Origin: Candidatus Bathyarchaeota archaeon
GTDB lineage: Archaea > Thermoproteota > Bathyarchaeia > Bathyarchaeales > Bathycorpusculaceae
Reading direction: 5' to 3'
NCBI GenBank assembly: GCA_963832745.1
Contig: CAWHVC010000004.1
Coordinates: forward strand, 1 to 64,000
DNA: 64,000 bases
Part shown: positions 1 through 64,000 of the stretch, piece by piece
Numbering within the stretch: position 1 is the stretch's first letter
Layout: each line of letters begins with the position of its first letter
The notes under the pieces: generated by a model
Told to the model about the DNA's origin: nothing
The model's database searches: none
What the model saw: only the letters and a program-made list of their open reading frames with translations
Translations under genes and position numbers: made by a program

Positions 1-334
1 GCTTGAAAGTGAGTTTATACAGGTAAGAAAATACCTTGCCGACCTGGAACTTTTAACTTTTGAACACGGCAAAGTTAACCCTCACAGTTTCTGCATAGAT
101 GAAACCGACCACAAAATCATCGAGTACCTCATGCATTACAAAGGCGCCACCACTCCTGAGCTTGCAGAGTACCTGAAAAGTAACCGTTGGCTGATTCTAA
201 ACAGGCTGCGGAAAATCCAGCGGACCTCCAAGAAGCAGTGTGGCAAATCCGTAATCGATTACTGTGGCGGTGAACGGTCTGGAAAGAAGAAGGCGTGGTG
301 GATTAACGAGGAAGTAGTCGGCTTAGACGAATAA
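1..334 (+). CDS. 5'-truncated winged-HTH-like hypothetical protein
   Basis: Frame is open from nt 2 (LESEFIQVRKYL...) through the listed ORF; DHKIIEYLMHYKGATTPELAEYL looks like a wHTH. Confidence 0.55.
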   Translation, partial: LESEFIQVRKYLADLELLTFEHGKVNPHSFCIDETDHKIIEYLMHYKGATTPELAEYLKSNRWLILNRLRKIQRTSKKQCGKSVIDYCGGERSGKKKAWWINEEVVGLDE

Positions 335-372
335 CTTTTAATTGGCATGCATGTTTGTTTTCTGACGTTTGT

Positions 373-451
373 GGGCTCGTAGTCTAGCACGGATTAAGGC
401 ATCGGCCTCCGGAGCCGAGAATCCTGGGTTCAAATCCCAGCGGGCCCGCCA
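373..451 (+). tRNA. tRNA-Arg (anticodon CCG), CCA encoded
   Basis: Acceptor GGGCTCG/CGGGCCC-G-CCA; anticodon arm TCGGC-CT CCG GA-GCCGA; T-arm CTGGG TTCAAAT CCCAG. Confidence 0.96.
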
Positions 452-698
452 CCCCCCAAACGAATTTATCCTGCACACAAACATTTCCCTTCTTTTTTCC
501 AACTCTCTTTTGGCTAAGTTTGAGACAGTAGGTAGAATGAACAAAAAAATATTTTTTTGTTCCACATTAGTTTGCGAATGCGGCACCGGGTAATTGGCGG
601 CAGTTTGGGATTGTGAAGCAAGAGGCGGCTCAATAAAAGCCTTAATCCGTCATCTAGATATGTGCCTAACCTTCACGAAGCAACTTTACTAGCAAGAG

Positions 699-730
699 TT
701 TTAAATAGTAGTAAATAGATAACTGTTTAC
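699..730 (+). promoter_or_regulatory. TATA box followed by a palindromic operator candidate
   Basis: TTTAAATA at 699-706, then GTAAATAG-ATAA-CTGTTTAC (711-730) upstream of the HTH gene. Confidence 0.45.
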
Positions 731-754
731 AAGCAATCAGGCTGGTTACTGATA

Positions 755-1249
755 ATGAGACAAATATTCACCGTAATGTCACCCCTAAGCCAAACGCAAA
801 AAACCGTCTGGCATCTTATAACAAAAGGCCTGGATACCATAGCAATAGCAGAAAAACTCCATACCACCCGCCAATTCGTAAACCAAACAAAAATCTCTGC
901 AGAAGCAAAACTCTCCACAACCCTAATGGATATAGCTCAAGCAAACGATTTCCAAGTCACCAAACTGTACTCCCAACAAGGCATGCTCTTAGGCTACCAT
1001 CCTGTACTGAAACGCAAGGCTATTCTCACGTACAGCACCAATTATGGCATAAAAGTGTGGTACTGGCACAACAACGCCGAAGAAGTCACAAACGAAGAAT
1101 TCCTCCGCCAAACACGCGTATACCTGCTTGACATCGCCAAAGAAAGAGGCTTAGAAATCGAAAATGCAGAAAAAATGCACCCCGCCAAATTGGCAACCAT
1201 AGTTTTTTCTAAACTGATGCCTGACGCGGGACTAGGTGAACAGCAATGA
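755..1249 (+). CDS. HTH transcriptional regulator
   Basis: N-terminal HTH (LSQTQKTVWHLITKGLDTIAIAEKLHTTRQFVNQT); first gene of ABC operon. Confidence 0.7.
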   Translation: MRQIFTVMSPLSQTQKTVWHLITKGLDTIAIAEKLHTTRQFVNQTKISAEAKLSTTLMDIAQANDFQVTKLYSQQGMLLGYHPVLKRKAILTYSTNYGIKVWYWHNNAEEVTNEEFLRQTRVYLLDIAKERGLEIENAEKMHPAKLATIVFSKLMPDAGLGEQQ

Positions 1250-2175
1250 CGAGCCAAACACATGTTTTAGGTAGTTTCTCGGTTGTAACCAAAACTTTTG
1301 GCAACCATAAAGCCTTAGATGGGCTGAACTTTAAGGTTTACAAGGGTGTCAATGGTTTAATCGGTCCCAACGGCGCAGGAAAAACAACCACAATCAAGCT
1401 AATGTTAGGATTAATCAAAGCAAATACGGGACAAGCTGAAATGTTTGGGCTCGACTGTTGGCGGCAATCACTAGAAATCCGCTGCAAAATCGGCGTACTT
1501 TACGAGAAAGTAGCCTTTTACGAGCACCTGTCAGGGTTTGAACACCTACAGTTTATGGCAAAAATCAAAGGCGTTCCGGACCCGGCGGCGGAAAGCAAAG
1601 AGATGCTTAAACTTGTCGAACTTGATGGTGAAGCGCAAAACAAGCGCATAGGCACCTACTCGGCAGGCATGAAGCAAAGAATAGGCTTAGCACACGCTCT
1701 TTTGGGCAAACCCGACCTTGTGATTCTGGATGAGCCTACATCTAATTTGGATCCGTTAGGCAGAGAACACGTAATCGGGTTAGTTAATGAACTTAAAAAA
1801 GAGGGGTACTCGTTTCTGATTTCAAGCCATAATTTACCTGAACTGGAAAAGGTTTGTGAACACATCGTTTTGATGAATAAAGGTCGAGCCGTACGGCAGG
1901 GGCTGCTTACAGAATTGCTTGGAGAAATTTCTCCTCAGACATTTGCGATTAAGGTTCAACCAATTGCACCGCTGTTTGAACTGCTGAAAAAAGAGGTATG
2001 CGTAAAAGAAGTAAGCGTAAACGACGGCATATTGATTGTTGACACAAAAGACGCCAGTGCATTCAAGCAAAGACTTCCATTGCTTGCCTCGAAGGCACAT
2101 GTTTCTCTTGAAGAAGTCAAAGCAGGCGGTAAAGACTTGGACGCCCTATTCAAACTGGCAGTTGAGGAGGCCTAA
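1246..2175 (+). CDS. ABC exporter ATP-binding protein
   Basis: Walker A GPNGAGKTT, signature YSAGMKQR, Walker B ILDEPT. Confidence 0.95.
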   Translation: MTSQTHVLGSFSVVTKTFGNHKALDGLNFKVYKGVNGLIGPNGAGKTTTIKLMLGLIKANTGQAEMFGLDCWRQSLEIRCKIGVLYEKVAFYEHLSGFEHLQFMAKIKGVPDPAAESKEMLKLVELDGEAQNKRIGTYSAGMKQRIGLAHALLGKPDLVILDEPTSNLDPLGREHVIGLVNELKKEGYSFLISSHNLPELEKVCEHIVLMNKGRAVRQGLLTELLGEISPQTFAIKVQPIAPLFELLKKEVCVKEVSVNDGILIVDTKDASAFKQRLPLLASKAHVSLEEVKAGGKDLDALFKLAVEEA

Positions 2176-2177
2176 GC

Positions 2178-2993
2178 ATGAGTTCAAAAGGCGCAAAGTT
2201 AACGTTGCTTAAGACTGAGGTTAGGCGGGTTTGGGGTTTTCCAGTTCTTGAATTGGCCGTGGGCTTTTTGGCTTTTATTGCGGTTACAATGATTCCTACC
2301 TTGCAAGAAATAGTGAATCAAAGTAAGGCACAAGCCACCTTTAATGGGGTTGTGGCAAAATCGGTCTACGACGCGATGAGCGCGCAGTTGCTGCCTATTG
2401 GTTTATTTTGTGGCATACTAGTTGCGTTGTCGTTTGCCAAAGATTACGAGCAGGGGTTAATGCAGACGCTGCTGTCTTCGCCATTGTCGCGTTCCACAGT
2501 GTTTGTTGTAAAATTTGTCGCTGTAACAGTTCCTTTAACATTGCTGACTTGGGGTGTAACCATGTTTATGATAGCCTTTAACTACAGCTTAGGCGGAGCC
2601 ACCGTTTCTTTGCTACTTCAAGCTGTAGCGGCTTCATTGTTAACCACGTTTTTATCGGTGTTTTTCTTTGGCGGTTTAGCCACCTTAATTGCGTTAACTG
2701 TTAAACGGACCATTCCTACAGCCCTTGTGACAATGATGCTCAGTTTTCTAATGTACTTTGTAACCACACTAAGGGCTGAAACAATAGGGTCTTTAGCGAA
2801 TTATATTGCGGTTACTCCTTTCAAAGCGCCGCTTGTTGTGCTTGGCAAACTGTTGGGCTTAGGTTTTGCGGAGAATACGCTTGAGAGTTCCGTGCCTGCC
2901 CTTGGATTTTTGGCTATTGCTTTGGTTTATGGGTTGGCGTTTGTGACGCCAATGTATCTTTATTTTACTAGGAGGTTTGAAGTACGAGAATAA
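2178..2993 (+). CDS. ABC-2 type permease
   Basis: Multi-TM; KDYEQGLMQTLLSSPLSR motif. Confidence 0.9.
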   Translation: MSSKGAKLTLLKTEVRRVWGFPVLELAVGFLAFIAVTMIPTLQEIVNQSKAQATFNGVVAKSVYDAMSAQLLPIGLFCGILVALSFAKDYEQGLMQTLLSSPLSRSTVFVVKFVAVTVPLTLLTWGVTMFMIAFNYSLGGATVSLLLQAVAASLLTTFLSVFFFGGLATLIALTVKRTIPTALVTMMLSFLMYFVTTLRAETIGSLANYIAVTPFKAPLVVLGKLLGLGFAENTLESSVPALGFLAIALVYGLAFVTPMYLYFTRRFEVRE

Positions 2994-3559
2994 ACATAAC
3001 CCGTTTAGGACTTGTTTGCTTCATCATCGGTTTGGTATTGATGCTGAATGCTGCTTCTTCGCATGTGAGTGGATCAGCAATTGCTTCAACAATCACCTTG
3101 AAACCAGAGGAGACTTCTGGTTATGTCCTGTTTATGGCACCAGTAGGTCATGGCAACTTTACTGTAGGATACAATAAAGACCCCAACAGAAATTGGACTC
3201 AATTGCCCCCGGGGATTCCTGAAACCGTGGTGTTGCCTGTTCACCTAAAAATCACAGATCCTACTGGTCAAACTCTTCTGGAGCAAGATATAGTTACACC
3301 TGCCATTTTCCCCTTAAACTTTGATGCGCGGGGTGAATACAGGGTTTACATAACCAACAACGGCAACGAATCCAGTTCAATGCCAATCGGCACGCAATTT
3401 GAAATGAATAATCCTCAAAATCGCGAAGCAGACAAATACTTGCTGTCATGCACACTAATTGCCATAGGCGGGGTTTGTATAGCAGTTGGGTTAACGTTGA
3501 ATTTAGTAACTAAGCTGAGAAAAAATGCAAGGTCTAAAAACCACATGGGAAGTTTGTAA
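2984..3559 (+). CDS. Membrane-anchored hypothetical protein (probable ACG start at 2984)
   Basis: N- and C-terminal hydrophobic segments around a beta-rich domain; in-frame extension RINITRLGLVCFIIG upstream of the listed TTG; GGAGGT at 2971-2976. Confidence 0.65.
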   Translation, partial: TRINITRLGLVCFIIGLVLMLNAASSHVSGSAIASTITLKPEETSGYVLFMAPVGHGNFTVGYNKDPNRNWTQLPPGIPETVVLPVHLKITDPTGQTLLEQDIVTPAIFPLNFDARGEYRVYITNNGNESSSMPIGTQFEMNNPQNREADKYLLSCTLIAIGGVCIAVGLTLNLVTKLRKNARSKNHMGSL

Positions 3560-3561
3560 CA

Positions 3562-4251
3562 ATGAAACGCTATATCCCAATTCATACCCAAGGCTGGATT
3601 CCACAAGACCCCTATATACCAAGACACCTAAAAATTGCCTCCAACAGGCATAGACAAATAAGCAAAGCAAAAACTGTTGCTGGGTCAACTTTGCTGCTTA
3701 TCGGCTTAATTGCACTGGTGATATCGATTGCGGCTGTGCAGCAGTCACGGCAAATTTGGAGCCAATCTTATGTTTTGAATCCTGACCAGAAAAGCGACCA
3801 ATCATTTACTTCAGGCGGACACTATACTTTAGACCCTTTTTACAATAATCACTCCTTTGAGGGGCAAATAATTGTTGAGGGCGAAAATGTGAAGTTTAAA
3901 GTTATCAGTGAAGACCAGAAAGGGGTAACTTGGGAGCATAACGGGAAAAAGGTAAACTGCACTGTTAATTCAAACGACCCCCAAGATATTCATCAAGTAA
4001 TCAGCACAACTGTCGATGGCTCATACAAGTTCAATCTTCCCGCGAACGGGGACTACTCTTATGGATACGTCCTCCAAAATAATGGCAGTCAGCAGGCAAG
4101 AGTAACCTTCCAGTTAAACGATACACAAACAGCTATCGGCATGTTGATACCCGGCGCGATTGCACTGTTAGCCACTGCTCTTCCAGGAACAGTTCTAATT
4201 ATAAGTGGGCGTAAAGGCAAAAAGCAGCTTGCTTCGATGCCGTTAAAATAG
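3562..4251 (+). CDS. Membrane-anchored hypothetical protein
   Basis: Two TM segments flanking a beta-rich domain. Confidence 0.7.
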   Translation: MKRYIPIHTQGWIPQDPYIPRHLKIASNRHRQISKAKTVAGSTLLLIGLIALVISIAAVQQSRQIWSQSYVLNPDQKSDQSFTSGGHYTLDPFYNNHSFEGQIIVEGENVKFKVISEDQKGVTWEHNGKKVNCTVNSNDPQDIHQVISTTVDGSYKFNLPANGDYSYGYVLQNNGSQQARVTFQLNDTQTAIGMLIPGAIALLATALPGTVLIISGRKGKKQLASMPLK

Positions 4252-4314
4252 TTTATAGGCTGGCTAAAAAATGTTGACAAATCGGGTTACCGCCATGAGA
4301 CAAACCTTTACCGT

Positions 4315-5178
4315 ATGGAGATACGTATAATGCAAAAGCCAATCTTAGCAGTGTTTTGCGCACTGCTTTGCCTAATTCCCTTTTCTTTTTCTTCCTTTGC
4401 AGCTTGCGCAATGAATAATTCTTTGCCGCCAACCTTCCACGTTACGTTTCAAGGTTACATGCAACAACCTTCAAGCGACTCAGGCTCGTCTTCAAATGAT
4501 GATGAGAAGGCCATTTTAATGTTACAATTTTTGAACGGAACACAATATACAGCTGAAACTACCCATTTCACTTTTTCCATGGATGAATCGTCTAAAGGCG
4601 AATTTAATGCAAAGTTTACGCTAACCTTTGGTGATTTTTATGACGAGATTTCTTTACCTGCAAGTGTTTCAAATGGTCGGGTTTTAATAGATTCCGTTCC
4701 AACAATATTTGTAGTAAATCCAGAGTCTTTAATCGATGATAATCAAATTCAAATTTTTCAAACAGAAAACCTGTCGCTCTCTGGTACTGTTAGAGGTGAC
4801 GGACGACCATCAACTTTAATTGAGGATTATCATGTGCTTTCAAAAGTAGTTCAAGCGTCCTACCAACAAACTAATTCAGGGATGTTTGTCTCATCGCCTG
4901 TATTGACTTTCGATGCAAAAACAGGCGTCCTTACCAGTGCTACCGGTCAATTTAGTGACGTACTTTTAAATAAGTTAGGCGTTTCATGTATTTTTGGCGG
5001 ACTTTTTGATTTGGAGGATTATTCAGAAAATTTGAATTTTACTTTAGAGCGTCTTTCTCCGCCAATTTGGCAGTTCATTATAATACCCGTAGCTGTTATA
5101 TTGCTTGTCTTAGTGGTTTTTTTAGTCTATAGATCTTCAAAGAAGAAAAAAAGCCGCCACTTATCCGATATTATTTGA
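4315..5178 (+). CDS. Secreted, C-terminally anchored hypothetical protein
   Basis: Signal peptide, C-terminal TM and basic tail. Confidence 0.75.
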   Translation: MEIRIMQKPILAVFCALLCLIPFSFSSFAACAMNNSLPPTFHVTFQGYMQQPSSDSGSSSNDDEKAILMLQFLNGTQYTAETTHFTFSMDESSKGEFNAKFTLTFGDFYDEISLPASVSNGRVLIDSVPTIFVVNPESLIDDNQIQIFQTENLSLSGTVRGDGRPSTLIEDYHVLSKVVQASYQQTNSGMFVSSPVLTFDAKTGVLTSATGQFSDVLLNKLGVSCIFGGLFDLEDYSENLNFTLERLSPPIWQFIIIPVAVILLVLVVFLVYRSSKKKKSRHLSDII

Positions 5179-5402
5179 CTGATTGGAACCTTATCTTAGC
5201 TATTACAATTCCTTCGGCGCTTGGTGCCCTTTGGGTTACTGGGTAGGCAAGAGAAACGGCTTTAACAAGCCCAAATGGATGACATGGATAGATGAAAAAA
5301 CCGGCTTTGCATAGCCCACTATACTCAAGAACTGACTTTTAGTGTCAATTGCTTTGTAATGGCAATGCATATAGTCAACCAGACAGTAGAAGCTAAAAAG
5401 CA

Positions 5403-5495
5403 CTAAGCTTTTTTCTTTTTCTGCTGTTCTGCCTTTTTAGCTAACGATTCAACTTCGTTGAGGAGGGCATCTATTTCTTTTTTAGTCATCGACAT
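5403..5495 (-). CDS. Short ORF (30 aa, MSMTKKEIDALLNEVESLAKK...), possibly a gene remnant
   Basis: GGAGGT RBS upstream; overlaps the end of 5486..6082. Confidence 0.35.
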   Translation of the reverse strand: MSMTKKEIDALLNEVESLAKKAEQQKKKKA

Positions 5496-6082
5496 ATAGA
5501 GTTAACCTCCTTGTTTTCTTTTGGTTCTTTGATGCCTAATTCGACGTATTCTCTGATTTGCTGTTCAACGTTCTGGAGCAGTTGCTCGTACTTTGCCTTC
5601 TCTTCGGACGATTGGGCTCTGTTTATCTCTAGCCTCCAATAAGCCTCAAAATGCCGCAGCTCCAAAAGCATCACCGACTCAATCCGCCGCATCCGCAACA
5701 AATAATCTGCTTCTAGGTGAACGTAGCTTTTGACGCCCTGAATTACCAGCCTCAACTTCTTAGACTCATCTTTGGAGACGTCTGGCTCTTGAAGCCGACG
5801 CAGAGCAGCCCACAGCAGGCCAATCGTCTCGTTGCCCGTTGGCAGCTCCTCAAGTTTAGCTATTTCCAGTTTAGGCATCTGCGTTGTTGTTGTGGCTGAT
5901 TCAGTAACTTTATTTGCCATATTTTCCACAGAAGACCTTTGAGTAATCGCAACCCCCAATCTTGTAAGCTTCATAAAAATTGCTTCTGGGCTCCGCTTTA
6001 ACGCTACTGCAATCTCGTCGATGCTCTTACGCTCGGCAACCAAGTCTTGCAGTTGTTTTTCGTCTAGTTCAGTCCAGCGCAT
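5486..6082 (-). CDS. Hypothetical protein with N-terminal Myb/GcrA-like HTH
   Basis: RWTELDEKQLQDLVAERKSIDEIAVALKRSPEAI; charged helical C-terminus. Confidence 0.65.
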   Translation of the reverse strand: MRWTELDEKQLQDLVAERKSIDEIAVALKRSPEAIFMKLTRLGVAITQRSSVENMANKVTESATTTTQMPKLEIAKLEELPTGNETIGLLWAALRRLQEPDVSKDESKKLRLVIQGVKSYVHLEADYLLRMRRIESVMLLELRHFEAYWRLEINRAQSSEEKAKYEQLLQNVEQQIREYVELGIKEPKENKEVNSICR

Positions 6083-6177
6083 GTCTCATTTAGCTCCTTT
6101 AGTTGTTTTTGGGTGGTTTGGCGCAGGTGAATCAACTCTTGGAGCGGTATCGACAGGTTTCTTGTGAAACAGGTGAG

Positions 6178-6636
6178 TTAGAGGGGAAAGTACGCAAACT
6201 CAGCCTCGAAAACCAGCCCTCTACAAATGTCCTTAGCTTCCGTTTGTAGGACGCCAATCTTGTGCTTCGTCAGCAGAAGCTTCAACCCCTCAACCTTGCG
6301 CAACCGAAGCTCCCACAAATAGATCGCTCGCTCACGCCGAATCCACCAAGCAATCTGCTTGCGATCCTCAATAACATCTCTAAAGCGCTCTATGACATCA
6401 CTTGGAAACGTGCTCAAAGACCACGTAACCCCAAACTTGCGTCTAGCTGCTTCAGGGTCCTCTTTCCGTCTAACTTCCATGATAGCTCTTTTGCATTCTT
6501 CAACATCCTCTTTAAGAACCGCTAAATCATCATTGAGGACTTCCACGCACTTCTGGACTTCAAAACCGCTAAGAGTATGCAAACGTGAACGGATGGAGAA
6601 ACGGTGTTCCTTAAAATTCCGCTCCGGAGTCTTCAA
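6178..6636 (-). CDS. Hypothetical protein, possibly 5'-degraded
   Basis: 152-aa ORF; frame stays open about 29 codons upstream to an in-frame TGA. Confidence 0.45.
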   Translation of the reverse strand: MKTPERNFKEHRFSIRSRLHTLSGFEVQKCVEVLNDDLAVLKEDVEECKRAIMEVRRKEDPEAARRKFGVTWSLSTFPSDVIERFRDVIEDRKQIAWWIRRERAIYLWELRLRKVEGLKLLLTKHKIGVLQTEAKDICRGLVFEAEFAYFPL

Positions 6637-7088
6637 AGTTGAAGAATATGTTTTAACCGCTGAATCTGGCCAGTTTTGCCTTAACCATCTTTGGGCTTCT
6701 GCTATTAGCCTTGGCAGCCTTGAAACTCACATATCCAACATCAAAAACTTCGCCGACAAACCTAAACGTGAGAGGCATAGGCACAGTCATGTTCCTGTTT
6801 GGCTGCTACTTCATCTTTAACCTGCTCTACTTTTACCTGACAGGAGGCTATGCGCCGCACCCGAACGTTTGGTATGAGATGATTGGGCCTCGCATAATGT
6901 GAATTTGTGGGCTTTGGTTTTTGTTTTTTTGGGTCTGGTGCTGATGGTTACCGGCAACAAAAAAGCAACCAGTTAAAAGTAGCAGGTAAAAAATATTTTT
7001 GTTAATTTGATTGCACGGTTAAATTTAAATTAATATTGTGACTAAAGAAAAGTTGGCATTTGAGCAAAAGATAGGTTGAGGGGTTTAA

Positions 7089-7694
7089 GTGTCAATTGAA
7101 CAATTCCCTATACAGCCACCAGCAGACTCTACGGTAATTATGGTTTTGACAGCTCTATTCATTGCAGGCCTGGTTCTTGTTGTGCTAAGCTTTTCAGACA
7201 GAATAGTTAAAGCTATACCGTCTGTTTCGCTTTCTGGCAAACTGTTTGGCAACAAATGGGGATTTCTCATTTGTGGCATAACATTAATCGTGTTGCCGTT
7301 GGCAGGTTTCTTTACTGCTTTTAACACATCCTCAACGGTGACTATAGGCACAGGATACGTAGACGTGCAGTTCGCAGGTTTTTCACCCAATTCAATCATC
7401 CCCTTTCTAAGCGGAAACATGAATGTAACATCAAACCAAATAGACTCAGCATTTGTTGGACAGATTGGTTTGGGAGAGTTTACCCTCTATAAGCAGCGTG
7501 GAACCAATGCGGGTGATACAAACATAGGATTGTACACGCTCGGCAACGGTGCTACAGCCTACATCATATCGATAAATTCAACTGACCTCATCATCAAGCT
7601 GAACAGTGGAGACTACTTAATTGTGGGTACATCAAACACAGATGCCCTTGCAGCCAGCTTCGCGCAAAACGTTCACCCATTAACAGAGCCTTAA
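7089..7694 (+). CDS. Membrane protein with bacterial PH-like domain
   Basis: Two TM, then RGTNAGDTNIGLYTLGNG resembling bPH-family motifs. Confidence 0.6.
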   Translation: MSIEQFPIQPPADSTVIMVLTALFIAGLVLVVLSFSDRIVKAIPSVSLSGKLFGNKWGFLICGITLIVLPLAGFFTAFNTSSTVTIGTGYVDVQFAGFSPNSIIPFLSGNMNVTSNQIDSAFVGQIGLGEFTLYKQRGTNAGDTNIGLYTLGNGATAYIISINSTDLIIKLNSGDYLIVGTSNTDALAASFAQNVHPLTEP

Positions 7695-9175
7695 GTGAGC
7701 AGGTTTTTTAGGTATTTGCCAAGCAGTTGCGGTTGATGATAAATTGTCCGTAAGGCTTTCCCAGGATTTTTTATGTTATTGACTAAGGATAGGTGTTTGT
7801 ATTCTTTTAGTGCCTGCTCAGCGATTTCTTTAACTTCCTGAGAAGTAAAGTCTTCAGTTGAAATTAGTGAATGTCCTTGGGGCAGTCGCGCTGCAGACCC
7901 AAAAGAGTTCCAAGACAAATCCGCCTCAAGGTAACCGTTCTTTTTGCATTGCTCATACAACCGTGTTCCATACGATGGAGTTGCAGTGAAAAGGTGCATG
8001 CCCACGTCGTAATCCCGCTTAAGCATTAGCGCAAAATCGACAGTACGTTGCATGTTTTCTTTCTTTTCTCCGGGAAAACCGATAATGTAGAATGCGCCCG
8101 TTTTTAGGCCAATCTGTTTGGCATTCTTGGCAAATTCGACAACGCGGTTGAGGTCGAGACTTTTGCAGACGACTTTGTCAAGGATTTCTTGGTCGCCTGA
8201 TTCTACGCCAACAAAGATGCTGACAGCTCCTGATTGTTTCATTTTTCTGAGCAATGGCATGTTTAGGCGGTCTGCGCGTATGCCGTTTGGGGTTTCCCAG
8301 TGAATTTTGATTTTGCGTTCAATTATGCCGTCGCATATGGCTTCAAACCGTTTAAGGTCTAAGGTTAGGTTGTCGTCTTCAAAAAAGATGTTCTTCACAT
8401 TGTATTTGTCAACGACATGTTGAATGTGTTTTAAAACGTACTCTGCTGAATGCGCCCGGAAGCCTTGACCCATATGCAAATGGACAGCACAGAAGCAGCA
8501 ATTGAACGGGCAACCGCGGCTGGTAACCATGGATATTGCGCGGTTTTGGAAGCTTCGGTAACCGATTTTTTTGTTGCTCAAATAAAACTCCATTTCGACG
8601 AGGTGATAAGCTGGGTAAGGTAACTCGTCAAGGTTCTCAATAAAAGGCCGCTTAGGATTCACGGTGACCGAACCGTTTTGGCGGTAAGCAATACCCAAAA
8701 TGTCTGCTAACTGCCTTTTGCCCTCGAAATACTGGGCAATTTCCAAAAGCGTGTATTCGCCTTCACCCATAACTGCGATGTCAACGCTTTTTGCTTCTTC
8801 CAAAAACTCTTTCGGCACCGTAGAAACGTGCGGGCCACCCACAACAGTGAGAATCCGGGAATCTACTTTCTTTACCAGCATTGTTACTTTTAGGGTGTTT
8901 TCAATTTGGCTTGTGAAGGGTCCTGAGACTCCGACGATGTCTGGTTTACGCCGCTGTATTTCATCTTCAATTTGGCTAAGGGGCATGCCAACGATTGTGT
9001 CTTCACCGACCTTTTGAGGCTCACAATCCACCATGAAAGCATCTAAAATCTCAACTTGATAACCCGCTTTTTCGAGAACCGCGGCAAGATACATTAAACC
9101 CAGTGGTATGCTGCCTGCCGGTGGCTCGGAGCCTTTAAAAAAAGTTTGTGGCGGGTTGATTAATAGAATTTTCAT
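7691..9175 (-). CDS. B12-binding radical SAM protein
   Basis: PLGLMYLAA and VVGGPH B12 domain; SRGCPFNCCFC. Confidence 0.93.
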   Translation of the reverse strand: MKILLINPPQTFFKGSEPPAGSIPLGLMYLAAVLEKAGYQVEILDAFMVDCEPQKVGEDTIVGMPLSQIEDEIQRRKPDIVGVSGPFTSQIENTLKVTMLVKKVDSRILTVVGGPHVSTVPKEFLEEAKSVDIAVMGEGEYTLLEIAQYFEGKRQLADILGIAYRQNGSVTVNPKRPFIENLDELPYPAYHLVEMEFYLSNKKIGYRSFQNRAISMVTSRGCPFNCCFCAVHLHMGQGFRAHSAEYVLKHIQHVVDKYNVKNIFFEDDNLTLDLKRFEAICDGIIERKIKIHWETPNGIRADRLNMPLLRKMKQSGAVSIFVGVESGDQEILDKVVCKSLDLNRVVEFAKNAKQIGLKTGAFYIIGFPGEKKENMQRTVDFALMLKRDYDVGMHLFTATPSYGTRLYEQCKKNGYLEADLSWNSFGSAARLPQGHSLISTEDFTSQEVKEIAEQALKEYKHLSLVNNIKNPGKALRTIYHQPQLLGKYLKNLLT

Positions 9176-9317
9176 CGGTGACCCTTATGAATTATTTACT
9201 TGACAGTTTTGAAATATTTAAATTAACTCATAAAACGCCGGTTGAACGGTTTTTGTTTTTAGATGCTAAACATTTGCTTTTTGTAGGTTTTAAGGGCATT
9301 CTCACTGCTAGATGGGC

Positions 9318-9354
9318 ATGTTGCTGTTATGTAACAACCACATATGTTTATGAG
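9318..9354 (+). promoter_or_regulatory. 26-bp palindrome plus TATA box, copy 1
   Basis: ATGTTGCTGT-TATGTA-ACAACCACAT, then TTTATGAG at 9347. Confidence 0.6.
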
Positions 9355-9409
9355 CGGTATTTCGGCTTAACTAGCATGTTAATTTTTGTGGTGCCTTAAC
9401 GGAGGTGAC

Positions 9410-9739
9410 ATGTTTTTGAGTATGCGTTCTCAAGAAGAAAAGAAAAAAGGCAAAATGACAGTCGCTGAAGCAGGACGGCGCGGTGGGGAACGAACAGCTG
9501 AAACTCACGGTAAAGAATTTTATGAACAAATAGGCCGCAAGGGCGGCGAAAAAGTTGCTGCGGAGCGTGGACCAGAATTTTACAGTGAAATTGGAAGCAA
9601 AGGTGGCTCAGAAAGGGCAAAACAGCATGAAGGAAGTCCTGAAGCAAGGGGCAAAACAAGCCTAGAGGAAGCTGGACACAGGGGCGGACAGAAAGTCAAA
9701 AGATTAATACAAGAAGGCAAACAGCGCGAAGCAACTTAA
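9410..9739 (+). CDS. KGG-repeat/LEA group 1-like stress protein 1
   Basis: EAGRRGG, EFYEQIGRKGG, EFYSEIGSKGG repeats; GGAGGTGA at 9401 (start may be 9422). Confidence 0.9.
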   Translation: MFLSMRSQEEKKKGKMTVAEAGRRGGERTAETHGKEFYEQIGRKGGEKVAAERGPEFYSEIGSKGGSERAKQHEGSPEARGKTSLEEAGHRGGQKVKRLIQEGKQREAT

Positions 9740-9803
9740 GACTTCAGTTTTTCAACTATTTTTTCAGCAAATTTTTCTGAAATGTTTCAGGGAGGTGAAA
9801 GTT

Positions 9804-9998
9804 TTGTCAGATGAGAAAAAAGGAAAAATGAGTGTTGAGGAGGCAGGCAGAAGGGGTGGCTTGCGGACAGCGGCAACTCATGGTGAAGAATTCTACAGCG
9901 AAATCGGCCGGAAAGGTGGAAAAATCGGTGGACCTAAAGGTGGTCAAAGGGTGCGCAAGCTGATTCAGGAAGGAAAAGAATTCGAAGAGGAAGAGTAG
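9804..9998 (+). CDS. KGG-repeat stress protein 2
   Basis: MSVEEAGRRGG...EFYSEIGRKGG; RBS at 9791, TTG start. Confidence 0.88.
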   Translation: MSDEKKGKMSVEEAGRRGGLRTAATHGEEFYSEIGRKGGKIGGPKGGQRVRKLIQEGKEFEEEE

Positions 9999-10062
9999 AC
10001 GGCTGCTGTGTTGGTTATTTTCCAGTTTTTATTTAAGAATATTTTCTGTTGGAGGTGAGAAT

Positions 10063-10185
10063 ATGTCCAAAAGAAGGGAAGAGGGCAGGAAAGGAGAAAT
10101 GACGGTAGAAGAAGCAGGACACAAGGGAGGGCAAAAAGTTAAAAAGCTAATTCAAGAAGGAAAAAAACGCGAGGGAGAAAGCTAA
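10063..10185 (+). CDS. KGG stress protein 3 (40 aa, not in ORF track)
   Basis: MSKRREEGRKGEMTVEEAGHKGGQKVKKLIQEGKKREGES; RBS at 10051. Confidence 0.85.
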   Translation: MSKRREEGRKGEMTVEEAGHKGGQKVKKLIQEGKKREGES

Positions 10186-10288
10186 AAATTTTTAGTAATT
10201 ATTGCGTTTATAACGAGTTTTTCCGCATTTTTGCTAACTATTTTTATTTTAAAAGTAATTTTTTGATTTTTCGCATTAAAAAAAACCG

Positions 10289-10325
10289 ATGTAGCTGTGT
10301 TGCGACAGCCACATACGTTTAATAG
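10289..10325 (+). promoter_or_regulatory. 26-bp palindrome plus TATA box, copy 2
   Basis: ATGTAGCTGT-GTTGCG-ACAGCCACAT, then TTTAATAG at 10318. Confidence 0.6.
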
Positions 10326-10397
10326 CCGTGGTTCAGGCTAGAAACTTGAGAAAGCAACCTTGGATTTTAAACATGCCTTTTAATGGAGGTGAAACGC

Positions 10398-10655
10398 ATG
10401 CCAATGGATGATGAGTCAAAAAGAGGTAAAATGAGTGTTGCCGAAGCAGGCAGGAAAGGAGGATTAAGAACCTCAGAAACGCACGGTGAAGAATTTTACA
10501 GTGAAATCGGAAGCAAAGGCGGCTCCAAGCGAGCAATGCAGCATGAAGGATCACCAGAAGCTAGAGGCAAAACAAGCCTAGAAGAAGCAGGACATAGAGG
10601 CGGACAAAGAGTACGCAAACTCATTCAAGAAGGTAAACAATACGAAACCGAATAA
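10398..10655 (+). CDS. KGG-repeat stress protein 4
   Basis: Close paralog of protein 1 (QHEGSPEARGKTSLEEAGHRGGQ); RBS at 10385. Confidence 0.9.
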   Translation: MPMDDESKRGKMSVAEAGRKGGLRTSETHGEEFYSEIGSKGGSKRAMQHEGSPEARGKTSLEEAGHRGGQRVRKLIQEGKQYETE

Positions 10656-10738
10656 GAGCCCATTTTGGAATTTTTTAAATTCCATCTTTAAGGACAGAAA
10701 TACCTCAAGGTCACGTTAGATGGAGGTGAAATTTAACT

Positions 10739-10918
10739 TTGGCCGAAAAAAAGAAGGGACAAATGAGTGTCGAAGAAGCGGGACGTAAGGGCGGTCAAAA
10801 AGGTGGTCGAAAAACTGCTGAAACTCACGGCCGCGAATTTTATGAGGAGATAGGTCATAAGGGTGGACAAAAGGTTCGTAGGCTAATTCAAGAAGGAAAA
10901 GAACAGGAAAATAAATAG
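10739..10918 (+). CDS. KGG-repeat stress protein 5 (59 aa, not in ORF track)
   Basis: MAEKKKGQMSVEEAGRKGGQKGGRKTAETHGREFYEEIGHKGGQKVRRLIQEGKEQENK; RBS at 10722, TTG start. Confidence 0.87.
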   Translation: MAEKKKGQMSVEEAGRKGGQKGGRKTAETHGREFYEEIGHKGGQKVRRLIQEGKEQENK

Positions 10919-10970
10919 TCCCACATTTTTGCGTTGAAATTTTTTGATTCTTTTTGGGAGGTGAATGTTT

Positions 10971-11141
10971 TTGCCAGAAGATAAAAAGAAAGGAAAAATG
11001 ACGGTTGAGGAGGCAGGACGTTTAGGCGGAGAAAAAACAGCAGAGACTCATGGTGAGGAGTTCTATAGCGACATAGGACACAAGGGTGGCCAGAAAGTCA
11101 AAAAACTAATCGAAGAAGGAAAAGAATACGAGGAAGAGTAA
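10971..11141 (+). CDS. KGG-repeat stress protein 6 (56 aa, not in ORF track)
   Basis: MPEDKKKGKMTVEEAGRLGGEKTAETHGEEFYSDIGHKGGQKVKKLIEEGKEYEEE; RBS at 10957 (alternative ATG at 10965). Confidence 0.87.
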   Translation: MPEDKKKGKMTVEEAGRLGGEKTAETHGEEFYSDIGHKGGQKVKKLIEEGKEYEEE

Positions 11142-11218
11142 GCCTGAACCTGAAAATTTTGATTTAATTTCTATTTTTCATTTAAAATTCGTCAGATAGT
11201 TTTTGGAGGTGAAAGATT

Positions 11219-11503
11219 ACGAGTAGTCAAGAGGAAGCAGCAACAAGGCGCAGAGGAATAGGTCAAGGCAAAGGTTCAAGACGACAATATACAAATAAAA
11301 GCGGAAAATCAGGTCACGTTAGCCCAGCAATCGTGGAAAGGTACCTAGGCGGAATGCATTACCCTGCTGCTAAAGAGAAACTGGTTACCAATGCACAAGG
11401 AAAAGGTGCCCCAAGCGACGTAATGAATTTAATTTCCAAGCTGCCCGATAAAACCTATACTTCACCAATAGATATAACAAAAGAAATAGGCAAAATAGAA
11501 TAA
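11219..11503 (+). CDS. DUF2795-like protein (probable ACG start, not in ORF track)
   Basis: VSPAIVERYLGGMHYPAAKEKLVTNAQGKGAPSDVMNLISKLPDKTYTSPIDI; RBS at 11205. Confidence 0.75.
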   Translation, partial: TSSQEEAATRRRGIGQGKGSRRQYTNKSGKSGHVSPAIVERYLGGMHYPAAKEKLVTNAQGKGAPSDVMNLISKLPDKTYTSPIDITKEIGKIE

Positions 11504-11583
11504 GCCAGATTTTTTTTCGCTATATTTCTCAGGCTTCCCATTTTGATGCCTAATTTTTCGATGTTCGGAGGTGAAAAGAATAG

Positions 11584-11820
11584 TTGACTTCAAATGTTGA
11601 AGAAAAAAGAAAAGAAGAAAAAATGACTCGGGAAGAAGCTGGCAGAAAAGGCGGGCAGAAAGTTGCCAGAGAAAGGGGTTCAGAGTTTTACCGTGAAATT
11701 GGCAGAAAAGGCGGCGAGAAAGTTGCCGAGCAACGCGGTTCTGACTTCTTTAGGGAAATCGGCAAGAAAGGCGGGGAAAGCCGGGGCAGTAAAAGTACGG
11801 AAAAAAAGAAAAATAAATAA
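11584..11820 (+). CDS. KGG-repeat stress protein 7 (GsiB-like)
   Basis: EEAGRKGGQKVARERGSEFYREIGRKGG, three repeats; RBS at 11567. Confidence 0.9.
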   Translation: MTSNVEEKRKEEKMTREEAGRKGGQKVARERGSEFYREIGRKGGEKVAEQRGSDFFREIGKKGGESRGSKSTEKKKNK

Positions 11821-11945
11821 TTTGAGTTTTATTTTATTTTTAGTGTTTTTTGGTTGCTTGCTAAGTTGATTTTGGGGTTGTCTTTTTGTGCGATTCCGAA
11901 AGACTTAACCATAAAAAGATGCTTTTTAGTTTGTAGTGATAATTT

Positions 11946-12425
11946 TTGACTGAAAACAATCTTTTGGAGTTCATACAGAAACAAATCAAAGTGGAAAATG
12001 AGATTGTTGAATCCTTAGAGAAAGCTTTGGTGGACATGAAAAATCCGCCAGTAAAAGGAGTTTTAAAGGGCATCTCGCTTGATTCAGTGAAACATGCAGA
12101 CATGTATCAATCAGCCTACATGTTGCTTACGGAAACTTCGACAGCGTTAACTCAAGAAGACCTAGACAAGCATCGAGCGTTGATTGAGAAGCATATTCAA
12201 ATGGAATCTGAGTTAATCGAAAAAATTGAGATTGTCCTTCCAACGGTCACCAATAAGAAAGTGAAGCTGCTTTTGAACGCCATTTTAGCTGACGAAAAGA
12301 GGCATCATGCCCTGCTAAAAGGGGTTCTTGAAACTATTGTTCACGGCGAAAGCATCACTGAGGATGACTGGTGGAAGATGCTCTGGGAAGATGTCCCATT
12401 CCATGGCGCTCCAGGCGGCGGGTAA
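11946..12425 (+). CDS. Ferritin-like domain protein
   Basis: Duplicated helix-pair pattern with DSVKH and DEKRHH motifs. Confidence 0.75.
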   Translation: MTENNLLEFIQKQIKVENEIVESLEKALVDMKNPPVKGVLKGISLDSVKHADMYQSAYMLLTETSTALTQEDLDKHRALIEKHIQMESELIEKIEIVLPTVTNKKVKLLLNAILADEKRHHALLKGVLETIVHGESITEDDWWKMLWEDVPFHGAPGGG

Positions 12426-12480
12426 ACCAACCAACCCATTTTTTAACCCTTAACTGTTTTTGAGCCTTAACGGTTTTTTT

Positions 12481-14502
12481 ATGGAGCACCATAATAGTCA
12501 TTCGCAAACGCTCAAGCGCAGACTCTATGTTTGTCTTATCCTAACAATACCGATTCTGCTATTCTCTTCAACAATTCAGACTTGGCTGGGGCTAACCTGG
12601 CTGCAAATCCCCTTTCAGAACATAGTTTTACTTGCTTTGTCCGCAATCATTTACGTTTATGGTGGATGGCCGTTTCTGCAGGGAACGGTCAATGAGCTTA
12701 AAAATCGGCAGCCTGGAATGATGACGCTGATTGGCACAGCCATTTCAGTATCGTTTTTTTATTCTGCGGCAACAGTTTTTGCACTTTCAGGAACAGATTT
12801 TTTCTGGGAACTTGCAACCCTTATGGATGTTATGCTTTTTGGACATTGGATTGAAATGAAAAGCGTTCTTGGGGCTTCACGCGCCCTTGAGCAGCTTGTC
12901 AAAGTTATGCCCACGTACGCTCTCGTGTTACTCGGTGACCAGACTGTTGAGACCCCAGTTGCCCAACTTGAAAGCGGCGACGTTATTTTAGTTCGTCCCG
13001 GCGAGAAAATCGCTTCTGACGGCACTGTTATTGAAGGTAAATCTGCAGTTAATGAAGCACTTTTAACTGGTGAATCGATGCCAGTGCGGAAGCAGCCTGA
13101 TAGTAAGGTTATTGGGGGCAGTATAAACGGTGAAGGCAGCCTTAAAGTTCGAATTGAAAAAACCGGTGAAAATACGTATTTGGCTCAGGTTGTAAAACTT
13201 GTTAAGAATGCTCAGATGAGTAGGTCGAGGACTCAGGATTTGGCTAATCGTGCAGCGGCTTTGCTTTTTTATATGGCAGTCGTTGTTGGCATTGTCACTT
13301 TTGGTGTTTGGGCTTACTTTTTTAATGTAGGCTTGGCGTTAGAGCGTTCGGTTACGGTCCTTGTTATTGCTTGTCCTCATGCTTTGGGGTTAGCTATTCC
13401 TTTGGTTGTTGCACTGTCAACATCTATTACCGCAAAAAACGGTATCCTAATCCGTGACCGAAAAGCGTTCGAGAAAATACGAAACGTAAACCTTGTTGTT
13501 TTCGACAAAACCGGAACTCTAACTGAAGGCAAATTCAGCGTAAACCAGATTACATCTTATGTACCTGAAAAGGAGCTTTTAGCTAAGACCGCCGCAATCG
13601 AACAGAATTCAGAGCACATTATTGCCAAAGCCATAGTGAACTACGCAAAAGAACGCTTTTTTGAGGTTCTGAAAGTAGAAGATTTTAAGGCTTTGCCTGG
13701 CAAAGGCGCTTACGGAAAAATCGGCAGCGACGAAATTTATGTAGGCAGCTCAAGCCTTCTTCAAGACCTGCACTTGAAAACGCCTGAAGGACACTTTTCC
13801 CGTTTAGAAAAGCAGGGCAATACTGTTGTTTTTACAGTAATCAACAATAAAGTGGCTGGAGCGTTTGCTCTTTCAGACCGGATTCGCCCAAAATCGAAAG
13901 AGGCAGTTGCAAAACTGAAGCAGCAAGGCATCAAAGTGTACATGTTGACGGGGGATTCTAAGGAGGTTGCGCAGGCAGTGGCTGAAGAGTTGGGAATTGA
14001 CGCATATTTTGCGCAGGTTTTGCCTGACCAGAAGGCAGACCGCATAAAAGAGCTGCAGAGTAACGGTTTTAGGGTTGCAATGGTTGGGGACGGCATTAAC
14101 GATGCTCCCGCTTTGGTTACAGCGGATGTTGGCTTAGCTATAGGCGCTGGCACGGATGTTGCGGTAGAAAGTGCAGACATAATCCTTGTTAAAAATGACC
14201 CCCAAGCAGTCTTGAAGGTACAAGAGTTATCCAAGAAGACGTATAGAAAAATGTTGCAGAATCTTTGGTGGGCTGCAGGCTACAATATAGTGGCTTTACC
14301 GCTTGCGGCAGGCGTACTTTACGGGTATGGAATACTTTTGCCGCCGGCTTTAGGCGCCCTTTTCATGTCGCTGAGCACTGTAATTGTTGCAGTAAACAGT
14401 CAAACGCTAAAGAAATATGATACTGCCCCAAAAAGCATCCAGACCGAAAAACAAACCCCCGAGATGTCAGATATGAATATGCCGATGGGTCACTCCATGT
14501 AA
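12481..14502 (+). CDS. copB: Copper-translocating P1B-type ATPase (CopB-like)
   Basis: TGES, CPH, DKTGT, GDGIND, YN and MSLST motifs. Confidence 0.88.
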   Translation: MEHHNSHSQTLKRRLYVCLILTIPILLFSSTIQTWLGLTWLQIPFQNIVLLALSAIIYVYGGWPFLQGTVNELKNRQPGMMTLIGTAISVSFFYSAATVFALSGTDFFWELATLMDVMLFGHWIEMKSVLGASRALEQLVKVMPTYALVLLGDQTVETPVAQLESGDVILVRPGEKIASDGTVIEGKSAVNEALLTGESMPVRKQPDSKVIGGSINGEGSLKVRIEKTGENTYLAQVVKLVKNAQMSRSRTQDLANRAAALLFYMAVVVGIVTFGVWAYFFNVGLALERSVTVLVIACPHALGLAIPLVVALSTSITAKNGILIRDRKAFEKIRNVNLVVFDKTGTLTEGKFSVNQITSYVPEKELLAKTAAIEQNSEHIIAKAIVNYAKERFFEVLKVEDFKALPGKGAYGKIGSDEIYVGSSSLLQDLHLKTPEGHFSRLEKQGNTVVFTVINNKVAGAFALSDRIRPKSKEAVAKLKQQGIKVYMLTGDSKEVAQAVAEELGIDAYFAQVLPDQKADRIKELQSNGFRVAMVGDGINDAPALVTADVGLAIGAGTDVAVESADIILVKNDPQAVLKVQELSKKTYRKMLQNLWWAAGYNIVALPLAAGVLYGYGILLPPALGALFMSLSTVIVAVNSQTLKKYDTAPKSIQTEKQTPEMSDMNMPMGHSM

Positions 14503-14572
14503 CCGCTTAAACGTTACCGTAAGATTTGAAAAGTAGAAGCGCTTATCACTTAACTAGTAAAGGCGAATTTTT

Positions 14573-15763
14573 ATGGCTAAAACCACATTAAAAGACGGAG
14601 TATTCTGGGTTGGAGTTGTTGATTGGAACTTACGTGACTTTCACGGCTACGTCACCAACAGAGGAACCAGCTATAATGCGTATCTTGTACAGGACGAGAA
14701 AACAGCGCTTGTTGACACTGTTAAAGCACCCTTTGCAGGCGAATTAGTGAATAATGTTTCAGAAATTTTAGACCTGGAAAAACTTGACTACATTATAGTT
14801 AACCATGTAGAAATGGACCATTCAAGTTCACTACCAATAATCGCTAAACTGGCTAAAAACGCAAAAATCCTTTCAACGCAACGCGGCAAAGAAGAATTGA
14901 TTAAACATTATGGTCACGAGTTTGATAGAATAGAAATCGTCAAGTCAGGCGACGAACTTAAACTGGGTAAAAAAACACTCAAGTTCCTTGAAGCGCCAAT
15001 GCTTCACTGGCCAGATAGCATGTTCACCTATATTGAAGAAGACAAAATTTTGCTTCCAAACGACGCTTTTGGTCAGCACCTTGCCAGTTCATACAGGTTT
15101 GATGATGAATTAGACAACCACGTCTTGATGGAGGAAGCCACCAAATATTACGCAAACATTCTCATGCCGTTTGCACCGCTTATTATCAAAAAGATTCAAG
15201 AAGTTGTCCAAATGGGCATACCAATCGACATTATCGGTCCAAGCCACGGCATAATTTGGCGAAAGAACCCCACTCAAATAATCCAAGCGTACATGGATTG
15301 GAGTTCAGGCGCGGCAGCTCAAAACAAAGTAACAATAGTCTTTGATACTATGTGGGAAAGCACTGATAAAATGGCACGTGCAATAGCTGACGGTATTTGC
15401 AGCGAAGGCATTGAACCTCGCGTCCTAAAACTGCGGTCATCAAACAATACTGAAGCAGTGACGGAAATTTTGGAGTCAAAAGCTGTTCTGGTAGGTTCAC
15501 CGACGCTTAATAATGGAATGTTCCCAACTATAGGCTCCTTTTTGACTTACATTACGGGGCTTAAACCTAAAGGCAAGCTTTGGGGTTTCTTTGGCTCCTA
15601 CGGTTGGGGCGGAGGCGCAGTACGCAACATGGTTGAAATGACTAAGAAGGTAGGCTTTGAAACATACGAACCAACACTTCAAATAAAATGGGTTCCAGAT
15701 GAAGCAGACCTAAAGAAATGCTTTGAATTTGGGCAACAGTTCGCTCAAAAACTCAAAGCCTAA
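14573..15763 (+). CDS. fprA: Flavodiiron protein (FprA family)
   Basis: HVEMDH metallo-beta-lactamase site, LHWPD, flavodoxin GSYGWGGGA. Confidence 0.93.
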   Translation: MAKTTLKDGVFWVGVVDWNLRDFHGYVTNRGTSYNAYLVQDEKTALVDTVKAPFAGELVNNVSEILDLEKLDYIIVNHVEMDHSSSLPIIAKLAKNAKILSTQRGKEELIKHYGHEFDRIEIVKSGDELKLGKKTLKFLEAPMLHWPDSMFTYIEEDKILLPNDAFGQHLASSYRFDDELDNHVLMEEATKYYANILMPFAPLIIKKIQEVVQMGIPIDIIGPSHGIIWRKNPTQIIQAYMDWSSGAAAQNKVTIVFDTMWESTDKMARAIADGICSEGIEPRVLKLRSSNNTEAVTEILESKAVLVGSPTLNNGMFPTIGSFLTYITGLKPKGKLWGFFGSYGWGGGAVRNMVEMTKKVGFETYEPTLQIKWVPDEADLKKCFEFGQQFAQKLKA

Positions 15764-15838
15764 ACATTTTTTCTTTTTTAATATAATTTTTAAGTCTTTA
15801 ATTCTTAATTACTTGTCCAGCAGCAATCGTGCGAAGGG

Positions 15839-17065
15839 GTGATGAAAGTATTGACCAGCTATACTATGGGAAAAATGAAAGCTAAATTAAAATATCTAAT
15901 AGCTGTGTTGATTCTCGCTTTGTTTGTTACGTTGACAATTGACGTTAATGCTGTTGCCTTATCAGATTCCGCTCAATATGACAATCTTGATGATCAAACA
16001 AAGAGTATTTTGTCTGATGTAATTGGGCTTGATTTAACTAAATATTCCATTACAGCCAATACTTCGACCAGCATCCCACCTGTTCCCTACCAAACAGGCG
16101 ATCTAAATCTGAAACCAGCAAAGTATTACTTAAAATCCGATACTGCCCAAATAGGCGTCCTTAGCACATTTTATAATGGGAAACTGGCAGTTGTAAATCT
16201 TGACCCTGCGGGCAATGCTTCTGTCTTTTCACACGTAGATTCACAAGAGACTGATTTAAAAAATCAGGCAGACCTTCTCTTAGGTAGATATGCAGAAGTT
16301 TTATCACAAGCATCCTCGGTTGATGTTTCATTTCTTACTTCGATGAGAAACGTTCTAAGTACTGTGGATAATGAATTGGTCACTGTTAACACTACTGTGG
16401 GCAACATAAATTTTCAAGTATCAAAAGATGGAAATACGACTAAACTTCAGTGGGTATACTGTGATTACGGTACAATAATGACCCCTAAAAGAGTAGAACT
16501 AACTTTTAACAACCTTGACTTAGTGTCTTTTCAAGATACGTGGAGTATCTTCAAGGTAGCTGGTCCTAACACTCTTTCTGAGGAACAAGCAAAAAAGATA
16601 GCCTTAGATGCAGCACAAAAAGTTCCCTTGCACCTATCCAATTCTATGGGAGATAACATAACAATCGAAAACCATGACTTTTCAAACGCTCCGTACAGCT
16701 TTACATTTAACATGTTGCCTTGCTACAGTTCGGACGCTGACCTGATCAGCAGACTATCGTTGGACCCGTTGACGTTGTATCCATTTTGGCGTTTTCACTT
16801 CTATTTCAACGAAACCATTGCAAATATTGAAGGTATCCAAGTTGGTGTTTTAGGCGATACAGGTGAAATATATTCTGCAGGAACATTTGGGTATTTAGGC
16901 GGCAGTTACTCCACAACTTCGACAGATGTGCCCTCTGACGATTCCGCGTCATCTACGAGCGATAATTCTTTAGATATAATAACGCTTGCAGCCATCACCA
17001 CTATTCTGCTTCTTATCGCGAGCATAACTATCGCTTTACGCCATAATGTGCGTAAGAGAAAATAA
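15839..17065 (+). CDS. Secreted, C-terminally anchored hypothetical protein
   Basis: Signal peptide, Ser/Thr-rich linker, C-terminal TM. Confidence 0.8.
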   Translation: MMKVLTSYTMGKMKAKLKYLIAVLILALFVTLTIDVNAVALSDSAQYDNLDDQTKSILSDVIGLDLTKYSITANTSTSIPPVPYQTGDLNLKPAKYYLKSDTAQIGVLSTFYNGKLAVVNLDPAGNASVFSHVDSQETDLKNQADLLLGRYAEVLSQASSVDVSFLTSMRNVLSTVDNELVTVNTTVGNINFQVSKDGNTTKLQWVYCDYGTIMTPKRVELTFNNLDLVSFQDTWSIFKVAGPNTLSEEQAKKIALDAAQKVPLHLSNSMGDNITIENHDFSNAPYSFTFNMLPCYSSDADLISRLSLDPLTLYPFWRFHFYFNETIANIEGIQVGVLGDTGEIYSAGTFGYLGGSYSTTSTDVPSDDSASSTSDNSLDIITLAAITTILLLIASITIALRHNVRKRK

Positions 17066-17172
17066 AATCCAAAAATTTTTCTGTTTTACTTATAACCATG
17101 CGCAGGTATTCGCTGTGGTTAACTTTTTTTATCTAAAAAACCGTTTTAAAAAATAAAAAATAAAAGAATAGT

Positions 17173-17676
17173 TTAGGCTATTTTTACGAATTTTTCTTTA
17201 ACTAAACCACAAACTGGGCATCTGTCAGGTATTTCGCCTACGAACACGTCGCCGCAGACTGGGCAAAGATAAATGTCTGTTTTTGGCAGGTCTTTTTTGT
17301 TGTTTATGCTTTCGATTGCTTTCTTGTAAAGGTCAGCGTGTACTTGTTCAACTTTGTTTGCGTAGTTGAAGCTGATTAGGGCTGCTTTGTTGTTTTCAGT
17401 TTTTGCTGCTTCGATAAATTCTGGGTACATTTTTGTGAATTCGTATGTTTCTCCGTTTAATGCTTCGTTTAGGTTTTCAGCGGTGGATTTTACGCCATCA
17501 AGAACTCGCAGGTGGGCGTGTGCATGAACGGTTTCTGCTTCTGCTGCTGCACGGAAAAGTTTAGCGATTTGTGGAAAACCTTCTTCGTCGGCTTTTTTAG
17601 CAAAAGCAAGGTATTTGCGGTTTGCTTGAGATTCGCCTGCGAAGGCTGCTTTTAAATTGTCATTTGTTTTGCTCAT
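17173..17676 (-). CDS. rbr: Rubrerythrin
   Basis: AFAGESQANRKY, AETVHA, CPVCG...CPVCG. Confidence 0.95.
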   Translation of the reverse strand: MSKTNDNLKAAFAGESQANRKYLAFAKKADEEGFPQIAKLFRAAAEAETVHAHAHLRVLDGVKSTAENLNEALNGETYEFTKMYPEFIEAAKTENNKAALISFNYANKVEQVHADLYKKAIESINNKKDLPKTDIYLCPVCGDVFVGEIPDRCPVCGLVKEKFVKIA

Positions 17677-17747
17677 AAAACGTCACTTCTACTTAAAATG
17701 TAAATAACAAGCAAGTAATAAGTTGTATGCTGCTGTTTTTGATTGTT

Positions 17748-18980
17748 CTATGCTGGGTTAGCCTTTGGAAATGCTTCGTTGCTGCTTGATATAAGGCAGA
17801 TGCATGCGGCGGATAGTAATGCAGAAAACACCATCATTAACCAGGGGCTTGCAAGTTGACTACCGTCTAAAACTGATTTGACGATAATCGTGTTCACTAT
17901 CAAAGGCACGATGGGCGCAAAAATTGCTAAGGGCTGCAATTTTTTCTTAAAAACAAGAATGCTACCCATTACTCCAAAGGCAAAAGAAAACATGCAAGTT
18001 AAAACAAATAAGAACCAATCAAACGTGTGTAGTGTTCCTTCAATCGCGACAATGCCCCAGTATAAACTTAGAATTGAAGTAATTATTAGCAGGATGAATC
18101 CGAAAAAGGGTTTGTTTGAATGCTTTGATGAAGAATTGTTTGCTTTACGGTATACAGCGTAATGCAACGTCAAAGCCGCAAAAATCGCCACTGAAACAAA
18201 AGCTACACCGTAAATCCAAATTTTTTCGTTAGCGTTGTGGACAAAACTAAACGCTGTATCGGTTGTTGTCCAGCCATCTTGAGAAACCTTAACGTTAACA
18301 TACGCCGTGTCCATGCAGGCAGAGCTTTCCGCAGTAAATATGCCCTGAGAAGTTTCAGTTGCTTGTACCCCGTTGATTGTTACCGTTGCGTTGTGAACAA
18401 TTTTTGGTAGAACCGTTTGATTGTAAAGCGTCAAGCCTTCATCTGGAAGCAACTTGTAAGTTACATTTACGGTGGTAACTGTTTTGCCCAAACTGTTAGT
18501 GTCTAAACTTATCAGAGAAACATTGAAGGAGTCATACCAAACAACAGTTGATTCAGCCGTAAGACCATAAACTTCGCTATCTGGAATGGGGTTAATGGTG
18601 TATTCTTGGCCTTGCTGAGTGGTTAAACTGGTTGGAGTGAAAGTCAAAATGTCTGCGTTTGCACTGGAAAAGTTAAACGTGAAAACTCCTGTGGATGTAT
18701 TAAACGTCAGAGTCTTTAGTAATGTATCTTCGCTGTTTCTTACTTCGATTAAGGCAGTTGCGTTCTGGATTGGTTGACCGTTTTGGCTGCCGTAACTCCA
18801 GTTTGCTGAGAAAGAAAGCGTCCAATTACTTCCAGCAGAAGTGTAAAATGGGGAACCAGTTGTGGTCGGTTTGATTGTTACATAGTAACTGTTTTGAGCC
18901 TGAACGTTTGTAGTGCCAATTAGGATTGGTATAACCAGCAATAGGCTCAATAACGCTAAGGAAGCAAGTTTTAGTTTCAA
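17748..18980 (-). CDS. Membrane protein with extracellular beta-rich domain
   Basis: Signal peptide plus five C-terminal TM. Confidence 0.8.
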   Translation of the reverse strand: MKLKLASLALLSLLLVIPILIGTTNVQAQNSYYVTIKPTTTGSPFYTSAGSNWTLSFSANWSYGSQNGQPIQNATALIEVRNSEDTLLKTLTFNTSTGVFTFNFSSANADILTFTPTSLTTQQGQEYTINPIPDSEVYGLTAESTVVWYDSFNVSLISLDTNSLGKTVTTVNVTYKLLPDEGLTLYNQTVLPKIVHNATVTINGVQATETSQGIFTAESSACMDTAYVNVKVSQDGWTTTDTAFSFVHNANEKIWIYGVAFVSVAIFAALTLHYAVYRKANNSSSKHSNKPFFGFILLIITSILSLYWGIVAIEGTLHTFDWFLFVLTCMFSFAFGVMGSILVFKKKLQPLAIFAPIVPLIVNTIIVKSVLDGSQLASPWLMMVFSALLSAACICLISSSNEAFPKANPA

Positions 18981-19133
18981 CCAGACGCCCCACTCTATTG
19001 ATCTGTCTTCTTGCGTTTACTTCGCAAGAATATTTAGCTTTTCTGATAAATCCTAAAAAGTAAAGGCAATTACCTGTTTTAACGCAAATAACATAAGTGT
19101 GATACGTCAAGGATTTCATGAAAGGCTTAACCG

Positions 19134-20426
19134 ATGAAGATGGCTAAAGAGGTCAAGGAATTCTTGGCGCCAGCAGTTTTGATAGCGTTAATGCTGATTT
19201 CAACCTTTGCAGTTTACCAAATAGTCCCTTTTGAAGCCGAAGCCAAAGCTAATCCAAACGTGAACGTTGGAGTCGCTTTCTGCGGAAACAACACTGCAGA
19301 GGCTAAACTGCTTATCGACAAAACAAAAGACTACACAAACCTCTTCGTTTTAGACTCAGGCGGCGGCTTAATCAGCCAAAACCGCACCCAAATTGAAGAG
19401 ATCTGCGACTATGCTGTTTCTCAGGGGCTGAAAGTAATCGTTAACCTTGGAACCATCTACACGGACAGTTGGTTCTGGAAAACAAGACCCATAAACAATG
19501 TTACTGACAGTTGGCAGCAACGTTGGGGCGACAAGTTCCTTGGAATATACTACAATGATGAACCAGCTGGGATTCAACTTGACGGCAACTGGACAGACTG
19601 GTTTAACCGTTACAACGCCAGCCTAAACCTGATAGACCACCCAACCGCACAGTTGCTTGACGAAATCTTTGCAAAAAGAGAAGCACAAAGAATCAACGGT
19701 ACCCAACCAGCCGATTATAACGCGGAAGCTGAACTTTTCGTCCAAGGCGTCATACGGGAAGACCCGGGGCTTGCATTGCTTAAAAACACGAGTGTTAACC
19801 TTTTTACTGCTGATTACTGTCTACACTGGTTTGATTATCTTGGCGGCTATGATACCATGTTTGCTGAACTGGGATGGAACAGCAGTGTCACTCAACAAAT
19901 CAGCCTTGTAAAAGGTGCCGCACGGCTTCAAAATAAAACTTGGGGCACAATAGTCACTTGGAAGTATGACCAGCCGCCTTACCTTGGTAGTGGACAAGAA
20001 GTTTATGACCAGATGCTTGAGTCCTACGAGGCAGGCGCAGACTACATTGTTATCTTCAATTATCCAATCCTTGGCAACTTAGGCGTGATGAAAAGTGAGC
20101 ATTTTGTTGCGCTTAGAAACTTTTGGAATGACATTACCACTAAAAAGTTTGAGGATTTAAGCCAACCGGAAGCTGTGCTTGTTTTGCCAAGCAATTATGG
20201 CTGGGGAATACGGCATCAAACTGATAATATTTGGGGTTTCTATCCACCTGACGTTAAAGCCCCTTTGGTTGGGAACGCCATGGATACGTTGCTGGCACGG
20301 TATGGGGCAAGCTTGGATATTGTTTATGATGACCCAGCCTACCCAGTGTCGACGGGCGGCTACAGTAACGTGTATTACTGGAACCAAACACTTCAAACCA
20401 ACACCAACCTATTAGGATCCAAATAG
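19134..20426 (+). CDS. Secreted hypothetical protein, glycoside-hydrolase-like barrel
   Basis: Signal anchor; GIYYNDEP motif; aromatic-rich; fold is inferred. Confidence 0.65.
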   Translation: MKMAKEVKEFLAPAVLIALMLISTFAVYQIVPFEAEAKANPNVNVGVAFCGNNTAEAKLLIDKTKDYTNLFVLDSGGGLISQNRTQIEEICDYAVSQGLKVIVNLGTIYTDSWFWKTRPINNVTDSWQQRWGDKFLGIYYNDEPAGIQLDGNWTDWFNRYNASLNLIDHPTAQLLDEIFAKREAQRINGTQPADYNAEAELFVQGVIREDPGLALLKNTSVNLFTADYCLHWFDYLGGYDTMFAELGWNSSVTQQISLVKGAARLQNKTWGTIVTWKYDQPPYLGSGQEVYDQMLESYEAGADYIVIFNYPILGNLGVMKSEHFVALRNFWNDITTKKFEDLSQPEAVLVLPSNYGWGIRHQTDNIWGFYPPDVKAPLVGNAMDTLLARYGASLDIVYDDPAYPVSTGGYSNVYYWNQTLQTNTNLLGSK

Positions 20427-20460
20427 CAGATCAATGCAAAAACCTGTAGGAGGCAGGTCG
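20402..20460 (-). repeat. Dispersed repeat copy A
   Basis: Reverse complement GACCTGCCTCCTACAGGTTTTTGCATTGATCTGCTATTTGGATCCTAATAGGTTGGTG matches 35993-36060. Confidence 0.8.
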
Positions 20461-20499
20461 GTTCGGCGCTTTTTTTTCGTTAATATGTTGAAAAACAGG

Positions 20500-21081
20500 T
20501 TATGTAGTTCCAAAATCGCCAAGAGTCCTTTGAGGCGTCTCCTTGGAATTAAACAGTGGATACGTAACTTTTGTGCCCTCCACATGTGCCAACTCATTAA
20601 GCTGATGCGGTATAGCGTCGCCTTTGCTGATTATATGAAGAACCTTCACGTGCCGAACAACTAAGGCATCGCTGATGAGGTTTCGGTGGCAACGCCAAGG
20701 CAAAGCTTCTGCGCACATAATCGCCAAACAATTCTCTTTAGCTAAAACGACAAGTTTTAGCAGGTTCTCGGTGAATTCTTTGGTTTGCATGTAATCAGCA
20801 TATCCGCGAAAACTACTGTTTTCTAAGGCAAGGTTGATGGAGTCCCTTTTTGGATGACGAAACCCGCCGATGTCTGGCAATGGTAGATATTTTATGCCGT
20901 ATGGTTTTAAGGTGTTTGGCAAGGTTTCCTTGTTAAATTGCGGGTTATGTCGGCTGCGAGGCACTGTTCGAACATCAACAAGAAGGGTGATGCTGTATGC
21001 TTTTAGAATCTCAATAAACTCTTCAATTGAGCGTGTTGAGTGCCCAACTGTATAGATAGTTAACTCCTGCCGTTCAGACAA
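20500..21081 (-). CDS. DUF488 family protein
   Basis: IYTVGHSTR, LVDVRTVPRSR, MCAEALPWRCHR. Confidence 0.92.
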   Translation of the reverse strand: MSERQELTIYTVGHSTRSIEEFIEILKAYSITLLVDVRTVPRSRHNPQFNKETLPNTLKPYGIKYLPLPDIGGFRHPKRDSINLALENSSFRGYADYMQTKEFTENLLKLVVLAKENCLAIMCAEALPWRCHRNLISDALVVRHVKVLHIISKGDAIPHQLNELAHVEGTKVTYPLFNSKETPQRTLGDFGTT

Positions 21082-21184
21082 ACCCTTTCACACAACTTAC
21101 TCTTTCACACGATTATACAGAAGATTAAGCCTTAAGTTTTTTCGCCTCTAGCGAAATTTGGGATTAAATTTATAAATTCAGTCA

Positions 21185-21571
21185 GTGTGGTTAATGATTA
21201 ACAGGCGAACACTTGTGTCGATTACAGCCGAATTCAAGGGTTTAAACAGGCCAGAACAGCTTTCAACCGTGTTCTATATTGTTTCAGGCATATTCTTGTT
21301 GGCATTGTTACCTTTCTCAAGCTTTGCACCACACGTAGCCTTGATCGGCATATTTAGCTTAATAACAGGCTCCATCGTGTTAGTTAAAAATAGTTGGACA
21401 GGATGGTTTGTGGCAGTGCAGTTCATCACTGTTATGGCCTTTGCGTTTTGGACCATTTTCGCTTTAGGCTCAGGCAACTGGGCTGTAACCGCAGTTTTAG
21501 CAGCCTACATTGCTTTAGATGTGGTTGCCACGTTGTGCCTTACAATTTGGCGCAAAACAGGCAGCTTCTAA
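21185..21571 (+). CDS. Small membrane protein
   Basis: Four hydrophobic segments. Confidence 0.7.
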   Translation: MWLMINRRTLVSITAEFKGLNRPEQLSTVFYIVSGIFLLALLPFSSFAPHVALIGIFSLITGSIVLVKNSWTGWFVAVQFITVMAFAFWTIFALGSGNWAVTAVLAAYIALDVVATLCLTIWRKTGSF

Positions 21572-22806
21572 ACTGGCCTAAACAGTCTAACAGCCACTTC
21601 TTCATCCTTGTTTACGTACTGCTGATTTTCCGGAACCTCAACAAACCCGTCAGCATCAGTCAAAGTTGTAATCGCTCCAGACGCGCCAGCCACAGGTTCA
21701 GCAACTAAACGGCACTTCTCAACATCTAAAACAAGCCGCACCATAACAAATGTTCGTCTACCCTTTGCCGAAAACAGTTTTGCTCCAGTAAACGCCCTAA
21801 TCGACCGCATTTCGCTGGGGATTCTGCCGCAAAGACGCTGAATAACAGGTCTCACCAGCAAATAGAACATCATCAAAGCTGCTGTTGGATTACCGGGTAA
21901 CGAAAAGATTGGTTTGTCCTGTGCGAAAGAGACGGTTGTGGGTTTTCCCGGTTTTACTGCTACTCCGTAAACGACCACGCCGGGTTTACCCAGGGAATCA
22001 ACAATCTGTGGGGTATAATCTCGGGGTCCAACGGAGACTCCGCCTGAGGTAATCACAACATCCGCCGAAGACAAAGCAGTTGCCAAAGTTTTGCTTAAAG
22101 ATTCTTTATCGTCAGGGACTACGCCGAAAAAAACTGGTTTTGCCCCGCTTTCGATAACCGCTGTGCTTAAACTGTAAGCGTTAATGTCAAAGATTTTTCC
22201 TGCAGGCAACGGTTTTCCAGGTTCTGTAACTTCACTGCCGGTAGATAACACGGCAACCATTGGAGGTTTAAAGCAGCGAGCTTTAGTTAAGCCTAAAGCG
22301 GCCAAAACACCGATTTCTGAAGCACCCAAAACTTGTCCTGCACGAAGAACTATTTCCCCATTTTTGATGTCAGAGCCTTTCTTCATAACGTTCATGTTTG
22401 GCGTTACAGCGGCGTAGACTTGCAGTTGCTCATCCACCCTCTCAGCATCCTCAATCATTACAACAGCGTCAGCACCTTCAGGCAAATGAGCCCCAGTAAC
22501 AATCTCGACAGCTTCACCTCTACCCAAAACCATTTTGGGCTGCTCGCCAGCAAGAATCATTCCAGAAATCTTCAACGTTGCCGGCTGGTTTTCATCTGCG
22601 CCAAACGTTTCTTCTGCCCTAACAGCATAACCGTCAACAGTTGAACGATCAAAAGGTGGAATATCTAAAGAGGAAACAATGTCTTCTTTGAGTACCCTGT
22701 TGTAGGCTTCAAGAAGTGCAACGTCTTCATCGCCTATCTTCGCAGGTTTAAAGTTTTCATCTATCGTTTTCTTTGCTTCATCCAGAGTCATAAGTTTACG
22801 GAACAT
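21568..22806 (-). CDS. moeA: Molybdopterin molybdotransferase MoeA
   Basis: PPFDRSTVDGYAV, SGGVSVG, KPGKP, LPGNP. Confidence 0.95.
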   Translation of the reverse strand: MFRKLMTLDEAKKTIDENFKPAKIGDEDVALLEAYNRVLKEDIVSSLDIPPFDRSTVDGYAVRAEETFGADENQPATLKISGMILAGEQPKMVLGRGEAVEIVTGAHLPEGADAVVMIEDAERVDEQLQVYAAVTPNMNVMKKGSDIKNGEIVLRAGQVLGASEIGVLAALGLTKARCFKPPMVAVLSTGSEVTEPGKPLPAGKIFDINAYSLSTAVIESGAKPVFFGVVPDDKESLSKTLATALSSADVVITSGGVSVGPRDYTPQIVDSLGKPGVVVYGVAVKPGKPTTVSFAQDKPIFSLPGNPTAALMMFYLLVRPVIQRLCGRIPSEMRSIRAFTGAKLFSAKGRRTFVMVRLVLDVEKCRLVAEPVAGASGAITTLTDADGFVEVPENQQYVNKDEEVAVRLFRPV

Positions 22807-24071
22807 TACTCTTCAACCTCTAGGTTGCCAAACATTTGAACCATAACGTTTTCGCCTTCCTTTAAGCCTTCACGGTTCTCAGGAATAACAACATAACCAT
22901 TACTTTGAGTCATAGTAGATATTGAACTTGGACCCTTCGCGCTAACAGGTTCAACAAGCAACTCGCCCGCCTCAAGCTTTACAAGAACTCTAACGTAGGT
23001 TCGTCTACCCAAAGTGCTAGATACTTTACGAGCCATAACTGCTTTTAACATTGGACGCTTTTCAGTCTTGTTTAACCCTAAAAGCCGACAAACCGCTGGC
23101 CTGCCAAAAACTTCAAAACCAATAATAGACGCAACTGGATTACCTGACAAAATCATAACCGGCTTATCATCCAGCACTGCGACACCTGTGGGCATGGCAG
23201 GTTTTAAGGCTAAACCGTGAGCAATAACGCCCGGTTTACCAACTCTGTTAACCGCGTCTGGTACAAGGTCTAGACCGCCAACACTTGTTCCGCCCGTAGT
23301 GATTAAAGCGTCAGCGTCTTTGAGCGCTTTACAAATTTTTTCCATTATTTCATCCATGGTGTCTTTGGCTATTCCACAGTTGATTGTTTCTGCACCAAGT
23401 TCTTGGCACATTGTAGAAAGCGTGATTTTGTTTGAATCAAAAATTTGATGCTCACCCGCTTTTGTGCCTACCGAAGTAATTTCGTTTCCTGTGGCAAGTA
23501 TGGCGATTCTGGGCTTTTTGTAAACCTGCAATTGGCTATATCCTAAAGCGGCGGCTAAACCTATTTGGTATGGATTTAAGCGTGTGCCTTCTTTGGCTAT
23601 GATTTGACCTTTTTTGACGTCTTCGCCGTGTCGTATAATATTGACGCCGGGAGTCAGTGGGCTATAAATTTCCAGAACGCTGGCTTCACGGTTAGTGTTT
23701 TCAAGCATCACAACAGCGTTTGCACCTTTGGGGATGGGATTGCCTGTCCAAACCTGCTTTGCTTGCCCAGTCACTACTTCACTAGTTTCGACTACCGCAA
23801 GTTTAACAGGTGTGGATTGCGAAGCGTCTATGGAATCTTCATATCTAACAGCATAACCATCCATTGCGGAACGGTCAAAACGAGGCAAATCATCCTGTGC
23901 AACAATGTCTTCGGCTAAAACTCGACCGTAAACGTCAGCAACTGGCAACGTTATCTGCTTTGGCTTTTTTGTTGACCAAGCTTCCAACCAATTCTTGAGT
24001 GCCTCATCGGTGCTTGTTAACGTTTGAAAACCTTTTAGTTTCACCAACACAATCCGCTTCCAAATAGGCAA
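22806..24071 (-). CDS. moeA: Molybdopterin molybdotransferase MoeA (second paralog)
   Basis: PRFDRSAMDGYAV, TGGTSVG, LSGNP; true start possibly near 24047. Confidence 0.93.
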   Translation of the reverse strand: MPIWKRIVLVKLKGFQTLTSTDEALKNWLEAWSTKKPKQITLPVADVYGRVLAEDIVAQDDLPRFDRSAMDGYAVRYEDSIDASQSTPVKLAVVETSEVVTGQAKQVWTGNPIPKGANAVVMLENTNREASVLEIYSPLTPGVNIIRHGEDVKKGQIIAKEGTRLNPYQIGLAAALGYSQLQVYKKPRIAILATGNEITSVGTKAGEHQIFDSNKITLSTMCQELGAETINCGIAKDTMDEIMEKICKALKDADALITTGGTSVGGLDLVPDAVNRVGKPGVIAHGLALKPAMPTGVAVLDDKPVMILSGNPVASIIGFEVFGRPAVCRLLGLNKTEKRPMLKAVMARKVSSTLGRRTYVRVLVKLEAGELLVEPVSAKGPSSISTMTQSNGYVVIPENREGLKEGENVMVQMFGNLEVEE

Positions 24072-24147
24072 TATCCGACTTTACATTAAAAACATATCGA
24101 ACAGTAAACAATTAATCGATAACCTAAAAAAGTTAAGATTAAAGAAA

Positions 24148-24912
24148 TTAGGGTTTGATTGTTTTCATGATGTTTTCAAAACGTGTATTGCTTATTGGGT
24201 GGTAGCTGAGGATTTTTCCGTTGTAAATTATGCAGAATGAGCCGAACGCGCATGGTGACTGCTGGGCGGATTCGGCATCATTCAAGTCAACAAGCCGTGG
24301 TTTTAGGTTTAGTTTTTCAGCGGTTTTCATTATAGCCTCGACATTCTTGACTGAATAGGGGCACTGCGGTGAACGCATTATCGTTAAACCATCTCCATAG
24401 GCGGCGGGGTCTAATTTTTTGAATTTGGGATTATCTGCTTTATCGTCAAATTTTAGGGCTAACAATTCAAAATCAAGCGGTGCTTCATCAACCACAACAA
24501 AGCCCTTCTTTACGAAAATATCCTTCTTAGCCATGAACGGGCCTTTCCGTGTGACAACCGCGACTCCCTTCATGCCCAAGGTTTTTGCTTCGTTAATACA
24601 TTCCTCGATTAACGCTGTTGCGTAGCCTTTATGTTTAAACTCGTTTTTGAACCCCACAAACACACAGTGAATAAACATGTAACCGTCCGCAGTTACTGGT
24701 CGGTGGGCGTATTTGCCGGGGATATATTCAAGCATTCCTTGATAGCCGCCTTTATCGGCAAGAACAACTTTAATCCTTAAACCCTTAGGATAATACGTTT
24801 TAAACCAGTCAATCTTGCGTCTTAACTCCAACTGCTTCTTGAAGTCTTTGTAACCGCAAACACCATAATCCGCAATATTGTCGGGAGTAAGATCAATAAT
24901 TTTTGCATCAAT
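24148..24912 (-). CDS. YoaP-like GNAT acetyltransferase (probable ATT start at 24912)
   Basis: EYIPGKYAHRP, KGYATALIEECI, QCPY, SPCAFG; frame open upstream as IDAKIIDLTPDNIADYGVCGYKD. Confidence 0.8.
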   Translation of the reverse strand: MDAKIIDLTPDNIADYGVCGYKDFKKQLELRRKIDWFKTYYPKGLRIKVVLADKGGYQGMLEYIPGKYAHRPVTADGYMFIHCVFVGFKNEFKHKGYATALIEECINEAKTLGMKGVAVVTRKGPFMAKKDIFVKKGFVVVDEAPLDFELLALKFDDKADNPKFKKLDPAAYGDGLTIMRSPQCPYSVKNVEAIMKTAEKLNLKPRLVDLNDAESAQQSPCAFGSFCIIYNGKILSYHPISNTRFENIMKTIKP

Positions 24913-24985
24913 AAGTCTTTGTGTTCATGGATAAACCAACAACTCCAATAAATTAAAAATCTAAATAAAGTTTACCAAACAAGCC

Positions 24986-25882
24986 TTAGCCCAGTTTTTG
25001 TTGTCCACTTGTTTTAACTTCTTTACCTTCCAGTACATCCTTGAGGATTTTTTGCATTCTCAAAGCGTCAATGTCCAAAATGGGAGATTCACAAATCATT
25101 GTTGGGTGCATTTTAAATTCAACGAGGACTTTTGCTAACAACTCAAATTCGGGTCCATACCGAGGCTCATCAAGCGTATGATGTTTCCGTTCACCCTGGC
25201 TTCCAAACTCGATTTTTGAAAAGTGACAATGCATGCCACGGAGCACTTCTGTTCCAAGTGTTGCTTCAATCTTTTCAGCTACCGCCCTAACATCCTCAAG
25301 CCTGCGGAAAGTACCCAAATTCCTTGCATGCAAGTGACCCCAATCAACAACCAACTTTGTGCCTTCGACTTCCTGACAAATAGTCATTATTTCTTCTATA
25401 CTGCCAACTTGGAATTTTCTGCCCATAGTTTCTGGTCCAAGTTTAACTTTTAAGCCCATATCTTTGATGGCTTGGCTGACCTCTTTTAGGGCTTTAACGC
25501 ATCCTTTAAACGCAAAGCTTTTTTCGAATTTCCCGTAGAAACCCGTATGAAAAACAATTACGGACGCGCCCATCCAGTCTGCCGCTGTTGCCCCAGCAAT
25601 TAAACGGTCTTTACTGGCTTGAATAACATCATCCTTCCCAGCGAAGTTAATGAAATACGAGCCGTGAATGCTTAAACGTACATCATGTCTTTTTGCTTCG
25701 GCACCGAGCTTTTCTGCGTCTTCTTTTCTTATTTGCGGTTTAGCGCCCCATCTTGAAGCCTGGTATTCAAAAGCGTCAAGGCCTTCTTCTCTCAGCAGTC
25801 CAGGGACATCATACATTTTTGCTTTAAGCAGCCTAAATGTTGGCGGTACTCCCGCGGGCCCGAATCGGGTTTGCTCTGCCAT
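24986..25882 (-). CDS. nfo: Endonuclease IV-like TIM-barrel protein
   Basis: RFGPAG, SIHGSYFIN, GPETMG, DWGHLHAR, HCHFSKIE. Confidence 0.88.
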   Translation of the reverse strand: MAEQTRFGPAGVPPTFRLLKAKMYDVPGLLREEGLDAFEYQASRWGAKPQIRKEDAEKLGAEAKRHDVRLSIHGSYFINFAGKDDVIQASKDRLIAGATAADWMGASVIVFHTGFYGKFEKSFAFKGCVKALKEVSQAIKDMGLKVKLGPETMGRKFQVGSIEEIMTICQEVEGTKLVVDWGHLHARNLGTFRRLEDVRAVAEKIEATLGTEVLRGMHCHFSKIEFGSQGERKHHTLDEPRYGPEFELLAKVLVEFKMHPTMICESPILDIDALRMQKILKDVLEGKEVKTSGQQKLG

Positions 25883-26221
25883 AGTAAAATTCCTTGCACG
25901 TAACAGGGTGTGTTTTGTAATATAGCTTTTTCACTGTTGCATGTTGAGTTTGGATATGGATTTTAACTGCTTAAAAGCTATATTTTGCTTCATGTCTTAC
26001 TTCAACCGATAGATTTAGCGTATTTGCCAAGAAAAACGTGCGTTCACACAGCAAATCAGCAGTCTGCTAAACACCCGTATAGCATAAAATGGCTTGTATG
26101 TACATCTTTCGACTCATTGACATAAGAAAAACTTAAAAAAGTGTACATAACAAGTAATGGCACCCGAATCTTAACATCAACTCCTAATCGCGATGTAAGA
26201 AAAATAAAGAATTGGTTTGAA

Positions 26222-27199
26222 ATGGCTGAAAGTGAGAAAAAACCAGTAACTTCGATTAACGGCGATTACAATATACAGGCGTTAATAAGCAAATTCGTTA
26301 ATGGACAAGTAACCAGTTTAGAACCTGCATATTCCATAAAAAATGGGTATCATTATCCACTTGTTGAAGAAATCCTTGGAGACAAAACACAAGTCCAGCC
26401 ATTCCTAAACAAGCTTACTGAATTAGGAATTATTGAAAAGAAAATTTTTGACAAAACCATTTCATGTCCCCAATGCAAATCGCACAACCTGACTTTCAGG
26501 TATTGTTGCCCATTCTGCAAATCTTTTAATATCCAAAAAAGTAGCCTCATTGAACACATTAAATGCGGCTACATGGATTTAGAAACAAAGTTTTTACAAA
26601 ACGGCAAATTAGTTTGCCCTAAATGTCGTCAGGAACTTAAAAAGCTTGATGGTGACTATCGAAAAGCCGGTGTATGGTGCTCCTGCAAAGACTGCAACAA
26701 AAGTTTTGATATTCCAGTTCCTGAGCATTTCTGCAAGGACTGCCATGAAGTATCCACTTTTGAAGACGCCACCATTGACGATGTGTACGCTTACACTTTG
26801 AAAGCTAACATTAAAGCTGAAACATCACTAAACTGGTATCTATCCTCAGCTGTAAGTAATTTACTTGCTAAGCAAGGATTAAAAGTTGAAACTTCTATGG
26901 TAGTCAAAGGCAAATCAGGCGCCAACCACACTTTCGACATTGTAGCCTACAATGCAGACGCTTCAAGAATAACAGTAATTGACGTTTCAACTGCCGAAAA
27001 CAGCGTTTCAGAACAACCTATAATCGCGTTGTTCGCAAAAATTTTTGATGTTTCCCCAGAAAAAGCTTACCTCATAGCTGTACCCAAACTAAACGAGAAC
27101 GCCAAAAAGATGGCTGAACTCTATAACATTAAAGCAGTGGAAGCAAAGAATCCCGACGAAGCAGTTGCCGCCTTAAAAGAAAGAATGAACATAGTTTAA
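26222..27199 (+). CDS. TackOD1-like multi-zinc-finger protein with C-terminal restriction-endonuclease-like domain
   Basis: CPQC, CPFC, EHIKCGY, CPKC, CKDC, CKDC; then GKSGANHTFDIV. Confidence 0.75.
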   Translation: MAESEKKPVTSINGDYNIQALISKFVNGQVTSLEPAYSIKNGYHYPLVEEILGDKTQVQPFLNKLTELGIIEKKIFDKTISCPQCKSHNLTFRYCCPFCKSFNIQKSSLIEHIKCGYMDLETKFLQNGKLVCPKCRQELKKLDGDYRKAGVWCSCKDCNKSFDIPVPEHFCKDCHEVSTFEDATIDDVYAYTLKANIKAETSLNWYLSSAVSNLLAKQGLKVETSMVVKGKSGANHTFDIVAYNADASRITVIDVSTAENSVSEQPIIALFAKIFDVSPEKAYLIAVPKLNENAKKMAELYNIKAVEAKNPDEAVAALKERMNIV

Positions 27200-27621
27200 A
27201 CTGGCGAGTAAACGGCTGTATTTCCTCTGTCAGTCACTATTTTGGCAAGAGTGTAATCGTTTGGCAGGTTGACGCCGTTTTGTGTGTAAGTGGCGGTTTC
27301 TCCAGGATTAAGGAAAAAGTCAACAGTGTAACGGTAATGGCTTGAAGGATTGATTATCCAAACTGCAACTATGTGCACACTGTTTGGACCAGTATTTTTT
27401 ATTTCAAAACTGGTTGAACCTTTGGCGGGGGTGACGTTTTTTAGGGTAACGTTTTCTTGCATTCGTTGCAGGTCTAAATCGTTCATTTGGTAACTCCACA
27501 GTACCATGTTACCTACAACGGTAACCATTAAGGCGAGACTTAGCATTACCACTATCACGGTGCTTATGCCACGTTTTTGGCGACGGAACAACTTAAGGTG
27601 CTTTGTAGCTGCCTGCAACAT
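27196..27621 (-). CDS. Type IV pilin-like protein
   Basis: Class III signal peptide KRG/ISTVIVVMLSLAL. Confidence 0.8.
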   Translation of the reverse strand: MLQAATKHLKLFRRQKRGISTVIVVMLSLALMVTVVGNMVLWSYQMNDLDLQRMQENVTLKNVTPAKGSTSFEIKNTGPNSVHIVAVWIINPSSHYRYTVDFFLNPGETATYTQNGVNLPNDYTLAKIVTDRGNTAVYSPV

Positions 27622-28012
27622 GGTTACCTCTGCTTGTTACAACATCAATATAGTACACTTCGCCAGCTTTCCAATCACTAAAGATAACACTCAAAGAGCC
27701 TTCTTCGCCAACTTTAAGGTTGAAAGCTGGATACGGTTGGATTACATGATTAATGTAAACTGCGTCAACCTGAACGTCTACTTTTCCAACGTTATCAAGG
27801 TACAGGTCAACGGTTTTGGTTGCCGAATTAAACCAGACATCTTCAACAGTGACACGTTCCCCCATATTTTGTCTAAGGTCAGTAGTTATAACATACGTCG
27901 CTGAAGTGGCAATGGACATTAACGCAACAGCAACTACCGTAAGCAACAGGTGACTTAGCACTGCCGAAATGGCGCGTTTATCATGGATCAACCGTTTAAA
28001 CAGTCTCATCAT
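27593..28012 (-). CDS. Type IV pilin-like protein
   Basis: Class III signal peptide KRA/ISAVLSHLLLTVVAV. Confidence 0.8.
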   Translation of the reverse strand: MMRLFKRLIHDKRAISAVLSHLLLTVVAVALMSIATSATYVITTDLRQNMGERVTVEDVWFNSATKTVDLYLDNVGKVDVQVDAVYINHVIQPYPAFNLKVGEEGSLSVIFSDWKAGEVYYIDVVTSRGNHVAGSYKAP

Positions 28013-28024
28013 ACTTTTTTTACC

Positions 28025-28876
28025 TCACAGGAAGAATGTTATCGTCAAATAACCCATCAGCATCATTAATACACTATGCTTTAACCCAGCATTGATTGAG
28101 CCTTCACCCATTTTGCCGGCAACTAAACCGCCAAAGAAACCCTGAACAAGCGACAGATGCAGAAAAATCGCCTTTAAATCCGCTGCTGAACTTGCACCAG
28201 TATTAAAAAGTGACAAGCCATCGACGCCTGTAAAGAATGTTTGAAACAGGATTGCAATGGTGAACAGAAACACAAACAGGGCAACGTAAATTATGGCAAT
28301 ATATGGACGCGTCTGGGTTTTACGTTCCTTTTCCAGCAGTAACGTGGTTTGGATGAAACTGCCCATGGGTTCAAACACTTTCTCAACATGTCCACCTGAA
28401 CGTCCGGCTTCAATAATCATTGGCACTGTACGAAGCGCTAAAACTGTTCCGACACGTTTGCCAAACGCTTGCAATGCTTCCTCGAAACTTGCGCCCCAAG
28501 AAATTTGCACCGTCATTTTGCGAAGCTCCCCTGTTAATGGGCCATAATTGCGTTTTGCTGCTTCTTCAAGCGCCTGAGGCAACGTCATGCCGGTTTCTTG
28601 GGCTTGAACAATACTTCGGAAGAGCTCAGGCAACTGGGCATCAACGTTTTTTCTCCAAGTATAATCAATGTAATCCAAGACCGCAAAGGGCGTAATCGCT
28701 AAAACAACGCTGAAAAAGATAAAATTGTCTAAGACTCCGACACCGAAAAGAAGGTAACCGATAACTGACAAAGCCACAGCTGCTAAAACCGACACTGCCA
28801 AGGTGGCTTGTTTTATTTTTTGGTTTATTTTCGGCATTATCATGCTCCTTTTACCATTTCGGCGATACTGAATCAA
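28025..28876 (-). CDS. Pilus platform protein (T2SS F / TadC-like)
   Basis: LPELFRSIVQAQETGMTL, GLVAGKMGEG. Confidence 0.88.
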   Translation of the reverse strand: MIQYRRNGKRSMIMPKINQKIKQATLAVSVLAAVALSVIGYLLFGVGVLDNFIFFSVVLAITPFAVLDYIDYTWRKNVDAQLPELFRSIVQAQETGMTLPQALEEAAKRNYGPLTGELRKMTVQISWGASFEEALQAFGKRVGTVLALRTVPMIIEAGRSGGHVEKVFEPMGSFIQTTLLLEKERKTQTRPYIAIIYVALFVFLFTIAILFQTFFTGVDGLSLFNTGASSAADLKAIFLHLSLVQGFFGGLVAGKMGEGSINAGLKHSVLMMLMGYLTITFFL

Positions 28877-29846
28877 GTATTACAAGAAAGATTAATGCAC
28901 AAACCGGTATTCCTATGAACGTTAGCATGTTTAACAGTGCTTCTGGGGTAAAGACGCCGATAGTTCCGCCGCCCATAACCGACATAATCGACACCATAAT
29001 CGCCAGCAATAACGGTCCAGTGAGCAGTATAGCTACATAAAGCTCGGAAAGCACTGAGAGGTTGTCGGAATATTTTTTGAGACTTAACCGTTTAAGCCGC
29101 ATCGCCGTTTTGAAACGTGTACGTAAAAATGCTCCAAGGTTGCTGCCTGAATGAATCGTCGAAATTACGCCTTCTAGAACGTTTTTCAGTTTATCAGATG
29201 GTGTTCTTGCGGAGGTTTTCTCAAGCGCTGAAACAATGTCGAGCCCAAACAGGTTGACGTCTCGAACGATGTCTTTTGCTTCAAATGACGCTGCTAACGG
29301 TGACTCTAAGGCTGAAATAGATTCGAACATGCGTTCTGGTGGTACGCCGGCGCTTGCAAGAATTGACATGTAACCAGTTAAAAATGGCATCTCATCCTCG
29401 AGTTCACGTTTGCGTTTGTCAGCAAGGTAACTTGGATAAAAATAAAACGCGAAAATTGAAACCGCCCAAGTAAGCATTGCACCACCTACACCGAACAGCA
29501 GCACCGACGTGAATGCCATGTGGAAAACGTAAAACAGTACAAGCGGCAAAACAATCGATACAGGCAAAACAATCAGAAGCGACCCAAACAGGGCTAAGCT
29601 AATGTAGGCTTTGAAGTTGATTTTTAAACCTGACTTGGCAATGTTGCGGTCTAAGCCTTCAAAAAGCGGCATGAACTTGCCTGTTTTATTCCCAATTAAC
29701 CCGTAAGCGTACGCTGAAGGCTTTTCCAGCTGGTTGGTTGGGACATCGTTTAAGTTTTTGGCTTTACCGGCGATAGGCATTTTTAAGGTTTCAAACTTTT
29801 CTTTGACGTCCGCCAGTAAAGTTTTGACCTTACTTTGTCCTCTCAT
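28851..29846 (-). CDS. Pilus platform protein (T2SS F / TadC-like)
   Basis: EMPFLTGYMSILASAG, RTPSDKL. Confidence 0.88.
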   Translation of the reverse strand: MRGQSKVKTLLADVKEKFETLKMPIAGKAKNLNDVPTNQLEKPSAYAYGLIGNKTGKFMPLFEGLDRNIAKSGLKINFKAYISLALFGSLLIVLPVSIVLPLVLFYVFHMAFTSVLLFGVGGAMLTWAVSIFAFYFYPSYLADKRKRELEDEMPFLTGYMSILASAGVPPERMFESISALESPLAASFEAKDIVRDVNLFGLDIVSALEKTSARTPSDKLKNVLEGVISTIHSGSNLGAFLRTRFKTAMRLKRLSLKKYSDNLSVLSELYVAILLTGPLLLAIMVSIMSVMGGGTIGVFTPEALLNMLTFIGIPVCALIFLVILDSVSPKW

Positions 29847-31411
29847 GTCAAACCCATCCTTGCTTTTTGAACCACCCGTTTGGGGTTGGCGTAATATTCG
29901 CGGATTACGTTTGCGACGTCGCTGTGTTTGCGGATGCCTTCTTTAACCATCCACTCCAAAACCACCCTTCGAGAGTCTAATTCACGTGTTAAGGCGTCTT
30001 GGGGCAAACCAAGTTTTTTGGCGTTCTTCTCAAGTAGGTTGCTCTGTCCTAAAAACGTGAAGGAGTCGTTTCGCTGGTTGTAACTGAAAACGTCTTGGGT
30101 GCTGATGTCGTTTGTTTTTTGATCTATGCCGTTGACTTCGGCTGCAACGTTAACTCGGCGGGCTGGTTTACCATTGATTTCGGTGCGTTCCATAACCAAC
30201 ACCACGTTAGTCATAGCCACCAACGTTTTAGGAATGTTCATCGGTGCTGATTCAAGTCTGCGGATTACTGCTTCCACGGATTCAGCGTGAACAGTACACA
30301 TACCCAAATGTCCCGTTGCCATAGCCTGAAACAGCGTGTATGCTTCATCGCCTCTGACTTCGCCTACGATGATGTAGTCTGGTCTTTGACGCACCGCCGC
30401 CCTCAGCAAATCGTAAAGAGTGATTGTGCTTGTGTGTTTTTCGTCAGCTTTGAAGCCTGCACGTACAACGGAGGGTATCCAGTTTTCGTGTGGCAAGTTG
30501 ATTTCTTGTGTATCTTCGACGCTGACAATTTTCATTTCTGGCTTGATAAACATGGAAAGACAGTTGAGAATAGTTGTTTTTCCGCATGCAATGCCGCCTG
30601 CAACCATAACGGAAGCTTTGTTTTCAATAAGAAACCACAAGTAAGCCGCCATTTCAGAAGAAATCGTATTAAAAGCGATTAAATCAGAAATGGTTAAAGG
30701 GTCAGCCTTAAATCGTCTAATAGTAAATGTTGAACCCCGCTTGGTAACTTCTTTACCGTAGGTTAACTGGATACGGCTACCTTCAGGAAGGGAAGCATCC
30801 AAAATCGGGGCGGCTATAGAAACGTTTTTTCCTGCTAAATAGGCAAGGCGGATTACAAAGTTGTCAAGTTCCTGTGCGTCACTGAACTGGATGTTTGTAG
30901 GCAGTGACTCATACATACGATGCCAAACGTAAATGGGAATGTTTACGCCGTCGGTAGAGATGTCTTCAATCATTTGGTCCTTCATAAGGGGGTCAATTCT
31001 TCCATACCCGACAAAGTCCCTGACGATGTAGTAACTGAGTTTATCGACGGCTTCTTGAGCAATTTTTATATGATATTTTTTTACCGTTTCTTTTATTTTC
31101 TCTTTCAGAAAAGCTTCAGCCTTGTCTTTTGTGCCAACCTCTTTAAGATTAACGTTAAGGACTTCCATTAGGATGTTCTTGATTTCCTGCAGGTAACGTG
31201 CCTCTTCAGGGTCAAGGGTGGGTTCAATGATTTCGTAACGAATTTTTTGAGTGTCCTTTTCGCGGACAATGGCTGCGTAAACATAGGGTTCCTGTAGGGG
31301 GTAGACTTCTTGGAAAACTGTTGGTCGTCGGGAGGCTTCGGCGTTTACGATGGCGATGGGCTCCGCTTGGGTTTCTACTGTTGGAGTTTCTTCTGGTTTA
31401 GCCTTCTTCAT
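29843..31411 (-). CDS. Type II/IV secretion ATPase (ArlI/TadA family)
   Basis: GGIACGKTT, VEDTQE, RQRPDYIIVGEVRG, TGH. Confidence 0.93.
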   Translation of the reverse strand: MKKAKPEETPTVETQAEPIAIVNAEASRRPTVFQEVYPLQEPYVYAAIVREKDTQKIRYEIIEPTLDPEEARYLQEIKNILMEVLNVNLKEVGTKDKAEAFLKEKIKETVKKYHIKIAQEAVDKLSYYIVRDFVGYGRIDPLMKDQMIEDISTDGVNIPIYVWHRMYESLPTNIQFSDAQELDNFVIRLAYLAGKNVSIAAPILDASLPEGSRIQLTYGKEVTKRGSTFTIRRFKADPLTISDLIAFNTISSEMAAYLWFLIENKASVMVAGGIACGKTTILNCLSMFIKPEMKIVSVEDTQEINLPHENWIPSVVRAGFKADEKHTSTITLYDLLRAAVRQRPDYIIVGEVRGDEAYTLFQAMATGHLGMCTVHAESVEAVIRRLESAPMNIPKTLVAMTNVVLVMERTEINGKPARRVNVAAEVNGIDQKTNDISTQDVFSYNQRNDSFTFLGQSNLLEKNAKKLGLPQDALTRELDSRRVVLEWMVKEGIRKHSDVANVIREYYANPKRVVQKARMGLT

Positions 31412-31630
31412 CTCCGCCGTAACCTCCTTTGATGAACTAAAGATGTGTTGAACAAGTAAACGGTGTATTAATTCTTAATAAGGCATATGGGTTAAGAATC
31501 AGTAGCCAAAAACCAGCTTTGCCAACCTGTTTGGCGACTATTAGAAATTATATACAAAACCCTAAGGGGATAGGTTGTATTGACGCTTCTTCAAGCCATT
31601 AACATGTTGAAAAACAGTAGAAAAAAAGGT

Positions 31631-32413
31631 TTAGAAGAAACTGCTTACCAGCGGTATCGGTACAAACAAACGCACATAGATTGTTACTGCCAACACAAGC
31701 GCGGTTATCGCGATTAGAACGTAGTCGCCTTTGTGTAGTTTTAGCAGGTACAGGTTTGTGCGTTTCTTTGTTGCACCCCAAGCCCTTGACTCCATTGCTT
31801 CTGCAAGTTCCAAACTTCGACGAATAGCGCTAACAATAAGTGGGATAAGAATTGGGATATAGTTTCTGATGCGTTTAAGCAGGCTGCCCTTCTCCAGTTC
31901 CAAGCCGCGGGCTTTCTGAGCGTCCATAATGGTCTGCGCTTCTTCCGCCAATACCGGTACAAAGCGGACTGCCGTGGTGAACGCGAATGCGAACTCGTAT
32001 GGCACACGTGATTGTTCCAAAGCCAACCCAAGATGGTCAGGCGAGGTTGTGAGGAAGAAAACTGAGAATGATTCAACCAGCACAACAAAGCGCATTGTCA
32101 TAGCTACGGCAGCTTCAATTTCGGGCACTGTTATGACGTAATTGTGGGTTAAGAAGGTTGTAAGCACGTTTAGTATGAAGATGAAGCTGGCAAGGAAAGC
32201 AGCACCCCGAAGTGAACGCAACCACTGCTTTTGAACTCGTGCAAGAAATACGAAAGGCAACTGCATAAGAAACAGAATCGCAAGTGGCAGCACTTCATAA
32301 AACAAAATTGCACTAATGAAGATGGCTATAACGTATACAAATTTGATTCTTGGATCCAGATTATGGATTGGAGAGTAGACTTTTCGGAATTTTAAGCCGT
32401 CAAAAACGCTCAT
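31631..32413 (-). CDS. ecfT: ECF transporter T component
   Basis: LDPRIK, AQKARG, AMESRA. Confidence 0.92.
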   Translation of the reverse strand: MSVFDGLKFRKVYSPIHNLDPRIKFVYVIAIFISAILFYEVLPLAILFLMQLPFVFLARVQKQWLRSLRGAAFLASFIFILNVLTTFLTHNYVITVPEIEAAVAMTMRFVVLVESFSVFFLTTSPDHLGLALEQSRVPYEFAFAFTTAVRFVPVLAEEAQTIMDAQKARGLELEKGSLLKRIRNYIPILIPLIVSAIRRSLELAEAMESRAWGATKKRTNLYLLKLHKGDYVLIAITALVLAVTIYVRLFVPIPLVSSFF

Positions 32414-33243
32414 CGGTGTTTACCCTCCTTGGCTTTGGATAGTATCGCCGTTTCGGCTTCGTCAATATCAATAATGTCAGCGGGCAAACCTAACGGTGAA
32501 AGTTTGGTGAAAACCTGAGCGATTTGTGGAAGCACAATAGAGGATTCCTGAAGCAGTTGGGGGTTGGTTAAGATTTCTTTGGCTATGCCGTCAGCAACGA
32601 TTTTGCCGTCCCGCATCAAAATAACGCGGGGATTACATTCAGCCACAAACTCGACGTCATGAGTAACCATAACAACCGTTTTCTTCTTTGTTTGCAACTG
32701 CATAACGAATTGGCGCAGCTTCTCCTTCTGCTCATGATCCTGACCAATAGTTGGTTCATCCAGCACCAACGTTTCAGGATCCCAAGCCAAAACCGAAGCC
32801 AACGCCACACGTTTACGTTCTCCACCACTAAGCAGAAACGGAGAAGTTTTACGGTACTGTGAAAGCGAGAGCAAATCCATTGCCCAAGTTACACGTTTTT
32901 CAATAGTTTCTTTGTCAAAACCAAAATTTTTTAATGCAAAAGCGATTTCGTCTTCAACGGTTTCGCTGAAAAGCTGATTATCGGGATTCTGGAAGACAAA
33001 GCCAACGTTTCTTGCAAGGCCTGCAACGCTGGTTTTTGTGGTTTCAACGCCGTTCACGCGAACAGTACCTGATGAAGGCTTTAGCAGTCCGTTGAAGTGT
33101 TTGATAAATGTGGTTTTTCCTGCGCCGTTTTGTCCCATGATTGCTATGAATTCGCCGTCTTTGATGGTTAAGGAGACTCCTTTTAGAGCTTCCACGTTGT
33201 TAGCGTACGAGTAGTGGATGGCCTCGATGTCAATCATTTGCAT
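32410..33243 (-). CDS. ecfA: ECF transporter ATPase
   Basis: GQNGAGKTT, FQNPDNQ, LSGGERKR. Confidence 0.92.
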   Translation of the reverse strand: MQMIDIEAIHYSYANNVEALKGVSLTIKDGEFIAIMGQNGAGKTTFIKHFNGLLKPSSGTVRVNGVETTKTSVAGLARNVGFVFQNPDNQLFSETVEDEIAFALKNFGFDKETIEKRVTWAMDLLSLSQYRKTSPFLLSGGERKRVALASVLAWDPETLVLDEPTIGQDHEQKEKLRQFVMQLQTKKKTVVMVTHDVEFVAECNPRVILMRDGKIVADGIAKEILTNPQLLQESSIVLPQIAQVFTKLSPLGLPADIIDIDEAETAILSKAKEGKHR

Positions 33244-34082
33244 AACGTCTCCAAGAGTTGCTCTGCAAGTTCGTCTGAGGACAGAGGCGTTTTCTTGTCG
33301 ACATTAAAGCCGTCATTCTTTAACTTCTTATAAAGCAAGGTAGCTTTAGGAATACCTACACCGATACTGCGGGTTTCTTCTAAGCAAAGGATGTCACGGG
33401 GGTTTCCTTCAAGGCAAATTTTGCCTTTATCCATCACAACCAAATGATTTGTGTATTTGGCGGTTAAATCCAACCGGTGTTCAACTAGCACAACCGTGAT
33501 ACCCTGCTCTTGATTAAGTTTGTAAATAACCTCAAAAATCTTCTCTGCACTCAATGGGTCAAGAAAAGAAGTTGGCTCATCCAACACAATAATTTCAGGC
33601 TGCATAGCCAAAACAGACGCAATTGCTACACGTTGCTGCTGACCGCCCGAGACTTCATGAGGCGACCTCTCACGCAAGTCATAGATTCCCGTCAAGTTAA
33701 GAGCCCAATCAACACGTTTACGCATTTCCTCACGGGGCATACCAAGATTTTCTAGGCCAAACGCGACGTCTTTTTCTACGCTTAACGCGAAAAGTTGGTT
33801 TTCGGGGTTTTGAAATACGAGGCCAACGTGTTTTGCCATGTCAAAGGTTTGGTTGCAGGTTATGTCTTGTCCTGCTACTATTACTTGGCCTTGTAGTTCG
33901 CCTTGATAGAAGTGGGGCACTAAACCGTTAAAGCATCGGCACAACGATGTTTTTCCACAACCGCTTGGGCCTGTGATAAGCACAAATTCGCCCTTTTCTA
34001 TGTTAAGAGAAACACCGTTAATAGACGGTTTAGAAGCGCCGGGATAAGTATACACGAGGTCTTTTATTTCGATTATCGCCAT
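33234..34082 (-). CDS. ecfA: ECF transporter ATPase
   Basis: GPSGCGKTS, FQNPENQ, VSGGQQQR. Confidence 0.92.
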   Translation of the reverse strand: MAIIEIKDLVYTYPGASKPSINGVSLNIEKGEFVLITGPSGCGKTSLCRCFNGLVPHFYQGELQGQVIVAGQDITCNQTFDMAKHVGLVFQNPENQLFALSVEKDVAFGLENLGMPREEMRKRVDWALNLTGIYDLRERSPHEVSGGQQQRVAIASVLAMQPEIIVLDEPTSFLDPLSAEKIFEVIYKLNQEQGITVVLVEHRLDLTAKYTNHLVVMDKGKICLEGNPRDILCLEETRSIGVGIPKATLLYKKLKNDGFNVDKKTPLSSDELAEQLLETLCK

Positions 34083-34135
34083 CGCACTTGTGCCTGCTAG
34101 ACATTAAGCGTGAACATAGCTTCATTTAAGCGTAG

Positions 34136-35131
34136 CTACGCATTAGTGGGTATTTTGTCCTTCAAAAGCTTTAAGCACTTATCTAATGCGTCGTCGAGTT
34201 CGCCTTTCGCGTTTACGCCTGCGGCCATTGCATGACCACCCCCCACGCCTCCAAGGCTTTCACCCATAGGCATGGCAATGTCTTTTCCAAGATGAATACC
34301 GGTTTTTTCGGTAAAGTCGCGGTTGCAGCGTAGGCTGACTTCAAGTTTGCCAGTTTTCTTTCCAGCAACAGCTGCCATGTGTGCGCCCAAGTCGACAAGA
34401 GATTTGGCGGCTGAAGCTTCATAAGCGCTAACATGGGACAACGCAATTATCCATTCACCTATTTTGACGATTTTTGCTCTCTTACACGCTTTAAGTTTGG
34501 CTAACCGTTCGGAATTGTCGATTGGGTTTTGGAATAACGCAAGCATCGCTTGAGCGTCTACACCGACGTTAACAAGTCCGCCTGCGATTCTGAAAGTGTC
34601 TGAGTCACCAAGTGCGAAATGGCGTGTATCAAAAGCTATGCCGGTGAATAGGGCTTTGGCTTCGTTTAAGGTGAGTTGGATGTTTGCGTTTTGGTATAAG
34701 TCGTAGATTATTTCGCATGTTGCGGCTGCTTTCTCGTTTATGATGCAAAATTTGCAGATTTGCTCGGTGTCCGGATTGGGGGTGTGATGGTCAATTATTA
34801 TCATAGGGGCTTTTGAGGATTTTAAGCGGCCAACGATTTCGTCAAGTTGTTCAACTGTGTTCATGTCAATTAGGAAAATGATGCTTGCAGATTCAATATT
34901 TGGTTTAAGGTTAACTGTGATGGGTAAGTTTTCAAGTAACTGTTTTGTGGGTTTGTTTATGCCTTGTGGGGCCCCGATTTCTACTACTAGGTCGGGTAGA
35001 AACCGTTTAAGTAGGCCTTGAAAAGCGTAAGCTGAACATACAGCGTCCGCGTCTGCGCTTTTGTGGCATAACAACAGTACAAACGTGGCTTGTTGTTCTT
35101 TTAGAATATCTACGATTTGGTTAATGCTCAT
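34136..35131 (-). CDS. DHH family phosphoesterase
   Basis: HKSADADA, IIDHH, GGGHAMAAG. Confidence 0.92.
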   Translation of the reverse strand: MSINQIVDILKEQQATFVLLLCHKSADADAVCSAYAFQGLLKRFLPDLVVEIGAPQGINKPTKQLLENLPITVNLKPNIESASIIFLIDMNTVEQLDEIVGRLKSSKAPMIIIDHHTPNPDTEQICKFCIINEKAAATCEIIYDLYQNANIQLTLNEAKALFTGIAFDTRHFALGDSDTFRIAGGLVNVGVDAQAMLALFQNPIDNSERLAKLKACKRAKIVKIGEWIIALSHVSAYEASAAKSLVDLGAHMAAVAGKKTGKLEVSLRCNRDFTEKTGIHLGKDIAMPMGESLGGVGGGHAMAAGVNAKGELDDALDKCLKLLKDKIPTNA

Positions 35132-35427
35132 AATAGTGTTCTCAAAAAGTTTTCACTTGCCAAATGTGCTTGTGCGACTGCTTCTTTTACCAGCGCATCA
35201 GCGTCAACATCTTTGGCTTGGTCGTTTAGGACAAGGTTTATTTCAACACTTAAATTGACGGGTTTTGTGCCTTCAGCTTCAACCGTTATATCTAGGCGGT
35301 CAACCATTTTAGAACTAATTTTAGTTTGAATATGTTTACGGGCAGCGTTTTCAGCTGTCGCACATAAAGTCTCAATTTGCTCGGTAGTTAGCTCGGGTAA
35401 GCCTAGCTCTACCAAGAAACATTTCAC
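35128..35427 (-). CDS. DUF3194-like protein
   Basis: GLPELTTEQIETL; usual position between prefoldin beta and DHH. Confidence 0.7.
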   Translation of the reverse strand: MKCFLVELGLPELTTEQIETLCATAENAARKHIQTKISSKMVDRLDITVEAEGTKPVNLSVEINLVLNDQAKDVDADALVKEAVAQAHLASENFLRTLL

Positions 35428-35440
35428 CTAAAAAAGAAGT

Positions 35441-35809
35441 TTACTGTTGACCCGCTGTCGGGTTTATTTCTTCTTGAAGTTTGGCTTGTGTTTCTTTGAC
35501 TTGGCTGCGGATGCGTTCTTCTTGCTTTGTGATGACTGTGCTGCGTGTTGCGAGGAGGTCTTTGCGTTCCGTTAGGTCTGCGGTGATTTTGGTTTTGTCA
35601 GATTTTACCAGCAGTGAGCCTATTGCTTTGTAGATTGCTGCGTCGTCTGCGGTTTTTGTCATTTCAGCCAGTGTCTGTTCTACTTCGCTTTTTTCCATTT
35701 CAACCTGCTGTTTCTGTGCAAGGATGGACTGTAGGGTTTGCTGTAGCTGTTGGAGCCTTAGTAGTCTTTCTTGAACGTTAGGTGGTAATTTTGATAATTC
35801 GTCACTCAA
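35441..35809 (-). CDS. pfdB: Prefoldin beta subunit
   Basis: LPPNVQERL...QLQQTLQSILAQKQQVE...IYKAIGSLLVK. Confidence 0.93.
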   Translation of the reverse strand: MSDELSKLPPNVQERLLRLQQLQQTLQSILAQKQQVEMEKSEVEQTLAEMTKTADDAAIYKAIGSLLVKSDKTKITADLTERKDLLATRSTVITKQEERIRSQVKETQAKLQEEINPTAGQQ

Positions 35810-35971
35810 GTTTTAATCCTTCCGTAACAGGCAATAAGCAAGGCTCAATAATAAGCATTTCCAACATTCGAAGCGAAGGCGAATCGTGAATTACTAAATG
35901 TTTTTGGCACGTTTTTCAATCAATAGCTTCCTTCCCGTTTTCGGGTTTTTTTGAATTGGAAGCGTTTGGAT

Positions 35972-36060
35972 GAGCCTACCCTTATAGTTTTTACCTACCC
36001 CCTATAGGTTTCTGCATAGATCTGCTATTTGGAGCCTAATAGACGGCTAATAGGTTGGTG
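35972..36060 (+). repeat. Dispersed repeat copy B (with partial internal duplications)
   Basis: ACCTACCCCCTATAGGTTTCTGCATAGATCTGCTATTTGGAGCCTAATAG...TAATAGGTTGGTG, preceded by GCCTACCCTTATAGTTT. Confidence 0.8.
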
Positions 36061-36685
36061 AGCAACATAGAGCTTCAAAGAAAGCAATGAAAAGCAGTGA
36101 ACAGCGAAATACAGTCGGGCACTAGCATGGCCCATTATGGAGCTTCCCGCCCAACACAAGCCACAACCAGCCAGCCCATATAAGCAATTTTGGCAACTAA
36201 AAAGAAGAAATAAAAACATGTCTAATAAAAAAGTATGTTTTCAAACTTCGCCAGATGTGCCCGATTTTCATAGCTCGTCATATTAAGAGGCAATTAGCAG
36301 TCTTATAAGGTCGAACGTTGTCCTTCTTACCGCCAACAATAAACCGTTTTCTCTGGCCTCTTTATGACTTCAAAGCGCTTTTTGAAGCTCACCGCCGAAT
36401 ACTATTTATTACTTGGGTTGGTCTGCTTTTGTATTTTTGTATTGGCAAATATCACTCTTCTTAAAGTTTTGGCTGTTAAAACTCGTAAAAGTTTTGATGG
36501 GGTTTTTTGAGGAGGCATCGTTGGCTCGAAAGCAAGTTGGAGTTTATAATTTATGTGTCATATTAAGCTATGAATTTTGTCGTAAAGGATATAAGCATAG
36601 GATGGTTATGGCTAATATGCCTCAAGCACAATATGCTTTGGGAAAGCATTAGCATGAAAGTGTAAACACAAATTGGGTGAACCAA

Positions 36686-37142
36686 TTGGAGAAAAACAAA
36701 CAAACCTCAACCCACAAACCAAACTACCAGAAGAACTAAAAACAAACTACATAAACCACCAGAAAAACCTCCGCTCATATAGAACAGTTGAAGACTGCGG
36801 CAGCGCTGAAACTTTGGAACACCCGCGGCTACCGTGATATACAATTCGATGTCCCTAGTTGTTTGGCGAGAAGACAGTTTTCGTTAAGGTTCTGGCAAAA
36901 CATGCAGACGGCACTGTTGTTGGTGTCGAATGCGTATCAACCGTCAACCTAAAGCAGTTACACAAACGAATTGCAACATTGCAAAGTTGTTTGCCACCCA
37001 ACACATACCTTATCGCAGTTTTCCCCGAAACCCTTGAAAAACAAGCTGAAACAGCAACCCAATTCTCCAATGAAGTATGGTTAACAGGCAAAAACGGCAC
37101 AGTCACCAAATGATGTTCGGCTCATATTTAGGAAAAGAATGA
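36686..37142 (+). pseudogene. Frameshifted hypothetical gene (nuclease-fold-like)
   Basis: Protein-like segments in shifting frames: LPEELKTNY / LKTAAALKLWNTRGYRDIQFDVP / FGEKTVFVKVLAK...GVECVS / MMFGSYLGKE. Confidence 0.5.
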
Positions 37143-37367
37143 CCCAACACACCAATAAACAACACCAACCTACACCCTATATGTGAAATAGTTCTAAAAC
37201 ACCGATTAATTGAGCATTCGAGACTTTTGTGTTTTAAATGCTTGACGAAATATAATTTAGAGCCTAAAAAATTAATTTGAACCATCAATTTTAGAACATA
37301 AAAAATTTTTTAATGAAAAATGTTATAACGAAAATAATTACTACAAAGAGGACTTAGGGGTAAGGCG

Positions 37368-38472
37368 TTGAAAGTCTCTGAGCAGAAATACACGTTTGAG
37401 AGTTTTCTTGATGAGCTAATTAACAATGGATTATCCGATAGAGAACGATTGAGAATTGTTTGCTATACAACCGATGAACCAGAGTGGGGTTCACGACCGC
37501 TAAATGGGTTATCACTACTAAGTACGTTTGAAACAAATGCGGTTGAGATAAAACCTCTTGGGGCTATAATGAGGTTAATCGCTCATTATTATGATCATCA
37601 AGTCGACCAAAATAAAGCAGTCACTTATTATGCTTTTCTTGATAGCACAAAAAATTGCTTCTTTGTTTCACGAATGCAACAGGATATGAAGTTCATCAAA
37701 CCCTCGATAGAATAGTTCTGAAAAATTCAGGGCTATATAATGCGTTTTTGGGCTCGCCTACAATGCTAAAGGTCGAAAGATTATTTCTAGAACAATATCA
37801 AGACACAATCATTAAACACTTCTCAGCCAAAAGAAATAGACAAAACATTTTCAAGAGTGAAATTCGCCCTGATTTTGAGAGAAGTATAGAATATACAGGT
37901 CTTGATGGAAAGAGCGCTTTAGAGGAAGTCAGGCGTATCTACGGTGTATCACCACGAATTATTCACTTTGAAATACCTGATTTTGGGCTCTTCAAGATTT
38001 ATTCAAGCGGTCAATTCTGTATTGAAAAAGGGGGCGTTAATGCAAAACGATACCTACTCAAAGTCACAGAATTTGCAACAGAAGATGCAATCTTAACGCG
38101 GAAAACAATCGAATCATCTAACTTCAAGAAATTGTCAGTTGAAACTCAACGAAAAGTCTTATTATTTCCTAAATTGAAGCCATGGCAAATCAAGTTCAGT
38201 ACTCCTGTTGACTTCGAAGCAGGTCAAGGTTTGGTTGATACCTTAAGAGAAAATAACTTTGAGATGTTCAACCATGTTCTTGAAAAAGGGTCTTTAACAC
38301 TAACGGGCTAATTACTGACAGACAAAAAGATGTAATTTTCACTATTGACGCCAACTCCAACAGGTTAGTTGTCGCCCCGCTCGAACAGATATCTTTCGAC
38401 TCCTTCCTCCGTTTCTACCAAGTCGTTATTGAGAATTTTGACCCTAATGCAGAATGCGAAGTGTTTGAATGA
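37368..38472 (+). pseudogene. Frameshifted hypothetical gene (about 365 codons)
   Basis: ORFs 37368..37715 and 37655..38311 plus a third frame LITDRQKDVIFTIDANS...FDSFLRFYQVVIENFDPNAECEVFE ending at TGA 38472. Confidence 0.65.
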
Positions 38473-38482
38473 GGTGATTCGG

Positions 38483-39522
38483 ATGAAAGAGTACAATAAC
38501 TTGGTAAAAAAATTGGGCGATAAAGAGAAAGAATCACTGAAAAAACATTTTGAACCGAAATTAGAAGCCCTGAAAATTATATGGCGGGATGAGATTTGCA
38601 CAGATGCCAAACATCTCGAACTAGTTAACATTTGCTATAATCTTTTTACCAGAAGCACAAGCATAAACCATGTTACGGGTTATAGAGTTATCTTAGTTGA
38701 CCCGCTTTTCACACTCGGAATAAAAAATTTCGACTTAGCTCTATATAATGAAGATATCAAATAGTAATTTTGATTGATGCAAAATCTTCGATATCTGAAA
38801 GGGGCATAGGCTATACTATCGATGATACTCACAAGCGTTCAATGGCTGCCGCAAACAAAGATAAACTGGAATTGTTTATTGGAAAGTCTATTGTTAAAAT
38901 GGAGTTTGCTATACTAACGCCCTCTTATTATGCTTTAGATTTAAGCAAAACTATCCAGACAAAGAATAAAGAAATTTGCGTTTGGGCATACTATCACGAA
39001 CCTAATAAGATAAAGCTAATACAGCCTTCAAGTGAAACCGTTCCAATTATGAGAGCAAATGGAAGAACTCATTCAGATGAAAAACTGCGTCAGATATTAC
39101 TAAAAACAATAGAGGCTAGAATGGGAGCTTTAAGAAGTTTACAAATAATGCCTACATCCCATATCTTCACTAAATTTGAGTACCTTGCGAGCGTTTCTTC
39201 ATTATTTTGGGACAACAATCCCAAGATAAAGGCTCATTAGTTATTCAGCGTTTATTAACCTGTTAAAGCAAGCGTATAGTTCAACCGAACTAATGAAGAG
39301 GGAATTGAATCTGAAACTAAGAAAATTATCAAATCAGGATTGAAGAAAATTGTTCAAAAAGGTCAATTTAGAAGAGCATATTGCAACATGTGAATTTACA
39401 ATTGCCTACAAACGCGCGTCTCCTGAAAAATTTAAGATGAATACATAGAGAATCACACTATTGACAAAGTTTATCAAGCGACAATAGCAGAGTTCAGAAG
39501 AGCTAACGGTATAATTGACTAA
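38483..39522 (+). pseudogene. Disrupted PD-(D/E)xK nuclease-like gene
   Basis: RBS GAGGTGA then ATG 38483; NFDLALY...IDAKSS motif split by the stop at 38764; further breaks after 39240. Confidence 0.55.
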
Positions 39523-39717
39523 ATGATCTCTAACAGTTTGGCCTTCATAAAATAGCGTTTTGCTCTCTCCTATGAGCGGTTCTAGCCTGAAGCGGTGCCT
39601 GCTTTGAAACGGGTGTAGGGAAAGGAAAGTATTGTAAGGCAGTTTTGCTGGCAGTCAAAGTTTCTTGACGAAAACGCTTTTTCTATTTACCACAAACCAC
39701 AACTTATCGATAGAAAA

Positions 39718-40321
39718 ATGAAAGTTATTGTCTACCTGCTACTTGCCCTACTTGTTTCTTCAACAATGTTTGGAGTTTGCAACGGAAAGGTGTGGTTTGA
39801 AGGAATCGATCCACAAGAGGCACAGGAAGTCAGACTTCTAAGAACATGGCAAAATACCTATTGAAAGCTCACGCAGGTCCTGCCAATGTGTGACCTAATT
39901 TTGAAGGAAACGGAACAACACAGTATTAACCTAAGCATTACTGTTACCACTTGGGCATTGGGTTATCAAAATGAAAACTTTGAAACTTGGCTCTCCATCG
40001 ACAACCAAGAACCAGAAAAACTAGTCAGGTATTCTACCATGTACGCCTTCTGCCGCTGGAGAGTTTTATGAACGCCAATACACTACAAACCTAAGCGGGT
40101 TAGCGGATGGTACTCATTTAATAAAAATTCGAGTAGCAGGCGAATGTTACGGTCCCAAGAGTGGCAATTATGATTGCGAGGGCAACGTTTCAATTATAAT
40201 TGACCAAGGTCAAACTGAACCCCTAACTAATACAGAATCATTTCCAAATGCAACCGTAACAGCCACTATCGACCTCATTATTGGAGTTGTAATAGTTGCC
40301 GTGGTCTTTCTAATTGTACAT
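39718..40321 (+). pseudogene. Degraded secreted/anchored protein gene
   Basis: Signal peptide MKVIVYLLLALLVSS, broken middle, then LSGLADGTHLIKIRV...IIGVVIVAVVFLIVHKR. Confidence 0.55.
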
Positions 40322-40444
40322 AAGCGAAATATCATTAAGTGACAATTAGAATGGTTGTCCAATCACCCAAAGTTCCTATCAGTTACTAGTAGTCAAGGTT
40401 TCTTGACGAAAATTCTTTTATGTTTAGTTAAGCGTCTGACTAAA

Positions 40445-41080
40445 ATGGAAGTGTCAACAAGGATTATGCAAAACAAAGTGCTTGCAGCAACGTTATTGCT
40501 TCTACTATTGGTGCTATCGTCACTTTCTTTAATGCCGAGTGCTGAGGCAAATTTTGTTTCTCCGCCTGCAAATCCAGAAATCCACTTTTTATCGCCAGTT
40601 AATACAACTTATAGCTCAAACAATATTTCGATAAATATTGGGTTTGAAACTTACAAAACTAGCTATTATGCTGGCCCTAGACTTGAGTCTTCGAGGCAAT
40701 TTCAGTATGCTTTAGATGGAGAAGAATATCAACGGATTAGAATAACCAATGCAAGTATAGGTCAAAACCCGGGGAGCCAAGTTTGGTTTGAAGGATTAAT
40801 TCAGTTGCATAACCTCACTGAAGGGCTGCATAATTTAACTGTGAAGGTTGTATTCAATTATAGTGAGCCATCGTATCCTCCAAGTCAAAATTACAATATC
40901 CATACTGAGACTATTTCAAACGCCTATCTCGTAATAGACAGTCAGTATGACTCGACGCATAATGCCTTAGAAACGCCTGTTTATCTCTTAATAATTGGGT
41001 CGGTTGTGGCAATAGCACTTGTCAGTTCAGCAGCTCTATGCGCTTACCGAAGAAGACAGAAAACTAAACCCACATCCTAA
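40445..41080 (+). CDS. Secreted Ig-like, C-terminally anchored protein
   Basis: Signal peptide, SPVNTTY...YALDG...LTEGLHNLTV, C-terminal TM. Confidence 0.75.
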   Translation: MEVSTRIMQNKVLAATLLLLLLVLSSLSLMPSAEANFVSPPANPEIHFLSPVNTTYSSNNISINIGFETYKTSYYAGPRLESSRQFQYALDGEEYQRIRITNASIGQNPGSQVWFEGLIQLHNLTEGLHNLTVKVVFNYSEPSYPPSQNYNIHTETISNAYLVIDSQYDSTHNALETPVYLLIIGSVVAIALVSSAALCAYRRRQKTKPTS

Positions 41081-41094
41081 CAGCAAATTGCAGT

Positions 41095-41853
41095 TTATGG
41101 TTGTCCGTCGTCTTTTAATGCATCACCAAAAATGCGTCTTAGTTCTCGTTTCATGGATGCTGTGTCTTGTGTTAATCCGAAGTAGTCTGCGAAGTAATCG
41201 GTGGTTTTGAGTGCCATGCTTCGGCCTACGCGTTCTGAACCGATTAAGCCCATGTCTTTGAGCATTTTCACGTGACCATATGCGTGTTGGCCTCGGACTT
41301 CAACAACCCGTTTCTGGGTGATTGGTTGCCTAAACGCGATGTATGAAAGTGTCTTTAGAGGACCAGAAGAGAGCAAGGGACGGTTGACAAGTTTTTTGAT
41401 TAAGGGGGTAAATTCGGCTTTAACCTGCAAAACGTACCGTTCATCTTTTAGCGCCAAAATTTCCATGGGCGAGTTTCTTGCAGCGTACTCTTGCATGACG
41501 AGTTCCGTGTATTTTTTGACTTTCTTTTTTGAACGGCTGTTCACTGCTTGGCAAAGCTCGTTTAGGTCTAAGGGACGTCCTGCAACGTATAGGGCTGCTT
41601 CGATTAAGGCTAAGTTGCGTTTTAGTTTTTCTGCAGCTTGGGCTTGATTAACCTCTTTTGCGTCGTCATCGTCGTCTTGTTCTGCTTGGGGTTGAGCTTC
41701 AACTTGTTTAGCGGATGGTTCAGGCTGGGCAGTTGCTGGTGTTGACTGCTCAATTGGCACGGCTTGTTGTGCTGCCTCGGCTGGTTGAACTGGCACCTGC
41801 TGCTCAGTTGCCGCTGCCTGAGTGTCACTTAAATGGTGGTCCGGCTTTTCCAA
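41095..41853 (-). CDS. scpB: Segregation/condensation protein B
   Basis: IEAALYVAGRPL, TLSYIAFRQPIT, TTDYFADYFG. Confidence 0.93.
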   Translation of the reverse strand: MEKPDHHLSDTQAAATEQQVPVQPAEAAQQAVPIEQSTPATAQPEPSAKQVEAQPQAEQDDDDDAKEVNQAQAAEKLKRNLALIEAALYVAGRPLDLNELCQAVNSRSKKKVKKYTELVMQEYAARNSPMEILALKDERYVLQVKAEFTPLIKKLVNRPLLSSGPLKTLSYIAFRQPITQKRVVEVRGQHAYGHVKMLKDMGLIGSERVGRSMALKTTDYFADYFGLTQDTASMKRELRRIFGDALKDDGQP

Positions 41854-42556
41854 CTTTTAGGTTCCCCACTGCAATATACAATTCTTCTGTTTCTTCATTT
41901 TGCCACAAGCTAACTAAACCATCTTGCGCAAGGAAGAGTAGATAAATGAACATTCTTAAGGCTTCTATACGAGTTGCCCCTTTAATCAGCGTTGTGAAGT
42001 CAATGATGCCTTGACCATGCACCTTCTCAACCAGTAACGCGTAAAGTTTGTCAACCTGATTCTCTAATTCGGCAATAAAGCGGTCGAATTGTGGAAGCAA
42101 ATCTGAAACAGCAGGCAAAACAGGCGTTTGAGCCACCATTCGGTCGAGCCTTGAAAGTTTTTCGCCCTTTAAGACTTCATCTAAGACTTCAAGCAGATGC
42201 TGAATAGTAGTTGAAGTCAACTCGTGACGCAAGGGCAAAAACAGTGGCGGTGGTACAAAGTCTGGTGGAAGCCTCTGGACTGCTGGTGGAGGCGGCTCCT
42301 GCAAAGTCAAGAGCAACTTTGATTTCATAAGGTAAATCAGAGCAGATGAATCAAGAGCGACGCCTGAAGCTCGAAAATCCACTTTACCTGTGTGATCCAT
42401 TTCTGTAAGGAAGGAACGCAGCAGATAAGCAATGTTAACGTTCCAAGGTGTGCCAAGTTTGTCTATTTTGCTAAGTTCAAAAAGGATGTTCCAAGGTGGA
42501 CGCAAATAGAACGGCTTGCGAGTTGGCGCGGTTGGAGGCGGTGTTGTGGACGCCAT
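41825..42556 (-). CDS. scpA: Segregation/condensation protein A (kleisin)
   Basis: PWNVNI, DFRASGVAL...YLMKS, FIYLLFLA; between smc and scpB. Confidence 0.85.
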   Translation of the reverse strand: MASTTPPPTAPTRKPFYLRPPWNILFELSKIDKLGTPWNVNIAYLLRSFLTEMDHTGKVDFRASGVALDSSALIYLMKSKLLLTLQEPPPPAVQRLPPDFVPPPLFLPLRHELTSTTIQHLLEVLDEVLKGEKLSRLDRMVAQTPVLPAVSDLLPQFDRFIAELENQVDKLYALLVEKVHGQGIIDFTTLIKGATRIEALRMFIYLLFLAQDGLVSLWQNEETEELYIAVGNLKVGKAGPPFK

Positions 42557-45500
42557 TACCGGGATAACTCTCCTTTGGTTGGTGTTTCAGGCGGAAACTT
42601 GGCAGTAACTACGTTACTGATGCCGTTGCGTTCGTAGACACCGTAGACTTTTTGGGCTTTGTTAACCATTTCAGGACGCAAACTAATAACAATAAATTGG
42701 GTCCGTCCAGCTTCCTCAAGCAGCAACTCGGCAAGCTTAGTTGTGTGGAAAGCATCCAAGTGAGCGTCAGCTTCGTCAAGGATATAGAAGGAGGCTGGCG
42801 AAAACTCTTTGAGACTAAAAATGAACGCGACTGCGGAACATGAACGTTCGCCACCACTAGCCCCACTGACAACAATAGCTGGCTTGTTAGGAAACTGAAC
42901 AATCATGTCAATGCCGCCCGTAAATGGGTCATCAGGATTTTCCAGTTTCAACGTTGCAGTTCCGCCGCCTGATAGCTTATCAAAGTAACCCTGAAGGCTC
43001 GTGTTGATTTTTTCAAAAGCGTTCATGAAGACCTTACGCTTCTTTGCATCAATCTCATCCATAAACGCTACAATAGCCTGTTTTTCCCGTTCCAACTCGT
43101 TTAAACGCACTGATAGTTCACGGTAACGCGAGATTTGGTCAGCATAATGACTGAGCGCAAGCTGATTAACAGCGCCGATACGTTCCAACTCAAACTGCAT
43201 CATTCGAATGGTTGTATCTGCATCTTGAACCTGCTTCTGGCTAATTTCAAGCACATGTTCAAAACCGTACTGTTTAAGCTGATTCTGCAAGGTCTGAAGA
43301 CGCAGGTTACTGGTTTGAATTGTCAGGGTTAACTGGTTAAGAAGCATGTCAGCCTGCTCATACTCAGCATCTAACAAGCGCAGTTCAGTATCGATAGCAT
43401 CAATTTGACTGGTAAACTTTTTGGATTCCTCACGAGCCGAAAACACCGCGTTAGACAATTCAACACGGCTTTTCTCTAAATCATCAAGCTCCTTCTTCAA
43501 GTTATCCCGTTGCTGGAGAGCTTCAGCAATTTCTTTTTCAAGCTTCTTATGCTGCTGATCAACTTTGGACAACTGGATTTTGACGTTCTGGTAACCTACA
43601 CGAAGCACGTTATCAAATTGTGACTGCCGAGTAGAAATTTCAGTCTGCAGCGTACCCAAATTTTGGCGCAAAGTGTTTGTTTCTTCGCCGACTCTTTCTC
43701 TTTGTACTTCAAGGTCCTGAATATGGCTAACATCAGTCTTTTGCCGAAACTCAGACAATTCAATATGATTCTTTTGCAGCGACTTTTTGATTGCGTTACG
43801 CTCTGACATGTACATGCTCATACGGCCCTTGTAGGCGGCGATTTCCCTCTCCAGCCTGCCACCATACTTTTCAGTATGCCGAACGTTAAGCTGTGTACGT
43901 TTAACGCTGCGTCTAATCCTAACAACTTCACGGTCCAATGTAATGATAAACTCGTTAAGCCGACTCATTTCAATCTTAGCATGCTCAATTTCCTCATCAA
44001 TCCCAGTTATGTCTGAACCTCTTTGCGTAAGATGCGTTTGAAGCGCCTTAACAGCTTCATCAAGACTTTTCAGCGCGTTTTCACTGGGAATAATTGTTGA
44101 AAAATCAATAGGTGCACGATAAAAACCGCTTTCAAAAGCACCCGATTCATACAAGTCACCACTAACTGTAACCGAACGGTAACCATTATTTGAAAGCGCA
44201 AAACCAGTTTTATCATTCGAAACAACTATGGTATCGCCAAAAACATAATCAACCGCAAAATCAAACTTTTTATCATACTTAATAAAGCCTGAAAGTTGCC
44301 CAACCACGCCTTCACGAATTGGCGCCGGCTTTGTTTTCCGCGAAATTGCACCTTGCAACGGTATAATTTTAATTCTACCAAGCTTCATACGACGCAAGGT
44401 TTCAGCACACATGAAAGCGGCTTCAACATCTTTAACCACCAACGCATCAAGCCAACCAGTAGCAGCTGCTTCTACAGCTTTCTTGTAGTTTTTATCAATC
44501 TTAATTAAACTACGTAGTCTGCCCTGAATACCACTTATTGCGCCAACATCACCCATTTCTTCAATGCTACGTAGAGCTTTTTCTTCCTGCGCAATGGTTG
44601 CAGCAAGATCTTTTTGGGTTGCAAACTCTATCACTGCATCTTTAGCAGAACGTGCAATCCGTTCAGCATCAGTAATTTCCTTTTGCACAAGCTCTTTTTG
44701 GCTGGTTTTGCGTTCAATTGTATTTTCAAGATTCTTTATCTGCGCTTTTTGGTCTCTTTGCACCTGCTCAAGTTCGCTAAGAGACTTTTCCAGCTCGGCT
44801 AAGTTAATAACAAACTTTTCTTTTCGCACAGTAAGGTTTTTGAGGCGTCCAGCGCAAGTTCGCATCGCAGATTTATCTTTAGTGTATTCCGAACGCAGAT
44901 ACGCGAGCCGTTTGGTGTGGCTTTCAATCTGCATTTCTATTCCGCGAGCTTTGTGATTGTTATCGCCAAGACCTTCCCAAAGCTGAGCAGTTTCTTTAGC
45001 CAAAGCCTCATGTATGGCTTCTTTTTCTTCGATTTGGGCTTTGACTTTTTCGTATTCAGATTTGTAAGCGCGGATTTTAAGGCGGTTATCTTTAATTTCG
45101 TTTTGGATTGAGTCATGATGGACCTGGTTGTTTTGGGAGACCCGTTTTAGGCTTTCAAGGCTGGCTTGACCGGAACTAATTTGAGTTGTTAACTCGGTTA
45201 AACGTGATTTTAATTCGCCAATGTTGATTTGGACTTTGAGAACTTGGCTGCCGCCTTCTTCAAGGGTTTCCCCGCTGAGTTTACGCCATTCGCCTTCTAT
45301 GTCATGACGTTTACCCCTGCGCAGTTCACGTTGCTCTTTAAGCTTGTCAACGCGCGCCTGTACTTTTTCAGTGTTAACTGCAGATTCCTGTAGTTTCGCA
45401 GTTAACTGGGCGATTTCATTAGAAATTTTTATTGCTTGAAACTTTTTAGTTTCCTCTTGAATAAAATTGTAACGTAATAATTGATTGCGTTCACGTTCAA

Positions 45501-46125
45501 GGTCGTCAAGGCGTTTTTGAACTTCATCAATTCTGCCCATGGCAGTGCGAATGCTGATGTCGGCGCTGCGCAGTTTTTCTTCTGCTTCAGCCTTTTCTGA
45601 GTCATATTGTCCTATACCGATAAGTTCTTCAATGATTTTTCGGCGGTCTAACGGGTTAATTTCTGTTAACCTGGTAATTTGGCCCTGTGGAATGATGTTT
45701 TGGCTCATGCTGCTGATTGCAGCCATGGAGAGGGTTTCAATAATGTGTGAACGGCTCATTCTTCTACCGTTGAGACGGTAAACGCTTTGGCCATTGCGGT
45801 AAACTTCTCGGGAAATGGTGACTGTTGAGGTGTCTACAGGCATTAAGCCGTCTGCGTTGTCAAATTGAACAACTACTTTGGCCATTTTGGATTTTTCTAA
45901 GCCGCCTTTTTCTGAACCATGAAAAATTAGTCGTGAAGCGTTGTCAGCTCTCATTCTTCTTGTAGATAATTCTCCAAGCGAGAATAGGAGGGCATCCATA
46001 ATGTTGGTTTTGCCGCTGCCGTTTGGGCCTGTGATTGCTGTGAAACCTTTGTCTAGGTTTACTTTTACTGTTTGTGGCCCGAAAGACTTGAAGCCTTTTA
46101 ATTCGATTCTTTTAATGTACGGCAA
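42556..46125 (-). CDS. smc: Chromosome segregation protein SMC
   Basis: GFKSF, GPNGSGKTN, coiled coils with hinge, SGGERS, ILDEADAHLD. Confidence 0.96.
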   Translation of the reverse strand: MPYIKRIELKGFKSFGPQTVKVNLDKGFTAITGPNGSGKTNIMDALLFSLGELSTRRMRADNASRLIFHGSEKGGLEKSKMAKVVVQFDNADGLMPVDTSTVTISREVYRNGQSVYRLNGRRMSRSHIIETLSMAAISSMSQNIIPQGQITRLTEINPLDRRKIIEELIGIGQYDSEKAEAEEKLRSADISIRTAMGRIDEVQKRLDDLERERNQLLRYNFIQEETKKFQAIKISNEIAQLTAKLQESAVNTEKVQARVDKLKEQRELRRGKRHDIEGEWRKLSGETLEEGGSQVLKVQINIGELKSRLTELTTQISSGQASLESLKRVSQNNQVHHDSIQNEIKDNRLKIRAYKSEYEKVKAQIEEKEAIHEALAKETAQLWEGLGDNNHKARGIEMQIESHTKRLAYLRSEYTKDKSAMRTCAGRLKNLTVRKEKFVINLAELEKSLSELEQVQRDQKAQIKNLENTIERKTSQKELVQKEITDAERIARSAKDAVIEFATQKDLAATIAQEEKALRSIEEMGDVGAISGIQGRLRSLIKIDKNYKKAVEAAATGWLDALVVKDVEAAFMCAETLRRMKLGRIKIIPLQGAISRKTKPAPIREGVVGQLSGFIKYDKKFDFAVDYVFGDTIVVSNDKTGFALSNNGYRSVTVSGDLYESGAFESGFYRAPIDFSTIIPSENALKSLDEAVKALQTHLTQRGSDITGIDEEIEHAKIEMSRLNEFIITLDREVVRIRRSVKRTQLNVRHTEKYGGRLEREIAAYKGRMSMYMSERNAIKKSLQKNHIELSEFRQKTDVSHIQDLEVQRERVGEETNTLRQNLGTLQTEISTRQSQFDNVLRVGYQNVKIQLSKVDQQHKKLEKEIAEALQQRDNLKKELDDLEKSRVELSNAVFSAREESKKFTSQIDAIDTELRLLDAEYEQADMLLNQLTLTIQTSNLRLQTLQNQLKQYGFEHVLEISQKQVQDADTTIRMMQFELERIGAVNQLALSHYADQISRYRELSVRLNELEREKQAIVAFMDEIDAKKRKVFMNAFEKINTSLQGYFDKLSGGGTATLKLENPDDPFTGGIDMIVQFPNKPAIVVSGASGGERSCSAVAFIFSLKEFSPASFYILDEADAHLDAFHTTKLAELLLEEAGRTQFIVISLRPEMVNKAQKVYGVYERNGISNVVTAKFPPETPTKGELSR

Positions 46126-46494
46126 TTCAGTCCTTTATCCTCACTTGGCAACGCTTTTTAAGTTAACATGTCATCATCGTACGTATAAAAGCTTATACCA
46201 ACCGCTCCTATTTTACATTTTTAAATAACAAACAGCTTAACACTAAAATTTGTCAACAGTAAAAGCCTTTTCTGAAATAAAATTGCCCAATTTTTGATTA
46301 TTTGAGTGAAATTACACGCAGATTTAGCATTAAATATTAAACTTGAAAATCGAGGGTGCCAATAAAAAAGGGTGAGAAAAATTAGTTTAAAGTTTTCCAG
46401 TTATTGCCTGAAAGTTTCGATTAAAAAAATTAAACGCCTAAATACTTGAGTAGAGTAAGCAAATCTTACAAACGGAACCAAAGGTGAAACAGGT

Positions 46495-46710
46495 TTGAGT
46501 TTTGGTAATTCATTAAAAAGTCTTGGCACCGTTCAAGAAGCCCTTGTTTTAGGCTTAATGATTGTTTCAATGTTTGCACTTTTCTATTTTGACTTTGACA
46601 TAACATTGAAAATTGGAATTGCAGTTTTAGCCTTCACAATTATTTTGTTGGCAAGCATTGCAAGTCAGTTGCTTAACATTCAAAAAGAAGCAGCTAAAGC
46701 GCGACAATAA
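46495..46710 (+). CDS. Small membrane protein
   Basis: Two TM; RBS-like AGGTGA upstream. Confidence 0.65.
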   Translation: MSFGNSLKSLGTVQEALVLGLMIVSMFALFYFDFDITLKIGIAVLAFTIILLASIASQLLNIQKEAAKARQ

Positions 46711-46814
46711 CTTTCGCCTGATTTTGCTCGCTTTTGAACCATTAGGTACCAACTTTAGGTTCTGCATTAGTTTTTGATCGAAATTAAATAGTAGGTTTAA
46801 TTACGCTTGGAATC

Positions 46815-47150
46815 CTATTGAACGTTGATGTTATGAATTTTCTTAAGTAGCGCCTTGCACTCTTCCATGCCTTTCTCAGTTATTTCAACCACTTGGTGAC
46901 TGCCACCCCAAGACCTAACCGAACGTACCCTTACAAGCTCTGAAGATTTCAACTTGGACAAATGATTCTCCAAACTGCCCTTTCCCAAACCAACAAAAGA
47001 ACGCAAATCCGACGCACTCAACTTCTTATTCATTGCAAGCAGTATCAAAATAAGTATTCGAGTTGACGATTTGAAGCTAGGTTCGCTTAGCTGTTCATTT
47101 AACGATTTTATTGCTTCAGCATCGGAGGTCTTCTCAGTGTCTGTTACCAC
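46815..47150 (-). CDS. Winged-helix transcriptional regulator (ArsR/MarR-like)
   Basis: RILILILLA...GLGKGSLENHLSKLKSSELV...EITEKG. Confidence 0.85.
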   Translation of the reverse strand: MVTDTEKTSDAEAIKSLNEQLSEPSFKSSTRILILILLAMNKKLSASDLRSFVGLGKGSLENHLSKLKSSELVRVRSVRSWGGSHQVVEITEKGMEECKALLKKIHNINVQ

Positions 47151-47821
47151 TAAACTTGGTCCTCCGGTGAGTTAGGCAGTTTCTGCCTGTAAGCGTGCAG
47201 TGAAGCGGAAAGAAAGACGGCGGCCATTATTGTCAAAATGGTCAGATAAAATATCATGTGAGCGTGTAGCAGGAAGAGGGTGAGGATGCCGATTGTGCAT
47301 AACGCGTATGTTATCAGTACAGCTATGCCTTCTCGTGGTATCTGTTCGGGGAACGAAACTTTAAGGGCAAACAGAAAAGGCAACGTCGAGGTGGCTAAAA
47401 TTCCATAGAGAACTGCCCCCGCAAGTGGGCGTAGAAAAATAATCGCCAAAATAATGGGCACATAATAGGCCAACCATACAACGGCTACTCTCGAGGGTCT
47501 AAGCATTTTTGTCCATATGGAGTCCACGATTTCTCTACGCACTTTCATGACGTTATACGCTTTTTTAAGAATCCAAGTTGCGAAGGCAATTCCAATCATG
47601 CTAATTGTAGTGTTAACTAAAATTCGAGTCTCAAGACCATAGACGGCTGAGAAGCCCACGCTTTCTAAAAGTAATGGCAGAAAAGTGATAAGTGCAATTT
47701 GAACAGCGACTATGCCAAAGCAGTATCCCCATGCCCTTCGCAGTATGTAATGTTCTATAGTGAAGGCTCTTTCTGCAATTTGCCTAACCTGATTTGGCGA
47801 AACCGGTCTTTCTTCAGCCAA
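47150..47821 (-). CDS. Membrane protein
   Basis: About six TM; coupled to the regulator gene. Confidence 0.75.
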   Translation of the reverse strand: MAEERPVSPNQVRQIAERAFTIEHYILRRAWGYCFGIVAVQIALITFLPLLLESVGFSAVYGLETRILVNTTISMIGIAFATWILKKAYNVMKVRREIVDSIWTKMLRPSRVAVVWLAYYVPIILAIIFLRPLAGAVLYGILATSTLPFLFALKVSFPEQIPREGIAVLITYALCTIGILTLFLLHAHMIFYLTILTIMAAVFLSASLHAYRQKLPNSPEDQV

Positions 47822-47881
47822 TAATTTTTCTCCTTAAACCTATTTTTGATGGTAGCGGCTCTTTTGACTTTTATTGTTGCT

Positions 47882-47896
47882 GTACAAAAATTGTAC
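47882..47896. promoter_or_regulatory. Palindromic operator candidate between divergent operons
   Basis: GTACAA-AAA-TTGTAC. Confidence 0.35.
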
Positions 47897-47970
47897 CTAT
47901 AAAACATTATTTATAAAACAATGAATTATACTAGCGGAAATACGGATTTATTTAGTTAAAAGGTAATCGC

Positions 47971-48888
47971 ATGATAGATATGGTTGGTCTTACTAAAAAA
48001 TTCGGTGACCTAACAGCCGTAGACAACCTCACCCTACACGTTGATGACGGAGAAATCTTCGGCTTCTTAGGACCAAACGGAGCAGGCAAAACCACCACGG
48101 TTCGCATGCTCTGCTGCCTCATCTCCAAAACCAGTGGGTCTGCTAAAGTCGGCGGCTACGACATCTCTAACAAAAAGGATTCACTAAAAATACGAAAAAG
48201 CATAGGGTTCGTCTCCGATAACGTTGGATTATCTGAAAATCTGACAGCCTACGACAACCTAGACTTTTTTGCAAAAATGTACGATTGCCCAGAACCCCAA
48301 AGGAAAGAGAACATCCAGCGTTTTCTTGAGATGTTGGGGCTTTGGGAGAAGAGGAATGTTTTGGCAGGAACTTTTTCTAAGGGCATGAAACAAAAACTTG
48401 CTATAGCTCGAGCCTTAATTCATGAACCGCAAGTCATTTTTATGGATGAACCTACCGCGAACTTGGATCCTGAGGCTTCTAAAACTGTGCGAGATTTCAT
48501 TCTTCAATTGAAAAAAGAGAAGAAAACAATTTTTCTGAACACCCACAACCTTGACGAGGCACAGAGAATCTGTGACAAGGTAGCAATAATGAATACGAAT
48601 CTAAGGGCAATTGGTACTCCACAGGAACTTGAAAGGTCTGTTAGCGGCAGGAAGACAGTTATCGGTTTGGAACAGCAAGTCAACGATGCAGTTTTGAGAG
48701 CACTGAAAAATCTGGTGCTCAGGGACCTGTCCAGTGAAGGCAACACGATAACCTTCAGTGTAGACGACGCTGACAAGGAAAACTCGCCTGTTGTAGAGGC
48801 TATAGTGCATGCGGGCGGTCATATTAAATCAATCAATACGGTGGGCTCAACTTTGGAAGATACCTATCTAAAACTTGTGAGGAAGTAA
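47971..48888 (+). CDS. ABC exporter ATP-binding protein
   Basis: GPNGAGKTT, FSKGMKQK, FMDEPT. Confidence 0.95.
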   Translation: MIDMVGLTKKFGDLTAVDNLTLHVDDGEIFGFLGPNGAGKTTTVRMLCCLISKTSGSAKVGGYDISNKKDSLKIRKSIGFVSDNVGLSENLTAYDNLDFFAKMYDCPEPQRKENIQRFLEMLGLWEKRNVLAGTFSKGMKQKLAIARALIHEPQVIFMDEPTANLDPEASKTVRDFILQLKKEKKTIFLNTHNLDEAQRICDKVAIMNTNLRAIGTPQELERSVSGRKTVIGLEQQVNDAVLRALKNLVLRDLSSEGNTITFSVDDADKENSPVVEAIVHAGGHIKSINTVGSTLEDTYLKLVRK

Positions 48889-48891
48889 AAT

Positions 48892-49635
48892 ATGCGACTC
48901 TCAAAGGCTTGGATTATAGCTGCTAGGGATTTCAAAATATTTAGAAGAGTAAAAAACGTCTGGTACTCAATCATTATCTTCCCAGTTGTTATCTCGGTCT
49001 TGTTTCCGGTGATACTTGAATATTTATCAATAAGGGGTAACCCTGGACTCTCAGCGCCAAGTGTGCTTCCAAATTTACTTACTTCTTTTTCTTTCTTTTT
49101 AGTTATAGGCGCAGCGTATGTTCCATTGGGGATTGCCTCCTATAGTATAGTGGGAGAGAAAGTGGAGAAGAGTCTGGAACCGCTCCTAGCCACGCCCATT
49201 ACTGATGGAGAAATATTGCTTGGAAAAGCCATTTCCGCAGTTATTCCAACTTTGATAGCAATGTATGCTGCTGCAGCAGTCTTTATGGTGGGCATTGATG
49301 AGGTTACTTTCGGTACGCTTGGGTACTATTATTTTCCAAACTGGAATATTGCCACTTTGCTTTTGGTTCTGATGCCGGCCGCCATTGTTATGAGTGTTCT
49401 GTTCAGCGTTATTGTTTCATCAAGAGTCAATGATGTACGCAGCGCTAACAGTTTTGGAGTGTTTATTCTCTTTCCCCTCCTTGGCTTATACCTTCTCAGT
49501 GAAACAAGCATAATTACCCTTGATGTAAACACCCTGCTCATAATCTCAGGGGTCCTCTTAGCGGTTGATGTGGCGCTGTTCCTTGTGAGCACAAAAACTT
49601 TTCGAAGGGAGGAAATACTGACAAAATGGAAGTAA
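48892..49635 (+). CDS. ABC-2 type permease
   Basis: VGEKVEKSLEPLLATPI motif, multi-TM. Confidence 0.92.
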   Translation: MRLSKAWIIAARDFKIFRRVKNVWYSIIIFPVVISVLFPVILEYLSIRGNPGLSAPSVLPNLLTSFSFFLVIGAAYVPLGIASYSIVGEKVEKSLEPLLATPITDGEILLGKAISAVIPTLIAMYAAAAVFMVGIDEVTFGTLGYYYFPNWNIATLLLVLMPAAIVMSVLFSVIVSSRVNDVRSANSFGVFILFPLLGLYLLSETSIITLDVNTLLIISGVLLAVDVALFLVSTKTFRREEILTKWK

Positions 49636-49691
49636 ATCCTCTTTACCAGTTGCAAGAAGTTAAAACCAAAATTAATAAGAGGCGATCATAA

Positions 49692-49943
49692 ATGGGAAAA
49701 GCAAAGTTCGAAATCGGAGAAAAAGAAAAACACACTATCACCGTTAATGCAAGCGCACTTTTAAAACTCATCAAGATAGAAGTAGATGGTAAAAAAGTCG
49801 TTAATGAATCTCACTTTACACCTACGGCAAAGAAGTTCCAGTTAGAAGTAGGAGACACCGAAAAGCATCAAGTGGAAATTGAAGCTGGACCCTTCTCCTC
49901 GCCCACTCTAACCGTAGATGGCAAGTCTGTTCAAAAAACCTAA
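49692..49943 (+). CDS. Small beta-rich hypothetical protein
   Basis: Internal repeat FEIGEKEKHTI / LEVGDTEKHQV, each followed by VDGK. Confidence 0.7.
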   Translation: MGKAKFEIGEKEKHTITVNASALLKLIKIEVDGKKVVNESHFTPTAKKFQLEVGDTEKHQVEIEAGPFSSPTLTVDGKSVQKT

Positions 49944-50068
49944 AAAAGCATCATTATCACAAAAGAATGGAATTTAGCCAACTAACTAAAAATTTTTTCC
50001 TGTTTTAATATAAAAAAGGGAACGCAAACCGCGATAAAATTGAAGAGACTAAGAGAGAGGTGAAAAAA

Positions 50069-50272
50069 ATGGTAGACATGAAAGATTACTATCAAACGAA
50101 CAAAGGAAGACTCCTTGGAATTGGGGGAATATTGATTCTTGTGGGTCTTGTCCTATATTTTGCTAGAGGCCAAGAAGCGGTGCTGATATTACCCATCATT
50201 GGGGCTGTTTTGTTCATTGCCGGTGTTATTTATAAGCCGCGCAAGAAGAAAGAAAACGTTACCAGCCAATAA
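50069..50272 (+). CDS. Small membrane protein
   Basis: GAGGTGA RBS; two TM. Confidence 0.65.
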   Translation: MVDMKDYYQTNKGRLLGIGGILILVGLVLYFARGQEAVLILPIIGAVLFIAGVIYKPRKKKENVTSQ

Positions 50273-50399
50273 CCTCTGTTTTTCTTTGAATCTTTTGGCT
50301 CTTTTTTGCCTTATGTTCAAGTAAGCAAAACCTTAAAGCAGAAAACAACTTTTAGTTCAATAGTTCATTTTCGGTTTTTCTTTCGCAAGGCGATTTTTA

Positions 50400-51149
50400 T
50401 TGGTTGAAATGAAGATTGTTTTGATTACAGGCGTCTTATGCATCATTGTAGGTTTAGGCATTATCATCGGTGGAGGCATCGCTATTCCTTACATAAACTC
50501 TTCAATTGACAACCTTCAAACAACCACATCAAACTATTTGTCTCAAGCAGATAATGCCCTTTCAAGCGCCATAAACGCCATAAACTCCACCCAAGTCACG
50601 TTAGTTTACTTAACTTCAGCAACAAACATCAGTTTGCCCCAACTTAACAGTAGCAGCCAATTGACAAGCAACATCGCAAACAACCTGACAGCGATTGGTT
50701 CAACTGTTTCAGCAGTTGGACAAACGTTAGCTGGAATCTCCGTTGGCGGAGTTAGCCCTTTTACTTCAGTCGGTGACATAATATCTTCGATTGATGGTCC
50801 CATACAAACGGCGGCAAGCACGCTTCAAAACGTTTCAGAAAGCATAGGCTCCATTCAGCAGCAAACCTCAGATTTACCTAACAGAATAGAAACAATAACC
50901 ATCCAGCTAGATAATGTGCGGTCTTCTTTGACGTCTTTAAGGTCCAGTGTTAATCAGTTGCAGGATTCATTGTCAAACTATTTTGACCAAGCAAGATTAG
51001 TTGCTCTACTGGCGGTTGCTGGCCTCATGGGGTTGGGCGCCATTTTCCTGTTGATTGGCCTTTCCTTACTTTCCTTGCGGCACAGGGCCATTGAGCATGA
51101 AAGCGCCATTTTCAGAATCTTTGCCAAAAACCCATCCCTGAACTCCTAA
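50400..51149 (+). CDS. Two-TM protein with extracellular helical/coiled-coil domain
   Basis: Ser/Thr/Gln/Leu heptad-like region between TMs. Confidence 0.75.
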   Translation: MVEMKIVLITGVLCIIVGLGIIIGGGIAIPYINSSIDNLQTTTSNYLSQADNALSSAINAINSTQVTLVYLTSATNISLPQLNSSSQLTSNIANNLTAIGSTVSAVGQTLAGISVGGVSPFTSVGDIISSIDGPIQTAASTLQNVSESIGSIQQQTSDLPNRIETITIQLDNVRSSLTSLRSSVNQLQDSLSNYFDQARLVALLAVAGLMGLGAIFLLIGLSLLSLRHRAIEHESAIFRIFAKNPSLNS

Positions 51150-51171
51150 CTCAACTTTCGAGGCCGGTTTT

Positions 51172-51222
51172 GACCTACCCTCTATAGGTTTCTGCATATA
51201 GTTTCTAATAGGGTCCAAATAG
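51172..51222 (+). repeat. Dispersed repeat copy C
   Basis: GACCTACCCTCTATAGGTTTCTGCATATAGTTTCTAATAGGGTCCAAATAG. Confidence 0.75.
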
Positions 51223-51234
51223 ACTGATACTAAC

Positions 51235-52515
51235 CTACTCACTTGGGGGTTCTGTTGCGGTTAGAGGTGGTTTAGGCGTTTGCTGTGGAGTTGGAGGTTT
51301 TTCTTTTTGTGGGGTTTTGTCGTAGGAGCGTTTTAGCATTATTGGGGTTATGATTGTCGTGATTATTATCATGCCGATGATTGCTGAGTAAACACTTTGG
51401 GTAATTACGCCTGAGGATATGGCTACGCCTGCGATGATTAAGCCGACTTCTCCGCGTGAAATCATGCCAATGCCAACTTTGTAGGCTTTGCTTTTGTCTT
51501 TTAGGAAGAAGACGGCTGGAAGACCGCACCCAATCAATTTGCTTGCAATGGCAATTACAACTAAGGCTATAAAGAAGCCATAGAAGAACCAGTCAGTGGT
51601 TATGAAGCTTTGAATGTTAAAGGCGGCGCCTGCAAGTGCGAAGAAAACCGGCGAGAAAATTGTGCTAATCTTTTTGGCGTATTCACGGATTTTTTCGATG
51701 GAGTTGGAGCTTGCAACTGCCATGCCGGCTGCGAATGCGCCTACAATTGGTGAAAGGCCGAGGTAAGCAGCTAATGCGGCGGCTCCAAAGCAAGATGCTG
51801 TTGCGGCTGCTTCAACGGTTTCATCTGAGCGTCCTCTAGCTGTGAAGTTGATTAGTCTTGGAAGGATGAATGAAGCTGAAACAACTAGGACAAGCCATAC
51901 TGCAAGTGAAGCAAAGATTATGCCGAATACGTTTAGGGGGTTTATGGCGGTTGCTGGGCTTGAAATAAACGATACAATGACACCCAAGATTGCAAGGCCA
52001 AGTACGTCGTCTACTACGGCGGCGCTGACCATTGTTTTGGATTCGATTGTGCGTGACTTGTTTAGTTCTTGAAGTACCAGCGAAGTGATTGAGATGCTTG
52101 TCGCAACTAAGGCGGCAGCTATTACCAAACATGCGCCAGTGTCAAAGCCTAAAAGTGCTGAGAACCCGTAGCCCATTACAAATGGAATAACTACACCAAG
52201 GGTGCCTATGGTGAAGCCTGATGCGCCCACATGCCGGAAGTCGGTGAAGGTCATTTCTAGTCCCGCAACGAAAAGGATGAGTATGCCGCCTATTTCGCCG
52301 AAGGCTTGCACTATTTCGTTTATTTCGATTAGGGGTGTGCCGCCTATGCTGATTATTGAGCCTAAGGCGAATGGTCCAAGGATGATGCCTGCGAATAGTT
52401 CGCCTAGTACGGCTGGGATTTTGATTTTTGTGAATAGTTCGCCGAGTACTTTTGCTGAGAAGACGAGTATGCATATTGTGACGATTGCTCTTAGGACTAG
52501 GTCTACTTCGGCCAT
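51235..52515 (-). CDS. Cation:proton antiporter (CPA2/NapA-like)
   Basis: LGELFAGIILGP, ATSISIT, AAVVDD, GMISRGEVGL. Confidence 0.93.
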   Translation of the reverse strand: MAEVDLVLRAIVTICILVFSAKVLGELFTKIKIPAVLGELFAGIILGPFALGSIISIGGTPLIEINEIVQAFGEIGGILILFVAGLEMTFTDFRHVGASGFTIGTLGVVIPFVMGYGFSALLGFDTGACLVIAAALVATSISITSLVLQELNKSRTIESKTMVSAAVVDDVLGLAILGVIVSFISSPATAINPLNVFGIIFASLAVWLVLVVSASFILPRLINFTARGRSDETVEAAATASCFGAAALAAYLGLSPIVGAFAAGMAVASSNSIEKIREYAKKISTIFSPVFFALAGAAFNIQSFITTDWFFYGFFIALVVIAIASKLIGCGLPAVFFLKDKSKAYKVGIGMISRGEVGLIIAGVAISSGVITQSVYSAIIGMIIITTIITPIMLKRSYDKTPQKEKPPTPQQTPKPPLTATEPPSE

Positions 52516-52645
52516 TGGTTGTGTTCTCCTTTTGCTTTTTTGGGCTTAAAAATTGTTATCGCATTATAGATATAAATATTGCTAATTGCCTATACAATTC
52601 TGCACCTTAACAAACCAACAAACAAAAAAGCCAAAAAAAGAAAAA

Positions 52646-52948
52646 TCAGGGCTCTTTAATATTCAACGTAACATTATCCACGCGGGCAGAACAAATCTTC
52701 CTAATGCCCCGCTTGCCCCGAGCATACTCTACGTCAAGCAGTTTCAAACCCTCAAGAAGCTTAACCTGCTCACTAATGTAGGCTTGACTTAATCCCAGCC
52801 TTTTACCGATAGTTGAAACATCTAGCGGTTCCTTTGAAAGAAGCTGAAGCATCCTCATTGTAGTTGCAGTTAAAGCGTCTGCAACTTTAACGGCTTCCTC
52901 ACCTGAAATGATGAGGTCTCTTTTGGTAGAGTTTTCTTCTGAAAGCAT
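52646..52948 (-). CDS. ArsR-family HTH regulator
   Basis: VADALTATTMRMLQLL...LGLSQAYISEQVKLLE. Confidence 0.85.
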   Translation of the reverse strand: MLSEENSTKRDLIISGEEAVKVADALTATTMRMLQLLSKEPLDVSTIGKRLGLSQAYISEQVKLLEGLKLLDVEYARGKRGIRKICSARVDNVTLNIKEP

Positions 52949-53058
52949 ATACTTCAGTATCCAGTTATACTAATATCTAATCAACAATACTAAATAGATT
53001 TTACTGATATATTTCTTTAAGTTACAAAAAGAAGCAAACAGACGCAGACTGACCCTAC

Positions 53059-53976
53059 TTACTTGAAAATCCAAGGATAAACTCGACGCACAACTTCCAT
53101 CACATTCTGGGGAGGAATTATACCTTCTTCACAGATTAAGCCATGAATGTAACGGTTAGGCGTAACGTCAAAAGCGGGGTTGCGTACGTCAAGATTTGCG
53201 GGGGCTTCAGGCCAAACCTCAATGGGGCTGCGTTGCTCAATGCCTTCAAGCTCACCATACAGCGTGACTGGGTCAAACTTTAGCAGTTCCGAAACCACAT
53301 ACAACGGTTTACGAGCCTCATGCGCCAACACAGCAAGCCCACTGGTGCCAATCTTGTTAACCACATTACCCTCCGAAGTGATTGCGTCCGCACCTACAAT
53401 TACCATGTCAGCTTTCGAAATAAACGTGCGCGTTGCAGAGTCAACGATAAAGGTGGTTTCTATACCGTGCTCAACCATTTCCCGAGCGGTAAGCCTACCT
53501 TGGAAAGCTGGACGAGTCTCAGTGCAAATGACTTTGAAGTTTTTACCTTCTGCCTTAGCTTTGGTTAACATTCGTGTAGCCGTTGAAGAGTGACAATGAG
53601 TGAAGATTGTCATGCCATTCTGGATGCGTTTTGAACCGATTTCGGCTGTGCGTTCACGTGATGCGTCAAGTTCCTTTAGGAATTCGTCAGCATTCACTGC
53701 CATCAGGTCGCATAATTCAGGAACTTTCTGGTTGATGCTTTGTTGCACTTGTCCGATTAGACACCGTATGGCATTTCGCATTAGGGGTTCAGTTTCTCGT
53801 GTTGTAAAAATTAGCTTCTGCGCTTCAAAGAGTTCTGTGAGTAGTTCGGTTTTGGTGGTTGCTTTTGTTTGTGTGGCGAGTGTTTGGACGGCTTTTACAG
53901 CTGCAATTGCGGCGTTTCTTGCGCCTTGGATTTCGAGTTTGCGGATTTTTTCTGCTGTAGCTTTTACGTTTTCCAT
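53059..53976 (-). CDS. Ribose-1,5-bisphosphate isomerase (eIF2B-like family)
   Basis: IRKLEIQGA, THCHSST, TETRP, VGADAIT...NKIGT, NPAFDVTP; start taken as ATG 53976. Confidence 0.8.
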   Translation of the reverse strand: MENVKATAEKIRKLEIQGARNAAIAAVKAVQTLATQTKATTKTELLTELFEAQKLIFTTRETEPLMRNAIRCLIGQVQQSINQKVPELCDLMAVNADEFLKELDASRERTAEIGSKRIQNGMTIFTHCHSSTATRMLTKAKAEGKNFKVICTETRPAFQGRLTAREMVEHGIETTFIVDSATRTFISKADMVIVGADAITSEGNVVNKIGTSGLAVLAHEARKPLYVVSELLKFDPVTLYGELEGIEQRSPIEVWPEAPANLDVRNPAFDVTPNRYIHGLICEEGIIPPQNVMEVVRRVYPWIFK

Positions 53977-54017
53977 CCTTTTTTCACTTGACGCTTGCTT
54001 TTTAATTATGTAGGTAA

Positions 54018-55214
54018 TTGGATGGAGAAGCATATAAGCAGATTGAACCAGTTTATTTTGCTGAGGCACAGATGTATCCAAGCCATGACGATTTAGGCAT
54101 ACTTGAACCCATTATTGGACCATGGTATACTTCATTAAAAAACCCATTAGACGCCCAAAAGGAGGTCCTTAAGGAGTTGCTTGAAAAGTATTCTCAAACT
54201 GAATACGGCAAGAAATTCGGCGCCCAAAACATCAAAAACATAGAAGATTACGAAACAAAAATGCCTATAATTAATTACGCCAAAATGCAACCGTATCTTG
54301 CCCAAATCCAAAACGGCAATTATCAAGCGTTTCTTTCCGAACCTGCTGAAACATGGGTCATGACTCGCGGCTCCACTGGAAAACAGTCTAAAGTTTTGCC
54401 TGCCACGCAGACGCATCTTAAACAGATTTTCACCTGTGGTGCCCGTGGGTTAATCAATTTTGCGCTTCGCAAACAAAACTTTGACGTCTTCACCGGCGTA
54501 ATTTTGAACTTAAATTTTCCGTCAAGTGTACACACGATTGACCAGAATGGTCAAAAAATGACTTATGGTTACAGTTCGGGAACTTATGCGCGGCTTAACC
54601 CGATGTTTGACCGTGTTAGCCTGTTACCCAAACAGGAGGAAATTGATAAGCTTGGTTCAGGTATCAGCCGTGCTGATTGGGAACAACGTTTCGACCTTGT
54701 TTACGAACAAGCAAAGAATGAAAATGTTACCGCGACAATGGGAGTTACGCCAGTGATTTTAGGGTTTGCCCGTTACATCAAGCATAAGTATGGCAAAAAA
54801 CCTGTTGACCTCTGGAAACCAAAAGCCCTCTTCTGCACAAGTGTTCGGAAAATCCAGTTTAAGTATGGTCCAGTTTTGCAGAAGTACTTTGGTGAGGCAC
54901 CTATTGTGGAGATGTATTCGGCGACGGAAGGCGTTTTTGGTCAACAGTTGGATGATTTGCCGTATATTTCGATGAATTATGACTCTTACTTTTTTGAGGT
55001 TGCAACAGGTAAAGGTGTAAAGTTGCTTTGTGACCTTAAACGTGGTGAATGGGGCAGGCTTATTATTTCTTCATGTATGTTTCCACGTTATGACATAGGA
55101 GATATGGTGGAGTCTGCAGGTGGAAACTATTTTAGAATTTTTGGCAGAGCTAATGCTTCAACAATTCTTGAGCACAGGTTGTACCGCACGTTTTTAGGTA
55201 GAATTATTGGTTAA
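54018..55214 (+). CDS. GH3-family acyl-adenylating amido synthetase-like protein
   Basis: TEYGKKF, TRGSTGKQSK, EMYSATEG, RYDIGD. Confidence 0.8.
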   Translation: MDGEAYKQIEPVYFAEAQMYPSHDDLGILEPIIGPWYTSLKNPLDAQKEVLKELLEKYSQTEYGKKFGAQNIKNIEDYETKMPIINYAKMQPYLAQIQNGNYQAFLSEPAETWVMTRGSTGKQSKVLPATQTHLKQIFTCGARGLINFALRKQNFDVFTGVILNLNFPSSVHTIDQNGQKMTYGYSSGTYARLNPMFDRVSLLPKQEEIDKLGSGISRADWEQRFDLVYEQAKNENVTATMGVTPVILGFARYIKHKYGKKPVDLWKPKALFCTSVRKIQFKYGPVLQKYFGEAPIVEMYSATEGVFGQQLDDLPYISMNYDSYFFEVATGKGVKLLCDLKRGEWGRLIISSCMFPRYDIGDMVESAGGNYFRIFGRANASTILEHRLYRTFLGRIIG

Positions 55215-55612
55215 GGATGCGGAGAGCGTCTCCGGGCCATAATTGCCACGTAGGCTGCAGCGATTATGATAACAATGCCGATTAAAACTAGAACAAACGC
55301 GCCGTTTGCAGCTGCTGTTAGGATGCCGCTGATGCTTAGTAGGCTAAAAACGCCGATGATTATTAGCACTAACCCGCCAATAAGAAAACCGATGAAGCCG
55401 TGTTCACCCTTTTCCTGTTTCTCATTCTTTTCCCCCCGCTCGTTTTTCTCGTTTTTTTCTGACTTTTCATCTCTACGGTAAGTTGGAGGTGCTGCTTGGG
55501 GTTGTTGAGGCTGTGTTTGTGTGGCTGCTTGACCTTTTAGGGGTGCTCCGCATCGTGGGCAGAACGTCATGTTTTCATCGACTTGGTTGCCACATTTTGG
55601 GCAGTACGGCAT
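55211..55612 (-). CDS. Zinc-ribbon membrane protein
   Basis: CPKCG...FCPRCG, EKxEK repeats, two TM. Confidence 0.85.
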   Translation of the reverse strand: MPYCPKCGNQVDENMTFCPRCGAPLKGQAATQTQPQQPQAAPPTYRRDEKSEKNEKNERGEKNEKQEKGEHGFIGFLIGGLVLIIIGVFSLLSISGILTAAANGAFVLVLIGIVIIIAAAYVAIMARRRSPHP

Positions 55613-56004
55613 AATTTTTCTCCAAATATTCTTTTCATGTTTAGACTATTTAAAATATCACTTTTACTGTTTTTTGTTTAGAAGTTGTTGCCGAAAAGTG
55701 CCTTAGCACAACAACAAACAAAGTTTTGTTGTGGACAATGTGTTTTTGGTTTTGCTGGCGCCTATGTTTGCTTTTTGAGTGTGCAAAATGGTACAAGTAG
55801 AAAAAGAGTTTAGCCCTATACTTAGGTTGTCTTTTGCTGCTTAGCTTTAAGCTCCGCGTTTTTCTGCTGCAAAGCCGCAACAGCCACCGTTAACAATTAA
55901 ACGTGCCGGTAAACTGATAAAAAACCTTCAGAGTTATACAAACATGTCCTGAATGGATTCTATAAACAAACTATTATAGGGATTTATGGCATAAATGAAA
56001 GAAG

Positions 56005-56802
56005 GTGGCTTCAGTGAAAAAATATGCTTGCAAGAGTATATTCCTATTAGGTTTACTTTTATTATTAGTAATCTGTGCAAGTTCACTTTATGTGTGTGCT
56101 GAAGAAGTTACAATAAAACCTTCGGTTCCAGAATTCAACATAGTGCTGTCTAATCATTCTACCGATACTCCAACAACCTACTCAATAGACCCTTATACTG
56201 GAGAAAACATAACACACCCCGGCACCCATACGGAATGGACTACACTTGACTTAGTAATAAAAAATCAAGAATTCGACAGTGCCACAGAATTCTTTGCTTA
56301 CAATGTTAAAGTCAAAGGATATTATGGAGAGGCATGGACAGAACTTTATAGCGCATCCAACGGATATGCCATGCAAAATTCAACGTCAAACCAAACAGTA
56401 TTATCCTATCATGTTGAAGAAAACGGTGGCTCTTTGATTGCGGGAAATCATGAGGTTCCCGTTTATGGCAAGGTTGATTTTCAAGTGCAAGCAATGATTG
56501 GAACAGTTAATCGCGCAAATGAACCGCCGAATTATCCTTGGACATTTTACGGTGAAGTAAGCGACTGGAGCAATACACAAACATTCACTTTCAGCAATGC
56601 TACAAGCAATTTAAACCCAACATCAACTCCTATGGATAGCCCTAATGTGCCTTCACAAAACACCGAGGCACCCTACTTTCAAGGAGGTGCCTTGTTGGGT
56701 TTAAATCAAACGCAATTCTTCTCAGTAATTTTAATCTCTGTTATAGTTATTTTGTTTACTGCAATAGCCATATTTGTTAAAAAGGGAAAAAATGTGCACT
56801 AA
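56005..56802 (+). CDS. Secreted, C-terminally anchored hypothetical protein
   Basis: Signal peptide, KPSVPEF, VDFQVQAMIG, SDWSNTQT, C-terminal TM. Confidence 0.8.
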   Translation: MASVKKYACKSIFLLGLLLLLVICASSLYVCAEEVTIKPSVPEFNIVLSNHSTDTPTTYSIDPYTGENITHPGTHTEWTTLDLVIKNQEFDSATEFFAYNVKVKGYYGEAWTELYSASNGYAMQNSTSNQTVLSYHVEENGGSLIAGNHEVPVYGKVDFQVQAMIGTVNRANEPPNYPWTFYGEVSDWSNTQTFTFSNATSNLNPTSTPMDSPNVPSQNTEAPYFQGGALLGLNQTQFFSVILISVIVILFTAIAIFVKKGKNVH

Positions 56803-56895
56803 TAACTAAACAGGTATTCTCATCGTTTTTTATGTTATTTACCAAAATATATGGCTAAATGAGTACTTGCTTAGTAATAGGCTTTCTTTCAGTAG

Positions 56896-57510
56896 TTGGT
56901 CGCTGAACTATTTACAAAAGGTATATCTTGTTTTGTTGTTGATTATTTCTGGAGTGATGGCTTTTTGGAAAAGCAGGGCACCAAGTTGAAGGGTTACAAG
57001 CATGCTGAAAGCTTGTTTAGTGCATTATATATTGGCACGATATTCATCTCTCTTGGCGTCATCTACTTTATTCATCTTCCAAAAAGTCTTTTTCTTGAGT
57101 TAATTGACTTTTTTGACCACCTAACCCTTGCCCGTGTACCTGATACAGGCATATTTTTACCTGCACCAATCTCTCCTGCTGCATACGTTGATTTGTATAC
57201 TGCCGTGTTTCAGTTCTTCTTAGTTATTGCCGTAATAGAAGTGGTTATTTTAGTGCTTAGATTCGTGTTCGATTCGCCAGTTAAACGCAAGGCAGAAACA
57301 ATCTCTAACGTGGTCTTCTGGTTTGGCACAAGCTACCTAATCTGGACTTACCTGATGAATGCAGCAACAATTAACAAGTGGTTTGTCTTCTGGATAGGCA
57401 TCATAATAATCTTTGGCTTATCCCTAATAGCCCGCGCTTTCGCGTTGCTGGCAAAACGCAACCCTAACCCCCAAGACAAATCAGAAAGTCAAGTGCTTCC
57501 ACAAAACTAG
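56896..57510 (+). CDS. Membrane protein
   Basis: About four TM; start uncertain. Confidence 0.7.
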   Translation: MVAELFTKGISCFVVDYFWSDGFLEKQGTKLKGYKHAESLFSALYIGTIFISLGVIYFIHLPKSLFLELIDFFDHLTLARVPDTGIFLPAPISPAAYVDLYTAVFQFFLVIAVIEVVILVLRFVFDSPVKRKAETISNVVFWFGTSYLIWTYLMNAATINKWFVFWIGIIIIFGLSLIARAFALLAKRNPNPQDKSESQVLPQN

Positions 57511-58227
57511 AACTTGCCAACCCATGTCAAATGAGTCTTTAAAGAGTTTAACTTTTGTTTCTCGGGTGCTGTTCCATTCAACAGGGATTTCTTTGACCTT
57601 GTAACCTTTGCGTTCCGCGCGGACAATGGTTTCAGTGTCCCAGAACCAATGGTTAGCTTCAACCTCATCAAGTAGCGGCAACAATTTTTCCCGTTGGAAC
57701 GCTTTAAAACCGCATTGATGATCCTTTACTTTAGAGCCGAGAACTATTCTGACCATGAAATTGTAGGTTTTAGACGCGAAGCCACGCGTGAAGGTTCGTT
57801 TTACTTTGCTTTCTGAAAGCATTCTTGAACCAGTGGCTAACTGGTAGCCTTCAACTGTAACGGCGTCGATTAGTTGACTTAAATGTTTAAGGTCAGTCGC
57901 TAGGTCTACATCCATATAGATTAAAACGTTGCCTTTGGATTGTTTAAAAGAATTTTTTAACGCTCTACCTCGTCCAAGACGTTTTTCGCCATGCAAGTGA
58001 CGAACATAGGGCAGTTCTTGTACTAGTTCATCGGCTTTTTTGTCAGTGCCATCTGTGCTGCCGTCTTCAGCAATTATAATTTCGTAGGTACAGCCGTAAG
58101 TTTTGAGCGCTTGACTAATTTTTTTTACTGTCTGCTCAATTATGTCTGCTTCGTTTAAAGCTGGAAGCACAACTGTAACGTCGAGTTGCCCGGTTTTGAT
58201 TGCGTCTTGCGTTTTTAGAACACCCAT
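57481..58227 (-). CDS. GT2 polyprenol-phosphate glycosyltransferase (DPM synthase-like)
   Basis: VVLPALNE, EDGSTDGT, YMDVDL, DHQCGFKAF, WFWDTE. Confidence 0.9.
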   Translation of the reverse strand: MGVLKTQDAIKTGQLDVTVVLPALNEADIIEQTVKKISQALKTYGCTYEIIIAEDGSTDGTDKKADELVQELPYVRHLHGEKRLGRGRALKNSFKQSKGNVLIYMDVDLATDLKHLSQLIDAVTVEGYQLATGSRMLSESKVKRTFTRGFASKTYNFMVRIVLGSKVKDHQCGFKAFQREKLLPLLDEVEANHWFWDTETIVRAERKGYKVKEIPVEWNSTRETKVKLFKDSFDMGWQVLVLWKHLTF

Positions 58228-59969
58228 TGGTTAAACCATCTTAAACTTTCAGCTGTGGCGGTTGATACGGTGGCTCCTGAGATTACGGGGTAGAATAGCA
58301 CGAATAGTGCGACTACCGCTATAAAGTAGGTTGCCGCTGCAATCTTCATCCACTTGTACTTCCAATACTTGCTAATAAAATACGCTGAAGCTAGGCAGAT
58401 AATTGGCACGTTAACATAATAATGATAAATGAATAATCCGCGGCTCACAAACGCGTAAGGCAACCATTGAGCAAAGAAAACCACTGCAAGAAACGCCGCC
58501 GGCACTTCAAATTTGGGCATTTGCCGTTTTTTAAGTTCAGAAACTGCTTTGAAAATAACTAATCCTGTGATGGCAATGATTGCCGCAAAGCCCACCCACC
58601 AAACAGCTGGGTTTCCAAACAGGCTAATTGTGGAACGCATGTCACCTGGTAGAGAGCTGATGTATAGCCAGAGAGGTTTTCCGATTATTGGCCAACTCCA
58701 GCCTGGTGAAGAGTACGGATGATCAAGACCTATTGGCGCAGAGTGATAAGCAAACATGCTGTCTTGAAGCCCAACCACATTAAGGAAAGATCTACCCGCT
58801 ATCATGTCGGGAATGTAGGCCGCAAAATAAATGCCTATTGACATAATGATAAAGGCTACCAGGTAAGCGTACGGGTGATCAAATAACTCGTAAACTTTGG
58901 CGGAAAGCTTACTTTTGCTTTTTACCACTTCAGAGAGTCGTATAGCCGCCAATATGGCTAATTCACCCAAGAAACCGAAAAGAACCAGCCACTTAGTGGA
59001 GAAACCCAAAGCAAAGAACAAAAACGAAAGGAACAATGGCACAACGCTGGTGTTTTTCCAGCCCTTCTTAACTACGCCGCTTAGATAGATAAAGAAGAAC
59101 AGTTGCGAGGCTAACGAGAAAAACACGACAAACGTGTCGGTAATGCCTAGTCGTGCCTCTGTGAAATGCATGAAGTCAAATGTGAATAGGAACGCTGCTG
59201 AGAAGCCGCCGATGTAGGAGCCGAACATTTTCTTTCCTAACAGGAAGATTAGCGGAATCATCAGCATGGCAAAAATAACGTCCATAATTCGCCAGCCGAA
59301 CGGGGTTAACCCAAACGCTGCAATGCCGGTTGCGAGGATAAGTTTCCCTAAGGGTGGATGGGTCCATTCGTATGGGAACTGTGAATGCAGGTACTGTTGG
59401 GCTGTTCTTGTGAAGTATACTTCATCGAACATTGTTTCAGTCATGTAAGTGTTAGGTAACTCAACTATGCTTTGTTCATCAATCAACTTGTTGAAATCAA
59501 GGCTGGTACCATTTTCACCAGTGATTGAGGTAATTGGGATTTTCTGGCTGTTTTGGTCAAGGACTGCTATCTCGTTAACTTCAATGTTTGCTCCTTGCTC
59601 AAATTCCAAACGGATGTATCTTGTCGTGTTGTAAATGCTGGTGCTGTTCCAATTCATATACGCAAACGGGTAACCAGCAACGATTTTGCCGATTTCACTC
59701 CAGTCGCCAGGTTGGCCAGTGTAGACTTTGATAGTGCTCGTGGTTTGGCAGTCTTTCATGTAGAAATAAAGTTTGTTAACGTAGATTGGGTTTCCAAGGT
59801 CAATTACTGCAGCCTGTGGTTCAGTATTTTCTACTGTTAGGCTGTTGGATGGCACTTGTGTTGCACCCAAGTTAGTTACAGCTATGGAGAAGAAGATTAG
59901 TGACAGCAAAACCATTGTTAAAATGTCTTTTTTGTCAATATGCAAGTCAAAGTCAAAGTTGAGTTTCAT
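58215..59969 (-). CDS. Dolichyl-phosphate-mannose--protein mannosyltransferase (PMT/GT39-like)
   Basis: MFDEVYF, EWTHPPLGK, PFGWR, HPYSS..WSWP, GNPAVWW, FIYHY. Confidence 0.88.
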   Translation of the reverse strand: MKLNFDFDLHIDKKDILTMVLLSLIFFSIAVTNLGATQVPSNSLTVENTEPQAAVIDLGNPIYVNKLYFYMKDCQTTSTIKVYTGQPGDWSEIGKIVAGYPFAYMNWNSTSIYNTTRYIRLEFEQGANIEVNEIAVLDQNSQKIPITSITGENGTSLDFNKLIDEQSIVELPNTYMTETMFDEVYFTRTAQQYLHSQFPYEWTHPPLGKLILATGIAAFGLTPFGWRIMDVIFAMLMIPLIFLLGKKMFGSYIGGFSAAFLFTFDFMHFTEARLGITDTFVVFFSLASQLFFFIYLSGVVKKGWKNTSVVPLFLSFLFFALGFSTKWLVLFGFLGELAILAAIRLSEVVKSKSKLSAKVYELFDHPYAYLVAFIIMSIGIYFAAYIPDMIAGRSFLNVVGLQDSMFAYHSAPIGLDHPYSSPGWSWPIIGKPLWLYISSLPGDMRSTISLFGNPAVWWVGFAAIIAITGLVIFKAVSELKKRQMPKFEVPAAFLAVVFFAQWLPYAFVSRGLFIYHYYVNVPIICLASAYFISKYWKYKWMKIAAATYFIAVVALFVLFYPVISGATVSTATAESLRWFNQWVF

Positions 59970-61224
59970 TTGGTGTTTGCTCCTTTTTCTGCTCGTTGAT
60001 TGCTAAGGGTTCAGTTTTAAGCGCTGCTTTGCCTTTTAATTCATCCCACAATAGCAATGAACCATATAAAAACGTAATCACGTTAATGACGCCGACAACC
60101 AAAACCACGGGGTCACCAGAAAGATTGGGGCCATAACTGTAGCCCGCGTTGGCGTAAAGGTTCAGCCAGTATAAGACGTAAGCAACGTTTGTTAGGAAAG
60201 TTACAGTGATAACGCCGTAAAGCAGCCTGACTTTTCTGACAAACGGAAACATCAAAGCCAAAATGCTGATGGCTGGAAACAGGTAGCGTTCATGAATCCG
60301 TGTTGGAAGCATGAAAAAAGCGAAGAACAACATAAACGCTGCAAAGAAGACTATCATCTGATCTGATTTGCCCCAACGCTTGTTTAGAACATACAAGGTG
60401 AAAAGTGAGAAGACCGCAAATAGTGCCCAACCTAAAATGAACAGGTTGCCATCAGGAATCCATAGGCCAAATATGCCCCAGAGGTTGAATGCGTTGATGG
60501 ATGTGTAGGCGTATCCACTGTACGCGCCAAAATAGATGTCAGAAAGGAAAGTTATTGGGTTGCTCCATTGCATGGGCAAAATAACCACAAAAATAGTTGC
60601 CGTAAAAGCAGCCACTGAAAAAAGCAGACGTTTAACGCCGTTTTTCTTGAAAATCAAAAACGCTACCAACGGCAACAAAGCTATCGCCTGCGGTTTAGTT
60701 AAAACGCCAACAGCAAAACTTACCGCCGAAAGTTCAGGCTTACTTTTTAATGCAAGAATTAGCGATAGTAGAAGGAACAGGGTATAGATGGCGTCGAATT
60801 GCCCCCAAACTGCAGCGTTAAAGATTACTGCTGGGTTAAAAACATAAAGTGCAGCGGCGACAAGGCCAAGTTTGAAGCTTAACTGTTTTCGAACAAACCC
60901 GTAAATCAAGCCAGCAATTAATAGGTCGAAAATGTTTGGGACCAACTTTACAATGTAAGTTACAAAGGGTGTTCCGAAAAGACCTAAAGATTGGGCTAAT
61001 GAACCAAAACCCCAAAACAGGTAAATGTTAAACGGTGGATAATCGCACCAGCTTACAGCGTTGTAGAAAAGTCTTGGACCGTAATCAGCGGCAGTGTTAA
61101 ACCATGAAACGAAGGTGCCCATGTCGTTTTGGTAGCCTTGAAGTGGAAACAGCAGAACCCTAATTACGAAGGATACCCCTAGCATGCCAGCTAAGACTGC
61201 TATTTCACGCTTATCAAACTGCAA
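59953..61224 (-). CDS. GT-C membrane glycosyltransferase
   Basis: DYPP, FNPAVIFNAAVWGQFDA, KPQA, SINAFNLW, HERYLFP. Confidence 0.85.
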   Translation of the reverse strand: MQFDKREIAVLAGMLGVSFVIRVLLFPLQGYQNDMGTFVSWFNTAADYGPRLFYNAVSWCDYPPFNIYLFWGFGSLAQSLGLFGTPFVTYIVKLVPNIFDLLIAGLIYGFVRKQLSFKLGLVAAALYVFNPAVIFNAAVWGQFDAIYTLFLLLSLILALKSKPELSAVSFAVGVLTKPQAIALLPLVAFLIFKKNGVKRLLFSVAAFTATIFVVILPMQWSNPITFLSDIYFGAYSGYAYTSINAFNLWGIFGLWIPDGNLFILGWALFAVFSLFTLYVLNKRWGKSDQMIVFFAAFMLFFAFFMLPTRIHERYLFPAISILALMFPFVRKVRLLYGVITVTFLTNVAYVLYWLNLYANAGYSYGPNLSGDPVVLVVGVINVITFLYGSLLLWDELKGKAALKTEPLAINEQKKEQTPNETQL

Positions 61225-61388
61225 AGTGGATGCCGATCCTTAAGAGTATTGAAAAATACTTTGGGTTCAACAAGAATAAGAAGCTTTTTCCAAATCCGTC
61301 ATTAAATCAATAAAGCGCCTGAAGCTGATGAGCGAAAAATTTTTGCAGCAGCAACCATTAGAATGGTGCGTCTGTATTTGTTGCCGTT

Positions 61389-61505
61389 TTAGTTTTCTTG
61401 GGTTCGTGACCAAGCGTCTGGATTGACATATTTAACAGCTGGCCCGTTCTTCCATATTGCTTCATAACCTTTCAAGAAGTCTTTGCTTGAGGTTCGTTTT
61501 CTCAT
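61389..61505 (-). CDS. Small hypothetical protein (38 aa)
   Basis: MRKRTSSKDFLKGYEAIWKNGPAVKYVNPDAWSRTQEN in an otherwise empty gap; TTATA about 45 nt upstream. Confidence 0.3.
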   Translation of the reverse strand: MRKRTSSKDFLKGYEAIWKNGPAVKYVNPDAWSRTQEN

Positions 61506-61648
61506 GTGTGTAATGCCTTCTTGAACACGTAAAAACAGTTTTTTTGCCTATAAGCCAAGTTTCGTTTTCTTGCTTATGTCGAAAAAAAGAATATTGTGGC
61601 GATTGGAGAAGGGCTAAGTTTAAATCTTGACAGGTTACATCGGAAACT

Positions 61649-62002
61649 GTGAAGATAATTCAAATTGTTGGAGCCATCGCGGTTGCGTTTTTGTTCTTTT
61701 TGGCAGTTATCTTTGCGCTTGCTTCAACCGTTCAAGCTACGACTTCAAGATTGGCAGTTAGCGGCATACTATTTGTTACCGGAATTGCAGTGATAGTTGG
61801 CATCTACTATACAACAAGAAAACCCAAAACAGTAATCCAGCAACTGGAACTTTCAGGAAAAATGAAAGCAGCCACAATCAAATGCCCAAACTGCGGCGCG
61901 GCAGTTGACGCAAACAAAATCAAAATTGTCCAAGGCGTACCCTACGCTACTTGTCCCTACTGTGGCACAACTTTTGAGGTTACAGAGGAACCAAAATGGT
62001 AA
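61649..62002 (+). CDS. Two-TM protein with C-terminal double zinc ribbon
   Basis: CPNCGA...CPYCG, ends EEPKW; overlaps next gene. Confidence 0.85.
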   Translation: MKIIQIVGAIAVAFLFFLAVIFALASTVQATTSRLAVSGILFVTGIAVIVGIYYTTRKPKTVIQQLELSGKMKAATIKCPNCGAAVDANKIKIVQGVPYATCPYCGTTFEVTEEPKW

Positions 62003-63618
62003 AACGTGCTTTCCTGCTGGCGGTTACTGTAGCGCTTTTAGCCACGGCCACATTATGTTCAGGTCTGGCAAATGCTCAAAATTTAGCCTACAATGTTAAT
62101 CAGGAGTGGGCTCAACTTTTCATTAACCCAGATGGCACAGTGGACTTGACTTATAATATGTCATTAACCGTAACAGCGGGTACCATGCATGCTTTTGATT
62201 TGGGAATGCCTAACAGGGATTTTACCATTGGCCGCGCAGTTGACCAGTATGGAAACAATCTTAACACTTACAGTTACACGCCTGATGTGGCTTCGGTGGA
62301 TTTTAAGCAGCCTCTTAACGCTGGAGACAGCATCTGGTACACCATAACCACCAACGTCGCCGGCATGTTAAGCAACGACACGACCAACCCTGGCAATTAT
62401 GGCATGGAGTTTGCGCCTCAATGGATAGAAAATGTGCCCATCCACAACGTCCGCGTACAGATTGTTATGCCTGACGGCGTTACCGTGCAAGACGTGAAAA
62501 CTTTGCCTGACAAGTTCTGGAATAGCAGCTCAACTGTTGAAGGCAAAACAGCGCTTTACTGGGAAATCCCTGTGCTTCAAGCAAATCAGCAGTACCCAAT
62601 CGGCGTTTCTTTCCCGTCAGAGTTTCTGCCAAACTATGTTCCTACTCAACCTGGCGGAATTAACTTAGAAACCCTGCTGGATTATCTTGTTATACCCATC
62701 TTTGTAATAGTAATCATAATCGTCATTATTGTGGCCTCCAGAAGCAAAAGTAAGTACACTTCCCCAAAAGTCAGCATGGAAACATTAGGCTTAAAACGGG
62801 GCTTAACAGCTGTAGAAGCATCAAGCCTGCTTGAGTTTAAACCAACCCAAATAGTAACCGAAATCCTCTATAGCCTCCTGCAGAAACGGGCAGTCTGGGC
62901 TGAATCAACCAAACCCTCGTTGAAACTCAAGGTGCTCTCGCCGTACGAGAACAAGACTGGAACACCAGAAAATCCGTTACGCTACTACGAAATAGACTTT
63001 CTGCACTCCCTGCGGGAAGATGGCACGCTTGATGAAGAAAAACTTGCCCATACCGTCACTTACCTCCGAGACACTGTTGAGGAGAAAATGCGGGGCTACA
63101 ACCGGAAAGACACCGTGGATTATTACCGTAAAATCGTAGCCACAGCTTGGACGCAAGTGGAGCAGGCGGGAACACCTGAGCTTGCCTCAAACGCTTACAA
63201 TGAACAACTGCTCTGGCTTATGATGGACCCCAATCAGAAAACCCGCACAGAAACCGTCTTCCAAAACCGTGTTTTCCAACCTGACCCCTTATGGTTCTGG
63301 TGGTGGTACGGCTACACAATCTATCATCCACACCCAGTTTATCGTCCAAACATTAACGTTCCAGCACAGTCAGGACCTGCACCTGCCATTCCGGGCGCTG
63401 AATTTGCAAACAACATAGCAACCACTTTAGAGAACACTTCAAACAGTATAGTGCAGAACTTAGAAAAGTTTGCGAACTCTATTGTTCCGCCGCCACCAAA
63501 AGCTTCTCATGAACCAGCCCGTCATGGTTCTGACTGCGTTTGTGCATGTCATGCTTGTGCGTGTGCTTGCGCTTGTGTCTCATGCGCTTGCGCCTGCGCA
63601 GGTGGAGGAGGCAGATAA
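61996..63618 (+). CDS. Single-pass membrane protein (DUF2207-like ectodomain) with Cys-rich C-terminal tail
   Basis: Signal peptide, INPDGTVDLTY, one TM, tail CVCACHACACACACVSCACACAGGGGR. Confidence 0.88.
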   Translation: MVKRAFLLAVTVALLATATLCSGLANAQNLAYNVNQEWAQLFINPDGTVDLTYNMSLTVTAGTMHAFDLGMPNRDFTIGRAVDQYGNNLNTYSYTPDVASVDFKQPLNAGDSIWYTITTNVAGMLSNDTTNPGNYGMEFAPQWIENVPIHNVRVQIVMPDGVTVQDVKTLPDKFWNSSSTVEGKTALYWEIPVLQANQQYPIGVSFPSEFLPNYVPTQPGGINLETLLDYLVIPIFVIVIIIVIIVASRSKSKYTSPKVSMETLGLKRGLTAVEASSLLEFKPTQIVTEILYSLLQKRAVWAESTKPSLKLKVLSPYENKTGTPENPLRYYEIDFLHSLREDGTLDEEKLAHTVTYLRDTVEEKMRGYNRKDTVDYYRKIVATAWTQVEQAGTPELASNAYNEQLLWLMMDPNQKTRTETVFQNRVFQPDPLWFWWWYGYTIYHPHPVYRPNINVPAQSGPAPAIPGAEFANNIATTLENTSNSIVQNLEKFANSIVPPPPKASHEPARHGSDCVCACHACACACACVSCACACAGGGGR

Positions 63619-63620
63619 AA

Positions 63621-64000
63621 ATGAGTCTGTTTAGAAAACCAAAGATTCCCTTTGGCCGGTTTGCTTACCGCGGAACTGACAAGTATTCAGGTATGTCCTT
63701 GCAGCTACGAGTTGAACGTGACGGACGAGGAGTTATGGTAATTAACGCCAACACCGTGCTGCACTTAAACCAAACCGCCACAGCATTTGCTTACTACTTT
63801 ATGCAGGGTTTACCTGAATTGGAAGTTTTAAGTAAAATCCAAAAAACCTACAAGGTTAATCAGGAAACCGCCAAAGTTGATTATGAGAAAATCATCAATA
63901 CCATCAGCACCTTGGCGAAAACAGAAAAGATTGACCCAATAACGTTCTTGGAGATTGAACGTGAAGAACCATTTTCTTACCAGTACTCGGCGCCACTGCG
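63621..64000 (+). CDS. 3'-truncated PqqD/RRE-domain protein, probably radical SAM (not in ORF track)
   Basis: Open frame to window edge: MSLFRKP...VLHLNQTATAFAYYFMQGLPELEVLSKIQKTYKVNQETAKVDYEKIINTI...PFSYQYSAPL. Confidence 0.7.
   Translation, partial: MSLFRKPKIPFGRFAYRGTDKYSGMSLQLRVERDGRGVMVINANTVLHLNQTATAFAYYFMQGLPELEVLSKIQKTYKVNQETAKVDYEKIINTISTLAKTEKIDPITFLEIEREEPFSYQYSAPL

Follow-up and report, generated by a model that had tools for sequence, protein, structure and literature searches.

The closest precedent for the locus described here is the CrpA/CrpC system of Methanococcus voltae, as far as it is set out in the accessible part of its report (PMC13692751, 2026). CrpC, an RRE-radical SAM-SPASM enzyme assigned there to TIGR04463, modifies the Cys-rich, 28.8-kDa protein CrpA with ranthionine thioethers, among other sites at its ACAGM and CAVD motifs. 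CrpA is soluble, with an N-terminal leader-like region of 47 residues and ten 17-residue repeats that carry C-X-X-Q/D, and a third, non-catalytic protein, CrpB, improves the modification (PMC13692751).

SkfB, AlbA, CteB/SCIFF and SuiB resemble the enzyme of the present locus in three-domain architecture and fold, in an adjacent substrate gene and in a Cys-rich core. These enzymes, however, act on short peptides that carry N-terminal leaders and are exported, usually in the company of proteases or transporters; neither proteases nor exporters are recurrent here, and our enzyme falls below the cut-offs of the sactipeptide-type families (AlbA 85 against 850 bits, SkfB 80 against 300, StsB 91 against 625). 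In the ACGX system (TIGR04340, rSAM_ACGX), a radical SAM/SPASM enzyme is tied to short Cys-containing, Ala/Gly-rich repeats; its substrate is a small peptide, and our enzyme lies outside the family, since it reaches 72.5 bits against a cut-off of 400. QhpD, another radical SAM/SPASM enzyme, introduces Cys thioethers within a polypeptide that goes on to work as a protein, a feature shared with our proposal. The enzyme subunit on which it acts is small and periplasmic, contains a quinone cofactor and bridges from Cys to Asp or Glu, and has neither a membrane anchor nor a Cys/Ala repeat. The discussion of the CrpA/CrpC report names QhpD together with the gamma subunit of quinohemoprotein amine dehydrogenase (PMC13692751). 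DUF2207 proteins (PF09972/PF20990) are laid out like the membrane protein of our locus, with an extracytoplasmic N-terminal β-sandwich, a membrane-spanning stretch and a C-terminal part in the cytoplasm; the one functional paper found for them, on S. mutans SMU.243, concerns neither the tail described below nor a radical SAM enzyme in its accessible part (PMC10457818).

The window analyzed here is the 64,000-nucleotide stretch at positions 1–64,000 of the forward strand of contig CAWHVC010000004.1 (C4) of Candidatus Bathyarchaeota archaeon (GCA_963832745.1). Its last part holds three genes with the following features:

61649..62002, + strand: Zn-ribbon membrane protein gene (117 aa; open reading frame), first gene of the cassette
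61996..63618, + strand: gene for a DUF2207-like single-pass membrane protein (540 aa; open reading frame)
61996..62076, + strand: putative signal peptide or N-terminal hydrophobic helix, residues 1–27 (hydropathy 1–26; model helix 2–25)
62086..62616, + strand: predicted extracellular β-sandwich domain, residues 31–207 (pLDDT mostly above 90; Foldseek)
62665..62739, + strand: predicted single transmembrane helix, residues 224–248 (hydropathy peak 3.25; model helix 224–248)
62803..63300, + strand: predicted cytoplasmic helical, winged-helix-like domain, residues 270–435 (pLDDT 85–97)
63394..63510, + strand: leader-like segment, residues 467–505 (model helices 467–485 and 489–496; conservation)
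63535..63615, + strand: core tail CVCACHACACACACVSCACACAGGGGR, residues 514–540, the proposed modification site
63621..64000, + strand: first 126 residues (PqqD/RRE domain) of the RRE-radical SAM-SPASM enzyme (open reading frame)

The genes are tightly coupled, as the preliminary description had reported: the 540-aa gene overlaps the Zn-ribbon gene by 7 nt and is separated by 2 nt from the enzyme gene, which starts at an ATG at 63621 and ends beyond the window at C4:64946, encoding a full product of 441 aa. A putative TTTAAA box was seen by eye ∼24–29 nt 5′ of the GTG of the Zn-ribbon gene. A search of read runs returned five DNA-type marsh-metagenome runs with word shares of 0.07–0.09 and no RNA runs, from which neither expression nor habitat is inferred.

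As in the CrpA/CrpC system, the gene of an RRE-radical SAM-SPASM enzyme adjoins that of a Cys-rich protein, the proposed target is a protein, and a third protein stands alongside (CrpB there, the Zn-ribbon protein here). Cys-Ala motifs are common to both, though their modification has been seen in CrpA only, and the CrpA product keeps its thioethers on the protein, as we propose for the window protein. Unlike soluble CrpA, as it is described in the accessible part of the report, the 540-aa protein is a predicted single-pass membrane protein with its leader and core at the C-terminus and a strictly alternating Cys/Ala core. It contains 2% Cys, below the 5% screen for proteins of more than 250 aa in PMC13692751. 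Set against CrpA/CrpC, the window-type cassette occurs in both Archaea and Bacteria, and TIGR04463 is not among the best 25 of the 70 NCBIfam matches of the window enzyme. In the literature covered, mostly non-subscription and with the supplements of PMC13692751 aside, we found neither a curated family or paper describing the cassette nor a paper linking DUF2207 or Cys-Ala repeat tails with radical SAM. The near-constant pairing of the tail protein with this enzyme in many anaerobic archaea and bacteria, detailed below, points to an undescribed protein modification system.

Hydropathy and an AlphaFold model of the 540-aa protein (mean pLDDT 81.7) both back its proposed division into signal peptide, ectodomain, one transmembrane helix and cytoplasmic domain. 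A putative signal peptide cleavage site was noted by eye after ANA. With the whole model as query, Foldseek recognized the ectodomain alone, and its best matches (E 7e-11 to 1e-7) are ribophorin I/Ost1 of the oligosaccharyltransferase and the N-domain of M1 aminopeptidase. The transmembrane helix is followed by SRSKSK, which by the positive-inside rule would place the C-terminal half in the cytoplasm. The cytoplasmic domain contains an RGLTAVEA motif in conserved alignment columns, and its ESM Atlas features resemble Chloroflexota “DUF2207” clusters (0.93–0.94) and a DUF2207_C cluster (0.88), a resemblance that serves as a lead only. The Pfam DUF2207 model (PF09972) scores 14.9 bits, compared to a gathering threshold of 24.4, and some homologues at 65–70% identity carry precomputed PF09972 matches or are named DUF2207 by their sources. 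The family is large, with 1605 homologues at E ≤ 0.001 among 8000 candidates scored, and 557 at the same threshold among 50%-identity cluster representatives. In the leader-like segment, an amphipathic helix (FANxI..LE..S..IV....F) precedes a proline-rich motif, which reads PPPPK in the window protein and VTxxTNPxP in bacteria, where a variable Gly/Ser linker comes next. The segment is conserved across 33 sequences with 24–44% identity to the window protein, and is likely to be the recognition sequence of the RRE.

The protein ends in CVCACHACACACACVSCACACAGGGGR, in which 10 of its 11 cysteines lie within 21 residues. The preliminary description had placed this 10-Cys tail, with its varying codons, from 63535 onward; the sequence confirms both, and the tail starts at residue 514. 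All 120 closest homologues have the tail, and so do 96 of the 102 distant representatives that are 480 aa or longer; the other six lack it. In 30 different DNA versions of the archaeal-type tail, the residue never changes at any of the ten Cys and seven Ala positions, whereas the codons do: both of those for Cys and all four for Ala occur. Since the residues are fixed while the codons vary, the tail is under selection at the protein level, which bears out the earlier proposal that it is not a DNA microsatellite. The only signal from Tandem Repeats Finder is a weak period of 6 nt (72% matches, score 32), and a microsatellite origin is ruled out by this score and by the invariant residues with free codons. 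The Cys and Ala residues are invariant from Bathyarchaeia to Planctomycetota, and both the archaeal and the bacterial tail types keep 4+3 Cys around a two-residue turn (AG or VS). The tail persists across phyla down to 24–30% overall protein identity, and no other part of the protein approaches its conservation. It is disordered in the AlphaFold model (pLDDT <50).

The Kyte-Doolittle hydropathy of the tail over 19 residues (1.98 against a threshold of 1.6) would suit a hydrophobic C-terminal membrane anchor or an S-acylation site beside an unrelated enzyme. We consider this very improbable: the bacterial core of 15 residues is too short for a membrane span, the model predicts no helix in the tail, and the near-obligate linkage to the enzyme, described below, would be left without a cause.

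A six-frame scan of the 3.02-Mb genome revealed no second such tail. Short proteins of 30–296 aa were searched with residues 470–540, giving 187 matches at E ≤ 0.01. By score and identity (56–86%), the 120 best of these belong to the same family, many of them on contigs of ∼1–2 kb, and no free precursor peptide was recognized among them.

The preliminary description had recognized a PqqD/RRE pattern in the window part of the enzyme (LNQTATAFAYY...) and had expected the CX3CX2C motif just past the window. The motif, CQNDCIHC (residues 136–143), is indeed present at C4:64026–64049, as is the SPASM domain that was sought beyond position 64000 (Pfam E-values of 2.4e-24 for Radical_SAM and 1.8e-12 for SPASM). 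CX3CX2C is present in 71 of 72 orthologues and SPASM is matched in 34 of 34; in the latter set C136, C140, C143, C361, C379, C416, C419, C425 and C429 are invariant, and C347 is conserved in at least 90%. Pfam PqqD matches the window enzyme below threshold (E 0.022–0.058), and 23 of 34 orthologues at E ≤ 0.01 (best 7e-7). In the AlphaFold model (pLDDT 90.1, pTM 0.90), the N-terminal domain has three strands (residues 26–31, 37–41 and 45–49) followed by three helices, and Foldseek aligns the enzyme over its full length to SuiB and CteB. From the model, these alignments and the PqqD matches of the orthologues, the predicted fold of this domain is that of RRE/PqqD, as had been proposed.

The strongest Foldseek matches are SkfB (5.7e-19), SuiB (1.4e-16), PqqE (7.4e-14) and CteB (5.3e-14), and sequence profiles likewise return SkfB (1.5e-31) and PqqE (3.9e-27). 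Weaker fold matches include anSME (2.1e-12), GDGT-MAS (2.5e-12) and the epimerase EpeE; the sequence match to anSME (1.8e-9) covers the SPASM part only. Seventy NCBIfam families match at E ≤ 0.01, and none of the best 25 reaches its curated cut-off. The radical SAM models weighed were NirJ2, AhbD, MftC (mycofactocin), PqqE, AlbA, SkfB, StsB, ACGX, ScmE/F and GeoRSP. The top scores belong to heme-pathway enzymes (NirJ2, 142.6 bits against a cut-off of 500), and the AlbA model aligns residues 41–433 to its positions 30–416 of 442. As no thioether family reaches its curated cut-off, the sequence by itself assigns no chemistry to the enzyme. Paralogues in the same genome show at most 29% identity and 144 bits, compared to 38–49% identity for orthologues from the other domain. 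A co-fold of the enzyme, three 4Fe-4S clusters and SAM with residues 430–540 of the tail protein (score 0.01, mark 0.32) weighs neither way.

The tail and the enzyme are linked in both directions. Eighty genome loci were chosen via the tail protein only, with orthologous enzymes defined by at least 270 bits. The enzyme is present at 74 of them (72 orthologous, two split by frameshifts), usually starting −84 to +87 nt from the stop codon of the tail gene, and the linkage persists where gene order changes. Five of the genomes behind the exceptions were searched further: four whose loci leave room on both sides (L044, L056, L060, L081) and L099, whose sequence breaks off 32 nt before the tail gene. 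All five encode an orthologue elsewhere (E 2.5e-169 to 1.4e-198), and in two of them a second tail protein adjoins the distant enzyme. The sixth locus, L073, breaks off 89 nt past the tail gene; it lay outside this search. At three tail loci, the enzyme lies over 4 kb away, in another part of the genome. Conversely, of 80 metagenome loci chosen via the enzyme only, four are cut at a contig end, and 74 of the 76 informative loci contain a CA-tail ORF, ending just upstream in 73 and lying downstream in one; within the contig sequence examined, none was seen at L172 and L176. Among 61 related genomes, both genes occur in 24 and neither in 36, an agreement of 60/61; the remaining genome has a weak DUF2207-like match only. 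Homologous tails are thus rarely found without the enzyme, and co-occurrence is near-obligate both ways. The hosts include Bathyarchaeia, Asgard, Methanomassiliicoccales, Anaerolineae, Planctomycetota and others, about a dozen phyla by their record labels, and are anaerobes by label. No protease or exporter recurs in the neighborhoods of the 80 tail-protein loci, so the released peptide that had been suggested as one possible product looks unlikely.

The Zn-ribbon protein is predicted to have two N-terminal transmembrane helices (hydropathy segments at residues 1–33 and 31–56), followed by a cytoplasmic CPNCG...CPYCG zinc ribbon, which is matched by many zinc-ribbon Pfam and NCBIfam models, each slightly below cut-off. 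Its suggested role as a partner gains support from its recurrence: homologues occur in 19 of 19 loci of the same genus and in 62 of 80 tail-protein loci of other taxa. This frequency would also suit the Zn-ribbon protein, rather than the tail, as the substrate of the enzyme, and archaeal radical SAM/SPASM enzymes modify lipids too, in line with the GDGT-MAS fold match; a membrane lipid or a small molecule is another such candidate, with the tail docking or regulating only. Such a substrate is improbable, given that the tail is kept where the rest of the protein drifts, that the enzyme has an RRE, and that the Zn-ribbon gene is undetected in 18 of the 80 loci while tail and enzyme are nearly always together. 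We infer that the tail is the substrate.

Two further genes accompany the cassette in other taxa. A class I methyltransferase recurs in 47 of the 80 loci; many of the bacterial versions have it, as do some from Archaea (Asgard, Methanomassiliicoccales). The versions of Anaerolineae and Planctomycetota also carry a cysteine-less pseudo-radical SAM protein that retains the RRE. In the corresponding score class, 42 of 44 ORFs lack CX3CX2C, the other two being halves of a split true enzyme. This dead paralogue lacks all cluster cysteines and retains PqqD in five of ten scanned, as expected of a leader-binding helper. Since both genes from other taxa match the Bathyarchaeial genome only weakly (tblastn), the version described here appears to be a minimal three-gene form.

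Based on these results, we put the probability at roughly 0.55 that the cassette matures the membrane protein, with the enzyme modifying the Cys/Ala core, most probably by thioethers. The 540-aa protein would lie in the membrane with its β-sandwich outside and a folded domain inside, and its cytoplasmic C-terminus would amount to a RiPP precursor fused to a protein: a leader-like helix with a proline motif, a linker, and a core of invariant, alternating Cys and Ala that ends in GGG(G)R. Translation of the enzyme would be coupled to that of the upstream gene, and its PqqD-type RRE would bind the leader-like segment, after which its radical SAM and two SPASM clusters could modify the core, forming several intramolecular sactionine- or ranthionine-type bridges from Cys sulfurs to carbons of neighboring Ala, Gly, Val or Ser residues. 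The dead RRE paralogue of Anaerolineae and Planctomycetota probably helps to present the tail, and the methyltransferase, where present, probably adds a further step. The product would remain on the membrane protein as a rigid, sulfur-rich knot, possibly a metal- or redox-interacting module.

Thioether crosslinks are the most likely product, even though the available acceptors count against them: the core, whose acceptors are limited to Ala, Gly, Val and Ser, has neither the C-X-X-Q/D nor the Asp/Asn acceptors of the characterized ranthipeptides and of CrpA, as these are given in the accessible part of PMC13692751. The enzyme could act on the tail by another chemistry, such as YydG/PoyD-like epimerization, anSME-like Cys oxidation to formylglycine or dehydroalanine, other C-C or C-S links, or methylthiolation, with the methyltransferase finishing the product. 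The linkage evidence fits this as well as it fits thioether formation, as do the Foldseek returns of EpeE and anSME, the unreached thioether cut-offs and the 47 loci with a methyltransferase, and the strict alternation would suit an alternate-residue chemistry. It is possible, if rather unlikely, as the top sequence and fold matches are SkfB, SuiB, CteB and PqqE instead of epimerases or anSME. The latter recognize C-x-P/A-x-R (C/S-x-P/A-x-R), and there is no such motif in the tail. Moreover, Cys-rich cores beside RRE-SPASM enzymes have so far yielded thioethers, according to the accessible part of PMC13692751.

The invariance of the Ala residues fits a two-faced, metal-binding β-hairpin equally well. 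The tail could be a metal or Fe-S site, a metallothionein-like, Cys-faced hairpin (CACACAC-xx-CACACA) on which the enzyme builds or inserts a cluster or cofactor, or which it uses as a scaffold, instead of crosslinking it. C-x-C repeats commonly serve as thiolate ligands of metals, both tail types keep the 4+3 Cys arrangement around the turn, the Ala residues would suit a tightly packed face, and the hosts are labeled as anaerobes. In the accessible part of their report, the authors describe upregulation of the Crp system on pyrite and suggest that it may bind metals (PMC13692751). We nevertheless regard a metal site as unlikely, because the RRE, the leader-like segment and the dead RRE paralogue are hallmarks of peptide-directed maturases, and no metal transporter or chaperone is recurrent in the cassette. 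To our knowledge, cluster-assembly radical SAM enzymes such as NifB make no use of an RRE.

It is also conceivable, though rather unlikely, that the tail is the scaffold for a new, covalently tethered prosthetic group built by the radical SAM/SPASM enzyme with assistance from the methyltransferase and the dead RRE paralogue where these occur. Such a group could be, for example, a radical-made, lanthionine-like ladder of Cys-to-Ala thioethers or a thioether-caged metal-sulfur center. If so, a ribophorin-like membrane protein would become a redox- or metal-sensing or electron-handling module in anaerobic Archaea, including Asgard, and Bacteria.

If maturation of the membrane protein by thioether formation is correct, the cassette represents a large, cross-domain family with a membrane protein as substrate. 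Its Cys/Ala core is among the most strictly conserved short motifs that one can find. The system is directly testable, as two or three genes suffice and one host that carries the cassette, Ornatilinea apprima P3M-1 (L068), is a cultured strain. It would provide a first lead to the function of one branch of the widespread, uncharacterized DUF2207 proteins, and to that of sulfur-rich tails in anaerobes.

Three tightly packed plus-strand genes lie at the right end of the window, whose host genome (3.02 Mb in five contigs) is 99% complete. A preliminary description of these genes and of the cysteine-rich tail encoded by the second proved accurate in every detail when the ORFs were read again.

Genes and features at the right end of the window
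61649–62002, plus strand: Zn-ribbon membrane protein, 117 aa; first gene of the trio
61996–63618, plus strand: tail protein, 540 aa; 7-nt overlap with the 117-aa gene
from 63535, plus strand: C-terminal tail CVCACHACACACACVSCACACAGGGGR, the end of the 540-aa protein
from ATG 63621 past the window end, plus strand: enzyme ORF; 2-nt gap after the tail gene
65026–66264 of the same contig (4026–5264 of locus L022), outside the window: HAD-IB/SerB-like gene, 412 aa; next gene after the enzyme

Ten of the 11 cysteines of the tail protein fall within the tail, and its closest homologues are labelled Candidatus Bathyarchaeia. Going back from its start, the enzyme frame meets no stop codon across the tail region (63540–63620, with a TTG at 63540) and turns the CA repeat into Leu/Cys/Arg repeats; some database entries and longest-ORF calls (e.g. 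homologous proteins P0224 and P0265, and locus L047) include spurious N-terminal extensions of this kind or tails in a shifted frame. The 412-aa protein begins with a phosphatase domain of HAD-IB/SerB-like type (Pfam HAD 3.1e-8; NCBIfam serB 7.8e-13, under the cut-off), its C-terminal half has no domain assignment, and in the other taxa compared its gene does not belong to the cassette. Directly upstream of the cassette lie three divergently transcribed genes (57481–61224, minus strand). Two of their products are a GT2 glycosyltransferase (3e-26) and a PMT-type dolichyl-phosphate-mannose protein mannosyltransferase (PMT_4TMC 7.9e-25); the third, a polytopic membrane protein of 423 aa, has no Pfam match.

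Read on the contig beyond position 64000, the enzyme has 441 residues and contains both the CX3CX2C motif (CQNDCIHC, residues 136–143), which had been expected just past the window, and a SPASM domain (Pfam Radical_SAM 2.4e-24; SPASM 1.8e-12). Among 34 orthologues drawn from both domains of life, no variation is seen at the three radical SAM cysteines or at six cysteines of the SPASM domain, and a seventh of the latter is conserved in at least 90%. The AlphaFold model (pLDDT 90.1, pTM 0.90) places a small β-sheet followed by three helices ahead of the barrel; PqqD is below threshold in the window enzyme and is matched in 23 of the 34 orthologues (best 7e-7), in agreement with the PqqD/RRE domain proposed earlier. 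Foldseek returned SkfB (5.7e-19), SuiB (1.4e-16, full-length alignment), BlsE, CteB, PqqE and anSME as top matches, and sequence profiles matched SkfB (1.5e-31) and PqqE (3.9e-27). None of the best 25 of 70 matched NCBIfam families had its equivalog cut-off reached, the scores being 142.6 of 500 bits for NirJ2 (the best), 85 of 850 for AlbA and 72.5 of 400 for ACGX. On the basis of motif, domains, fold matches and the absence of an equivalog among these families, the enzyme is an RRE-rSAM-SPASM maturase from an unnamed family. Its best paralogue within the genome is only 29% identical, compared with 38–49% for cross-domain orthologues.

The tail is present at the C-terminus of all 120 closest homologues (65–100% identity). 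Of 150 sequences representing 50%-identity clusters, 102 have at least 480 residues; 96 of these carry the tail, including P0186, a Cys-x variant missed by the regular expression, and six do not. A search of genome contigs for the tail pattern gave at least 597 matches, of which at least 505 encode no relative of the tail protein. The archaeal type has 10 cysteines (C-x-C-A-C-x-x-C-A-C-A-C-A-C-V-S-C-A-C-A-C-A-[GS]-G-G..) and a mainly bacterial type has seven (..C-A-C-A-C-A-C-A-G-C-A-C-A-C-A-G-G-G-R), with CACACAC-(AG or VS)-CACACA-GGG as their common core. A comparison of 30 distinct DNA versions of the archaeal type shows no residue change at any cysteine or at seven alanine positions, while at each of these positions the full synonymous set (TGC and TGT, or all four GCN codons) is in use. 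With residues invariant and codons varying, the tail peptide, alanines included, is under intense purifying selection, which bears out the earlier proposal of selection at the protein level; Tandem Repeats Finder (TRF) found a weak 6-nt period in the tail DNA and nothing more. A genome scan found no second CA tail in the genome of the window.

The glycine codons ending the tail form a Shine-Dalgarno-like sequence, GGAGG/GGTGG, a few bases ahead of the enzyme ATG (63601–63620). Among 171 distinct tails from the loci examined, 101 have GGA as the second glycine codon and 148 contain a Shine-Dalgarno-like hexamer. Because of this codon bias, the GGG(G)R end may have a dual role, in the protein and in translational coupling; it is also retained where the tail gene is the last of the cassette. 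In two metagenome loci (L127:3973–4110 and L131:4900–5040), the stop codon after ...CACACAGGGVG is lost and the tail, extended by 14 residues (IKGDGVRP-type), overlaps the beginning of the enzyme gene.

Tail and enzyme are linked in both directions. The identical trio, in the same order, is found in 19 of 19 other loci of the genus. Eighty loci from species-representative genomes were then chosen via the tail protein alone; by record title, 22 are archaeal, 42 are from Chloroflexota, 15 are from other bacteria (including Planctomycetota, Sabulitectum, Aminicenantes, Acidobacteriota, Hydrogenedentales, Nitrospirales and Polyangiaceae) and one is unlabelled. The archaeal loci comprise Bathyarchaeia (9), other Thermoproteota (3), Nanoarchaeia (1), Methanomassiliicoccales (3), other Thermoplasmatota (1), a "Halobacteria" label (1), Hodarchaeota (1) and Heimdallarchaeota (3). 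An orthologous enzyme (at least 270 bits) is present in 72 of the 80 and a frameshift-split enzyme in two more, giving 74; the Zn-ribbon membrane protein is present in 62. The enzyme usually starts −84 to +87 nt from the tail stop codon, and the linkage is kept in the Planctomycetota-type order (Zn-ribbon, enzyme, paralogue, tail protein). Six loci lack the enzyme (L044, L056, L060, L081, L073 and L099); the contig of L073 ends 89 nt past the tail gene and that of L099 starts 32 nt before it. Whole-genome searches located an orthologue elsewhere in all five genomes of L044, L056, L060, L081 and L099 (E 2.5e-169 to 1.4e-198), adjoining a second tail protein in two of them.

In the reverse direction, with 80 metagenome loci chosen via the enzyme alone, a tail ORF ends at most 400 nt upstream in 71, two more have a tail with the 14-residue read-on and one has a tail downstream (74 of 80); four begin at a contig end, and no tail ORF was found in the locus sequence of the remaining two (L172 and L176). 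The co-occurrence check suggested in the preliminary description also gave concordance in 60 of 61 related genomes, with both genes in 24, neither in 36 and only a weak DUF2207-like match (E 2e-15) in one. Within the genus, each gene is present in 22 of 36 genomes, and these are the same genomes, indicating that the genes of the cassette come and go together as one unit.

The model and hydropathy of the tail protein give the following architecture.

Elements of the 540-aa tail protein
N-terminus: signal-like helix (model and hydropathy)
Residues 31–207: β-sandwich (confident in the model)
Residues 224–248: single transmembrane helix, then a basic stretch (model and hydropathy)
Residues ~270–435: predicted cytoplasmic helical/winged-helix-like domain (confident in the model)
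Next in order: aromatic stretch (poorly modelled)
Residues 467–496: two helices (model)
C-terminus: tail (disordered in the model)

The ectodomain (62086–62616) structurally resembles ribophorin I/Ost1 of the oligosaccharyltransferase complex (best matches) and the M1 aminopeptidase N-domain. Pfam DUF2207 is below threshold, and some homologues are annotated as DUF2207. Having one span and a basic stretch after it, the protein should, by the positive-inside rule, hold its tail in the cytoplasm, on the same side as the enzyme. The Cys/Ala core (63535–63600) has a Kyte-Doolittle value of 1.98 over 19 residues and could be called transmembrane by simple predictors; the shorter bacterial core could not accommodate such a segment. 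Four genomes of the genus have this gene broken into two or three ORFs, so that the ectodomain and the cytoplasmic part are encoded apart.

Split tail-protein genes
G003, contig C1: 1801526–1803149
G005, contig C12: 33476–35214
G010, contig C10: 40844–42473
G028, contig C27: 25242–26875 (internal stops as well)

The adjacent enzyme is a full-length match in three of these genomes and covers only residues 2–356 in G003. The split may reflect gene decay, errors in assembly or a genuine two-piece form of the protein.

An alignment of 33 relatives (24–44% identity to the window protein) revealed a RiPP-like order of C-terminal elements: first an amphipathic helix that is conserved (FANxI..LE..S..IV....F), next a proline motif (VTxxTNPxP in bacterial relatives), then a variable Gly/Ser linker and last the core. 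The cassette is most likely a RiPP system in which the C-terminus of a membrane protein is the precursor. The RRE (residues 1–115 of the enzyme) would bind the leader-like helix and proline motif (residues 467–505), and the flexible linker would bring the core within reach of the active site. The radical SAM cluster would take a hydrogen from a core residue and a Cys sulfur, which may be bound to an auxiliary cluster in the manner of CteB, would close the thioether. As the cysteines are at alternate positions with only Ala, Gly, Val or Ser as acceptors, several overlapping small rings would form; a bond from Cys sulfur to Ala Cβ is chemically a lanthionine. The modified product would remain on the protein. 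We assign a probability of roughly 0.55 to thioether crosslinking of the tail. Action of the enzyme on the tail by some other chemistry is a lesser possibility, a primary role of the tail as a metal or cluster site seems unlikely, and the remaining readings are improbable even jointly.

Cassettes of other taxa have additional members, carried by loci L036–L098 (e.g. L068:11135–12295 and L068:12282–13052 in Ornatilinea apprima P3M-1, a cultured carrier). The L068 set consists of Zn-ribbon protein, tail protein, enzyme, dead paralogue and methyltransferase. A paralogue of ~370–470 aa follows the enzyme in 40 of the 80 forward loci (Anaerolineae, Planctomycetota) and aligns with it over nearly its full length (30% identity, residues 8–382 of 386). 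It lacks CX3CX2C and mostly has only 1–4 cysteines; PqqD is matched in five of 10 paralogues scanned, four above the Pfam cut-off. It is probably a helper, catalytically dead but still bearing the RRE. Of the 80 loci, 47 encode a class I SAM methyltransferase (Methyltransf_11, 2.7e-19); Asgard, Methanomassiliicoccales, Sabulitectum and Planctomycetota versions are among them, and the Bathyarchaeial ones are not; a 113–159-aa protein without a Pfam match lies between enzyme and paralogue in 14. No recognisable form of the methyltransferase or of the dead paralogue turned up in a search of the genome of the window, and no recurrent protease or exporter was found among the loci compared.

The closest precedent, as far as the accessible text of PMC13692751 describes it, is CrpA/CrpC of Methanococcus voltae, which also has an RRE-rSAM-SPASM enzyme: CrpC, of TIGR04463, puts ranthionines on CrpA, a soluble 28.8-kDa repeat protein. 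In contrast, the proposed substrate here is the tail of a membrane protein. With 2% Cys overall, the tail protein is outside the Cys-rich protein screen given in that text, which required at least 5% for proteins of more than 250 aa. The cassette would work like sactisynthase and ranthisynthase systems, yet its enzyme is outside every curated family among the NCBIfam matches listed. In a literature search outside most subscription journals, nothing was found on the tail motif, DUF2207 with radical SAM, or related phrases, and the cassette is apparently undescribed so far. It is real, strongly conserved and cross-domain. Enzyme class, leader-like order, tail selection and two-way linkage lend computational support to the RiPP-like reading first proposed, that is, to rSAM/SPASM maturation of a Cys-rich substrate, which here would be the tail of a membrane protein.
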